From Candidatus Peribacteria bacterium RIFCSPHIGHO2_02_FULL_51_15 (GTDB lineage: Bacteria; Patescibacteriota; Gracilibacteria; Peribacterales; Peribacteraceae): a stretch of DNA of 42,003 nt. A program made the translations under genes and the position numbers. The stretch's first letter is position 1, and each line of letters opens with the position of its first letter. This document shows positions 1-42,003 of the stretch, piece by piece. Below the pieces are notes generated by a model, which saw nothing but the letters and a program-made list of their open reading frames with translations, had not been told where the DNA came from and searched no databases. The stretch lies in NCBI GenBank assembly GCA_001788965.1, contig MFXU01000014.1, forward strand, positions 1-42,003, given 5' to 3'.

Positions 1-56
1 AAAAAATAATTTACATGTTCCAGGCCGGGCGTTCCCGCCCGGCACAAGCCCAGGCG

Positions 57-166
57 TTCGCGCCTGGGCTTGAATGGATAACACCCTGGCCGATAAATTC
101 GCGCCTGGGCTTGAATGGATAAAACCCTGGCCGATAAATTCGCGTCTGGGCTTGAAATCGAACAAG
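57..166. repeat. 41-bp tandem repeat, about 2.6 copies
   Basis: Unit TTCGCGCCTGGGCTTGAATGGATAACACCCTGGCCGATAAA at 57-97 recurs at 98-138 with 1 mismatch; a partial third copy starts at 139. Two GC-rich hairpins precede it (24-43 and 46-71). Confidence 0.8.
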
Positions 167-185
167 CCATGTTCCGGGCACCTAT

Positions 186-509
186 TCACATATCCTCCAC
201 CGCATAAACATCGAAAGCCATTTCCTCGTAAGGATGAACGGCTTTTGCCTTTTCGATCACCTGCTTCAGGATTTTTCGTGGGACGATTGTCTCGATTTTT
301 TCTTCTTCCACCGATGCAATTTTTCCTCTTTTTCCAATCGTCGGGTTTGATTTTTCATTGCCGCGGAAGCGGCCGATGCCGCGCGATGAAAATGAACAAA
401 AGTCATAATTGCCGAGCTTCCCCGCGCCGGCTTCCCCTAGCGCTTTGCGAATGTTATCCGCATGGGTCAGAGGAACATAAATCACCAATTTCACGTTTTG
501 CGTTTCCAT
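186..509 (-). CDS. Small conserved protein, COG3323-like (PII-like fold, related to the NIF3/YqfO insert domain)
   Basis: 107-aa ORF. The pattern KLVIYVP..H...IR.AL.EAGAG.LGNYD.CSF...G.G.F and the C-terminal HPYEE.A.DVY match my recollection of this family. No database search was possible. Confidence 0.55.
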   Translation of the reverse strand: METQNVKLVIYVPLTHADNIRKALGEAGAGKLGNYDFCSFSSRGIGRFRGNEKSNPTIGKRGKIASVEEEKIETIVPRKILKQVIEKAKAVHPYEEMAFDVYAVEDM

Positions 510-538
510 AAAACAGAAGGAGGATAACAGGATTCATT

Positions 539-3244
539 TCACTGTACCTTGCCGTGGCATTTTTTGTATTTCTTTCCCGAGCCACAAGGACAGGGATCGT
601 TGCGCCCCACTTTCGTTCTGTGAGCTTCGGCGGGCAAGCGGTCAGCTGGCGCTTTTTCTTTGAGAACGCTGTCCGGTGCTACTGAATTTTTAAGGTTTAT
701 GCCCATTTGCGTGAGCTGACCTTCGATCTCGGCGGCATTGGTCTGAAGCGAGCCCGGGTCCTCATCGGCCGGCATTGGCGGCGGGGCCAGGAACTGGGCG
801 AAGTCGACCTGAAGCAAAGTCCGGACGGTGGTGGTCGCGATATCCGAGAGAAGTTTCTGGAACATGCGGAATCCCTGGTCCTGGTACTCGATCAGAGGAT
901 CGCGCTGGGCATAGCCGGAGAAGGCCACTTGCTCGCGGAGGTGCGACATTGCGTCGATATGGTCCATCCAATGCGAATCGATGGACTGCAAAACTATTAT
1001 CTGTTCGGCCTTCGAGACAGCCTCTTCGCCGAAGTGGCGGCATTTTTTTTGGTAAAACGACAGCGCCATCTCAGTTACCAGTTCTTTTACTTCTTCCGGT
1101 TCGGCCATGGAATTCAAGTCTTCGGTGGAGATCCCCTGAGCCAGCTGCGGATGTAGCGTTCCCAGGTTTTCGCGGAGTTTGTCGATCTGCCACAACTCAT
1201 GGTCGTTTCCGGAAACGCATTCATCGACGAAATTTCCAGCTTCCCGCCTGAGCATGGATATGACTTCATCCCGGATAGAATGATTCTCCCCGTTTTTACC
1301 ATCATCATTTTCATCTTTTTCCCCGGCGATTTTAATCAGGAGTTTTTGCCGCCGCTTGTACATTATTTCCCGATGCTTGTTCATCACGTCGTCGTACTGG
1401 ACGACGTGTCGGCGGATGTCGAAGTTGCGGCCTTCGACTTTCTTTTGCGCGCTCTCAATCGACCGCGACACCATGCGGTTTTCGAGCGGAACATCCTCTG
1501 GGACTTTCAGCCGCTGCATCATGGACTTCAGCCGGTCGCCGCCGAAAAGGCGCATCAGCTCGTCCTCCATCGAAACGAAAAACCGGCTTTCGCCCGGATC
1601 GCCCTGGCGGCCGGAGCGGCCACGGAGCTGGTTGTCGATCCGGCGGGCTTCGTGTCGTTCGGTGCCGAGTATGCAAAGGCCGCCGAGGTCTTTTACTTGA
1701 GCGCCCAGCTTGATGTCGGTGCCGCGGCCGGCCATGTTGGTGGCTATGGTTATAGCGCCGCGTGCCCCGGCTTTGGCCACTATCTCGGCTTCCTTCTCGT
1801 GGTGCTTGGCGTTCAGCACGGTGTGCGGGATCGTCATCTCGGTAAGAAGCAGGCTCATGGCCTCCGATTTCTCGATCGAGGTGGTTCCGATCAAAACCGG
1901 CTGGCCTTTTTCATATTTTTCTTTGGCGATTTTGGCGACGGCCTTGAATTTGGCGGCGACAGTCGCGTAAACCGCGTCGGGATTGTCCAGACGGATCATC
2001 GGTTTATTCGTGGGGATGACGATTACCGGCAGTTTGTAAATCGAGAGAAATTCTTCCTCTTCGGTTTTGGCCGTGCCGGTCATGCCGGCCAGTTTTTTAA
2101 ACAGCCGGAAATAATTTTGGAAGGTGATCGTTGCGAGAGTTTTGCTTTCGCGCTGGACCGGGACGTTTTCCTTCGCCTCTATGGCCTGATGCAGGCCGTA
2201 ACTGTATCTGCGGCCGGGCATCAGTCGTCCGGTGAACTCGTCGACGATTATCACTTCGCCCTCTTTCACCACGTAATCGACGTCGCGCTGGTACATGGCA
2301 TGCGCCCGGAGCGCTTGTTCGATGTGGTGTACTTCCTCGAACCCTTTGTCGGTGTAGATGTTTTCAATGCCGAGGAGCTCTTCCATTTTTTTGATGCCCT
2401 CCTCGGTCAGCGTCGCAGCTTTTTGTTTTTCGTCTTTTACGAAATGCGTGTGTTCCTGAAGCTGGTTCACATGTTTCGCGTAGAGCTGGTATTTCAAAGT
2501 GGATTCCTCGGCCGGCTGGCTGATGATGAGAGGCGTGCGGGCTTCGTCGATCAAAATCGAATCGACTTCGTCGACTATGGCGTAATCAAGTCCCCGCTGA
2601 ACCTGGCGATCCACGATACCGGACATGTTGTCGCGGAGATAATCAAAACCGAATTCGTTATTTGTTCCGTAGGTCACGTCGGCGCTGTAGGCCAGTTTCC
2701 TTTCCTGATGGTCCAGCCCGTGGACTATGGTTCCGACCGTCAATCCGAGCGTTTTATAAAGGATGCCCATCCATTCGCTGTCACGTTTGGCGAGATAGTC
2801 GTTTACCGTCACTACGTGGACTCCCTTGCCGGCCAGAGCGTTCAGGTAAACCGGCATCGTGCAGACCAGTGTTTTTCCTTCACCGGTTTTCATTTCGGAA
2901 ATCGCGCCGCGGTGCAGGACTATTCCGCCCAAAATCTGGACGTCGAAGGGGACCATATCCCATTTGATTTTTTGGGCGCCTGCTTCAAATTCTTGGCCGT
3001 AGATCAGTTCGCAGCCGCGCACCACGAGCGCGAAGGCTTCGGGCAGCAGGTCATCCACCGTTTCGCCCGAGCGGATCCGTTCCCTGAATTCCGCGGTTTT
3101 TTTCGGCAGATCTTCCAGTGTTAATTTTTTGAAGACGTCTGTCGCCCGGACGGCATTTACCTGTTCGACTTTCGGCCAGAGTTTCTTGAGCTCTTTTTCG
3201 TTGGGATCGCCGAGGATTTTGTTAAGCACTTCAATTATTCCCAT
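539..3244 (-). CDS. secA: Preprotein translocase ATPase SecA
   Basis: 901-aa ORF with MKTGEGKT Walker [30 protein letters not shown] and the C-terminal zinc motif [14 protein letters not shown]. Confidence 0.97.
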
Positions 3245-3520
3245 GGGCTGCCACGATACCAGAGGAATGAGAACCTTACATCAGCTTCAAGCGGAGAGCT
3301 GCAAGTTTTAAGCTCAAATCAAGAGGGCCGATGCCGATTGTTGCGTCCGGATTATTGTGCTACGTACTGCTTCGTCAAGTTTCCGTTCTTGCTCCTCTGG
3401 ACTGAGAGCTTCTGATGAGGAGACAATTTTTGGAATAATCGGGGTTTCAGTAGATTCCATGCTGGTAAGGGGGAAGCGGAAGAATAGTAAGCTTTTGTTT
3501 TAAAATTATCTACCTTCAAA

Positions 3521-4174
3521 TCATCCGCCTCTGCCGTACCAGGGAGCAAGCGTTTTTTTCTGCCAGATACAATTTTTCAAGAGCGAAGGGAGAATATCGA
3601 CGACAGGAAGGAGGGGTTTCAGGGGCTTGAATGTTTTCAATATTTTTTTGTGTTCTTCGATCAACTCTCCGAGATAGCAATTCGCAATCAGCTTTTGGCT
3701 TTTGGCGACAATTTCATCAATCGAAATCAATGTGGGATCCGGCCATTCTTTTGAAAGTTCTCCAAATCCGCGGATGAAGAGGAGGTTTTTTTTGGTGGAA
3801 TGAAGCCATAAATAGCTATTAGCTATTAGCTTTTGGCTATTAGCCAATTGCCAATTACCAATTGCCGCTTCGGTTCTATAAAACCACAGATCACTCGAGT
3901 GGACCCCGGCGATTGGAATTTTCAAAGCCCAGCTCAGTGCGTTGGCCAGACTTATCCCGACTCTGAGGCTCATGAATCCTCCGGGGCCGGTGACGGCTAA
4001 AATATGCGTAAGGTCATCAAATCTCATTTTCTGCTTTTCCAAAAGGACTTTTAAAATCTCCACCAAGCGTTCTTCCGTATGGTCGTCCACTGCTGTTTGC
4101 GCTACGGTGCGTTCTTCACTTACGAGCGCGAATTTTTTTTCGGAGCCGGCCAGGTCGATAAATAAAACTTTCAT
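3521..4174 (-). CDS. tsaB: tRNA t6A biosynthesis protein TsaB (YeaZ family)
   Basis: 217-aa ORF. The N-terminal MKVLFIDLA... and VTGPGGFMSLRVGISLANAL are typical of YeaZ/TsaB. It carries two in-frame heptamer-word tracts (3677-3713, 3812-3866). Confidence 0.8.
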   Translation of the reverse strand: MKVLFIDLAGSEKKFALVSEERTVAQTAVDDHTEERLVEILKVLLEKQKMRFDDLTHILAVTGPGGFMSLRVGISLANALSWALKIPIAGVHSSDLWFYRTEAAIGNWQLANSQKLIANSYLWLHSTKKNLLFIRGFGELSKEWPDPTLISIDEIVAKSQKLIANCYLGELIEEHKKILKTFKPLKPLLPVVDILPSLLKNCIWQKKTLAPWYGRGG

Positions 4175-4175
4175 G

Positions 4176-4266
4176 AATTGCTAAATGGCTAAATTGTTAA
4201 ATTGTTAGCAAGCAATAACATGCCGACTCACTTGTGAACAATTCAACAATTTAACAATATAACAAT
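4176..4266. repeat. Octamer-word palindromic element (arms AATTGYTA x4 / inverted arm)
   Basis: Left arm 4176-4209 is aattgcta aatggcta aattgtta aattgtta. Right arm 4236-4266 is gaacaattcaacaatttaacaatataacaat. It fills the divergent tsaB/GT2 intergenic region. Confidence 0.8.
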
Positions 4267-4280
4267 CTATCGCAATTCCA

Positions 4281-5228
4281 ATGCCGAATCCAAAGCTTTC
4301 AGTAGTGATTCCCACCTATAAACGCGCGGAAACTCTCAAGCAGTGCCTGGAGCATCTTTCAAAACAAACCGTCGCCAAAGAGATGGAGGTGATTGTCGTG
4401 AGCGATGGACATGATGAAAAGACGGCGGTACTTCTGGATAAGTATCGAGTATCAGGTATCGAGTATCAGGTATCGGGGGAAAGTGAATGGCCTTTTCAGA
4501 TAAGATTTTTTGAAATAGAAAAAACTCAGCAGGGGAAGGCCAGGAACGAAGGAGTGAAAATCGCCGAAGGAGACATTGTTTTATTCATCGGCGATGATAT
4601 TTTTCTGGCGCCCGATGCCTGTGAGCGGCATTTGAAAGCCCACGAGAAAAGCTATGAGCTACTTGCTATGAGCGATGAGAAAAAAGAAAGGCTCAAAGCT
4701 CAAAGCTCAAAGCTCAAAGCTGTACTGGGGTACACCACCTGGGACCCTGCCGTCGGCATCACGCCGGTGATGAAGTGGCTGGAGACCTCCGGATGGCAGT
4801 TTGGTTACCTCATGATCGAGCCTTATAAAAATTCATTCGTCCCTGCCGGTTTGCAGCACAAATTCACATATACGAGCAATATCAGTCTGCCACTCGAGAT
4901 CGCTAAAAACTTCCCGTTTCGCACGGATGTTCACCTCTATGGCTGGGAGGACATCGAGTGGGGATTGCGTTTAAAAGACGCCAGTGTACGGCTGTTTTAT
5001 GAACCGGAAGCCAAAGCGTTGCACCATCACCGGATGACGCTTGAAGATTCGCTTAAGCGGATGGAAACCTTGGGTCAGTCGGTTAAAGAAATCGAAAAAA
5101 TTGTTCCCGGATTTGACCGTAGACCTCGGGGCATCAAATTATTTCTTTATAGGATTGCAGCGCTGATGCCGACGATGGCGGGGAGGCATAGAAAGGGATT
5201 TTTGAAGGGACTTGACAGTAAAATATAA
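4281..5228 (+). CDS. Family 2 (GT-A) glycosyltransferase
   Basis: 315-aa ORF with LSVVIPTYKRAETLKQCLEHL...VIVVSDG and IGDDIF motifs. Heptamer-word tracts lie in frame at 4442-4476 and 4650-4721. Confidence 0.85.
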   Translation: MPNPKLSVVIPTYKRAETLKQCLEHLSKQTVAKEMEVIVVSDGHDEKTAVLLDKYRVSGIEYQVSGESEWPFQIRFFEIEKTQQGKARNEGVKIAEGDIVLFIGDDIFLAPDACERHLKAHEKSYELLAMSDEKKERLKAQSSKLKAVLGYTTWDPAVGITPVMKWLETSGWQFGYLMIEPYKNSFVPAGLQHKFTYTSNISLPLEIAKNFPFRTDVHLYGWEDIEWGLRLKDASVRLFYEPEAKALHHHRMTLEDSLKRMETLGQSVKEIEKIVPGFDRRPRGIKLFLYRIAALMPTMAGRHRKGFLKGLDSKI

Positions 5229-5344
5229 TAGTGAGAAAATTCTTTTCCTTTCTCAATATTTCATTTACAATCCCCAATTTTTTTTATGTTAACAAAAGAG
5301 CATTTGGAAGATAGGGTTTTATCTCGTGCACAAGATGTGTGTAA

Positions 5345-5479
5345 TACCACTTCGCGTTTAAAACGTTCTTAATCAGACGCGCTGGCGGTATGGAGTTCTT
5401 GGCTTGAGTAAACGCTACGCGGTACGAGATGATGCCGTTACGAATGACCGATTAGTTATGTTTTAAATGCAAAATGGTA
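5345..5479. mobile_element. 135-bp MITE, copy 1 (identical to 33176-33310), flanked by TAA/TAA
   Basis: Identical by eye to the second copy. Imperfect 20-bp TIRs (TACCACTTCGCGTTTAAAAC / RC TACCATTTTGCATTTAAAAC). 3-bp direct repeats TAA at 5342-5344 and 5480-5482. Confidence 0.75.
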
Positions 5480-5615
5480 TAAGCTGGTCGATTACGGGAA
5501 CTTTGATAAAGCGGCAGAGTGCCGGTCTAGACTTAGCAATGAGGATAAGGTCATTTTTTTAAAAATCGCTCCAAATCCTTCTCCCCAGCAAGAAGCAGCC
5601 GAAGCTGGAGTTCAA

Positions 5616-5816
5616 ATGCATCCAGATGGTGCCGAATTTGTAAAAGCCAGAAGGTCGGCTTATAAATTGCTTCGTACTGCTACGGCTGAAGAACTCGTAG
5701 AGGCATTTCGGGCTCTGGGAACTCTGCAAGAAGCCTTGAGCTTGATTGAAGCAGGTCGAAAAGAGACTGGAAAAAGAACCGAGGCGGTGATTCCGGGCGT
5801 CGGAGAAACGGCTTAA
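5616..5816 (+). CDS. Hypothetical small protein (66 aa)
   Basis: ORF with a helical-looking sequence (AEELVEAFRALGTLQEALSLIEAG). No recognisable family. The overlapping antisense ORF 5559-5915 looks less protein-like. Confidence 0.3.
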   Translation: MHPDGAEFVKARRSAYKLLRTATAEELVEAFRALGTLQEALSLIEAGRKETGKRTEAVIPGVGETA

Positions 5817-5892
5817 AAGCTGATTTTTGTCGCCTTTTTCTTGTCTCAGACAGCATTCAAGGGTACGCTCAAGATACTTTCCAATGTTCACT

Positions 5893-6135
5893 ATGCCAAA
5901 AGATATTTCCATCAAAGAGCTGAGAGAGAATCTTTCGGAGATTGCCGATCGCGTTGAAAAAGGGGAATCATATCGCGTTATACGCCGTTCAAAGCCGTCG
6001 TTCTACATTCTGAAGATCGATGCGGAAGCTCCAGAGGAGGGCTGGGAAACCGTGGTGGATTTCACCGACGGCGGAAAAAAAACAGGCATGCCGGTGGAGG
6101 ATGTTATGAAAATTGTTAACAAAATACGGCGATAG
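5893..6135 (+). CDS. Phd/YefM-type antitoxin
   Basis: MPKDISIKELRENLSEIADRVEKGESYRVIRRSKPSFYIL matches the Phd/YefM N-terminal pattern. Its stop lies 2 nt before the RelE-like ORF. Alternative in-frame ATGs at 5884 and 5827. Confidence 0.75.
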   Translation: MPKDISIKELRENLSEIADRVEKGESYRVIRRSKPSFYILKIDAEAPEEGWETVVDFTDGGKKTGMPVEDVMKIVNKIRR

Positions 6136-6137
6136 AC

Positions 6138-6380
6138 ATGGGGAAAATCGAAAAGCAGCTTCGCAAAATTCCGGAGAAGTACCGCGAGCGCGTCTTTTCG
6201 GCGATCGGACAACTCATGGCGCGGGATTTCTCCGCGCTCGACCGGAAGCAGCTTAAAAGATTCGAGAATATTTTCCGCATACGTATCGGAAATTACCGCA
6301 TTATTTACCACGACGATGGGGACAAAATCATTTTAAAGGCGATCCGCAGAAGAAATGAGGCCACTTACAATGATTTCTGA
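6138..6380 (+). CDS. relE: RelE/ParE-family toxin
   Basis: 80-aa ORF with ...FRIRIGNYRIIYHDDGDKIILKAIRRRNEAY, the typical RelE/StbE core, tightly coupled to the upstream antitoxin. Confidence 0.8.
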   Translation: MGKIEKQLRKIPEKYRERVFSAIGQLMARDFSALDRKQLKRFENIFRIRIGNYRIIYHDDGDKIILKAIRRRNEATYNDF

Positions 6381-6607
6381 ATAAATTGAAGTATGCCGCG
6401 ATCCTTCACCCATTCCAAACGACGGTACGATCGTGCACCTTATAAATTCATTCAATCAATAAGCAAATTTCCTTGTTTAAAGATTCGGACGCGGTAACAT
6501 ATGTTCAGTTGAGATTGTATTTCGCACTATCCTGAGTATCGGGATGGTGATTTCCACGTAAAGCCGGCTTCGCCGGCCACGTGGCACAGCCCTTTCCCCA
6601 TCTATAT

Positions 6608-7843
6608 ATGCGTGCCTCATTCATTGCCGCAATAAATCAGCTCTGTTCCGAACGGAATGTTAAGCCAGACGACGTGCTGGAAGCCGTACGCCAGGCCATC
6701 GCCACCGCGTACCGCAAAGACTTCGGAAACAAGGAACAGGAAATCAGGGTCGTGCTTCGCGAGGATCAGGACATGCCCACGGTGCTTCTGATCAAGGAGG
6801 TCGTGGATGACGTGCTTAACGAAAACTTCGAGATCAGCGTGAAAGATGCGAAGCGGGTGAAGCCCGATGCCGAGATCGGCGATGAGATCGAGATCGATGT
6901 CACTCCGGTCGGTTATGGCCGCATCGCGGCTCAGGCGGCCAAGCAGGTGATAATACAGAAACTGCAGGAATCGGAGAAGAAGAGCCTCTTCGAGATGTTC
7001 AAAGACCGGGAAAATGAATTGCTGACGGCCAACGTGACCAAGGTGGAACCGAACTGGGTTACTTTGGAAGTCGAAGGCATGACGGTATCGCTGCCGTGGA
7101 AAGAGCAGATACCGGGCGAACACTATTACACCGGCAAGCGCTTGCGAGTTTACTTGGATAAAGTCGAGCTCACCGGCAAAGGTCCGCAGCTCAGGATCTC
7201 CCGGACGCATTCCAATCTGGTAAAGAAACTGCTGGAACTCGAGATCCCCGAAATCCGGAACGGCGACGTCCAGATCATGGCTATTGCCCGGGATGCAGGG
7301 ATGCGTTCCAAGGTCGCGGTGAAGAGCAATGATCCGCGGATCGACCCCATCGGCGCCTGCGTCGGACAAAAAGGCGTGCGCATCCAGGCGGTAATGGAGG
7401 AGATAAACGGCGAAAGAGTCGACATGATCGAGTGGTCGGACGATCCGATCAAATTGATTTCGACGGCTCTGCAACCGGCTTCGATCTCGGCGGTGATAAT
7501 CGTAAACGCGGAATCCCATGCCGACGAGGACGGCCGGCTGGTCAAGAAACGCGCGGCGGTTTTCGTCGAGGAAGCCCAGCGGCCGATGGCCATCGGAAAG
7601 AAAGGCCAGAACATCCGGCTTGCCACCCAGCTGACCGGGTTCGAGCTGGATATGTACAACTATGAGGAATTGCCGGCGTTCAAGGCGAAGCTGGCCGAGC
7701 TTCGGGGCGAAGAAGTGGCGGTGGCGGTTTTGAATGCGCCGGCAGAGGAAGAAGGGCAAGAGGGCAAAAAGGCAAAAGGGGAAGAGGAAGAGCAGCCCAC
7801 TATCGAAGAAGCGTCAGGTGAAGAGAAGAAGGAGGCAGCTTGA
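6608..7843 (+). CDS. nusA: Transcription termination/antitermination factor NusA
   Basis: N-terminal domain, S1 domain and two KH domains (GACVGQKGVRIQAV, GKKGQNIRLATQLTG), plus an acidic C-terminal tail. ATG 6608 is preferred over the in-frame GTG 6581. Confidence 0.93.
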   Translation: MRASFIAAINQLCSERNVKPDDVLEAVRQAIATAYRKDFGNKEQEIRVVLREDQDMPTVLLIKEVVDDVLNENFEISVKDAKRVKPDAEIGDEIEIDVTPVGYGRIAAQAAKQVIIQKLQESEKKSLFEMFKDRENELLTANVTKVEPNWVTLEVEGMTVSLPWKEQIPGEHYYTGKRLRVYLDKVELTGKGPQLRISRTHSNLVKKLLELEIPEIRNGDVQIMAIARDAGMRSKVAVKSNDPRIDPIGACVGQKGVRIQAVMEEINGERVDMIEWSDDPIKLISTALQPASISAVIIVNAESHADEDGRLVKKRAAVFVEEAQRPMAIGKKGQNIRLATQLTGFELDMYNYEELPAFKAKLAELRGEEVAVAVLNAPAEEEGQEGKKAKGEEEEQPTIEEASGEEKKEAA

Positions 7844-7857
7844 AAATTTAAATTTGC

Positions 7858-7886
7858 GTAGAGACGCCCCATTGGGGCGTCTCTAC
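7858..7886. repeat. Conserved 13-bp-stem hairpin GTAGAGACGCCCC-loop-GGGGCGTCTCTAC, copy 1 of 2
   Basis: Perfect 13-bp stem, 15 nt after the nusA stop. A second hairpin (GCGGGTC TACT GACCCGC + GGCTGTTTT) follows at about 7895-7920. The same stem recurs at 40784-40813. Confidence 0.8.
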
Positions 7887-7945
7887 AAACGTTTTGCGGG
7901 TCTACTGACCCGCGGCTGTTTTCATTTCAAGCTACAATCACCCCG

Positions 7946-10210
7946 ATGAAGTTTCCGAACATTCCCCTTCTGGTTCTCGACACCGAAACAACCGGTTTCG
8001 TGCCGGGGCTGCACCGGGTGATCGAATACGCCTGCATGGAAATACGGGGCGGTGAAATCGTAAGTGAATTCGACACGCTGATCTCGCCCGAAGAGGATGA
8101 AATCCCCCCGCATGTTCAGGTCATGACCCAGATCCGGCCGGAGGACATGAAAGGCCAGCCGGCTTTCGGCGAGGTTTTTGAGACGCTCGAAAAAATGTTG
8201 AAAAAGGACCTGATCATTGTCGGTCAAAATATCAAATATGACGTCTCAATGCTGAAAGGCGAAGGATGGGATTTAAATGATTATCCGATGATCGACACGG
8301 CTATGCTGGCCTCACTGGTTTTTCCCGAAATCAAAAGCTATTCGCTGGGATACCTCAGCGCGGTTCTGGGCTTGAGTCACGCGCCGAAGCACCGGGCGCT
8401 CGGGGATGTGCGGGCTACATCGGAGCTTCTGTCAAAATGCTTCGAACGCCTTCTCATGTTGCCGGGAAAAGACATCGAAACACTGGCCGGTCTGGCAGGT
8501 CGCGGGCCGGAAGGTTATCGGCGGTTTTTCCGCTCACTTGCCGATGCATCTGAGGGAAGCCGGCCCCGGCCGGAATGGCTTTCACTCGTGCGCCGGCATT
8601 TTTTGGCAGGCAAATCGGACCGAACCGTGACGATCGGCCAGCCTCCTCCGGCTAAAGTGCAGGTTACTCAGGAATCACTTGATCCGGCTTTCCTGCCGGC
8701 CGTCATAAAAGGAGCCGGCAAAAACACCTGGGTCGCCGCAAAAAACGTTGATTCACTGATCCGCCGGCTGCCGGAGGATTGCGCTTTTAACGCTTTGCCG
8801 TCGCCCGATTTCATCCTGTCAAAAGCGGCATCTGAGACTTTCCTGAGCCAGGACAGATTCACCGATGACGAAGTCATTCTGGCGATGAAGCTTAAGTTAT
8901 TTTCTCCGAAAACCAGGGCCGACCTGCCGCTGCATGGAGAAGAAAACCACATCTGGTCGGCCAAACTGGCCGCCAATTCCGAAAGTCCGGAATACTTTCT
9001 CGTGCTTGAGGCCGCCAAAACGGGGCCGGTTTTGCTGAGTCACTTCGAATTACTCCATCTTGCCGAACGCCCGGCCGCGCTCCCGCCTGAAGGAGCACAT
9101 TTGATAATAGATGATGCTTCGATGCTGGAAGATACGGCGACGCAGGCGCTGGGCTGGCTGTGCCTGCTGCCGACGCTTAGGGCCGGGGCGGAAGGCAATC
9201 CATTGCTCACAAAATGCGCCGATCTGGTGGAGCTCTGGATTGAAAAAACGCGCGGCGGGCTCGATCGCAGATACCTCGCTGAAAACGATCTCGAGACGAA
9301 GGAGGCGGCAGGCCTGAGGAGCATCCTCGGCGAAGTCATGGACAGAGAGCTAAAGCACCCGGCCCGGCGGGCGCTGGATGATTTGATGAAAATAATGGAC
9401 ATAAAAAATCTCGGGGGGAGGATCTGCTGGATCGAAGCATTCATCGACGGCAGCAAATCCATCCGTTCCGTCCCGGAAAATGTGGCCGGGCTGCTGGCGG
9501 AAAAAATTTACAGCCGGTTCCGCACGACTCTCATCGTCCCGAAATCAAGCCAGGAAAATACGGGTTTGATCATCCCGCCGGGCCAGGAAACAGCCGTGGC
9601 GCCCCCGGTCGATTTTGGCTCACCCGAGGCCGAAGTAGTTTTTTCGTCCCAGCTGAAAATAAACGATTTTATCGCCGAACCGAAAGGGAAAACCGTTTTT
9701 CTGGCATCGAGCAAGAGGACTATCGAGGACATTTATATCAAACATGCGGAGCAGGCCGAAACAGCGGGAGTCACTTTGTTATGCCAGGGTTTTTCCGGAG
9801 GGCAGAGCCGGATGCAGGCCGAGTTTTCGGTCGCGCCTGCGCCCGCAATTATTTTTATCACGCCCTGGATTTACGAAACATTCGAGCTCCCTTCGGGAAC
9901 CCTCGACCGCCTCGTGATCCAGGCTTTGCCTTTTGACCATCCGTCACATGCGGTTTTCAACCGGAGGAGCCAGAAGTTTCAGGATCCTTTCATGGAATAT
10001 TCGGTGCCACGGCTCCGGCACCGGCTTTTCCGATTGATTCGGACATTTTGCCGCCACGCCAAACAGGGCGGAACCGTGGAAATATTGGATGAACGTATAA
10101 CGACCAAAGCTTACGGAAAAGAGCTGAAGGCTTATCTCACTTCGTTATTGCCGGAAAAGAGGACGGAAGCGGAAACTGGAAAGCAGATGCCGATTTGGGG
10201 AGGCAATTAG
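7946..10210 (+). CDS. dinG: DnaQ-like 3'-5' exonuclease fused to a DinG-like helicase-related domain
   Basis: DEDDh exonuclease motifs are present (LVLDTETTG, GQNIKYD, HRALGDVRAT). The C-terminal part has DinG-like landmarks (ALPFDHPSHAVF, FRLIRT). The Walker A position reads GAGKN and the DEAH box reads IDDAS. Confidence 0.75.
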   Translation: MKFPNIPLLVLDTETTGFVPGLHRVIEYACMEIRGGEIVSEFDTLISPEEDEIPPHVQVMTQIRPEDMKGQPAFGEVFETLEKMLKKDLIIVGQNIKYDVSMLKGEGWDLNDYPMIDTAMLASLVFPEIKSYSLGYLSAVLGLSHAPKHRALGDVRATSELLSKCFERLLMLPGKDIETLAGLAGRGPEGYRRFFRSLADASEGSRPRPEWLSLVRRHFLAGKSDRTVTIGQPPPAKVQVTQESLDPAFLPAVIKGAGKNTWVAAKNVDSLIRRLPEDCAFNALPSPDFILSKAASETFLSQDRFTDDEVILAMKLKLFSPKTRADLPLHGEENHIWSAKLAANSESPEYFLVLEAAKTGPVLLSHFELLHLAERPAALPPEGAHLIIDDASMLEDTATQALGWLCLLPTLRAGAEGNPLLTKCADLVELWIEKTRGGLDRRYLAENDLETKEAAGLRSILGEVMDRELKHPARRALDDLMKIMDIKNLGGRICWIEAFIDGSKSIRSVPENVAGLLAEKIYSRFRTTLIVPKSSQENTGLIIPPGQETAVAPPVDFGSPEAEVVFSSQLKINDFIAEPKGKTVFLASSKRTIEDIYIKHAEQAETAGVTLLCQGFSGGQSRMQAEFSVAPAPAIIFITPWIYETFELPSGTLDRLVIQALPFDHPSHAVFNRRSQKFQDPFMEYSVPRLRHRLFRLIRTFCRHAKQGGTVEILDERITTKAYGKELKAYLTSLLPEKRTEAETGKQMPIWGGN

Positions 10211-10526
10211 CAATTGGCCATTAACAGTTGTGATAACAATTGGCCTTTTTAGCAGTTGGAAAAATCTGGTAGTAGCAGCCAAAAAACAGTTACCTGTAAT
10301 TTTTTTATTGGCAAATCGTCTCCGCATGTATAAAAATACAACCATGGAAACCTCACCCTCATTCTCCAGGCAAGACACTTCATCCAAATCCAGGGAAATC
10401 AAGAGATGGGATGAACGGCCGCCTCGACCTACTGAAAATCCCAAAGTCGACCAAATGCTTTTGGAAGCCCGAGCAGGCTTAAGAAATTATTCGAGCGTCG
10501 CGGCTTATATAGGATTTCCGACGTCC

Positions 10527-11921
10527 TCAGTCGGCGCCCCGGCCTCCAAGAACCGTGAACAAAGTCCGCCACAGGATCCAGAGGTCGAGACCCAGCGACC
10601 AGTCCTCGATGTAGCGCATGTCGAGGAGAATCTCCTCGTCGAAGCTTAGCTCCGACCGGCCGGAGATCTGGGCCAGTCCTGTGATGCCGGGGCGGACAGT
10701 AAAGACCCTGTGTTGCCTTTCGGTGTAGCGGGCGACTTCGTCATGAAGATGCGGCCTCGGTCCCACGAGCGACAGGTGTCCGGCCACGACGTTGAATAGC
10801 CCCGGCAGCTCATCCAGGCTCCAGCGGCGAAGAAAACGGCCGATGGGAGTCGTGCGCGGGTCGCCTTTTATTTTGAAAAGCGGGCCGTCTCTCCGGTGCG
10901 AAAAACATTCCAGGTCTTTCTTTTTCAAATCGGCGTCACGGCACATGGTCCTGAATTTCAAAAGCGGTATGCGCCCGCGCCCGTATTGGCCGACGCGGTT
11001 GCTGACATAAAAAACAGGCAGACCGGACGTAACCAGAACGGCGCAAGCGATGATGAAAATAAGCGGGCTTAATAGACCCAGGAGAACCGATCCAAAGACC
11101 AGATCTATACCCCTTTTCCAGACGCGCCCCCAGCCGTCGAGCGGCGTCGGTTCGAACCGCAGCATCGGCGTAAGCCCCAGCCGGTTAATGGAAAGCTGAT
11201 GCGGGACATCGGCAAAAAGCGGCGGCAGGAAAGCATATGTCACGTGTCTGCTCCGGCAGAAATCGACGAGTCTCAAAGTGTCTTCGTTTCCCGGGTTCGG
11301 GTCGGTATGCAGTATTAGGTCCAGCGGTTCCCGTTCGTGCATTTCGCTTACTTCGACAAATCCGGGCACATGGCCCAGGTACTGGAAACGCAGATCTTTC
11401 AAGAGATTTTCGCCGACACTTCGCGGCAGCATTGTAAGCCCGCACGAAAGCACCGCCCGCGTGCCTATTCCGCGGCGAAGAAATATCCGTTGAATAAGCA
11501 GCACCACGCCCCTCAGGGCAATAACGAAGAAAGTCAGCAGCGCCGTGGCCTGAAGCAGGAGTACGCGCGAGAAAAAGAGCTGACGCTCTATGAAGAAGAA
11601 CCAGGCGATGACCAGCGCGATCCAAAGGCCGGAAGCCACGATCACCCGTCCCATCTCGCGCCAGGGACCCAGCGTGATCCTGAGTGAATAAAGGCCGAGC
11701 CCAAGCAGCACGAAGAGATAAACCCAGGTGGCCGGAAGGGCAAAATGCATCAGGTAATAATTGAATTCCGGTAAAGTCGGCGAATTTGAAAGAAGATTGA
11801 GCCGGGGGATCAGGTCGATGTTCCGGGTGCGGAGGAAATAAGCGAAAAGCAGCGAAGCGAACACGGCCATAAAATCGACCGGCACGCGGATGATGCCGAA
11901 AAGGATCTCGGAACGCTTCAT
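10527..11921 (-). CDS. Polyprenyl-phosphate sugar-phosphate transferase (WbaP/bacterial sugar transferase family)
   Basis: 464-aa ORF with N-terminal TM helices and a C-terminal sugar-transferase domain (DELPGLFNVVAGHLSLVGPRP, RPGITGLAQISGRS). Confidence 0.9.
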   Translation of the reverse strand: MKRSEILFGIIRVPVDFMAVFASLLFAYFLRTRNIDLIPRLNLLSNSPTLPEFNYYLMHFALPATWVYLFVLLGLGLYSLRITLGPWREMGRVIVASGLWIALVIAWFFFIERQLFFSRVLLLQATALLTFFVIALRGVVLLIQRIFLRRGIGTRAVLSCGLTMLPRSVGENLLKDLRFQYLGHVPGFVEVSEMHEREPLDLILHTDPNPGNEDTLRLVDFCRSRHVTYAFLPPLFADVPHQLSINRLGLTPMLRFEPTPLDGWGRVWKRGIDLVFGSVLLGLLSPLIFIIACAVLVTSGLPVFYVSNRVGQYGRGRIPLLKFRTMCRDADLKKKDLECFSHRRDGPLFKIKGDPRTTPIGRFLRRWSLDELPGLFNVVAGHLSLVGPRPHLHDEVARYTERQHRVFTVRPGITGLAQISGRSELSFDEEILLDMRYIEDWSLGLDLWILWRTLFTVLGGRGAD

Positions 11922-11985
11922 GCAGGGAGGAGTTTATACCTGAAATGGAGAGTGCTACGGTGGGCAGCCTACGCGTCGCGTAGGC

Positions 11986-12060
11986 TGGAGCCGCTTCGGG
12001 GATTTGAACCCCGGACCTGCTCATTACAAGTGAGCTGCTCTACCACTGAGCTAAAGCGGC
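11986..12060 (-). tRNA. tRNA-Thr (anticodon UGU), CCA encoded
   Basis: The reverse complement folds as a cloverleaf: acceptor GCCGCTT/AAGCGGC, D arm GCTC AGTGGTA GAGC, anticodon arm GCTCA CTTGTAA TGAGC, T arm CGGGG TTCAAAT CCCCG, then T-CCA. Confidence 0.9.
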
Positions 12061-12151
12061 ATGTGGTAACAAAATTAAGTATAGATTTTAACATGGCAGA
12101 AGGACAGAAGTGAGTTTTTTTTCTTCGTAAAATGCGGGTTGCCCCGCATTT

Positions 12152-12585
12152 ACGCCTGTACTTCGTACGCCGGATTCTGTCCGGCTTCGTCCGCCCGAGG
12201 CGGACTACGCCGAGATGACCATCTATCTGGCCCGCGGATATTCTCAGCGGATCTACCCCACTTCGCCTTTCGGCTTCGCGGGGATTAGCGGAGGGGTGGC
12301 CGGAGCGACGGAATCATCGCTTGATCTGACCACCCAAATCCTCCTTGCAGCACCTAGAAGTTTGCCGTGATGCCCCGGATTCCCCGGGGCCAACCCCGCA
12401 CGCACGAGTGCTGCGGGGACGTTTCATATCATCCGCCTGAGGGCGGACTGCTCGTCTCTGTGGCACTTGTCCGCATGCAACTTTACCGGATATATGTTGC
12501 ATGGGTGGGCGTTACCCACTAGGCATTCCATTGCTGTCCGGACGTTCCTCCCCGCGGAAGCGGGGCGGTCATCTAAAGAACAGGA
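12152..12585 (-). ncRNA. rnpB: RNase P RNA, bacterial type A
   Basis: The minus strand reads ...AGAUGACC GCCCCGC UUCC GCGGGG AGGAACGUCCGGACAG (P2, P3, P4 5' strand) and ...GACAGAAUCCGGCGUA (P4 3' strand, bulged U geometry preserved). P1 is CCUGUUCUUU/GAAGUACAGG. A terminator-like hairpin lies at about 12128-12150. Ends are approximate. Confidence 0.85.
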
Positions 12586-12684
12586 AACGTGATTATCGCA
12601 TTAATAGGATGAAAAACAAATTTTATTCTCCGGTTTCCCGGACTCTTATTTGTTATTACTTTCCTTATCTTTTTATTTCGCCAT

Positions 12685-14931
12685 CTAATTTTTTTTAGTA
12701 GATTCTGTCTTATTCAGCTCAACAGGTACCGACAATTCAAACGTCGTGCCGGTTCCTTCCTTGCTGTGAAATGAAAGCTTTCCGCCGATGCTTTCGGCGG
12801 CGATGTGAGAGATATACAAACCGAGGCCCGAGCCTTCCGCATCTGAAAGGCGGGCATTCGTTCCGCGGAAAAGTTTCTTGAAAATCTCGGGTTGCTGGTT
12901 TTCCGGTATGCCTATCCCGCGGTCCGATATGGAAAACATCACGGTTTTCTGGGGGCGGTTCAGCGCGATAACGGCACTGACCGAAGTGCTTTCCCGGCCG
13001 TATTTTATCGCATTATTCACCAGATTTTCGAGAATCAGAAGAAGCAAGCCCCGATCAGAATAAATTTCAGCCGGATTGGCGCAATGTACTTCAACAGTCA
13101 TTTTTTTTCTTTTCAGTTCCAATTTGAAAGACTCTTTTATCTCACTCAAAAGTTTAGCCACATCGACGGCTTCGGGCTTTAACTGTATTTTTCCCAGTTC
13201 CAGGCGTGAAACGTTCAAAAGCGCGTTGACGAGATGCACCATCCGGGAATTTGAAGCCGTCACCTCCTCGACATATTGCTCCTGCTGCGAATTCAGGGAA
13301 CCGGCGTCTTTTGCAAGCAGCATTTCCAGATACCAACGCATGGAGGAAAGCGGGGTTCTCAGCTGGTGCGAGACCAGGGTAATGAAATCGGATTTCATGT
13401 GGTCGATGCGGCGCTCCTCGGTGATGTCCCGGAAAACAGCGACCGATCCCAGGCACTGACGGCCTTTCAGTATCGGTGTGACCCTGAGATGCAGGGCGCT
13501 TTGGGTGCCGTCGCGGCGAAAAAGCGCGAATTCGGGGTCAGTCAGCGGATTGAAGCGCTGCTTGGTCCGGACAACTTTTAAAATCGGATGCTCGGTGGGG
13601 GGAACTTCCCTGCCGCTTCTGTCGGTGATCTTCAGGATATCGGTTGAGTTTGAGCCCGTTACATTTCCGGAGGACCAGCCGGTGAGAAGCTCGCCGTTTT
13701 TGTTGAGATAAACCGCTTTCCCGTTTCGGCCGCTGACCAGCAGCCCGTAATCGATGCTTTCCAGTATCGCGGCGTCTTCGGCGTGCTGGGCTTGCAGGGC
13801 ACTTGTCCGCTCTCTTACTTTTTCTTCGAGGTGGTCATGCGCCTCGCGTAGCCTGCGAGTGAGGTTAAAAGCCGCCCGGTCTACTATTTCCAATTCATTT
13901 CCGGTGAATATCGAACGCCTGAATTTCCATCTGCGGGTTTCCAGATTGTTCAGTTTACGGGCGAGTTCTTCGAGGGGCGAGACTATATGGCGGGCCAGAA
14001 CGAAAACAGTGAATGAGAGAAGGGTGACCATCATCAAACCGCTTCCCATCAGGTTGGCCGCCAGCCGGAACACGGGTTCCAAAAGCTCGAACCTGTCCAT
14101 CTGAACGATTATCGCCCACTTGATCGAAGGCAAATGCCGGTACGCAGCCAGGACCCTGATGCCGGAGTAATCAACAGTTTCGACCGAACCCTCTTTGCCT
14201 TCCAGGGTTTTCATAAATAATTCCGAGCGGTCGTCGATCTCGGCGAGACGGGTCAGGTTTGGGCCTGCAGGGGTGTTATTTGAGTGCAATAAAACCAAAC
14301 CGCCGGAATCCTCGGCAGCCAGAATGATCTCGGCGGTTTTTCCGAGATAAGTGGTTTCGAGCAGACGGGCGATGAGTATGCCGGGGTCGAAAATCGCGAT
14401 CAGTGTGCCGGTTCTATTGCCGGCGCGATCAAACTGGGGAGTCGCTATCAGATAAGCGGACCAGCCTGTGCTAAAGCTTCGGCTGGCTGGCCAGTCTTTA
14501 TTTTCGAATACCGGGAAAAAAAACGTCCGGGATTCGTGTTTAATTTTTTCCATCACGGTTTCAGGCAAGGGATCGACTTGTGTGTTCCCGGGAGAGAGAC
14601 GGCTTATCTTTCCGGAAGAATTTATCAGCAAAAGTTCTTTGAATCCTATGAGATTCATAACTGACGGGAGCGTAGTTAAAAGTGGATCCCGTCCCAGGAT
14701 CGCCAATTGCTCGCGCTGTCTGGAGATCGTCATTTCAAACAGATACTCTTTCGAGGAAGCCGCGAAATCGAGCTGTGCCGCCGTTCGCATCTTCAGTTCG
14801 CGGCCGGTAAGATAAAAAGTCGCCGCCATTACGGCAAAAACCGTAAAAAGCAGCATCGCGAAAGACTCCAAAAAAAGCGTCGTGCGGATCGAATGAAATT
14901 TCTTCGCCTGCCCTGGCCTATGTGAAGGCAT
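12685..14931 (-). CDS. Sensor histidine kinase (periplasmic Cache-like region, HAMP, PAS, HisKA, HATPase)
   Basis: 748-aa ORF. Two TM segments flank a roughly 240-aa extracytoplasmic region. H-box VSHQLRTPL; N/G boxes NLVNNAIKYG, DRGIGI, GSGLGL. Confidence 0.9.
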   Translation of the reverse strand: MPSHRPGQAKKFHSIRTTLFLESFAMLLFTVFAVMAATFYLTGRELKMRTAAQLDFAASSKEYLFEMTISRQREQLAILGRDPLLTTLPSVMNLIGFKELLLINSSGKISRLSPGNTQVDPLPETVMEKIKHESRTFFFPVFENKDWPASRSFSTGWSAYLIATPQFDRAGNRTGTLIAIFDPGILIARLLETTYLGKTAEIILAAEDSGGLVLLHSNNTPAGPNLTRLAEIDDRSELFMKTLEGKEGSVETVDYSGIRVLAAYRHLPSIKWAIIVQMDRFELLEPVFRLAANLMGSGLMMVTLLSFTVFVLARHIVSPLEELARKLNNLETRRWKFRRSIFTGNELEIVDRAAFNLTRRLREAHDHLEEKVRERTSALQAQHAEDAAILESIDYGLLVSGRNGKAVYLNKNGELLTGWSSGNVTGSNSTDILKITDRSGREVPPTEHPILKVVRTKQRFNPLTDPEFALFRRDGTQSALHLRVTPILKGRQCLGSVAVFRDITEERRIDHMKSDFITLVSHQLRTPLSSMRWYLEMLLAKDAGSLNSQQEQYVEEVTASNSRMVHLVNALLNVSRLELGKIQLKPEAVDVAKLLSEIKESFKLELKRKKMTVEVHCANPAEIYSDRGLLLLILENLVNNAIKYGRESTSVSAVIALNRPQKTVMFSISDRGIGIPENQQPEIFKKLFRGTNARLSDAEGSGLGLYISHIAAESIGGKLSFHSKEGTGTTFELSVPVELNKTESTKKN

Positions 14932-14981
14932 AAATCATTATATTATAGCAGAAAAGTGGAAGCCGGAGAACTTTAAAAAGG

Positions 14982-15181
14982 GTAACTGCTCACTGACCTT
15001 GCAGAAAATACCGCTAACCTTGCCGCCTCACCCCCTGCCCCTCTCCCGCATTCGCGGGCGAGGGGAGCTCCGCTTCACCTCCGAATGAAGTGTAATACGG
15101 ATTCCTCTCTCCCTTTTTGGGAGAGAGGTGGCGCCGCAGCGCCGGAGTGAGGCGATGGCTGCAGAGTCAGTGAGCAGTTAC
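14982..15181. mobile_element. MITE copy A (TIR GTAACTGCTCACTGAC; TSD TAAAAAGG)
   Basis: Perfect 16-bp TIRs at 14982-14997 and 15166-15181. An 8/8 direct repeat TAAAAAGG abuts both ends. The interior is homologous to copies B and C. Confidence 0.85.
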
Positions 15182-15194
15182 TAAAAAGGAAACC

Positions 15195-15260
15195 GAGGAA
15201 TCCGAAGAAACCGACGAAACCGAAGAAAGGCGGCTTTTCCTCGGACTCTTCGGATTCCTC
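15195..15260. repeat. Palindrome with 9-nt-period word arm (GAGGAATCCGAAG ... CTTCGGATTCCTC)
   Basis: Perfect 13-bp inverted repeat at 15195-15207 and 15248-15260. The left arm continues as aaccgaNNN words with period 9. Confidence 0.75.
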
Positions 15261-15288
15261 AAAAAAACCCCGGTTACCCGGGGTTTTT
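15261..15288 (-). terminator. Intrinsic terminator downstream of pilin gene 1
   Basis: The minus strand reads AAAAACCCCGG GUAA CCGGGGUUUUUUU, a GC stem plus U tract, 25 nt after the stop at 15313. Confidence 0.75.
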
Positions 15289-15312
15289 AAGTAATTCCTA
15301 ATCAGTCTCAGA

Positions 15313-15762
15313 TTATCGTGTAACCGAGATTGTGGCACTCTGTTCGGCCTCGAGAGCAGCGACAGTCACGCGGGAGGTGGTGGCGTCTTTGGAAATCGTA
15401 TAGTCGGTCGAGACACCGGCGACATCGGCCTGAGGATCGTTTGGCAGAGCCACGAGATAAGAACCGGTCAAAACGTTCAGATTGACTAGGCTGGTGCAAT
15501 CGACGTTTACGCCGCTCTTACAGATTTCGGTGCCGGAAGTCGGAATAGCAGCAGGCAGACTGCCGTTGTTGTCGATCGAGTACTGGTAAACGGCGTTCAG
15601 GATCGTGTTGACGTCGGCGCGACGCTGTGCGTTTCTGGCATCCCCGAGTTGTTTGGTCGGGTTGATCGCCACGATGACGATGGCGGCCAGGATCGCGATG
15701 ATCCCGATGACGAGGAGCAGCTCAATGAGCGTGAACCCCCGTCGGAGCGAACGAATGGACAT
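15313..15762 (-). CDS. Type IV pilin (major pilin candidate 1)
   Basis: MSIRSLRRG|FTLIELLLVIGIIAILAAIVIVAI is a class III signal with Glu at +5. The N-terminal ~70 aa are nearly identical to the adjacent paralogue. Confidence 0.9.
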   Translation of the reverse strand: MSIRSLRRGFTLIELLLVIGIIAILAAIVIVAINPTKQLGDARNAQRRADVNTILNAVYQYSIDNNGSLPAAIPTSGTEICKSGVNVDCTSLVNLNVLTGSYLVALPNDPQADVAGVSTDYTISKDATTSRVTVAALEAEQSATISVTR

Positions 15763-15895
15763 GTGAAGAGGAGGGGAAAAATAAAAAAGACATAAGCTCT
15801 TTCGGAGCGGACATGAGTATAATCTTTGTTTTGGGTGCGAAAGCCTAAACTGCTTGGCAGGGGAGGAGAATGTTATGAATTAAGGAATCAAAGTT

Positions 15896-15931
15896 AAAGG
15901 CAAAAGGTTTACGTTTTGCCCTTTTGCCTTT
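15896..15931. repeat. Small palindrome AAAGGCAAAAGG ... CCTTTTGCCTTT
   Basis: Perfect 12-bp inverted repeat between the two pilin genes. Confidence 0.6.
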
Positions 15932-15950
15932 TTTCCTTTTTGCCCTGATC

Positions 15951-15979
15951 AAAAAACCCCGGTTACCCGGAGTTTTTTT
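15951..15979 (-). terminator. Intrinsic terminator downstream of pilin gene 2
   Basis: Near-copy of the 15261-15288 hairpin (AAAAAACTCCGG GTAA CCGGGGTTTTTT on the minus strand), 20 nt after the stop at 15999. Confidence 0.7.
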
Positions 15980-15998
15980 GTTGACGAAATAATTCAGA

Positions 15999-16445
15999 TT
16001 ACCTGGTTACCGAGATCGTCGCACCCTGTTCTTGGCCGGGTGCCGCGACCGTCACGCGCTTGCTGGTGTCATCGCGGAAGATCGTGTAGCCCGCGCTGTT
16101 GCCGGCTGCGTCAGCCTGCGGATCGCTCGGTACGGCGACAACGTACTTTCCGGTCACGACCGTAAGGTCAACCAGACCTGTGCAGGAGGAAGCACCGGTC
16201 TTGCAGATCGGGGTGACAGCGCCGGAGATCGTCGCTGGCAGGTTGCCGTTGTTGTCGATCGAGTACTGATAAACCGCGTTAAGGATCGTATTGACGTCGG
16301 CGCGGCGCTGCGCATTTCGGGCATCGCCAAGCTGTTTGGTCGGGTTGATCGCCACGATGACGATGGCCGCCAGGATCGCGATGATCCCGATGACGAGGAG
16401 CAGCTCAATGAGCGTGAATCCCGGCTTAAGCGAACGAAGTTTCAT
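15999..16445 (-). CDS. Type IV pilin (major pilin candidate 2)
   Basis: MKLRSLKPG|FTLIELLLVIGIIAILAAIVIVAI. Start taken at the internal ATG 16445; the ORF-track start 16502 adds an implausible leader. Confidence 0.9.
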   Translation of the reverse strand: MKLRSLKPGFTLIELLLVIGIIAILAAIVIVAINPTKQLGDARNAQRRADVNTILNAVYQYSIDNNGNLPATISGAVTPICKTGASSCTGLVDLTVVTGKYVVAVPSDPQADAAGNSAGYTIFRDDTSKRVTVAAPGQEQGATISVTR

Positions 16446-16613
16446 GGAAAATAAGGGGAAAAAAGATAGAAAAAAAGATTTGTCCCACGGACAGGAATGC
16501 ATTCTACTATTTTTGACGATATGCCGTGTAAGTTCTGGAGAAGAATTGCAAGCCTTTTTTTAATAAGGACTTAAGAATAAACAATGATTGGTTACTTTTG
16601 GGGAGCCTCAGAA

Positions 16614-16691
16614 AAATTGTTAAATTGCTAAAAATGCAGGAAATGCGCCTTTCGCTTGCGAACAATTTAGCAATTTAACAATTTAGCAATT
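16614..16691. repeat. Octamer-word palindromic element
   Basis: AAATTGTTAAATTGCTAAA (16614-16632) is perfectly complementary to TTTAGCAATTTAACAATTT within the right arm 16661-16691. The ~26-nt centre ends in CGCTTGCGAAC. Confidence 0.85.
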
Positions 16692-16733
16692 CTGTCGGGG
16701 GGTGATAATAATTAGCAGTCCGTCAGATTTTTC

Positions 16734-17354
16734 TCAGCAGCTAACGCTGTTCTCCGAGAGTACGCACAGATTTTCCTGGCAGTAATGCCAGCGCATCAAA
16801 TGGTCCGAGCAAGTCGGCAGAGGACAACTGTCGCATCCTCCCGAAACGGAAAAATCATCAGGGAAAAGAGTCACGGAAGACCGGAATTGTCTGGAAAATT
16901 GGCTGCGCTGTACCAGTGACAGCGTGGTAACCATGTCAAAAGACACGACGATGCTTCCGTTCGGCGTATTTTCGAAACTGAGGTTTTGGATATTCACCCG
17001 GTCATGTAGCAGATTTGAAGAAATATTTTTTTGGGTGAAAATGAGTTCCCCCGAAGCCGTTTCGGAAAAAATCGTCGGATATTCCTGGTTGGCAGCCATC
17101 TGAAGGACTATATAAGAGCCGCTCCCTCCCTCCGCCGGAGCCAGGACTTTTTCCGCGCGGCGTATCGTTTTGGTCAATGTTTCCAAAATCTGCGCGCCTC
17201 GTTGCTCCACTTCGGAGATTCCCTGCTGGCGGACCCGGGTTTCCTGGGTGGAGATAAAAACCGAGATAACGGTTGTAAACATTATTGAAAGAATTCCCAA
17301 AAACAGGATCATTTCGAGAAGGGAAAAGCCGGAACGGTTGTGGAAGAATTTCAT
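16734..17354 (-). CDS. Minor pilin / pseudopilin with Cys-rich C-terminus
   Basis: MKFFHNRSG|FSLLEMILFLGILSIMF prepilin-type N-terminus. The last 36 aa contain 7 Cys (SGGCDSCPLPTCSDHLMRWHYCQENLCVLSENSVSC). Confidence 0.75.
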   Translation of the reverse strand: MKFFHNRSGFSLLEMILFLGILSIMFTTVISVFISTQETRVRQQGISEVEQRGAQILETLTKTIRRAEKVLAPAEGGSGSYIVLQMAANQEYPTIFSETASGELIFTQKNISSNLLHDRVNIQNLSFENTPNGSIVVSFDMVTTLSLVQRSQFSRQFRSSVTLFPDDFSVSGGCDSCPLPTCSDHLMRWHYCQENLCVLSENSVSC

Positions 17355-17372
17355 AATGAAAAAAGGAGGCCC

Positions 17373-17495
17373 GATTGCTAAATTGTTAAATTGCCAAATT
17401 GTTTAACAGGAAACAACGCATGTTTCACTTGCCTGCCCACCGAAGCCTTGGCGAAGGTGGGCGAACAATTTAACAATTTAGCAATATAACAATTC
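17373..17495. repeat. Octamer-word palindromic element
   Basis: The left arm gattgcta aattgtta aattgcca aattgttt and the right arm gaacaatttaacaatttagcaatataacaattc share a 20-bp perfect inverted repeat. The centre contains the hairpin GCCCACC...GGTGGGC. Confidence 0.85.
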
Positions 17496-17526
17496 TTCTG
17501 GTCTTTGGTTAAAGACGAAAAATTTA

Positions 17527-18054
17527 TCAGTTGCATAAAGAGAAGGAGGGAACTTCCTGCATCGATGTGATAAGCGTTTTGGGAAGTATCTGGTCGATGG
17601 CTGTTTCCAGACGACGGGTTACGTCGCCCGAAATGCCAATGGTGCATAGATACCTGTCATTGTTTCCAGTGCCGCTTATCAAAAGGATGCCGCACCGTCC
17701 CTTAGGCGAATCCAGCGTGACGTTTCCCGGGTAATTCGGCGACTCTCTAAGCCTGAGCAACGCATATTCGGTGCAAGCCTGAGCTTCTGCCATGGCCTGC
17801 TTGGATTGCTGCACCGAAAGCGAGACCTGATTGGCCGATATGCCGAGCAGCAGCAGTGTGGAGAGGACCGCCGAAGCAATGGCTCCGATGACGACGATCG
17901 AGATCAGGAGGATATAGCCGGGCGAAGACAATTGACCCGCCTTCGCCCCGGCAAGCCAGGGGCTATGGCAGGGCAGGCAATTGACAATTGACAATTGACA
18001 ATTTTTTGAATTTTCCCTGGGTGGAGGCCTTCTGAAAATTATCAATTTATTCAT
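17527..18054 (-). CDS. PilX-like pilus-associated protein (N-terminal hydrophobic helix)
   Basis: Hydrophobic segment GYILLISIVVIGAIASAVLSTLLLLG followed by a ~110-aa domain. The first 41 codons run through the CAATTGA heptamer tract (17978-18003). An in-frame TTG at 17931 is a plausible real start. Confidence 0.55.
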   Translation of the reverse strand: MNKLIIFRRPPPRENSKNCQLSIVNCLPCHSPWLAGAKAGQLSSPGYILLISIVVIGAIASAVLSTLLLLGISANQVSLSVQQSKQAMAEAQACTEYALLRLRESPNYPGNVTLDSPKGRCGILLISGTGNNDRYLCTIGISGDVTRRLETAIDQILPKTLITSMQEVPSFSLCN

Positions 18055-18057
18055 TGA

Positions 18058-19608
18058 TTAGGGTCCGGGAGCGAAGACCATGAATGACGACGGGGTGACC
18101 AAAAAAAGCCGGTCTTTTTGCCAGTCATAGAAAATCCCGTTTACGGCCGCTTCCGCATCAAAAGTTTTTAGTATGGCGGCTCCGTTTTGTTCCAGTTTTA
18201 TCCGGTCGATGACCCTTAGCTGCGCCCCGTCCGCATTGCCGGCCGCAAAATCATACCGGCCGAAAGTCCGGTCCAGGCTGCGGATGTCGCCGTTCATTTC
18301 CAGTGTCCACGGTCCCGGCGGAAAGGCGGGAACAGGCGAATTTTCCGTGGAATACATTGTCAGTTCGTCTATCCCCGTTCCGTCGAACCGGCCGACTATG
18401 GCCGCCGTGCCGGAGATGGCCACCGAAGCGGCATCCTGAACATCCGTCATATCAGCTCCTACTCCGTTTGCAAATTTCAGGCGCACGGGATCGGCTACAG
18501 AGATCACCATCAGCTCGGCGGAATTATTGGACGAGGCGATGTACGCATAATTTCCGCTCAAGGTTATATCCAGCACGCTGCCGGTCACATGCAGTGAATC
18601 CAAGAGGCTCAAACCGCCTGTTTCGCTCATCCGGAGCGCATAAAATTGGTCATTCGGAGGCTCATCCAGCGTGCCGACGAAGACGTTGTTCCCGTAAACG
18701 GCGACCGATCTGGCCTTTCCGATTCCGGGGAGGTCGAAGCTCATAACCAGATTTGCGGAGCTGAGATTTTCCGGAGAAGAAACGTCGTAAACCTGTATCT
18801 CTTTCGCGATGTCATCGGTTGCAACGTAGAGCTTTCCGTCTTCGACGACCGATTCAAACCCGGATGCGTACAGGGTAAATGACACGGCGACCTGAAGCGG
18901 TGACGCCGGATTAGTAACGTCGTAAACATAAAGGCCTTTACCGCCGGATGCGGCGCTGCCGGTCAGATATGCGAAGTTTCCGCCGACTGAGATTTTTTGA
19001 AGATCCGGTGATCCGGCGACGGTGATATTTGCGATTCGGGACATATCAGCCCAGTCGCCCAAAGGCGATGTCTTACGCCAGTCGGTCAGATAAGTTGTCA
19101 AAGCCGAAGTGCCGCTTCTGGACTCGCCGAAGCGCCAACTGACGACGGATGTCACTTCCAGCCAATCAGGCGCAAGCGAGACGATTTCCACTTTGGTTTC
19201 GTAACCGTTTTCGTAACCGGAAGTTCCGGAAATAACCCAGCCGGTTGAAGTTTTTTGCAGGCCGTGAGTGCCGACGGGTATGAAATCAAAATTCTGATTT
19301 CTGATTCCCCTGACCGCTTCCAGCTGTTGTTCCGCGAGGAATGCCGCCCGGATGCGGTCGCCACCTTTCAGCGTGGATCCTTCGCCGAGCACCAGTGAAA
19401 AACCGATCCCGGCGAGAAAAATGGTGAATACCCCGATGGCCAGGACGGCCTCGAGGAGCAGGCTGCCTTCCCTCCCCCCGGCCTTGCTCCGCCACTGGCG
19501 GTTGCGACCGCCGTGGCTTCGCTCGTCCACCCCTCTCCCGCGGGGAGAGGGGTTGAAGGCGAGAGAATTTTCCCCCCCGGCCGGGCAATTGCGGATAGCA
19601 GGACGCAT
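18058..19608 (-). CDS. Pseudopilin-like protein with LVIVD-repeat beta-propeller
   Basis: Prepilin-like REG|SLLLEAVLAIGVFTIFLAG, then at least 5 LVIVD-type repeats (for example GNFAYLTGSAASGGKGLYVYDVTNPASP, DGKLYVATDDIAKEIQVYDVSSPENL, GNYAYIASSNNSAELMVISVADPVRL). The start is uncertain: ATG 19608 or in-frame GTG 19530. Confidence 0.7.
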   Translation of the reverse strand: MRPAIRNCPAGGENSLAFNPSPRGRGVDERSHGGRNRQWRSKAGGREGSLLLEAVLAIGVFTIFLAGIGFSLVLGEGSTLKGGDRIRAAFLAEQQLEAVRGIRNQNFDFIPVGTHGLQKTSTGWVISGTSGYENGYETKVEIVSLAPDWLEVTSVVSWRFGESRSGTSALTTYLTDWRKTSPLGDWADMSRIANITVAGSPDLQKISVGGNFAYLTGSAASGGKGLYVYDVTNPASPLQVAVSFTLYASGFESVVEDGKLYVATDDIAKEIQVYDVSSPENLSSANLVMSFDLPGIGKARSVAVYGNNVFVGTLDEPPNDQFYALRMSETGGLSLLDSLHVTGSVLDITLSGNYAYIASSNNSAELMVISVADPVRLKFANGVGADMTDVQDAASVAISGTAAIVGRFDGTGIDELTMYSTENSPVPAFPPGPWTLEMNGDIRSLDRTFGRYDFAAGNADGAQLRVIDRIKLEQNGAAILKTFDAEAAVNGIFYDWQKDRLFLVTPSSFMVFAPGP

Positions 19609-19615
19609 ATATTAT

Positions 19616-20881
19616 TTATCTTCCCACCGATCCGACGATGGAATAAATAGGCACGATGATGGCGAAAGCTATGGTTCCGACTATGCCTCCGATGAAAATC
19701 AAAAGCATCGGTTCCAAAACCACCGGCAGGCGCTGGGCGGATTCTTCGGCTTTTTTTTCATAAATCTCGGCGATGCGGAGCAGCATTTCCGCCATCTTCC
19801 CGGATTTTTCACCGGTCACGATGAGCTGCTGCACCGAAACCGGAATCAGTTTTTTTGTTTCCTTCAAATTTGCGAAAGACAGCGCGAATGACTGCCCGAC
19901 CTCTATGGAGTCCGCCAGACGGTAATAAAACCGGCGGTAGTATACCGTGTCGGTGACGTCGGCCATCGAACGGATCGATTCGACCAGCGGCACGCCGGCG
20001 CGGATCAGGCTGCCGAGTATCACCCCGAAGCGGGCGATGGTCGCGGCGCGCGCCATGGTCCCGACGCCCGGAATATGAAAAATAAACTGCTGGACCGGCC
20101 CCTTTAGCGGCGTGTATTTGCACACGGCGAAAATCATGCACATGGCGCCGAAGAATGACGGAACGGCGACTCCGCCATGAAGCTTGAAAAAATTGGCGAT
20201 GACGATGATCACACGGGTTACCAGCGGAAGCTTCGCATTAAGCGAGATCAGAACCGACACCAGCTGCGGCAACACGAACCAGGCGAGACCCAGAGTGATG
20301 ATCGCCGTGAGTACCAGGACGATCGACGGATAAATCATCGCCATCCGCACTTTTGATCTGAGCGACCGGTCTTTTTCCTGCTGGACCGACAGGTACTCCA
20401 TGTTTTTACTGAGCGAGCCGGCCTCTTCGCCGATGCGGATCATCGCCAGGGCATAGGGCGAAAAGAAGCTGCGGTTGTCCATCGCCCGCCAGAGAGCGAT
20501 GCCGCTTTCGACTTCCTGGATTATCTGCGCCACGACTTTTTTCATCGGTTTGGATTTCAGTTCGGCGTGCAGGGCTCTGAGGGCGTCGATGACCGAAATT
20601 CCCGAGTTCAGAAGTATCGCCAGATTCTCGATGAAATTCGCCCGCTCCCGGCCGAGGCCGATGGATCCCAGGGTATCCAGGATTTTTTTTAAGCCGCTTT
20701 TTTTCGATGTATTCAGTTTGGCCGTCATATCTTTTTTTTCTTCATTTTTTTCCGGACTGGTTTCGGGCTTGGCTAAAATATCGGAACCAGACTTTGTTTC
20801 CTCTTTCTTTTCATCGGGGCGGTTCGATTCTTTCACCCCTCCTGTTTCACTTGCCTTTGGATGGCCGTTTTTTCCTGACAT
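19616..20881 (-). CDS. pilC: Type IV pilus platform protein PilC (GspF family)
   Basis: 421-aa ORF with two T2SSF-type repeats and 3 TM regions. It has a K/E-rich ~50-aa N-terminal extension. The first 35 nt overlap the pilB 3' end; alternative start ATG 20728. Confidence 0.9.
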   Translation of the reverse strand: MSGKNGHPKASETGGVKESNRPDEKKEETKSGSDILAKPETSPEKNEEKKDMTAKLNTSKKSGLKKILDTLGSIGLGRERANFIENLAILLNSGISVIDALRALHAELKSKPMKKVVAQIIQEVESGIALWRAMDNRSFFSPYALAMIRIGEEAGSLSKNMEYLSVQQEKDRSLRSKVRMAMIYPSIVLVLTAIITLGLAWFVLPQLVSVLISLNAKLPLVTRVIIVIANFFKLHGGVAVPSFFGAMCMIFAVCKYTPLKGPVQQFIFHIPGVGTMARAATIARFGVILGSLIRAGVPLVESIRSMADVTDTVYYRRFYYRLADSIEVGQSFALSFANLKETKKLIPVSVQQLIVTGEKSGKMAEMLLRIAEIYEKKAEESAQRLPVVLEPMLLIFIGGIVGTIAFAIIVPIYSIVGSVGR

Positions 20882-22646
20882 TTTTTGGGAAGAAAATGGA
20901 TTCCGGAGGAGCGGCGACCCGCATAAGTTCTTCGATAGTCGTGAGCCCGGCTTTTACTTTATCCAGCCCGTCCTCGAAGAGGAACATCATGCCGTTTTCC
21001 CGGGCTTTGAGCAGAATGTCAGTGGATGATGCTCTGGCGATGATCAATTCCTCTATGGGCTTGTTTACCTCCAGCAGTTCGTAGATTCCTACCCGGCCGC
21101 GGTAGCCCGTGTTGCCGCAGGCATCACAGCCTTTTCCGCGATAAAGATGCACCGGTTCATCGGATGGGAAATAATGCTCGGCGCCCTTGAAAAGCGTGCG
21201 CGCCTCCGCCGCGGTGATGGCGAAACTGAACCGGCATTTCGGACAGATGCGCCGGGTGAGCCGCTGCGCGACGATCACTTCCAGAGTGGAAGCGAGCAAA
21301 AAAGGCTCGACGCCCATGTCGATCAGCCGCGGGATGGCGGTGGCCGAGTCGTTCGCATGCAGAGTGGAAAAGAGCAGGTGGCCGGTGAGAGCGGCGTTCA
21401 CCGCGATGGTTGCGGTTTCGGTGTCGCGGATTTCCCCGACGAGAATGATGTCCGGGTCCTGCCGGACCAGCGCGCGGAGCCCCTTGGCGAAGGTCAGTCC
21501 GGTCTGGGTGTTTACCTGGATGTGGTTTATTCCCGGTATTTTGTATTCCACCGGATCTTCGATGGTCGACACATTCACGTCCGGACGGTTGCGCATTTTG
21601 ATCAGACCGTAGAGCGTCGTGGATTTACCGGCTCCCGTCGGTCCGGTCGATATGATCATGCCGAACGGTTTGTGGGCGGCCTTTTCCAGTATTTCGCGGT
21701 AGTGGTCGGAAAATCCCAGATCGGCCAGAGTCAGGTTGCGGACGTATTCGGACAAAAGACGCATCACGACCTTTTCTCCGTCGATAATCGGTATTATTGA
21801 AACGCGGACATCCATCGTTCCGCTTCTGGACTTATAGCGGATGGCTCCGTCCTGCGCGGCGAAATGTTCGTCGATTCTGAGGTTGGATTCGATCTTTATC
21901 CGGTTGACGATCCCCTCGTAGAACGGTTTCGGCAATCTGCCGGCCTCATGCATGACGCCGTCGACCCGGAACCTGACGATCACGTCTTTTTCCTGCGGCT
22001 CGAAGTGGATGTCCGAAGCCTTCAGTCCCATGGCGTCCTCGAAAATTTCCTCGAGAATTTCCGGAGCGACCTGTTTTTGGTTTTCGATGATGGCCTGGAA
22101 ACGGGTGGCCAGCGGCTTGTGATACAGCGAGAATGCCCCGCCGACGGAAGATTTCGGGGCGTAAACCAGTTTTAATTTTCCGGCGAACTTTTTACCTTCG
22201 GTTTTTATGGCCTTGCCCCAGAATCCGCGACGGGATTTTTCCGCTTCTTTCGCCGCTGAGCCGGTGAGCACCATTAGATTTTGGCCGACATTTGCGCGGA
22301 TGGCCTCTTCCAGGCCTTCCTGGGACGGGTCCGAGGTGGCGACAGTGATTTCTTTTTCGTCGTATGCGACGGCCACCGATGAGAAGCTTCTGGCGAAATC
22401 TTCGGGCAGCACGGCCACGATTTCCCTGGATGGAGGTTTGCCTATCAGATCGTAAAATGGCAGCTTGAAAAATTCGGAAAGCGCGTTTTCCAGCAGGTCG
22501 GAGGTCAGAAGCCGCCGTTCAAAAAGGATGGTCCGGATATCCACCAGGCGTTCTTCGGCTTCGAGCAAAACGTCCTTCAGTTCCGCTTCGGAAAGATAGC
22601 TCTGCTGGACCAGTATTTTGCCGAGTTCGGCGTTGTTGAGTTGCAT
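20847..22646 (-). CDS. pilB: Type IV pilus assembly ATPase PilB (GspE family)
   Basis: 599-aa ORF with an N-terminal T2SE_N/MshEN-like domain, Walker A GPTGAGKST, Walker B/Asp and His boxes, and tetracysteine CPKC...CDACGNTGYRGR. Confidence 0.95.
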   Translation of the reverse strand: MQLNNAELGKILVQQSYLSEAELKDVLLEAEERLVDIRTILFERRLLTSDLLENALSEFFKLPFYDLIGKPPSREIVAVLPEDFARSFSSVAVAYDEKEITVATSDPSQEGLEEAIRANVGQNLMVLTGSAAKEAEKSRRGFWGKAIKTEGKKFAGKLKLVYAPKSSVGGAFSLYHKPLATRFQAIIENQKQVAPEILEEIFEDAMGLKASDIHFEPQEKDVIVRFRVDGVMHEAGRLPKPFYEGIVNRIKIESNLRIDEHFAAQDGAIRYKSRSGTMDVRVSIIPIIDGEKVVMRLLSEYVRNLTLADLGFSDHYREILEKAAHKPFGMIISTGPTGAGKSTTLYGLIKMRNRPDVNVSTIEDPVEYKIPGINHIQVNTQTGLTFAKGLRALVRQDPDIILVGEIRDTETATIAVNAALTGHLLFSTLHANDSATAIPRLIDMGVEPFLLASTLEVIVAQRLTRRICPKCRFSFAITAAEARTLFKGAEHYFPSDEPVHLYRGKGCDACGNTGYRGRVGIYELLEVNKPIEELIIARASSTDILLKARENGMMFLFEDGLDKVKAGLTTIEELMRVAAPPESIFFPKNVRKKRPSKGK

Positions 22647-22649
22647 GTT

Positions 22650-23084
22650 TTAAACAGCCGCTTTTACGCGGACAAGGATTTCGGCGATCGGGGTGTTTGA
22701 TTTCACGAAATAATCGATGGCGCCGAGTGATTTGGCCTTCGCCCGGTCTTCGTCCTGGCCCAGATTGCTCAGGACGATCACCGGAACTTTGATTTTTTCC
22801 TTTTTCATTTCCTCCAGTACCGCGAAGCCGTCCATAACCGGCATGATCAGATCCAGAAGCACGAGGGCAAAGTTCTTTTTTTTGAGTTCGGCCAGAGCGT
22901 CGCTCCCGTTCGTCGCGACTTGTGTCTCGTAACCCTGTCCCTTGAGCTTCATTTCCAACGCATGGGCCAGCGGCCTTTCGTCCTCGACGATCAGTATGAG
23001 TTTGCCGTTCGATTTCGGCTTACCCGCGATGTCCGGTTTTTCCTGAGACTCCGGGGCTGAAACCTTGGTTTGTTTTTGAGCCAT
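22650..23084 (-). CDS. Stand-alone response regulator receiver (CheY-like)
   Basis: REC fold: ILIVEDE, phospho-acceptor context LVLLDLIMPVMDG, VIVLSN, and K in DYFVK. ATG 23084 was chosen because the longer ORF (to 23162) runs into MITE copy B. Confidence 0.85.
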   Translation of the reverse strand: MAQKQTKVSAPESQEKPDIAGKPKSNGKLILIVEDERPLAHALEMKLKGQGYETQVATNGSDALAELKKKNFALVLLDLIMPVMDGFAVLEEMKKEKIKVPVIVLSNLGQDEDRAKAKSLGAIDYFVKSNTPIAEILVRVKAAV

Positions 23085-23135
23085 AAATTCAAGATATTGT
23101 AGCAGAATTATGGAATTTTTACCAGTGACATGCAG

Positions 23136-23339
23136 GAAAGTGCTCACTGACCTTGCGGCCATTCGCCCTCACTCCGGCGCTGCGACGCCACCTCTCTCCC
23201 GATGGGGGAGAGAGGAATCCGTATCACACTTCATTCGGAGGTGAAGCGAAGCTCCCCTCTCCCGAGCCGCAGCGGGAGAGGGGCCGGGGATGAGGCGACA
23301 AGTTTAGCGACACCTCCTACAAGGTCAGTGAGCAGTTAC
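23136..23339. mobile_element. MITE copy B (inverted relative to A and C; TSD ACATGCAG)
   Basis: Right TIR perfect; left TIR GAAAGTGCTCACTGAC has 2 mismatches. 8/8 direct repeat ACATGCAG at 23128-23135 and 23340-23347. The interior is the reverse complement of copies A/C. Confidence 0.85.
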
Positions 23340-23405
23340 ACATGCAGGAAAGTAAGGGAGGTAAGGAAAGGCTTCAATAAACTTCTCCCAACTGATAAAC
23401 TCCCA

Positions 23406-25019
23406 ATGCCAATGCCCCGCTCTTCGTCTTCACCGCATCGACGTGCCCTGATATCGGTATTCGACAAAACCGGCATCGTCGATTTTGCGGCCTCGCTTCA
23501 GGCGGCGGGATTCCAGATCATATCTACCGGAGGAACGCAGCGAGCCCTGGAGGAAGCCGGAATCACGGTATTGAACGTCGAAAAATTAACCCAATTTCCG
23601 GAATGTTTCGGCGGGCGGCTGAAAACCATCCATCCGCTCGTAGCCGGCGGGATTTTGTACAAACGGGATGAAGAGGAGCAGGTCGCGGAGGCAAAAGAGC
23701 TGGGCATCGAGCCCGTAGACGTAGTGGTTGTAAATCTGTATCCCTTTGCCGAAACAGTCGAAAAATCCGGCTTTAAGCCGGCTCCTGGCGCCGCATTGCC
23801 CGAGGAAGTCATCGAGCAGATAGACATCGGCGGACCGATGCTTCTCCGGAGCGCGGCAAAAAATCACCACACCGTCACCGTCATCTGCGATCCGTCGGAC
23901 TACGCCGAAGTTGCCTCTCAAATAAAAGAAAAAGGAGACACTGCCGTCGAATTTCGCAGGGAACTGGCGGCGAAAGTTTTCGCTCACACGTCAGCGTACG
24001 ATTCTTTGATAGGGGAATATCTTTCGGGCGGGAAAACTGCGGGCGTTATGCTGGATAACCGCCGGACATTGAGGTACGGGGAAAATCCCCATCAGACGGG
24101 AGTTTTCTTCGATGTAATGGCACATGTAACGTTGAATCAAGAATCAAGTAATAAGCCAAAAGCCAAAAGCCAAAAGCCAAAAGCCTCTCAGTGGAAGCAA
24201 TTACAAGGCAAAGATCTGAGCTATCTGAATATTCTCGATGCCGATGCCGCCTGGCGGATGGCGATGGATTTTTCGCCGCCCACTGCGGTTTTTGTGAAGC
24301 ATGCCAATCCCTGCGGCATCGCTTCGCATGAAAAAATAGAAGAAGCGTTCCAGCGCGGTTATGACACGGACAGGCTTTCGGCTTTCGGAGTCATCATTGC
24401 CATTAACAGAAATTGTTCTGCTGAAATCGCGAAAAAAATCATCGACCAGAAAATATTCACCGAGGTCATCCTCGCGCCTTCGTTTGAACCCGGCGCCCTG
24501 GAGCTTCTCAGGCAAAAGCCGAACATCCGGGTACTGTACATGGACGGTACGGTTTTTTCCGGCGAGCCGGTTTACCGGTCGGCTTTCGGCGGCATGCTGG
24601 TTCAGGACGAAGATACGAAACAAGTGACGGCCGGGGATTTGGTTTGCGTAACCGAAAAAAAACCGACCCCGAAACAGACAGATGATCTTTTGTTTGCCTG
24701 GAAAGTGGTGAAACATGCCAAGTCGAATGCGATTGTTTTGGCCAAAGATCAGGTGAGCATCGGTATCGGCTGCGGACAGACCAGCCGGGTGGATTCGACG
24801 CACATCGCTCTCAGGCGGGCGGGTGACAGAGTCAAAGGAAGCGCTCTCGCGAGCGACGCATTTTTCCCGTTCCCGGATTCAATCGAGGAAGCGGCCAAGC
24901 ACAGCATCAGCGCCGTGATCCATCCGGGAGGATCGATACGCGACAAAGAGGTTTTCGCGAGAGCCGATGAGCTGGGGCTGGTGATGGTCGTAACTGGTAT
25001 ACGTGGATTCCGACATTAA
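23406..25019 (+). CDS. purH: Bifunctional AICAR transformylase / IMP cyclohydrolase PurH
   Basis: RALISVFDKTGIVDFA...STGGT (MGS-like domain), YGENPHQ, and the AICARFT C-terminus ending GGSIRD...VTGIRGFRH. ATG 23406 was chosen; the ORF-track start 23202 lies inside MITE B. An in-frame heptamer tract lies at 24134-24185. Confidence 0.95.
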   Translation: MPMPRSSSSPHRRALISVFDKTGIVDFAASLQAAGFQIISTGGTQRALEEAGITVLNVEKLTQFPECFGGRLKTIHPLVAGGILYKRDEEEQVAEAKELGIEPVDVVVVNLYPFAETVEKSGFKPAPGAALPEEVIEQIDIGGPMLLRSAAKNHHTVTVICDPSDYAEVASQIKEKGDTAVEFRRELAAKVFAHTSAYDSLIGEYLSGGKTAGVMLDNRRTLRYGENPHQTGVFFDVMAHVTLNQESSNKPKAKSQKPKASQWKQLQGKDLSYLNILDADAAWRMAMDFSPPTAVFVKHANPCGIASHEKIEEAFQRGYDTDRLSAFGVIIAINRNCSAEIAKKIIDQKIFTEVILAPSFEPGALELLRQKPNIRVLYMDGTVFSGEPVYRSAFGGMLVQDEDTKQVTAGDLVCVTEKKPTPKQTDDLLFAWKVVKHAKSNAIVLAKDQVSIGIGCGQTSRVDSTHIALRRAGDRVKGSALASDAFFPFPDSIEEAAKHSISAVIHPGGSIRDKEVFARADELGLVMVVTGIRGFRH

Positions 25020-25055
25020 AACTTGAATGCATAATGATCACGCTAGAATGATCGT

Positions 25056-25571
25056 ATGTTTCCGTCCATTTCATGCAGGGGGGAGAAAGTGTATTTGCGT
25101 CAGGCAAGGGAAGCGGATGTTCCGACTCTTGCGCAGTGGGTTGGTGACATGGAAATCATGAAGCATGTCACCATGCGCACATTCACGCTGGAGGAAGAAT
25201 ACATGTGGTTTCGTGAGATGAAGGACAATGCGGATGAGCGTGTGTTCTTCATTTGTCTTTCGGGAAACGACGAACTGATCGGTTCGTGTGGGATTCACGA
25301 TGCGCGGAATCCGACGGCCGTTGGCATCGGTCTCTTCATCGGTGACAGGACACAGTGGGGGATGGGGTACGGTACGGAGGCCGTGCAGCTGCTCCTGGAT
25401 CATATCCGGAAGGAATGCTGCGTTTCCCGCGTATGGCTCAGGGTTGATACGGTGAATCGGCCGGCGATACGGTGCTATGAAAAATGTGGGTTCAAGATCT
25501 ACGAACGACATAAAAACCCCGAGCGGATTTTCAGCAATGGCGAGGAGTATTTCATGGAACGTTTTTTCTGA
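25056..25571 (+). CDS. GNAT-family N-acetyltransferase (RimJ/RimL-like)
   Basis: 171-aa ORF with an acetyl-CoA binding-type segment WGMGYGTEAVQLLLDHI and C-terminal ...RCYEKCGFK. Confidence 0.8.
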   Translation: MFPSISCRGEKVYLRQAREADVPTLAQWVGDMEIMKHVTMRTFTLEEEYMWFREMKDNADERVFFICLSGNDELIGSCGIHDARNPTAVGIGLFIGDRTQWGMGYGTEAVQLLLDHIRKECCVSRVWLRVDTVNRPAIRCYEKCGFKIYERHKNPERIFSNGEEYFMERFF

Positions 25572-25607
25572 AGTGGTTTATTTTCCCATGATACACTGCG
25601 CTCTCTC

Positions 25608-27011
25608 ATGACAAAAAAGCCCATTTTTTCCGGCCTCAGCCGTTCGATGTTCGATCAGGCCAATCCTGCGCCGTACGCCAAGAGAGCGAAGCGGGGGGTG
25701 GACGAGGAGGTGGTGAGGCGGATCAGCGCGGACAAAAACGAGCCGGGATGGATGCTTAAGCACCGGCTTGATTCTTTGAAAGCTTATAACGAAAAGCCGC
25801 TGCCGATGTGGGGGCCGGACCTGAGTCGGCTCGATCTCAATAATATTATTTATTATGCGAGAACAGGTGCTGAGGAAACGGATGACTGGCGCGAGGTTCC
25901 TCCTGAAATTCGTCGGGTCTACGATCGTCTGGGAATCCCCGAAGCCGAACGCAGGTTTTTGGCCGGAGTCGGCGCCCAATACGAAAGCGAGGTGATTTAT
26001 CACCGGCTAAAAAAGGAGTGGAAGAAACTCGGCGTTATTTTTTTGGATTTGGATGTCGCACTCAGGCTCCACCCGGATCTGGTCCGGAAGTACTTTATGA
26101 CGTGCGTTCCGGCAACCGATCACAAATTCGCAGCGCTTCACGGTGCGGTCTGGTCCGGCGGGACTTTTTTATATGTGCCGCCAGGCGTGAAAGTCCGTGA
26201 GCCGCTGCAAGCCTATTTTCGTATGAACGCCAAAAACATGGGTCAGTTCGAACACACGCTGATCATCGCCGACGCAGGCTCCGAAGTGAGTTACATCGAG
26301 GGGTGCTCGGCCCCCAAATACGGCAGTCAGGCGCTTCATGCCGGACTTGTGGAAATTTTCGTCAAGCCCGGAGCCAAAGTCCGTTATTCATCGGTCGAAA
26401 ACTGGAGCCGCGACACTTACAATTTAAATACGAAACGGGCGATAGTCGAGCGCGACGGCACGATGGAGTGGATCGGCGGAAATATGGGATCGGGAACCAC
26501 CATGCTTTATCCCTGCAGCATGCTGGTTGGGGAAGGCGCCCGGTGCGATCACATGGCGCTGGCTTTTGCCAATAAAGACCAATGGCAGGACACCGGCACC
26601 AGAGTCATCCATCTGGCGCCGCATACTTCGAGCAAGGTCGTAAGCAAGTCAATAAGCAAAGAAGGCGGCGTCTGCATTTACCGCGGGCTTCTGAAAATCT
26701 CGCCGGAAGCGCATGACAGTACGGCGAGCGTTGAGTGTGATGCGCTGCTCCTCGATGAAAAAAGCCGGACCGATACGGTCCCCGACATTCAGGTGAAAAA
26801 CAATGACGTGACCGTCGCTCATGAAGCCCGGGTCGGGAAGCTCAGCGAGGAGGATCTCTTTTACCTCATGTCCCGCGGCATTTCCGAAGAAGAGGCCAAA
26901 GCCATGATCGTAAACGGGTTCATCGAGCCGATTGTCCGGATGCTGCCCCTGGAATATGCAGTGGAGATGAATCGACTGATTGAGATGGAAATGGAGGGAT
27001 CGGTGGGGTAA
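25608..27011 (+). CDS. sufB: Fe-S cluster assembly protein SufB
   Basis: 467-aa ORF with typical SufB blocks (GAVWSGGTFLYVPPGV, ...HEARVGKLSEEDLFYLMSRGISEEEAKAMIVNGF). Confidence 0.95.
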   Translation: MTKKPIFSGLSRSMFDQANPAPYAKRAKRGVDEEVVRRISADKNEPGWMLKHRLDSLKAYNEKPLPMWGPDLSRLDLNNIIYYARTGAEETDDWREVPPEIRRVYDRLGIPEAERRFLAGVGAQYESEVIYHRLKKEWKKLGVIFLDLDVALRLHPDLVRKYFMTCVPATDHKFAALHGAVWSGGTFLYVPPGVKVREPLQAYFRMNAKNMGQFEHTLIIADAGSEVSYIEGCSAPKYGSQALHAGLVEIFVKPGAKVRYSSVENWSRDTYNLNTKRAIVERDGTMEWIGGNMGSGTTMLYPCSMLVGEGARCDHMALAFANKDQWQDTGTRVIHLAPHTSSKVVSKSISKEGGVCIYRGLLKISPEAHDSTASVECDALLLDEKSRTDTVPDIQVKNNDVTVAHEARVGKLSEEDLFYLMSRGISEEEAKAMIVNGFIEPIVRMLPLEYAVEMNRLIEMEMEGSVG

Positions 27012-27017
27012 TCGGTT

Positions 27018-27219
27018 GTAACTGCTCACTGACCATGAGGGGTGCTGCCAATCTGGCCGCCTCACCCCCGGCCCCTCTCCCGCTGTGGCCCTGGAGAGGG
27101 GAGCTCCGCTTCACCTCCGAATGAAGTGTGATACGGATTCCTCTCTCCCCCATCGGGAGAGAGGTGGCGCCGCAGCGCCGGAGTGAGGGCGAATGGCCGC
27201 AAGGTCAGTGAGCAGTTAC
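27018..27219. mobile_element. MITE copy C
   Basis: Perfect 16-bp TIRs at both ends, starting 6 nt after the sufB stop. The interior is collinear with copy A. Only GGTT is shared by the two flanks, so there is no clear 8-bp TSD. Confidence 0.8.
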
Positions 27220-27230
27220 GGTTAAGTATG

Positions 27231-27259
27231 TTGTTAATTGAATAGAATTATGCTATAAT
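27231..27259 (+). promoter_or_regulatory. Predicted sigma70-type promoter with extended -10 (TTGTTA-17-TGcTATAAT)
   Basis: TTGTTA at 27231-27236, a 17-nt spacer whose last 3 nt are TGC, and TATAAT at 27254-27259. It sits 12 nt from the MITE C terminus and 29 nt upstream of ATG 27289. Confidence 0.5.
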
Positions 27260-27288
27260 ATATTCGATACAAATACCAATCACTTCCT

Positions 27289-28209
27289 ATGCAACTCGAG
27301 CAATTTAGCCCGCAGGAGGATTCAACCTCTAGGTGGCCAGATCCGGAACAGAAGATGGCGAAGAAGGATCTCGAAGATCTGAGAACAAAAATCGCTGAGC
27401 GTCCGGAGATGTCACTGCCGCAGTTTCTGCGCGGGAGCAAAGATCTCTTTCAGAAACGTCAATACAGTATTTGCAACCGACTCAATACATTGACGAAAAA
27501 GAGAGAAAAGCCCGGATGGACAAAGCGGGAAATCGCAAAATACGAAAATCTTACGAATGTTCTCAGCACCATAGAAGACGATGCCAGGAGAATTGAGAGC
27601 GACAAAGAGGAGAACAAAGAGGATGAGGGAGTGGAGTGGTTCACGGATAGTATGAATCTACTGCGCAAAGCGGAGAGGCTCATTGCCGATCTGGAAAAAG
27701 TGATCCACGCGGAGGAGAAGGACAAGGAAGGAGAAACGTCCTGGGTCACCTTTGAGCAGGAGCAGCGCTCTCTCTGGATGCAGTCGATGTTGACTTATGG
27801 GTTACCGACCGATCTCCTCAAAGACGGAAAGAATCCGGAGATCCAGACGCTCGCCGTGCCGGACAACGTCACCGTCACGACCATCGGAGGCGTGGATTTT
27901 CAGACCGTTGCTACGGAGGAGGAGTATAAGATTAAAGATCCAGTAAAGGATAAAAGGACGGATAGAGACCTGACGGCATTCGGCGAATATGCGCGCAAAA
28001 TCACGCAGTTCCGCAAGCTTATCCATCTCAAAATCCCGGAAGGTCAGACTCCGGTACTGAAGTTCGAGTGGGCGGACGCGTCGGGGCAACAAATGGAATG
28101 CACGGTTACCGGACGGCAGCGGGAGAATAAGAGTTGGATCTTCCAAATGGCTCAAGCCGGAACAGAAGATGGAGGGGGCAGGCGAGGGCGGAGAGGCTGG
28201 TTCCGCTGA
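27289..28209 (+). CDS. Orphan hypothetical protein (306 aa) inserted between sufB and sufD
   Basis: Long ORF with a charged, coiled-coil-like N-terminal half and a beta-rich C-terminal half. I recognise no family. Alternative start ATG 27355. Confidence 0.5.
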   Translation: MQLEQFSPQEDSTSRWPDPEQKMAKKDLEDLRTKIAERPEMSLPQFLRGSKDLFQKRQYSICNRLNTLTKKREKPGWTKREIAKYENLTNVLSTIEDDARRIESDKEENKEDEGVEWFTDSMNLLRKAERLIADLEKVIHAEEKDKEGETSWVTFEQEQRSLWMQSMLTYGLPTDLLKDGKNPEIQTLAVPDNVTVTTIGGVDFQTVATEEEYKIKDPVKDKRTDRDLTAFGEYARKITQFRKLIHLKIPEGQTPVLKFEWADASGQQMECTVTGRQRENKSWIFQMAQAGTEDGGGRRGRRGWFR

Positions 28210-28314
28210 TCTTCGGGGAAAATGAAGATCGAAGTCATCATAACGCTTATCGTGCGATTTTTTAATATTCTTCTGAGCTGGTGGAGCTGCACTTTTTCTT
28301 CCATACTTTAAGCG

Positions 28315-29163
28315 ATGAGGAAGACCACAATGAAGATGCGGCAATTTAAAAAATCCTTAGTGCTTATTCCCAAGGGCCAGGTGCGAAAAGAAGTACTGAA
28401 GCTTAGTAAGTGGCAATCGAGAATCGTTCTGGAGCCGGGATCGAAGGCAACCATTTTCGAGCGTGATATTTTCCCGTCGTCGGGGGGAGAGAAACGCGGT
28501 CCATTCGATGTCGATGTGACCATCGGCGAAAGAGCGGAACTCCATTATGTCGTCCTTGTAAATGGCGGGGAGGGGACTTCGAAGATCAGGCGTCGGAGCA
28601 CAGTGGAAGAGGGAGGTGTTATGCACTGGCACATCGTCACTCTCGGCGGGCATGGCGACCGGCATGAGCTCGTTTCGATGCTGGCAGGGAAGAACGCGAC
28701 GAGTTCCATCGATTGGATATTCTTCGTCTGCGGTGATGAGAAGCAGTGCGTCTCGGCATGCATGGTTTTCGCGGCTCCGGGCGGGAGAGGGGAGATCACG
28801 ATGAAAGGAATCGCGCAGGACCATGGATATATTCAATGTGACGGGAGGATCGAGATCTCGGAGCGGGGGAGCGGAGTCGAAACCTTTTTGACCCAAAAGT
28901 TTTTATTGCTCGATCCGACGGCGAAGATAGACGCGGTCCCGGCGCTGAAGATAAAAACCGACAATGTGAAAGCCAGCCACTCGGCGACGGTGTCGCGCGT
29001 GACGCCCGATGATCTTTTTTATATGAAATCGCGCGGGCTGGATGAATCTTCGGCCAGGAAAATGTTCGTCGAAGGATTTTTATCCGATCTCACCGAAAAA
29101 CTCCCGGATGAGCTGATCCGGGTGAAGATATTGGGGGCGATAAGGGAAGCGTACGAGCGATGA
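28315..29163 (+). CDS. sufD: Fe-S cluster assembly protein SufD (short form)
   Basis: 282-aa ORF with the SufBD C-terminal block KIDAVPALKIKTDNVKASHSATVSRVTPDDLFYMKSRGLDESSARKMFVEGF. Confidence 0.85.
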   Translation: MRKTTMKMRQFKKSLVLIPKGQVRKEVLKLSKWQSRIVLEPGSKATIFERDIFPSSGGEKRGPFDVDVTIGERAELHYVVLVNGGEGTSKIRRRSTVEEGGVMHWHIVTLGGHGDRHELVSMLAGKNATSSIDWIFFVCGDEKQCVSACMVFAAPGGRGEITMKGIAQDHGYIQCDGRIEISERGSGVETFLTQKFLLLDPTAKIDAVPALKIKTDNVKASHSATVSRVTPDDLFYMKSRGLDESSARKMFVEGFLSDLTEKLPDELIRVKILGAIREAYER

Positions 29164-29372
29164 GCTATGAGCTTAGAGCGATGAGCCAAAAAAATCCCCG
29201 TTTGGCGCGTTCAATCATCGAGCGAATGGATCCGGAGTTGATTGCCGATCAGCAGACACGCAAAGAGCGGGGGTTGCCGATGGAAAAAAATTTGTTAATT
29301 ATTCATCCTTCCGAAGGCACCGAATTCGTTCCATTGGCTCAAAGAAAAACTGAATTAAAAAGCCTTCAATAA
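29160..29372 (+). CDS. Hypothetical small protein (70 aa), doubtful
   Basis: ORF overlapping the sufD stop by 4 nt (ATGA). Its first codons run through the heptamer word tract 29155-29187. No recognisable family. Confidence 0.25.
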   Translation: MSYELRAMSQKNPRLARSIIERMDPELIADQQTRKERGLPMEKNLLIIHPSEGTEFVPLAQRKTELKSLQ

Positions 29373-29512
29373 GTCACTCTCGATTCACCGGGACGCCGCA
29401 TCCCGGCTGCGGGTTTCTATGAGAAACCGCAGGTCCACGTCGAACTCACAGCATTGTGTAACAGACCCCACTTCGCCCCGCTCGGCGTGGCTTCGCGGGG
29501 CAGGGAAAAGAT

Positions 29513-29536
29513 CTTCACAGCATCGTGTAACAGAGA
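29513..29536 (-). other. 3' half of the 16S rRNA processing stem
   Basis: TTCACAGCATCGTGTAACAGAGAA is the perfect reverse complement of 31381-31404. A degenerate second copy (CACAGCATTGTGTAACAGA) lies at about 29448-29466. Confidence 0.75.
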
Positions 29537-29704
29537 AAAAGGTAAAATTTCTTGCTTGCGGGCTCCGCTGCCTAGGGAATCCAGTACTCAAAAAAGAGAA
29601 CTGAATTCCGAGGGCAGGGAGAGTGTCCCCGCTCAATAATATGGTGCATGATGGCTCCTTTCGGATGACACTTGCCAGAGCATGCGACCAGAGATACTCC
29701 CTGG

Positions 29705-31257
<1,553 letters not shown>

Positions 31258-31380
31258 AGAAAAATTTGCTCCGCAGCGCTAGCGCGTGCGGAGTGGCTAA
31301 ACGGATTTTTTATACAGGGCCGTTTGTCCTGCCCCGCACGCGCTCGCGCGCTGCGGGGTTCAAAAAAAATGAGACCTTAA

Positions 31381-31404
31381 TTCTCTGTTACACGATGCTG
31401 TGAA
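31381..31404 (-). other. 5' half of the 16S rRNA processing stem
   Basis: 24-nt perfect complement of 29513-29536, bracketing the 16S gene in the way RNase III stems do. Confidence 0.75.
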
Positions 31405-31486
31405 TGAGCAACAGTCATTCACCCTGAGTGAGCCCCGAGTAAATCAGTAAATCGAAGGGCGAATCGAAGGGTGAAAGAGCCAAGGG

Positions 31487-31515
31487 ATTGTAGAGATGCG
31501 GTTTTGGGACGTCAA
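31487..31515 (-). promoter_or_regulatory. Predicted 16S rRNA promoter (TTGACG-17-TACAAT on the minus strand)
   Basis: The minus strand reads cTTGACGtcccaaaaccgcatctcTACAATccc. The -35 is at 31515-31510 and the -10 at 31492-31487, about 80 nt upstream of the processing stem. Confidence 0.55.
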
Positions 31516-31549
31516 GCGAGTTTCTTTCAATGTGCTAATCTAAAACTCA

Positions 31550-33106
31550 ATGCAGATATCACATCAAGACCGGCGCACACTCCCCTGGCTCGCTATCGTT
31601 TTTTGCGTATTGATTCTGGCTTTGATTTTGGGAGGACTGAGTGAGCCTGTGTCGTTTGACGACAGCCTACGGCATTTCATGATGGGAAAGCTGATGGCGG
31701 CGAGGGGAATCCTCGGCTTACGCGGCTGGAGCGAATGGTTTTTCGCCGGTTATCTTTTCGAACATCCGGTGGATCCGTGGTTCTTGTCCAACGTGCTTTA
31801 TATGCCATTTACCGGTTTCCCGATTGCCCAGGGTTTGCACCTTTATGCCTTGTTTTCCATAACCTTCCTCGCTTTTTGTTTTGTGCTGATACTGAAAAAC
31901 CTGGAGGTCAACCCGGTCATCTCCTCGTTGCTTGTTCTGCTTTTGATATTCGGCCATGAAGGCTTCCTTTTCAGGCTGCTTATCGCCAGGCCTTTTACCG
32001 TCATCACGGCGCTTACCGTACTTTTGATGCTGTTTATAATAAAAAAGAAAAATATCCCGGCGGGGATAACCATGGTTCTTCTGGTCATGCTTTCCCATAT
32101 TTTCGTTTTCCCGCTGGGAGTCGCTTTGATCGGCGTCTTTTTGTCGTATATGAATAAAAACAAACAAAAGAGCCTTTCGCTTTTTGCCGCCGTTTCGGTC
32201 GGCACTTTAGTCGGATTTTTTCTGCATCCGGAGCCGATCGAGTACCTGAAATATATGGGACTGGTTTTCTTCAGGACGCCATTCATGAATTTCCCGGACC
32301 GCGCCACCGAACTAAGCGGGGGACTGGGTGAAGGGGGGATTATTTTCGTAATTACAGCCGTGATAGTTTTGTTGCATTTTTTGATTATCTTTAACCGAAA
32401 AGTAAGACAGAAGGATCTTTTTGTTTTGCTGTTCCTGGACTTTGTCGCGGTTTTTTTCCTGGCCCAGTTTATGCTCTGGGCCAGATCGATGGATTTTCTT
32501 TGGCCGGCGCTGCTGGTTTTGGCCGGTTGGCTGACCACATACTTTGCGGATCCTTTCGGGAAGCTGAGTGAGCTGTTTTCCCAAAAAAGGCACGCTATCG
32601 GAGCTCTGACCGCAGCCTTCACCTTGTTTGTGTGTTTCGTTTCGACGGTTCCGCTGGCGCTCGCCATTAATTTTTCGGACAAGAACCACTCACTGAATTT
32701 TTATAAGCAGGCATTCGCCAATGTGGAACCTAGCGCGCGCATACTTCCGGTTCGATGGGATTGGTTCTCGCCGTCGGTGGCGGTGCGGCCGGATCTCAAA
32801 TACGCCCGAGGAATCGATCCGCTTTTCGATTACGCTTCAAACTCCGGAGCGTACGCCCTGATGGCCGCGGTATTCCCGACGCGTTTTCCGGAAACGCGGC
32901 AATACATCGATGCCGAAGGCTGGCTGGAAGCTTCACTAAAAGTTTATCCGTCGGACTATCTGATGCTTTCGGCCGAGCGCTATGCGCCGATCATCAAATC
33001 GATAAAAAAGCTCGGGTATGAGGATGTGTCACAGAGCGAGAAATGGGCGGTGTTTGACGTTAAAAAAATAAATGGATTGGGCGATAAATCGAAAAAGTCT
33101 GAGTAA
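31550..33106 (+). CDS. Polytopic membrane protein, possibly a GT-C-fold glycosyltransferase
   Basis: 518-aa ORF with about 11-13 hydrophobic segments, an acidic motif in the first loop (SFDDSLRH) and a soluble C-terminal ~150 aa. The functional call is weak. Confidence 0.7.
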   Translation: MQISHQDRRTLPWLAIVFCVLILALILGGLSEPVSFDDSLRHFMMGKLMAARGILGLRGWSEWFFAGYLFEHPVDPWFLSNVLYMPFTGFPIAQGLHLYALFSITFLAFCFVLILKNLEVNPVISSLLVLLLIFGHEGFLFRLLIARPFTVITALTVLLMLFIIKKKNIPAGITMVLLVMLSHIFVFPLGVALIGVFLSYMNKNKQKSLSLFAAVSVGTLVGFFLHPEPIEYLKYMGLVFFRTPFMNFPDRATELSGGLGEGGIIFVITAVIVLLHFLIIFNRKVRQKDLFVLLFLDFVAVFFLAQFMLWARSMDFLWPALLVLAGWLTTYFADPFGKLSELFSQKRHAIGALTAAFTLFVCFVSTVPLALAINFSDKNHSLNFYKQAFANVEPSARILPVRWDWFSPSVAVRPDLKYARGIDPLFDYASNSGAYALMAAVFPTRFPETRQYIDAEGWLEASLKVYPSDYLMLSAERYAPIIKSIKKLGYEDVSQSEKWAVFDVKKINGLGDKSKKSE

Positions 33107-33368
33107 TTGTTAAATTGTTAAATTGCTATATTGCTATATTGTTTGCATGCATCGAATTTAGTTTGTGCCTGCTGATACCACTTCGCGTTTAAAACGTTCT
33201 TAATCAGACGCGCTGGCGGTATGGAGTTCTTGGCTTGAGTAAACGCTACGCGGTACGAGATGATGCCGTTACGAATGACCGATTAGTTATGTTTTAAATG
33301 CAAAATGGTATGACAATATGGCAATATGGCAATATGACAATATGACAATATGACAATATAACAATTTG
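33105..33368. repeat. Octamer-word palindromic element with a nested 135-bp MITE
   Basis: Left arm 33105-33141 is aattgtta aattgtta aattgcta tattgcta tattg. Right arm 33312-33368 is gacaatat ggcaatat ggcaatat gacaatat x3 aacaattt. The MITE sits in the loop. Confidence 0.85.
33176..33310. mobile_element. 135-bp MITE, copy 2 (identical to 5345-5479), flanked by TGA/TGA
   Basis: Identical sequence by eye. 3-bp direct repeats TGA at 33173-33175 and 33311-33313. Confidence 0.75.
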
Positions 33369-33431
33369 TTACGGCTTGACTGAATTCAGACGTAAATCCG
33401 AATTTGTTGAACCATTAATTCCAATTTTCAA

Positions 33432-33460
33432 TTGTCAATTGTCAATTCTGTCGTTATAGT
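33432..33460 (+). promoter_or_regulatory. Predicted rpsF promoter (TTGTCA-17-TATAGT)
   Basis: TTGTCA at 33432-33437 (part of the CAATTGT heptamer tract), a 17-nt spacer, and TATAGT at 33455-33460, 88 nt upstream of the rpsF ATG. Confidence 0.45.
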
Positions 33461-33547
33461 CTCCCAGCAATTCCTCCCCCCGGCTTGGCCGGGGCGAGTT
33501 CTACCCACCCATTCGACAAGCTCAGGGTGGATTCCATCCAAGAATCT

Positions 33548-34102
33548 ATGCCGACACTGACACCATCCAGCGAAGACGTGCGCGTGTATGAAGTGGCGAT
33601 AATGTATCAGAGCGACTTGGACCAGAAGGCCGAGTCGGATCTGCTCAAGGAAACAGCCGCTCTTTTCGATGAAGCCAAAGGGCGGATTTTGTTTCAGGAT
33701 CCCTGGAGCAAGCGCGGACTGGCTTACAAGATACGGGGATTCACCGAGGCGAAATTCGTGATCAGCTATCTGGAGGTGCCGCCCGAAAACATACGCGAAC
33801 TCGACCGCCTGCTCCGCCTGCAAAAAGGCATCTTGCGGCACTTGATCGTGATACCGCCCGCCGGGTATGAAGCGGTGAGCTTCGAGGACCGCTACCAGAC
33901 GTGGCTCAAGACGCGGGAGACGGCAGCCGAAACCCAGATGCACAAGAAAGAAGAAAGACTCAGACAAACTGTGGCCGAGCATGCCAAGCGGACAACGAAG
34001 CGGATGGAATCGAAGAAACAGGCGCCGGTAGAGCCGCTCAAAGCGAAAGAACTGGATGAGCAGATCGAAAAACTCATTTCCGACGCCGATCTAAAGCTCT
34101 AG
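33548..34102 (+). CDS. rpsF: 30S ribosomal protein bS6 with a long charged C-terminal extension
   Basis: YEVAIMYQSDLD...WSKRGLAYKIRGFTEAKFVISYLE...LRLQKGILRHLIV is the bS6 core, followed by a ~75-aa K/E-rich tail. ATG 33548 was chosen. Confidence 0.88.
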   Translation: MPTLTPSSEDVRVYEVAIMYQSDLDQKAESDLLKETAALFDEAKGRILFQDPWSKRGLAYKIRGFTEAKFVISYLEVPPENIRELDRLLRLQKGILRHLIVIPPAGYEAVSFEDRYQTWLKTRETAAETQMHKKEERLRQTVAEHAKRTTKRMESKKQAPVEPLKAKELDEQIEKLISDADLKL

Positions 34103-34144
34103 TGCTTTCTCTGTTTTAAAAATTTAGCAATTTAACAATTTTTT

Positions 34145-34375
34145 ATGGCCGCCACTCAGCAAAAGTCCAAGCCTACAAAAAAATCCTGTCCTTTTGACCG
34201 GACCGGAGTCAGGTATCTGGACTACAAGGACTTTCCGACGCTCAAGCCTTACATCGATTACTTCGGCAATATCCGGAAACGTTATTATTCCGGGCTTTGC
34301 CTGAAGCATCAGAAGCTACTGAAGAACGCAGTCGAGCGGGCGAGATTTATGGGGGTTTTGGCTTATAGGAAGTAG
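34145..34375 (+). CDS. rpsR: 30S ribosomal protein bS18
   Basis: CPFDRTGVRYLDYKDFPTLKPYI...GNIRKRYYSGLCLKHQKLLKNAVERARFMGVLAY. Confidence 0.92.
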   Translation: MAATQQKSKPTKKSCPFDRTGVRYLDYKDFPTLKPYIDYFGNIRKRYYSGLCLKHQKLLKNAVERARFMGVLAYRK

Positions 34376-34392
34376 ATACAACTTTATCACAA

Positions 34393-34556
34393 CCTCATCC
34401 CCAGCCCTTCTCCTTTGCGAAGGAGAAGGGAGTTGTTTTGTTTTTGTTTTGTTTAAAAAAAGTTGTAAACAAAACAATAAAAAACAAACAGTTCCCCTCT
34501 CCTGCGCTTCACGTTCGATAAATATATGGTGCGCAGGAGAGGGGTTAGGGGTGAGG
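34393..34556. repeat. Palindromic element built from CCTCAYCCC-N-CCCYTCTCC modules
   Basis: The ends CCTCATCCCCAGCCCTTCTCC and GGAGAGGGGTTAGGGGTGAGG are inverted (about 17/21). Internal hairpins are CCCTTCTCC/GGAGAAGGG and CCCCTCTCCTGCGC/GCGCAGGAGAGGGG. Confidence 0.7.
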
Positions 34557-34581
34557 TCGGATAGGAAGAAAGGCATAAGAA

Positions 34582-34615
34582 AATGCCCAGGTCCCCTCGC
34601 GGGGTCTTGGGCATT
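34582..34615 (-). terminator. Hairpin terminator downstream of the giant surface-protein gene
   Basis: AATGCCCAGGTCCCC TCGC GGGGTCTTGGGCATT, a long GC-rich stem 54 nt after the stop at 34669, followed by TTTT on the minus strand. Confidence 0.6.
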
Positions 34616-34668
34616 AGTGCTCATCTTAACAATCGGTTCCCTTGTAAAAAAAGAACCTCACCGACGAC

Positions 34669-37212
34669 TCAGCCTGTCTTCAACTGGCTGAAGATGTCCG
34701 GCCTATCCTCGCCGGCGAACCACCTGTTGGTCAATGTATCGACCGTTGACCAGAGCTCCGCGCCGCCCGAACTGGCGGCCACTTGCAGAGTGGAAGTCAG
34801 CGAGAGGTCGGCCTTCCCATAATCGGCAGTGACGATGAAGGTTTCCGACTGGCCGGCCGCGATAGTCACGTCGATCCCCGACAGATTGATGTTGGGGGTC
34901 GTGACCTGAAGCAGGCCGGGAGCCAGGACCGTCACAAAACCAGGAACGCTGAGGCCGGGGTTCGCGGCATTCGCAACCCGGATGTTCGACAAGTCCACGT
35001 TCGTCGAGAAAACGAGAAACGCGAACTGCCTGAGGACGACGTCTTCCCTGCCATTCAGGGTGTTGTCGTTCATGGCAGCCGTGTACGTGAACGAGCCAAG
35101 CAGTTGATTTACCCCGGGCGTGAAAGCCGTGCCCGTGGGGTTCGCTACGACCGATTGGATTTCGGCCGTGACTATCACCTGCTCTTGGCCCACCAAGTCT
35201 GCGTTCGGCCCCGGGGCGGCGGCGAAAAAGATTTCGCCCCCCTGATCTACAAAATCCCCGTTGTTCGGATGCAGGACGCCATTGCTGTCATGCGCCCGGA
35301 CCGAAGCTTGGCCGCTTCCGTCGAAAGCCGAACTTACCAGAACCGGGAATACCGGTTCACCTGAAATGCCGCCCTGCGTGTCCGGAAGGAACACGCCGAC
35401 GACGACGATCAGGCTTTCCTGGCCGTCAGCGAGGGTAAACAAACCACTGCTTCCGTGAGCCAGGAACGTCCTGGCGCTGCGGCTAAAGTAGCTTGTCGGG
35501 ACTGCGCCAGTTGCGACGTTGGCCGTCGCGAAGGCAACAGTCGAGCCATCGCGGAAGAATTTCAGCGACGACTCTCCGAGGCCAAGAACCGTTGTGATGA
35601 ACAAGTCATCGACGGTCACCGCGCCCCCCACCGCCCGAAGCCGGAATGACATAATGCGTTCTTCGGTCCCGGCTAAATGCTTTAGGGGCTCAGGGACAGT
35701 CGAGTCCGGCAGAACGAATAAACTGGCACTCGGTTGCGGCGTAGGGTCGTCGGTGATGACGGCGACCACTTGCTGCATGCCGGACTCCGTGCCGTTGGTC
35801 ACGCCGGTAATATCGACCGCGATCGTTTCGCTGGTCTCAACCAGCGTGTCCTGGACCGCCGTCAAAGTGAGCGATCCGTTCAGGCTTCCCGCGGGGATCA
35901 CTATCTCAGAGCTACTGCGGGTATAGTCAGCGGCCAAAGTGGCGGTGCCTGAGAACCCCAGGTCCACCGTCACGTTTTGACCCGAAACGTTCGAGAGCGT
36001 GGCCCTAACTGTGGCAACGCCTCCCGCTTCGGCCATCGGCGATCCTGCCAATGACAACGTCACCGTTGGCGGCGGTTGCCCGCCGTCGAAGTTGAACACC
36101 GTCGTCTCTGCCGTCGTGACGACGATGTTGGCCCCTGTGATGCCGATACCGTCAACTTTCATGCCGACCAAGGCTCGGGGGTTGCTCTTCCCCGATTCCC
36201 TGGCCGATATGAAGTTGCCTGTATCGAGATCGAATGTCGCCGAAAGCGTTCCTGTCGGGTTGGCTACGATCTGATCCGCCATGAGGAAGAAGGTTTCCCT
36301 TCCCCACACGACGGAGTTTATGTGCGCTGTCAAATCGTCTCCAACGGGTCTCAGTCCACCAACCAACTTCGAATCCGGGTCACCATCACCATCTTCGTCT
36401 CCCCACACGGAGAAGACGGAGTTCACGACGTTTGCTGCTCCGTGAATCCTTATTTCGAACACAGAGTTTTCCAGCCGAACCGGATTTCCGAATTCGGCAT
36501 GGACATACGTGGTGAACGCCATCAGTTCCACGTTCTTCCGCCCCGGCGCGGCCGTAGCCGTAGCACCGAGGTCTTCCTGCACAACATCGAGCTGAGTCGG
36601 GGCGCCGATCAGATGACGCAGTGGTGGTGCGAAGTCGTAGCGCACCCTTTCCAGGTTCCTGTGCCCGCGGGTCTGGCGGACATTGACCCGTTTCAAGATC
36701 ATCGTCTCGGTCGTTCCCACAAGTCCCGCCTCTTTGACGGAGTAGCCCACGATGTACGTACCGGTCCCGCCGGGTTCGAGCAAATCCGTTTGACTTTCGG
36801 TCAGCGTGATCCATCCGTTGGATCTGCAGACCGAAACTTTCACCGGGACGGGCTCGAATGCACTGGTCGCGGCATTCAACTTACGCAGAAAGAATGCCTT
36901 GTCCGGAACGTTCCTAAGATCCGACTTCGGATTCATGAACGTCTGGACGCCGGCCACCCGATCTTCCCTTCCGTGGTTCCAAGACGACGTTACCGAAAAT
37001 TGTGTCCCGATGATGAATTGCTCTCCACCATCGATAACAACGGGTCGGTAAATGTTGTCCGAAACCGCTGGCGCTGCTGGCGGCGTAATAACGCTGATCG
37101 TCAGCAGCTGCCTTCCCTCCAGGGGTTCCACCCCCAGAGAGTGACTCAGTCCACGCTTTGGCGCGGACTTGCGGCGGGCTTTCGCCCACCTTCTTCCGAG
37201 GAACCATGTCAT
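34669..37212 (-). CDS. Large secreted/surface protein with a Calx-beta domain and Ig-like repeats
   Basis: ~847 aa from ATG 37212, which has AGGAGA 7 nt upstream. N-terminus MTWFLGRRWAKARRKS...LGVEPLEGRQLLT. Calx-beta-like block VTLSLAGSPMAEAGGVATVRATLSNVSGQNVTVDLGFSGTATLAADYTRS...IAVDITG. Confidence 0.8.
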   Translation of the reverse strand: MTWFLGRRWAKARRKSAPKRGLSHSLGVEPLEGRQLLTISVITPPAAPAVSDNIYRPVVIDGGEQFIIGTQFSVTSSWNHGREDRVAGVQTFMNPKSDLRNVPDKAFFLRKLNAATSAFEPVPVKVSVCRSNGWITLTESQTDLLEPGGTGTYIVGYSVKEAGLVGTTETMILKRVNVRQTRGHRNLERVRYDFAPPLRHLIGAPTQLDVVQEDLGATATAAPGRKNVELMAFTTYVHAEFGNPVRLENSVFEIRIHGAANVVNSVFSVWGDEDGDGDPDSKLVGGLRPVGDDLTAHINSVVWGRETFFLMADQIVANPTGTLSATFDLDTGNFISARESGKSNPRALVGMKVDGIGITGANIVVTTAETTVFNFDGGQPPPTVTLSLAGSPMAEAGGVATVRATLSNVSGQNVTVDLGFSGTATLAADYTRSSSEIVIPAGSLNGSLTLTAVQDTLVETSETIAVDITGVTNGTESGMQQVVAVITDDPTPQPSASLFVLPDSTVPEPLKHLAGTEERIMSFRLRAVGGAVTVDDLFITTVLGLGESSLKFFRDGSTVAFATANVATGAVPTSYFSRSARTFLAHGSSGLFTLADGQESLIVVVGVFLPDTQGGISGEPVFPVLVSSAFDGSGQASVRAHDSNGVLHPNNGDFVDQGGEIFFAAAPGPNADLVGQEQVIVTAEIQSVVANPTGTAFTPGVNQLLGSFTYTAAMNDNTLNGREDVVLRQFAFLVFSTNVDLSNIRVANAANPGLSVPGFVTVLAPGLLQVTTPNINLSGIDVTIAAGQSETFIVTADYGKADLSLTSTLQVAASSGGAELWSTVDTLTNRWFAGEDRPDIFSQLKTG

Positions 37213-37366
37213 GGTTCTTTCTCCTAACCATAAATTTACAAGGCACCGATGCTTTAAAGGAGCGTTGCTACAAGCCTCGCTCATTTTTGTCCGGACTAAG
37301 CCATCAGCGCCTGTAACAATCAGAAGATATAATAATATAACTCAAGAAAAGTCAATAGAAATTAAG

Positions 37367-37537
37367 GTAACTGCTCACTGAGTCTGAAATAAACTTGTGA
37401 GAAACAACCAGCAGCTCTTTGCGGAATAAATTCCGCTTTCTCGTGTTTAGTTAACCGCCGATTTAAATCGGCGGTTAACTAAGGGGAAAATAGCGAATTT
37501 ATTCGCCCGATAATCCGCAGCGTCAGTGAGCAGTTAC
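37367..37537. mobile_element. MITE copy D (same TIRs, unrelated interior)
   Basis: GTAACTGCTCACTGA ... TCAGTGAGCAGTTAC. Flanks AAATTAAG / AAATTAAT (7/8). The interior holds three perfect palindromes, including the 32-bp AGTTAACCGCCGATTTAAATCGGCGGTTAACT. Confidence 0.8.
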
Positions 37538-37756
37538 AAATTAATAAAATCGGGAGTTTTGAACGGAGCCTGGAGAGCACCGAAAAATGTTTATCTATAA
37601 GCCAAATGTTGGGTTTCTCCGCCTGTCAGTTTTATGTAAAAACATTGACATATTAGTCATTAAATGTGGTACGAAAATTGAGGGGGGTAAAATTAATACC
37701 TCGCTTGGGGCAAAGGAGAGTTTACTTTTGGGAAAAGATCGATCATTGGAAGTATC

Positions 37757-37978
37757 AAGGAACCTCTGAATAATTGTTAAATTGTTAAATTGTTAAGTTG
37801 TTAAGAATGTATAAAACGTGCGTTACGCTTGCGACCTTCGGCCAGCTCAGGTCGCCCGGAATGACACAGATGATTGTGCCAGATAAGGTCGCCCTGAGTT
37901 AAGCGAACGGGCGAACAATTTAGCCATTTAACAATTATGTCAGGGTAACAATAAAAAGCAGTTAATCAGAGGTTCCTT
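37757..37978. repeat. Octamer-word palindromic element nested inside a 13-bp outer inverted repeat
   Basis: The outer inverted repeat is AAGGAACCTCTGA (37757-37769) / TCAGAGGTTCCTT (37966-37978). The inner arms are aattgtta x3 agttgtta (37772-37805) and gaacaatttagccatttaacaatta (37913-37937). Confidence 0.8.
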
Positions 37979-37980
37979 AA

Positions 37981-38048
37981 GTATCAAGTATTCAGTATCG
38001 GGTATCCCGGATGATCGGCGGTCATACTCAATACTTGATACCTGATAC
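37981..38048. repeat. Heptamer-word palindrome (GTATCAA GTATTCA GTATCGG ... inverted arm)
   Basis: Left arm 37981-38006 and right arm 38026-38048 share GTATCAAGTATT in inverted orientation, immediately upstream of yebC. Confidence 0.75.
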
Positions 38049-38075
38049 TTTTTTAATGGTGTACAATTTCGATGC

Positions 38076-38828
38076 ATGTCCGGTCACAGCAAGTGGGCCA
38101 ATATCCGGGTACGGAAAACCGCGCAGGACGCGAGGCGGGGGAAGATTTATACGAAATATGCGAGACTCATCGAGATCGCCGCGCGGGAGGGCGGGGGAGA
38201 CCCGACGACGAATAACCGGCTTCGCGGACTCATCGAAACCGCCAAAGCCGACAGCGTGCCGAACGCCAATATCGACCGGGCGATAAAGAAAGGGACGGGA
38301 GCGCTGAAGGGTGAAGCCATGCAGGAGGTTCTGTACGAGGCTTACGGCCCGGGCGGGTCGGCGTTTATCATCGAATGTTTGACGGATAACCGCAACCGCA
38401 CGCTGGCCAATGTGAAGGCGACGATCAGCCGAAATGGCGGACGGTTCGCCGAGGCCGGATCGGTGACTTGGATGTTTGAGCGCCGGGGAGTGGTGGTTGC
38501 AGGCGGAGGGGATGCCGGGCTCGGGGAAAAAGTCGGCGATCCGAAAAAACTTGAGGACATAGAACTGGAACTCATCGATCAGGGTGCCGAAGATTTCGAT
38601 GCGACGGACGAACACCTGCAAGTGATTACCGATATGACCAAATGGACCCGGATACGGGATTTTCTGAAGGGTAAAGGGTTTTCAATCGAGTCCGCTGGGC
38701 TTCAGTATGTGCCGAAACAAACGGCGCCGGTGGACGCTTCGGCGATGCTCAAAGTCGAATCACTGGTAAATTCGCTTGAGGAGGACGAGGACGTGTCGGA
38801 AGTGCATACGAATGCGGTGGTGCAATAG
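38076..38828 (+). CDS. yebC: YebC/PmpR-family transcriptional regulator
   Basis: MSGHSKWANIRVRKTAQDARRGKIYTKYARLIEIAAREGGGDP...NANIDRAIKKG is the canonical YebC N-terminus. Confidence 0.93.
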   Translation: MSGHSKWANIRVRKTAQDARRGKIYTKYARLIEIAAREGGGDPTTNNRLRGLIETAKADSVPNANIDRAIKKGTGALKGEAMQEVLYEAYGPGGSAFIIECLTDNRNRTLANVKATISRNGGRFAEAGSVTWMFERRGVVVAGGGDAGLGEKVGDPKKLEDIELELIDQGAEDFDATDEHLQVITDMTKWTRIRDFLKGKGFSIESAGLQYVPKQTAPVDASAMLKVESLVNSLEEDEDVSEVHTNAVVQ

Positions 38829-39017
38829 GCGGATTTTATTTTTTTCAAGCCCGACCTGAAAATTGATAACATCAAAAATATAATACCTAATCATTGCAAC
38901 ACTGTGTCAAGTAGGTGATAATCAATCCGGATAAATTTTTTCAGGAATTTTCTTGTTGCGGTTCTATCGCTTCCCCAAGATTATGATTCCGTTTAAACGT
39001 CATAAGACCTGCATACC

Positions 39018-40787
39018 ATGCGCGCTTTCGCCACACTGCTCCGGGCCAGCTTCAGATACGCCGCGGGATTCCGCCGGTGGATCGTGCTGTATGTGATCTT
39101 TTTCGTCGTGGCCAACGGGCTTTCCATGGTTGAGCCGCTGATTGTCGGTAAAATTTTGAACAGCGTTCAGGAAATATCGACACTGCCCCATCCGATGCAG
39201 AGGCTGATCAATCTGTTTTTGATCATGCTCTCCCTGACGGTCGGTTTTTGGATATTCCACGGCCCGGCGCGGGTGATGGAAAACACCTGCGCGTTCAAAG
39301 TCCGGAACGCCTACAAAGATCACCTGTACCGAATCATCGTGTCGCTGCCGGTTAAGTGGCATCGGGAAAGCCACTCCGGCTCCACGATCAACCGCGTGGT
39401 CAAATCGACCCGGGCGCTGGATCATTTCATCTCCGACAGTTTCCAGTTCGTCGAGATGATAATGCGAATGGCGGGCTCGGTCATAGCTTTGGCGCTGATC
39501 TTCCCGGCAGCCGCGATCCTGGCCGTGATCGCCAGCATCATCGCGCTTTCGACCGTGTTCATTTTCGACACGTTTCTGCTCAAGCGCTACGACCAGATCA
39601 ACCAATACGAACATTCCACCGCTACGGCGCTGCATGATTACATCACCAACGTTTTCACGGTGATCACCTTGCGGTTGGAGGAACTCACGCGGACCGAAGT
39701 CTGGAAACGTATGTCGCACTATCTGCCTTTCTCCAGACGCACGTTCAAGATGAACGAATGGAAGTGGTTTTTGATGACTCTGCTGATCGGTCTGATGCAG
39801 ATCACGGTTCTGGCCTGGTATGCGTTTCGGGCTATCGGCAGCGGCGAAACACTGCTGGCCGGAACGTTTTTCATGTTGTACGAATACCTGCAGCGGATCG
39901 GAGGGGCTTTTTACACCTTTGCCTGGAAATATTCCGACACCATCGAGCAGTACGCGGATTTTATCTCGACTGCGCCGATACTCAGAGCCGAGCGGGCCGA
40001 TTATTATGTGATCCGGAATCTGCCGGAAGAGTGGCGGAAGATTGAGATACGGAATCTGAAGTTCACATATTCCGAAGGAGAGGACGTCCTGCGCAAGCTG
40101 CATCTGGATATCGATTCGATTGTTTTCGAGCGCGGCAAACGGGTCGCCTTGGTCGGGGAGAGCGGCAGCGGAAAAAGCACGGTTCTGAGTTTATTAAGGG
40201 GACTCATGACCACCGGTGAAGTCCAGGTGCTATGCGACGGGAAGACGCTGAAGCGCGGGCTTAAACATCTGGCCCCGCATGTCACGCTTATTCCGCAGGA
40301 CCCCGAGATCTTCGCCAATACGATCGAATACAACATCACGGTCGATACGAAGCAGAAGAAATCCGAACTTGAGGAAGATATCGAGCTGGCCCGCTTCACA
40401 TCCGTACTGGCGCGCCTGCCCAAAGGACTCAAAACCGATATTTCGGAAAAGGGCGTGAACTTGAGCGGCGGCGAGAAGCAGCGGCTGGCGCTGGCCCGCG
40501 GAATATTCGCGGCGAAGACCAGCGACTTCATCCTTCTCGATGAGCCCACGAGTTCCGTGGATCCCATGAATGAACGGCTGATTTATGAAAACCTGATGCG
40601 GAGGTTTTCCGACCGGTGCATCGTTTCATCGATCCACAAGCTGCATCTGCTGCCCATGTTCGACTGGGTTTATGTCTTCGATCACGGGAAAATAATCGCC
40701 CAGGGACAGCCTGCGGAATTACTGAAGGAGGGCGGTTCTTTGCATCATCTGTGGACACGGGAAATAAAAATACCGGGGGTATTGTAG
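39018..40787 (+). CDS. ABC exporter, fused permease/ATPase (MsbA-like)
   Basis: 589-aa ORF with a 6-TM N-terminal domain, Walker A GESGSGKST, signature LSGGEKQRLALAR and Walker B ILLDEPTSSVD. Confidence 0.92.
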   Translation: MRAFATLLRASFRYAAGFRRWIVLYVIFFVVANGLSMVEPLIVGKILNSVQEISTLPHPMQRLINLFLIMLSLTVGFWIFHGPARVMENTCAFKVRNAYKDHLYRIIVSLPVKWHRESHSGSTINRVVKSTRALDHFISDSFQFVEMIMRMAGSVIALALIFPAAAILAVIASIIALSTVFIFDTFLLKRYDQINQYEHSTATALHDYITNVFTVITLRLEELTRTEVWKRMSHYLPFSRRTFKMNEWKWFLMTLLIGLMQITVLAWYAFRAIGSGETLLAGTFFMLYEYLQRIGGAFYTFAWKYSDTIEQYADFISTAPILRAERADYYVIRNLPEEWRKIEIRNLKFTYSEGEDVLRKLHLDIDSIVFERGKRVALVGESGSGKSTVLSLLRGLMTTGEVQVLCDGKTLKRGLKHLAPHVTLIPQDPEIFANTIEYNITVDTKQKKSELEEDIELARFTSVLARLPKGLKTDISEKGVNLSGGEKQRLALARGIFAAKTSDFILLDEPTSSVDPMNERLIYENLMRRFSDRCIVSSIHKLHLLPMFDWVYVFDHGKIIAQGQPAELLKEGGSLHHLWTREIKIPGVL

Positions 40788-40813
40788 AGACGCCCCAATG
40801 GGGGCGTCTCTAC
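40784..40813. repeat. Conserved hairpin GTAGAGACGCCCC-loop-GGGGCGTCTCTAC, copy 2 of 2
   Basis: Same 13-bp stem as 7858-7886. The ABC-transporter stop codon TAG (40785-40787) lies inside the stem. Confidence 0.8.
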
Positions 40814-40871
40814 ACAATGGCCTGAAAAAGCCGCTGCTGTATAACAAAATAATAAATATGGCAGCGTCCTT

Positions 40872-42003
40872 TCAGGGGGCGGTGATGTTTGCGGATTCGG
40901 GGGAAGAACGGACGGAGGGAAGCTCGCCGAAGCGTATTTTCACCGTATCCGAAACGGTGTTGAAATATTCGTCGGTCAAAGTAACGGTGAGAGTATGCCC
41001 TTCCGTCAAATCGACAGAGCGCGGGACCCGAACCTGTCCCATAAACGGTTTTTCCGTAAATGTGGCCACCTTTTTACCGTCGATCGAAACGGTGACTTCT
41101 CTCACGTTCGAAGCCGAATCAATGTCAATCTGCGGCTTAAAAACCGGAGCCGAGACACTGACGCCTTCCTCGGGCGAGATGATTTTCATTTCCGGTTTGA
41201 TTAGGCGGCCGGGAGTGAGTGACGGATCACACTCTTTGGTTGGCGCCACAGGGAGAGGAAGCAGGGAACCGGAGTGATCGGGAGAAGCGTTCCACTTTTC
41301 CATTTGTTTTGCCGCCCATTCCAGGACGCCCTGCTCCCAGAGCGGCCAGCGGTCAGGAAGCTCGCTTTTCGGAACGAAAAACGGCCGCTCTTCCATGGCG
41401 TCAGCCGGACAAGACAGAGAGCTCAAGAGTCCCGTAAGCTTGTCCACTTTCAAAAGAACGCAGGAGTCGTCTTCGGTAAGCGGTGTTTTTTCCTCCAAAA
41501 ACAGGTCGGAAACCCTCAGGCTTATCGGCGTGCACGCCGAAGCCAGGCGCCCGGACAATTTTGAAACCAGCGGATGCGTCAGGCGTTCCGGATAGGTGAA
41601 TGCCTGCTTCGTATCTTTCAGTTTACGGTGGGCTTCGGCCATGTAGTCGTGCCAGATGGGTGCTGCTACGGTGAGTCCGTCGGCTTTCTCGAAGAGCGAC
41701 TGGCTGGTGGCATTGCCCACCCAGACGCCGGTGATCAGGTTCGGCGTGTAGCCTATGGTCCAGGTGCTTTCCGGCCGTCTCAGCGTGCAGACTTTCGAGG
41801 CATCCCGCTCCAGACATTTGTTGGAAGTGCCGGTTTTGGCGGCGGCCGAAAATCCCGGAATCGACAAGATAGATTTCCAATAATCGTTATCCGGGCGGGA
41901 ATTTACGTCGCTTAAAATTGATGTGATCTGGGCCGCAATCCTGGGATCCACGACCTGACGGGGGGCCTCGCCTTTCGGCATATACAGGATGTTGCCGGCT
42001 TTG
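40872..42003 (-). CDS. Class A penicillin-binding protein, C-terminal part (5' end beyond the window)
   Basis: The frame is open to the window edge (...KAGNILYMPKGEAP...). Transpeptidase KTG motif AAKTGTSNK. A ~130-aa beta-rich C-terminal extension follows. Confidence 0.85.
   Translation of the reverse strand, partial: KAGNILYMPKGEAPRQVVDPRIAAQITSILSDVNSRPDNDYWKSILSIPGFSAAAKTGTSNKCLERDASKVCTLRRPESTWTIGYTPNLITGVWVGNATSQSLFEKADGLTVAAPIWHDYMAEAHRKLKDTKQAFTYPERLTHPLVSKLSGRLASACTPISLRVSDLFLEEKTPLTEDDSCVLLKVDKLTGLLSSLSCPADAMEERPFFVPKSELPDRWPLWEQGVLEWAAKQMEKWNASPDHSGSLLPLPVAPTKECDPSLTPGRLIKPEMKIISPEEGVSVSAPVFKPQIDIDSASNVREVTVSIDGKKVATFTEKPFMGQVRVPRSVDLTEGHTLTVTLTDEYFNTVSDTVKIRFGELPSVRSSPESANITAP

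Follow-up and report, generated by a model that had tools for sequence, protein, structure and literature searches.

The window analysed here, a stretch of 42,003 nucleotides, belongs to a groundwater member of the Peribacteraceae (Peregrinibacteria, CPR). It carries tsaB and a GT2 gene in divergent orientation, a pair that is adjacent in nearly all sampled relatives, and further on a pilX-like ORF, purH and sufD. Short arrays of 7- and 8-nt units, many of them degenerate, lie within and between these genes (Table 1). The original prediction placed seven tracts with a 7-nt period inside genes, and each of the seven was recovered where it had been reported. The tracts of tsaB, GT2 and purH lie within intact reading frames (genes assigned by Pfam), but those of the pilX-like ORF and sufD are not really within coding sequence. 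Since orthologues of the pilX-like gene begin approximately ten residues before a conserved GYILLISI segment, the tract in this ORF probably belongs to the 5' leader or to an N-terminal extension specific to the lineage.

Table 1. Repeat arrays and hairpins in the window. Units of the tsaB arrays are written in the sense direction of the gene.
Feature	Position	Strand	Composition and context
tsaB hot spot B, five-unit array	3677-3713	-	GCCAAAA GCCAAAA GCTGATT GCGAATT GCTATCT; encodes AKSQKLIANCY before the conserved GELI motif
tsaB hot spot A, heptamer array	3810-3866	-	GCAATTG GTAATTG GCAATTG GCTAATA GCCAAAA GCTAATA GCTAATA GCTATTT; encodes AIGNWQLANSQKLIANSY directly before the conserved WLHS motif
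Inverted 8-mer array pair	4176-4267		AATTGCTA/AATTGTTA and AACAATTT; fills the divergent tsaB-GT2 intergenic region
GT2 hot spot 1, array	4442-4476	+	GTATCGA GTATCAG GTATCGA GTATCAG GTATCGG; encodes YRVSGIEYQVSG
GT2 hot spot 2, composite hairpin	4650-4724	+	left arm, degenerate AGCTATG array (4650-4680); right arm, GCTCAAA x4.4 (4691-4721); encodes SYELLAMSDEKKERLKAQSSKLKA
8-mer-armed hairpin	16614-16691		AATTGTTA family; between two minus-strand genes; MFE -30.5 (96 nt)
8-mer-armed hairpin	17373-17494		around G+C-rich inner hairpin CCCACCGAAGCC...GGTGGG; MFE -47.0 (136 nt)
CAATTGA x3.7 array	17975-18005	-	5' part of the longest pilX-like ORF
purH loop insertion	24134-24187	+	GAATCAA x2, GTAATAA, GCCAAAA x4.7; encodes NQESSNKPKAKSQKPKAS
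GGCTTTC x2.3	24373-24388	+	within the invariant PurH motif RLSAFG; near-complement of the GCCAAAA array, 6/7 per unit
GAGCGAT/GAGCTAT array	29153-29189	+	overlaps only the last codons of sufD and supplies its TGA stop; mostly downstream non-coding
Intergenic complex	33105-33450		AATTGTTA/AATTGCTA array (33105-33143); copy of a 137-bp dispersed element (33172-33311); TATGACAA x7 (33309-33365); heptamer array CAATTGT (33419-33450)
Nested intergenic hairpins	37772-38050		8-mer arms (37772-37804 and 37921-37936) around G+C-rich hairpins; heptamer-armed hairpin (37981-38050), GTATCAA GTATTCA GTATCGG / ATACTCA ATACTTG ATACCTG, then a T run

Exact tandem runs with a period of 7 nt were observed five times in the window and not once in 30 dinucleotide shuffles, and the same comparison gave 6 versus 0.07 for period 8, 3 versus 0 for period 14 and 1 versus 0 for period 11. 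These are the only periods that exceeded the shuffles. With up to two mismatches allowed, seven period-7 segments were found, six of which are inside or overlap ORFs, and nine period-8 segments, seven of which are intergenic. At least five word families are present within the 42 kb. Genic tracts and intergenic palindromes had been proposed to be built from the same words, and this holds for GTATCAA, as the word family of GT2 hot spot 1 also builds the hairpin at 37981-38050. CAATTGA is likewise common to the array in the pilX-like ORF and the one at 33419-33450. For GCCAAAA there is a loose match only, via the 8-mer variant TTTTGCCC at 15914-15946.

The tsaB/GT2 region was found in five independent ENA assemblies with at least 99.9% identity and zero gaps, and in eight runs, drawn from several studies, the Logan contigs that span the tracts or extend to them show zero indels. 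Since assemblies and contigs agree, the tracts are not assembly artefacts, an outcome for which the original prediction had allowed. The 19 runs with the locus are represented by contigs, and the absence of indels is a consensus-level result from which rare length variants could escape. Contig depth is 36-650 at the tracts compared to 5-15 in the flanks and dozens of other contigs match the tract alone, which indicates that the words are multi-copy, with the per-genome copy number derived from metagenome contigs and not from a closed genome.

The same data bear on the idea that the tracts are contingency loci, in which gain or loss of one 7-nt unit toggles tsaB, GT2 or purH in the population. 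As in the contingency loci of, for example, Haemophilus and Neisseria, the units are in frame and not a multiple of three, so that single-unit slippage would shift the frame, and the concerted evolution described below implies some unit-level turnover over evolutionary time. However, no unit-number variant occurs in the five assemblies or in the contigs of the eight runs, the arrays are short (4-5 units), degenerate and narrowly distributed in size, and they are found in housekeeping genes instead of surface or restriction-modification genes, with tsaB-GT2 adjacency and purH conserved across relatives. At the consensus level, the tracts are therefore not phase-variation switches; the original prediction had also leaned against switching, and we consider it very unlikely.

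The purH insertion lies between the motifs ENPHQ and WKQLQGK. The protein had been expected to be approximately 15 amino acids longer in this segment, and alignment gave 18 additional residues compared to the closest relative (P0002, 76% identity) and 16 compared to the M. tuberculosis enzyme (3zzm). Mapping onto structure, as had been suggested, placed the insert in a low-confidence coil: in the AlphaFold2 model, PurH residues 209-258 have a pLDDT below 50 and the insert (residues ~240-257) is modelled as coil. Target-site duplications or local seed sequences were not evident at the insertion site in comparison with L087. The tract lacks a local partner and is predicted to be practically unstructured (MFE -1.8 kcal/mol). 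The GGCTTTC repeat, 185 nt downstream of the GCCAAAA array, is a tentative long-range partner that may be due to chance, with a best match of 15/21 that is under the threshold of 16/21.

In TsaB, hot spot A comprises approximately 16 extra amino acids relative to the shortest TsaB in the orthologue alignment, and its site is periodic in 15 of 31 lineages. Hot spot B has kept its periodicity as an orthologous array in L090, L092 and L091, with TsaB identities of 60-73%. The positions recur across lineages, as 22 of 24 TsaB arrays are at residues 101-118 or 157-164 and 36 of 37 GT2 arrays at residues 52-74 or 125-146. In L116 a whole DUF559 domain is accommodated in the same TsaB loop, which suggests that the site is simply permissive. 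GT2 hot spot 2 is the only genic tract that folds into a strong local hairpin (RNA MFE -29.8 kcal/mol for the 83 nt at 4644-4726), and its left arm is broken exactly where a perfect AGCTATG array would give TGA. The composite of AGCTATGAG...GCTCAAA x4 is present both in this GT2 gene and in the PurH loop of L086. Predicted peptides that span the tracts are IGNWQLANSQK for TsaB, LKAQSSKLK for GT2 and NKPKAKSQKPKAS for PurH.

Peregrinibacteria loci totalling 639 kb contain 11.1 period-7 arrays (TRF score at least 44) per 100 kb, versus 0.74 per 100 kb in control loci of other phyla totalling 1.34 Mb, so that the arrays are a trait of the phylum. Their median size is 31 nt (interquartile range 27-33) with a median of 4.4 and a maximum of 6.6 units. 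Array density is 4.4 per 10 kb in intergenic and 1.08 per 10 kb in coding DNA, a classification that beyond the window depends on a crude ORF caller. Of 60 coding arrays, 52 have a sense consensus without stops, where 63-69% would be expected, and 33 of these 60 are free of stops on both strands, compared to 6 of 28 intergenic arrays. The insertions are absent from the nearest orthologues (PurH compared to P0002; TsaB hot spot A, which is non-periodic in L090), and many orthologues have no arrays at all. Still, the view that they are simply lineage-specific does not hold, as the same TsaB and GT2 loops contain arrays in about half of the sampled Peregrinibacteria, made of different words (more than 30 at orthologous TsaB/GT2 sites across lineages). 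The insertion sites are variable loops in the orthologue alignments and also receive non-periodic inserts. A literature search on Peribacteria and CPR yielded nothing relevant to heptamer arrays, and the Peribacter genome paper reports no more in this respect than indels that span tens of bp and affect 12 proteins.

Unit identity within arrays is 0.71, compared to 0.28 between lineages at the same unit position and at most 0.45 in control windows. For example, neighbouring units with differing codon phases carry the same change in the window (GCTAATA), L092 (GCTCATA) and L091 (GCTTGTN), and these changes include the synonymous pair CTA/CTC. Words are shared at 6/7 or better by 13% of array pairs within a locus and by 4.7% between loci. 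Judged from these alignments, the arrays evolve in concert at the DNA level. This bears on whether the periodicity is a by-product of a selected repetitive peptide, such as a linker or coiled coil. Three heptamers equal 21 nt or seven codons, so long arrays would encode heptad-like peptides, and the encoded peptides are hydrophilic and of low complexity. However, 4-5 units provide at most approximately 1.5 peptide periods, the same nucleotide change appears in units of differing codon phase, synonymous sites included, and identical words are found in non-coding hairpins. Chance is opposed by the shuffles, which yield essentially no such runs, and artefact by the agreement of independent assemblies. 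An origin by peptide selection, chance or artefact is therefore extremely improbable and refuted for practical purposes.

A reverse-complement partner within 400 nt was found for 31 of 76 arrays, while the reversed control gave 0 and the complemented control 3. These inverted-repeat arms in ~40% of the arrays, the concerted evolution and the phylum-wide extent had all escaped the original prediction. In L096, L103 and L109 the two GT2 hot spots, 135-177 nt apart, are mutually complementary. A conserved long-range mRNA stem between both hot spots was considered and rejected, as the complementarity is limited to these three lineages, the words have direct orientation in L116, and the stem is absent in the window, where the words of the two hot spots are unrelated to each other. 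Arrays are also found in leader regions. Repeats of the AACAATTT type lie in sense orientation 1-11 nt from the ATG of both tsaB and GT2, and other words give a period of 7 or 8 nt to 21 of 48 distinct orthologous tsaB-GT2 intergenic regions, in most of these 21 as visibly inverted pairs. A Shine-Dalgarno motif is missing upstream of 24 of 25 genes.

These observations could imply that the arrays are functional nucleic-acid elements even in genes, acting as hairpins or as rows of protein-binding sites (e.g. for cold-shock or S1-type proteins, with ~7-nt sites) that adjust how stable the mRNA is, how fast it is translated or how the protein folds during translation. Selection would then act on periodicity and pairing and not on the peptide. 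The use of the same sites with different words across the phylum, periodicity that is held at synonymous positions, the complementary partners, the paired GT2 hot spots of three lineages and the arrays that abut start codons in the tsaB-GT2 leaders of many lineages, in a setting almost devoid of Shine-Dalgarno motifs, all favour such a role, and a comparable one in leaders has been suggested for TAACTGA repeats (PMC4679880). Nevertheless, many orthologues manage without arrays, the PurH tract is locally partnerless, the GT2 words are direct in L116 and unrelated in the window, and the same loops take non-periodic inserts, even the whole DUF559 domain. Molecular drive alone can moreover yield concerted evolution. 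We regard a function as nucleic-acid element as unlikely, though as a reading to be taken seriously. On this reading, (AACAAUUU)n and heptamer RNAs would be candidate ligands of the organism's Csp and S1 proteins.

The arrays resemble STRR and TAACTGA repeats in their tandem 7-nt units, short arrays, many copies, mostly intergenic location and frequent position beside start codons. In heterocystous cyanobacteria, STRRs are also found within the gene for RNase P RNA. The RNase P RNA of the window is approximately 67 nt longer than the model, and an STRR-like insertion in it was rejected since its extra segments are not heptamer arrays. Heptamers have been described for Nostoc (10.1101/2022.06.06.494920). 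In 'Maribeggiatoa', TAACTGA arrays have 2-6 copies, are mostly intergenic and often lie a few nt from a start codon without visible Shine-Dalgarno motif, and some overlap stop codons or sit in ORFs (PMC4679880). In-ORF copies there are mostly at protein termini and inverted pairing is an exception (one indirect repeat), whereas in Peregrinibacteria the arrays recur at internal loops of conserved enzymes and ~40% are paired. The hosts of STRR and TAACTGA repeats are cyanobacteria, Beggiatoaceae and Bacteroidetes instead of CPR, and one or a few fixed words per genome are used there, compared to dozens of lineage-varying words here.

Hairpin repeats in frame in conserved protein genes were reportedly described by Ogata et al. 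in Science in 2000 as Rickettsia palindromic elements (RPE). RPEs add a peptide at sites that spare the fold, and the tracts are similar in that they are inserted in frame in conserved protein genes at permissive sites, as indicated by intact ORFs, variable loops and the low pLDDT of the PurH insert. RPEs are 100-150 bp long and have a family consensus without short-period internal repeat, whereas the modules described here are ~30 nt (hairpins 60-90 nt), consist of 7-nt units and show concerted word turnover without fixed consensus. REPs and REPINs are likewise single or inverted-doublet short repeats that form long hairpins in many copies, but REPs are extragenic and not tandem-periodic. Just beyond the window, L081 and L083 carry a RAYT gene (NCBIfam NF047646, 91.4 bits; cut-off 80). 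RAYT (Y1 transposase) was rejected as mobilising enzyme because its flanks carry other palindromes: in L081 these are G+C-rich, accompanied by a 41-nt repeat, and no heptamer arrays are present. Borg genomes contain fast-evolving in-ORF nucleotide tandem repeats that also add disordered low-complexity segments without breaking frames; their units in ORFs are all divisible by three and nearly all are unique within the genome (PMC9879509). Here the words recur, and with a unit of 7 nt the frame is kept only by total array length.

Taken together, we propose that the tracts are STRR-like modules that are tolerated in frame in disordered loops, with the periodicity kept by a DNA-level process, and assign this reading a probability of roughly 0.6. 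The original prediction had viewed them as non-coding-type repeats carried as peptide insertions, and the intergenic kind of nucleotide repeat, the PurH insert and the words common to hairpins agree with that. The tracts would belong to a phylum-wide class of ~31 nt with 4-5 units and a 7-nt period. The main habitat of these modules is intergenic DNA, where they build hairpin arms and immediately precede start codons, with Shine-Dalgarno motifs almost lacking ahead of the genes. Copies would also arise or land in coding DNA, where survival would require a net length that is a multiple of three, stop-free sense frames and a permissive surface loop. Those that survive would be carried as in-frame low-complexity loop insertions, presumably translated, and may be close to selectively neutral in the protein. 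The homogenising process may be frame-preserving slippage, gene conversion between units or template switching. Homogenisation at the DNA level would preserve the array while letting its word change in all units together.

Nevertheless, about half of the lineages retain arrays at the same sites in a streamlined, ~90% coding genome, which is more than expected from simple neutral tolerance and could point to function or site-specific generation. A bolder proposal, which we consider improbable, is that a dedicated process writes and maintains ~31-nt 7-period modules at defined sites as functional strand-specific signals. Candidates for this process would be a replication or repair activity prone to slippage or template switching, or a nuclease system of the Y1/DUF559 type, and the signals could be hairpins or rows of ~7-nt sites bound by a protein of the cold-shock or S1 type. 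If so, the modules would replace Shine-Dalgarno initiation in leaders and modulate translation or mRNA fate inside essential genes, and their persistence in the same loops across the phylum would reflect selection and not tolerance.

Repeats in essential genes with a unit that is not a multiple of three are usually read as errors or switches, and here they are neither. Under the preferred reading of tolerated modules, they are long-lived in-frame passengers, possibly signals, in which periodicity is kept while word and peptide drift. The arrays matter for annotation and orthology calls in CPR metagenomes, where short-k assemblies break at them and they widen the spread of protein lengths. They also extend the biology of heptamer repeats from cyanobacteria and Beggiatoaceae to the candidate phyla radiation, and offer a natural experiment on how new disordered segments of proteins arise by DNA-level drive, in which enzyme loops they are tolerated and how repeat families behave in tiny, ~90% coding CPR genomes.

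The heptamer tracts of the original prediction are present in the sequence at the coordinates given there and are also reported by Tandem Repeats Finder. Compared with 30 dinucleotide-preserving shuffles of the window, exact tandem runs rose above shuffle level at four periods only, with five runs of period 7 (0 expected), six of period 8 (0.07 expected), three of period 14 (0 expected) and one of period 11 (0 expected). With up to two mismatches allowed, six of the seven period-7 segments lay inside or overlapped an open reading frame (ORF), and seven of the nine period-8 segments were intergenic. All seven predicted tracts had been placed inside genes, which holds for tsaB, the family-2 glycosyltransferase (GT2) gene and purH but not for the remaining two: the CAATTGA array is located upstream of the start of the orthologous pilX-like proteins, and the sufD array reaches the last codons only and itself supplies the TGA stop. 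The longest purH ORF (605 aa) begins with 70 residues (23202-23411) common to no homologue, and this extension is spurious. Five independent ENA assemblies are at least 99.9% identical to the window in the tsaB/GT2 region with zero gaps, and Logan contigs from eight runs of several studies cover the tracts without inserted or deleted letters. The tracts are therefore real, and an artefact is an unlikely source of them. The window also contains a 16S rRNA gene, an RNase P RNA and a tRNA-Thr. The RNase P RNA exceeds its model by about 67 nt; its peripheral helices contain inserts of 14-36 nt, and no insert is a heptamer array.

Positions of genes, arrays, hairpins and other elements in the window
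Feature	Position	Strand	Remarks
41-nt tandem repeat	57-156
TsaB	3521-4174	minus	Pfam
TsaB hot spot B	3677-3713		before GELI motif
TsaB hot spot A	3810-3866		before WLHS motif
8-mer-armed hairpin	4176-4267		predicted fold
GT2	4281-5228		Pfam
GT2 hot spot 1	4442-4476
GT2 hot spot 2	4650-4724
137-bp element	5344-5480
Period-8 array AAGGGCAA	7752-7780		3' part of nusA
RNase P RNA	12151-12584	minus	Rfam RF00010, 122 bits
Period-8 array TTTTGCCC	15914-15946		intergenic, complement of the nusA array
8-mer-armed hairpin	16614-16691		predicted fold
8-mer-armed hairpin	17373-17494		predicted fold
CAATTGA array	17975-18005		near pilX-like gene
PurH	start 23412		535 aa, identical to cluster representative P0001; Pfam
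137-bp element	33172-33311
8-mer-armed hairpin	37772-37936		predicted fold
Heptamer-armed hairpin	37981-38050		GTATCAA.../...TTGATAC, intergenic
SufD			Pfam

The heptamer phenomenon extends beyond the window genome. In 639 kb of Peregrinibacteria loci, collected via GT2 and PurH relatives, distinct period-7 arrays (Tandem Repeats Finder score of at least 44) occurred at 11.1 per 100 kb, compared with 0.74 per 100 kb in 1.34 Mb of PurH loci from other phyla, and for period-14 arrays, which are alternating heptamers, the densities were 5.8 and 1.8 per 100 kb. The strong period-8 arrays (19 per 100 kb) are peculiar to the lineage of the window itself. The named GT2 homologues belong to Candidatus Peribacteraceae and Peregrinibacteria, and relatives keep the gene order around purH and around tsaB-GT2. 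A literature search for heptamer arrays found none described for Peregrinibacteria or any other CPR group. The ‘Ca. Peribacter’ paper (PMC4736985) describes nothing closer than indels, tens of bp long and located in twelve proteins across five strains, which may be related.

Arrays are short and of uniform size (median 31 nt, interquartile range 27-33, 4.4 units, maximum 6.6) and, as called with a crude ORF caller, about four times denser in non-coding (4.4 per 10 kb) than in coding DNA (1.08 per 10 kb). A reverse-complement copy (16/21 or better, within 400 nt) accompanied 31 of the 76 distinct arrays, compared with 0 in the reversed and 3 in the complemented control, mostly across gaps of 0-50 nt. 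Intergenic examples form the arms of long, near-perfect predicted hairpins. GT2 hot spot 2 likewise folds into a predicted hairpin (MFE -29.8 kcal/mol), in which a degenerate AGCTATG left arm stands opposite four GCTCAAA units and is interrupted precisely where a perfect array would create TGA. The composite AGCTATGAG ... GCTATGAGC ... CTCAAAG x4 of this hot spot also occurs in the PurH loop of L086, a locus from a different species with a 66% identical PurH. Reuse of in-gene words in intergenic DNA was borne out, as GTATCNN and CAATTGN were found again in intergenic elements; among arrays more than 400 nt apart, words were shared (at least 6/7) in 13% of pairs within a locus versus 4.7% between loci. 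In the source metagenomes the words occur in multiple copies: contig depths summed to 36-650 at the tracts versus 5-15 at their flanks, dozens of further contigs match the tract alone, and one contig matches 42 nt of an intergenic array exactly at the depth of the genome. At a distance of 8 kb from a period-8 array in nusA, an intergenic region carries repeats of its complement.

Read as protein, the tracts are extra loop peptide. PurH has 18 additional residues between ENPHQ and WKQLQGK relative to its closest relative (76% identity) and 16 relative to M. tuberculosis PurH (3zzm), in line with the roughly 15 of the original prediction, and insertions have also arisen independently in this loop of other relatives. 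An AlphaFold2 model, which a shallow alignment underlies, gives residues 209-258 a pLDDT below 50 and predicts the insert (about 240-257) as coil. Orthologue alignments of GT2 and TsaB revealed two variable sites per protein. When all period-7 and period-14 arrays in orthologous genes were projected onto the window proteins, 36 of 37 GT2 arrays fell at residues 52-74 or 125-146 and 22 of 24 TsaB arrays at residues 101-118 or 157-164, with more than 30 different words among them; these sites hold arrays phylum-wide, and the insertions are not simply lineage-specific, as had been supposed. Judging from the sequences, they are evidently permissive, because some orthologues have no insert at all and TsaB of the related locus L116 (1514-2617, minus strand) carries a complete DUF559 domain of endonuclease fold in frame at hot spot A (Pfam PF04480, E = 2e-25). 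The same hot spot holds a 70-aa non-periodic insert in L134 and, in the closest relative (L090), a Pro-Asn repeat based on codons (CCCAAC/CCTAAC) in place of the heptamers of the window, so this loop can hold a period-6 repeat too. Inserts of another kind are found in the PurH loop of two related proteins (P0105, P0024) and in TsaB hot spots of other lineages (L119, L123, L155, L129): palindrome-like sequence, rich in G+C, that reads as PLP...GEG peptides, together with arrays such as CGGGGGAAAGGGGG.

Coding arrays are filtered for readable words. Their sense consensus was stop-free in 52 of 60 cases compared with 63-69% expected, and both strands were stop-free in 33/60 coding versus 6/28 intergenic arrays. 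The window 8-mer family AATTGTTA reads TAA on both strands, and such filtering can account for its being found almost exclusively between genes.

A periodic array directly precedes the conserved WLHS motif of TsaB in 15 of 31 lineages. Unit identity at this hot spot A is 71% within an array versus 28% at the same position in different lineages; control windows of the same genes gave a mean of 26% and a maximum of 45%. The units are GCTAATA in the window, GCTCATA in L092 and GCTTGTN in L091 (both related lineages), with the identical substitution in adjacent units despite their different codon phases; one instance is synonymous (CTA/CTC) and the next is Asn/His. Hot spot B behaves likewise, with GCCAAAA/GCTGATT in the window and alternating GCTAAAA/GCTATAA in L091. 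The same change, synonymous instances included, thus crosses codon phases and therefore requires either unit-to-unit homogenisation of the DNA (through frame-preserving slippage steps, conversion or template switching) or selection that acts on nucleotide periodicity itself. Selection on the peptide cannot produce such concerted change, and it is an unlikely source of the periodicity. Contingency switching by unit number is also unlikely, as the original prediction preferred: neither the five assemblies nor the eight-run contigs, which hide rare variants, contain a unit-number variant, the arrays are degenerate as well as short, and their host genes have housekeeping roles.

The main competing explanation, to which we give a clearly smaller chance, treats the arrays as functional nucleic-acid signals, those within genes included. 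Array sites persist across the phylum in a streamlined genome, but the arrays are missing from many orthologues and the same loops accept unrelated inserts. The two GT2 hot spots carry complementary arrays in three lineages, but hot-spot pairs can also be direct or unrelated, and the PurH tract has no predicted structure. Signals would fit the tsaB-GT2 leader region, which is filled with arrays in many lineages (of the 48 distinct intergenic regions, 21 show a period of 7 or 8, and most of the 21 are visibly inverted pairs), and the scarcity of Shine-Dalgarno-like motifs, found in the 40 nt upstream of the start codon in one of 25 window genes and missing from 24, together with a 16S rRNA 3' end (near 29705) of ...GGAACATCTCCTTA versus the usual ...GGATCACCTCCTTA. 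The gene leaders of the window are rich in pyrimidine and A.

Other repeats occur in the window and next to it. A REP-associated tyrosine transposase (RAYT) gene lies close outside the window, just upstream of position 1 (4241-4690 of assembly L081; NCBIfam NF047646, 91.4 bits, cut-off 80); it is present in L081 and L083 and absent from L082. It is flanked by direct duplications of about 210 nt, in which there are other, G+C-rich palindromes as well as a 41-nt tandem repeat; this repeat recurs in the window. A dispersed 137-bp element with ATACCA...TGGTAT termini, present twice in the window, matched no Rfam family and also lies at the ends of contigs from several assemblies. Downstream of its copy ending at 5480, the window and L081 encode PhdYeFM/ParE and L082 encodes HicA and other small ORFs; because the assemblies differ here, this suggests a variable cassette site.

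REP/REPIN elements have the inverted-doublet architecture in common with the heptamer arrays. Rickettsia palindromic elements, the classic in-frame selfish palindromes, are longer and non-periodic. Borg tandem repeats also make disordered protein segments, but their units are always divisible by three (PMC9879509). The nearest systems are the cyanobacterial heptamer direct repeats (STRR), among them the heptamers of Nostoc (10.1101/2022.06.06.494920), and, in Beggiatoaceae, cyanobacteria and Bacteroidetes, the TAACTGA repeats (PMC4679880). These share the 7-nt unit, short arrays, many copies and a position adjoining start codons without Shine-Dalgarno motifs, and now and then they overlap a stop codon or an ORF. 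Compared with them, the Peregrinibacteria arrays differ in using many words instead of one, in frequent inverted pairing, and in lying inside conserved enzymes at recurrent sites with demonstrable concerted evolution. The heptamer arrays are a variant of an already known kind of repeat.

The observation itself is confirmed, and it is more general than the original prediction could show. Its initial reading as neutral insertions was broadly right but missed the hairpin pairing, the phylum-wide hot spots and the concerted evolution at DNA level. We favour, with a probability of about 0.6, STRR-like intergenic heptamer modules that are tolerated in frame and whose periodicity is kept by DNA-level drive. 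The modules would have their home in intergenic DNA, as hairpin arms and gene leaders, and would arise or land in genes, where survival would need a preserved frame, freedom from stops and a permissive loop. Those that survive would be carried as disordered loop insertions, with the drive on the DNA maintaining their periodicity.

Follow-up and report, generated by a model that had tools for sequence, protein, structure and literature searches.

The window, by which we mean the whole stretch of 42,003 nucleotides that was analysed, carries genes for a sensor kinase, a receiver-only response regulator that heads a PilB/T2SSE and T2SSF operon, PurH, SufB and a surface-protein-like product, as well as a complete 16S rRNA gene (29705-31257, minus strand). 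The 16-nt terminal inverted repeat (TIR) GTAACTGCTCACTGAC occurs eight times in the window when up to three mismatches are allowed (0.11 expected), and these eight occurrences delimit four elements, A to D.

Inverted-repeat elements in the window

Copy A (14982-15181, 200 bp) has perfect 16-nt TIRs and is flanked by the target-site duplication (TSD) TAAAAAGG at 14974-14981 and 15182-15189; an identical sequence is found at 1614-1813 of locus L117. Directly at the promoter-distal flank of copy A lies a 9-nt tandem repeat, GAAACCGAA (4.4 copies, 15189-15228), and a similar array, CCGAAGAAA, adjoins a MITE at 607-670 of L117. Copy B (23136-23339, 204 bp) is inverted relative to A and C, and its TSD is ACATGCAG (23128-23135 and 23340-23347). 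The promoter-proximal TIR end of copy B is mutated (23136-23140), with GAAAG replacing GTAAC. Because this altered end is present in every strain contig sampled (L111-L115), copy B is probably immobilised and fixed. Its interior is GC-rich and structured, folding very strongly (z = -7.4). Two mechanical ORFs run into copy B, one from the response regulator side (22650-23162, minus strand) and one from the PurH side (23202-25019, plus strand). The actual starts lie at 23084 and at ~23404-23410, respectively, and gene callers could assign false N-terminal extensions here. A closer inspection of L111 (2700-3000, compared with 23136-23400 of the window) revealed the same response regulator gene, promoter and MITE, followed past the distal TIR by wholly different DNA and no TSD. 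Either two MITE copies have recombined here or the contig was misjoined at the repeat; the latter can happen in metagenome assemblies, of which L111 may be an example.

Copy C (27018-27219, 202 bp) begins 6 nt past the sufB stop codon and has no intact TSD, its flanks AATCGGTT and GGTTAAGT (27010-27227) containing no 8-bp duplication and having GGTT alone in common. This could be a 4-bp coincidence, the result of decay, or the mark of a recombinant between two copies. Of the 23 contigs with the downstream ORF, the 10 listed all have copy C, which is fixed among them. Copy D (37367-37537, 171 bp) has the TIRs of A to C around an unrelated interior, and its flanking octamers, AAATTAAG and AAATTAAT, agree at 7/8 positions. 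The interior is common to A, B (inverted) and C, while that of D is of the same family as the element in L146. MITE-interior fragments also occur alone, since CCTCACTCCGGCGCTGAGGCGCCAC, which is typical of the A/B/C interior, is found at 5250-5312 of L064 outside any TIR pair, where it adjoins a full-length insertion sequence (IS). The first-pass annotation had stated that 8-bp duplications abut the TIRs; this is perfectly so at A and B and holds for 7/8 positions at D, whilst at C the duplication is absent.

All four copies are short (171-204 bp) and non-coding, the ORFs that cross them being mechanical and without homology. They carry the TIRs of autonomous elements, are present in multiple copies in related assemblies and, in the case of A, B and D, have a TSD, which C lacks. 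Moreover, they are polymorphic for presence and absence, as the region upstream of the kinase is occupied in some species and empty in others.

Autonomous relatives of the window elements

Representative genomes and metagenomes were scanned for the exact TIR. Besides chance 16-mer matches, some of which fall in a conserved Enterobacterales gene, among others, many loci were found in Peribacteria, Parcubacteria, Nomurabacteria and other Patescibacteria. The TIR of the window copies also delimits elements of 1.5-1.8 kb with one ORF each, encoding proteins of 483-507 aa. The element proteins match DDE_Tnp_IS66 (PF03050; E = 1.9e-32 for L064, 5.5e-38 for L080, 8.7e-32 for P0045 and 3.2e-32 for P0083) and the NCBIfam model transpos_IS66 (NF033517; 188.9 and 211.3 bits, cut-off 180). 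They consist of an N-terminal coiled coil, zf-IS66 and the DDE domain; permissive Pfam scans returned no further domain, and the Mutator, IS256 and ISLre2 Pfam families gave no match to the transposases even at E = 5. The ends are also those of the IS66 family, GTAACTGCTCACTGAC starting with 5'-GTAA and the TSDs being 8 bp long. Between the TIRs of L064 and L080 there is a single long ORF and none of the tnpA/tnpB accessory ORFs of canonical IS66 elements (tnpA-tnpB-tnpC), and the elements therefore belong to the single-ORF ISBst12-like group. Since the same TIR delimits these IS66-family insertion sequences in CPR bacteria, the window repeats are non-autonomous MITE derivatives of a single-ORF, ISBst12-like IS66-family IS, a lineage that is widespread in CPR (Patescibacteria) bacteria.

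The TSD matches at 7 or 8 of 8 positions in 34 of 55 complete elements; it is lacking in copy C and in several further copies. A tblastn search against plasmids for IS66 elements outside CPR returned haloarchaeal and Alteromonas matches alone, which at 23-27% identity are too distant. In L245, L247 and L248 the IS66-type element has an ISL3-family transposase gene as its direct neighbour, which suggests that these small genomes contain IS-rich patches.

Predicted promoters beside the window elements

The first-pass annotation had proposed that three of the four copies are followed outward by TGCTAYAAT, exactly 31 nt beyond the terminus. All of its coordinates were verified in the window sequence, and the arrangement was confirmed at A (14950-14942, minus strand), B (23104-23096, minus strand) and C (27251-27259, plus strand), where the predicted promoters read outward toward the start codons at 14931, 23084 and 27289. 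TGCTAYAAT occurs four times in the window (0.26 expected), and the chance of finding it at this exact offset from three of eight termini is roughly estimated at ~6e-12. The fourth match, TGCTACAAT at 30002-30010, was rejected as a promoter, being the conserved TGCTACAATGG stretch internal to the 16S rRNA gene. Every TGCTAYAAT of the window outside the rRNA gene is therefore MITE-adjacent.

The predicted sensor kinase promoter (14942-14970, minus strand, ATG at 14931) consists of a -35-like TTCTCC (14970-14965), TGC (14950-14948) and TATAAT (14947-14942), which occupy nt 12-17 and 32-40 from the copy A terminus. That of the response regulator (23096-23124, minus strand, ATG at 23084) consists of TGGTAA (23124-23119), TGC (23104-23102) and TACAAT (23101-23096). 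Both are of the extended -10 type, with -35 matches of 3/6. The predicted promoter of ORF 27289-28209, a protein with no Pfam match, lies at 27231-27259 on the plus strand, where TTGTTA (27231-27236) is separated by a 17-nt spacer from TATAAT, itself preceded by TGC (27251-27259). A strict -35/-10 scan of the window sites calls this promoter alone (10/12 matches plus TG) and calls nothing at copy D. The putative promoter at copy D (37327-37355, minus strand) faces a surface-protein-like gene (ATG at 37284, 871 aa); TTGACT is present at 37355-37350, nt 12-17 from the terminus as had been annotated, and the -10 at 17-nt spacing, TTATAT (37332-37327), is weak (3/6). The same type of promoter also occurs without an element: the extended -10 TGTTAAAAT (12093-12085) lies just upstream of tRNA-Thr (11986-12060) and after a hairpin, in a minus-strand stretch (11986-12584) that also holds the RNase P RNA gene (12151-12584).

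Promoter register across pooled termini

The first-pass annotation had suggested enumerating TIR copies beyond the window, and a sharp preferred offset to promoters was indeed found in a pool of 214 non-redundant terminus flanks from genomes and metagenomes. Chance TIR matches and promoter-distal ends were kept in this pool, and the enrichment figures are therefore conservative. Numbered from the first host base past the TIR, the duplication occupies nt 1-8, the -35 nt 12-17, TRTGn nt 30-34 and the -10 nt 35-40, with the expected +1 at ~nt 47. As the -35 starts at nt 12, the TSD covers about -46 to -39. The terminus is thus at ~-47/-46 and the TIR is centred near -55, exactly the geometry given earlier.

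In a composite test, an outward sigma70-type promoter was found in register 12 at 48/214 termini, whilst the other registers average 2.4 (Poisson 2e-44). Taken singly, TTGACA with at least 5/6 matches starts at nt 12 in 23 cases, and at nt 11 or nt 13 in none (background ~0.9); TGnTAnnnT starts at nt 32 in 25 cases (background ~0.3), and TATAAT with at least 5/6 matches at nt 35 in 29 (background ~1.7). Inward-reading promoters were not enriched among the 214 termini. In the target logo, TTG occupies nt 12-14, TRTGn nt 30-34 and TAnAAT nt 35-40, and neither the TSD nor nt 9-11 is conserved. Where the spacer is 17 nt (22 targets), nt 12 is always T and nt 14 often G; in targets with a 16-nt spacer, the -35 remains at nt 12 and it is the -10 that shifts. 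The 48 in-register targets comprise 18 with an extended -10 alone, 20 with a -35 alone and 10 with both, an either/or pattern typical of sigma70 recognition. From their sequences, the target promoters are predicted to be sigma70-type, with either -35 and -10 boxes separated by 16-18 nt or an extended -10.

Of the 55 complete elements, 27 pass a strict promoter test on at least one side, three of them on both, and about half fail on both. Two of the three double-sided cases, L151 and L164, have the element between divergent promoters whose -35 boxes would have been 14 bp apart before insertion. Many elements that fail the strict test have relaxed promoter matches or shifts of 1-3 nt; L101, L144 and L282 have no recognisable promoter beside the element, and overall roughly a third to a half of elements are without a clear in-register promoter. 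Start codons are often found at nt 47-58 from the terminus, three of them at nt 47, which is the predicted +1. This placement is in keeping with the predicted promoters and suggests that leaderless or near-leaderless mRNAs are frequent. A recurring form of Peribacteria promoter, TGGCAAAAACC-N9-TTTTCTGCTAAAAT, was observed in L151, L170/L202, L221 and L279. The -10 lies between short inverted repeats in L151 and L221 (CTCAAT...ATTGAG and CTGATA...AATCAG), with seemingly compensatory changes.

The register is not confined to one kind of element. It was found beside full-length copies that represent three transposase clusters, among them a variant-TIR IS (P0045, TIR GTAATTCGTCACTGAC), with the promoter beyond one element end or the other, and also beside L283, whose TIR is GTAACCGCTCACTACC and whose transposase is only 48% identical. 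It is thus common to full-length ISs, to MITEs with unrelated interiors and to both orientations. A fixed orientation of the transposase gene with respect to the promoter was considered and rejected, the promoter being on the 3'-end side in L064, L080 and L147 and on the 5'-end side in L157, L174 and three P0083 copies.

Moreover, a target can be used more than once. In L256 the order is promoter, ATCGCCAT, IS, ATCGCCAT, MITE, ATCGCCAT, that is, three copies of one TSD, and one 8-bp target has been used twice. Four junctions in the 214-terminus pool are of this kind, with exactly 8 nt between neighbouring termini. Such re-use implies that the determinants of targeting lie on the promoter side only. 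A different arrangement is seen at 2571-2946 of L130, where two TIR-bounded units of ~185 bp lie 8 bp apart (TAGTCATT) and the pair is flanked on both sides by ATAAGTAC; unlike the triple-TSD array of L256, it is nested or composite.

Occupied and empty orthologous sites

Empty sites in relatives, another check that had been proposed, were found at the kinase promoter. Of the five species compared, three have a MITE at this promoter (the window, L274 and L276) and two, represented by L279 and L280, have none. The TSDs of the occupied sites differ, being CCTTTTTA in the window, GTTTCCCG beside a 70%-identical orthologue, where the interior is also different, and TCTTTTCC beside a 64% orthologue; at least two interiors are involved across the three species. 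The empty sites, which belong to 58% and 52% kinase orthologues, retain TGCTAAAAT or TGCTAGAAT, followed by 11 nt and the ATG. The extended -10 and its spacing to the ATG are therefore conserved in 5/5 species, with or without a MITE. Retention of the promoter at the empty orthologous sites indicates that the kinase promoter is ancestral host DNA and the MITE an insertion.

For the window's own species, exact-protein look-ups of the kinase, the response regulator and ORF 27289 returned no empty allele: each contig recovered either has the MITE in place or ends within it. L278, whose gene table suggested an empty kinase site, was rejected, as the contig begins inside the MITE. An all-against-all search for empty sites among the fetched loci gave two weak candidates only, L109 and L222.

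Discussion

We conclude, with a probability of about 0.85, that ISBst12-like IS66 elements target a fixed site, with 11 nt between the element terminus and the -35 of a sigma70-type promoter. The first-pass annotation had offered insertion targeted to about -47 of promoters as one of two alternatives, and the sharp register, its occurrence with both ISs and MITEs and in both orientations, and the tandem re-use of a target all support it. The choice of site is independent of the target (TSD) sequence and of the orientation of the element. In mechanistic terms, the transposase makes an 8-bp staggered cut whose promoter-side edge falls 3 bp upstream of the -35 hexamer, and the inserted element replaces all DNA upstream of -46. 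The 31 nt to TGCTAYAAT are then the footprint of target-site choice, and the promoters are host DNA older than the insertion. The likely pay-off is that the elements land safely, outside coding sequence, in genomes that are very compact.

How the site is sensed is a separate matter. The transposition complex may dock on promoter-bound RNA polymerase holoenzyme, through sigma region 4 or the alpha C-terminal domain, and read no DNA motif itself. We infer such docking because the targets reproduce the full sigma70 logic, i.e. a -35 or an extended -10, a flexible spacer and anchoring on the -35, and we favour it by a small degree. The fuller proposition, that an IS66-family transposase independently evolved tethering to promoter-bound RNA polymerase holoenzyme and integrates precisely at -46/-39, we regard as evenly balanced. 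The main rival to docking retains targeted insertion with another sensor: the transposase or its multimer would read promoter DNA directly, for instance the -35 TTG by a helix-turn-helix or zinc finger, without RNA polymerase. In favour of this reading are the invariant T at nt 12 (22 targets of 17-nt spacing), the frequent G at nt 14, the anchoring of the register on the -35 position, and the presence of a zf-IS66-like zinc finger and a coiled coil in the transposases. However, 18 of the 48 in-register targets have fewer than 4/6 matches to the -35 and are recognisable by the extended -10, ~20 nt farther, alone. Moreover, the conserved positions match the sigma70 logo in its entirety, with TRTGn and a spacer that varies between 16 and 18 nt, which a single transposase footprint is unlikely to mimic. 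Direct read-out is thus a tentative alternative that we hold to be rather unlikely.

Other explanations dispense with targeting. The second alternative of the first-pass annotation was that retained copies form a shared upstream module; the TIR near -55 would function like an activator-binding site or UP element, or the interior would be an insulator or terminator, and selection would make the register. The TIR does span about -47 to -62, the interior folds very strongly (z = -7.4), and copy B, with its mutated end, is fixed in all sampled strains. Yet the register is common to unrelated interiors, full-length ISs and both orientations, the same 8 bp were used twice in L256, the kinase promoter is conserved without a MITE in two species, and selection on random insertions cannot yield 23 cases at nt 12 and 0 at nt 11 or 13. 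Because of the tandem re-use and the conservation of the promoter with and without a MITE, we attribute the register to target-site choice and not to a MITE-borne module, which as its cause is unsupported and improbable. Likewise, for the suggestion that the four window genes share one module, we found no evidence linking them into one regulon. Still less probable is that insertion is random and purifying selection has left copies just upstream of promoters. CPR genomes are gene-dense and most retained copies are intergenic, as this would require, but it predicts a lower bound on distance with a tail and not a single-nucleotide peak, other intergenic positions would be tolerated too, and a re-used identical 8-bp target needs targeting at the nucleotide level. 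Lastly, the TGCTAYAATAT string common to three window copies might be taken for an outward-facing promoter borne by the element, or for coincidence. Against the former, the TSDs abut the TIRs, the flanks from terminus to -10 are unrelated in sequence and the empty orthologous sites carry the promoter; against the latter, 0.26 motifs are expected per window and the pooled Poisson P is 2e-44, which leaves both with a negligible likelihood. Positional sharpness, the re-used target and the empty sites together exclude selection alone, an element-borne promoter and chance.

Targeted insertion is compatible with secondary effects of the MITEs on expression, which could arise through the loss of DNA upstream of -46 or through the structured GC-rich interior, and MITE copies may additionally insulate adjacent promoters.

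Hardly any promoters have been mapped in CPR bacteria, which are uncultivated, and these insertions indicate promoter positions to the nucleotide in many lineages. If tethering to RNA polymerase is true, each copy would serve as a natural marker that locates a functional promoter of an uncultivated CPR bacterium to the nucleotide, often that of a leaderless transcript, and the elements would provide a second, unrelated bacterial counterpart of Ty3-like targeting. For annotation, these MITEs break assemblies and produce chimeric joins and false N-terminal extensions (e.g. ORFs 22650-23162 and 23202-25019). For engineering, there could also be interest in a transposase that is compact, consists of one protein and inserts immediately upstream of promoters while leaving genes intact.

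Yeast Ty3 and Ty1 and Tn7 TnsD at attTn7 are familiar examples of elements that integrate a set distance away from a protein landmark on the DNA, in a safe site beside genes. The likeness would be one of analogy, as their enzymes are eukaryotic or unrelated and their landmarks are Pol III factors or the glmS end. In E. coli, IS1 and IS5 upstream of the bgl, glpFK and fucAO promoters affect transcription (PMC11043490, PMC11894529). In contrast to the elements described here, those are selected activating events at particular loci and loose positions, with no genome-wide single-nucleotide register.

Within IS66, ISBst12 and ISDge4 of the ISBst12 group resemble our elements in that each has just one ORF, for a transposase of ~450-510 aa, together with 8-bp direct repeats (PMC12898284). 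ISDge4 of Deinococcus geothermalis has the TIR GTAACTGCTCAGCA and an 8-bp direct repeat (PMC12898284), and the first 11 nt of this TIR are identical to those of the TIR found here. Promoter targeting, in contrast, is not reported for this group. ISDge4 was recovered from within a coding region in a selection for gene loss (PMC12898284), so that the specificity for promoters either has exceptions or does not extend to the whole family. In a large survey, IS66 was enriched where gene ends converge and not upstream of genes (PMC9208149). Our literature search yielded no description of IS66 or ISBst12 elements that target promoters.

The closest parallel is offered by TnGBS, ISLre2 and the ISKra4 group, which insert at a fixed distance upstream of sigmaA promoters, 15-17 (13-17) bp from the -35 (PMC3942029). 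These have Mutator-like DDE transposases and insert in both orientations when their inverted repeats are symmetric, and an interaction with the RNA polymerase initiation complex was proposed for them by analogy with Ty3 (PMC3942029). IS66 is absent from the p-MULT families named in that study (PMC3942029). The two systems are alike in being DDE transposons that insert at a fixed distance from a sigmaA/sigma70 -35, with no consensus in the duplicated target and in both orientations. They differ in that the transposase here is DDE_Tnp_IS66 and not Mutator-like, in that 11 nt separate the terminus from the -35 as against 15-17 there, and in that the hosts are CPR bacteria, whereas theirs are mainly Firmicutes, and many of the copies here are MITEs. 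Promoter-targeted transposition in bacteria had thus been known from one superfamily, with a mechanism that is still unproven; we found fixed-distance targeting described solely for Mutator-like TnGBS, ISLre2 and ISKra4, and the IS66 case appears to be new. With its ruler of 11 as against 15-17 bp, it offers a convergent second system for learning what is sensed at promoters.
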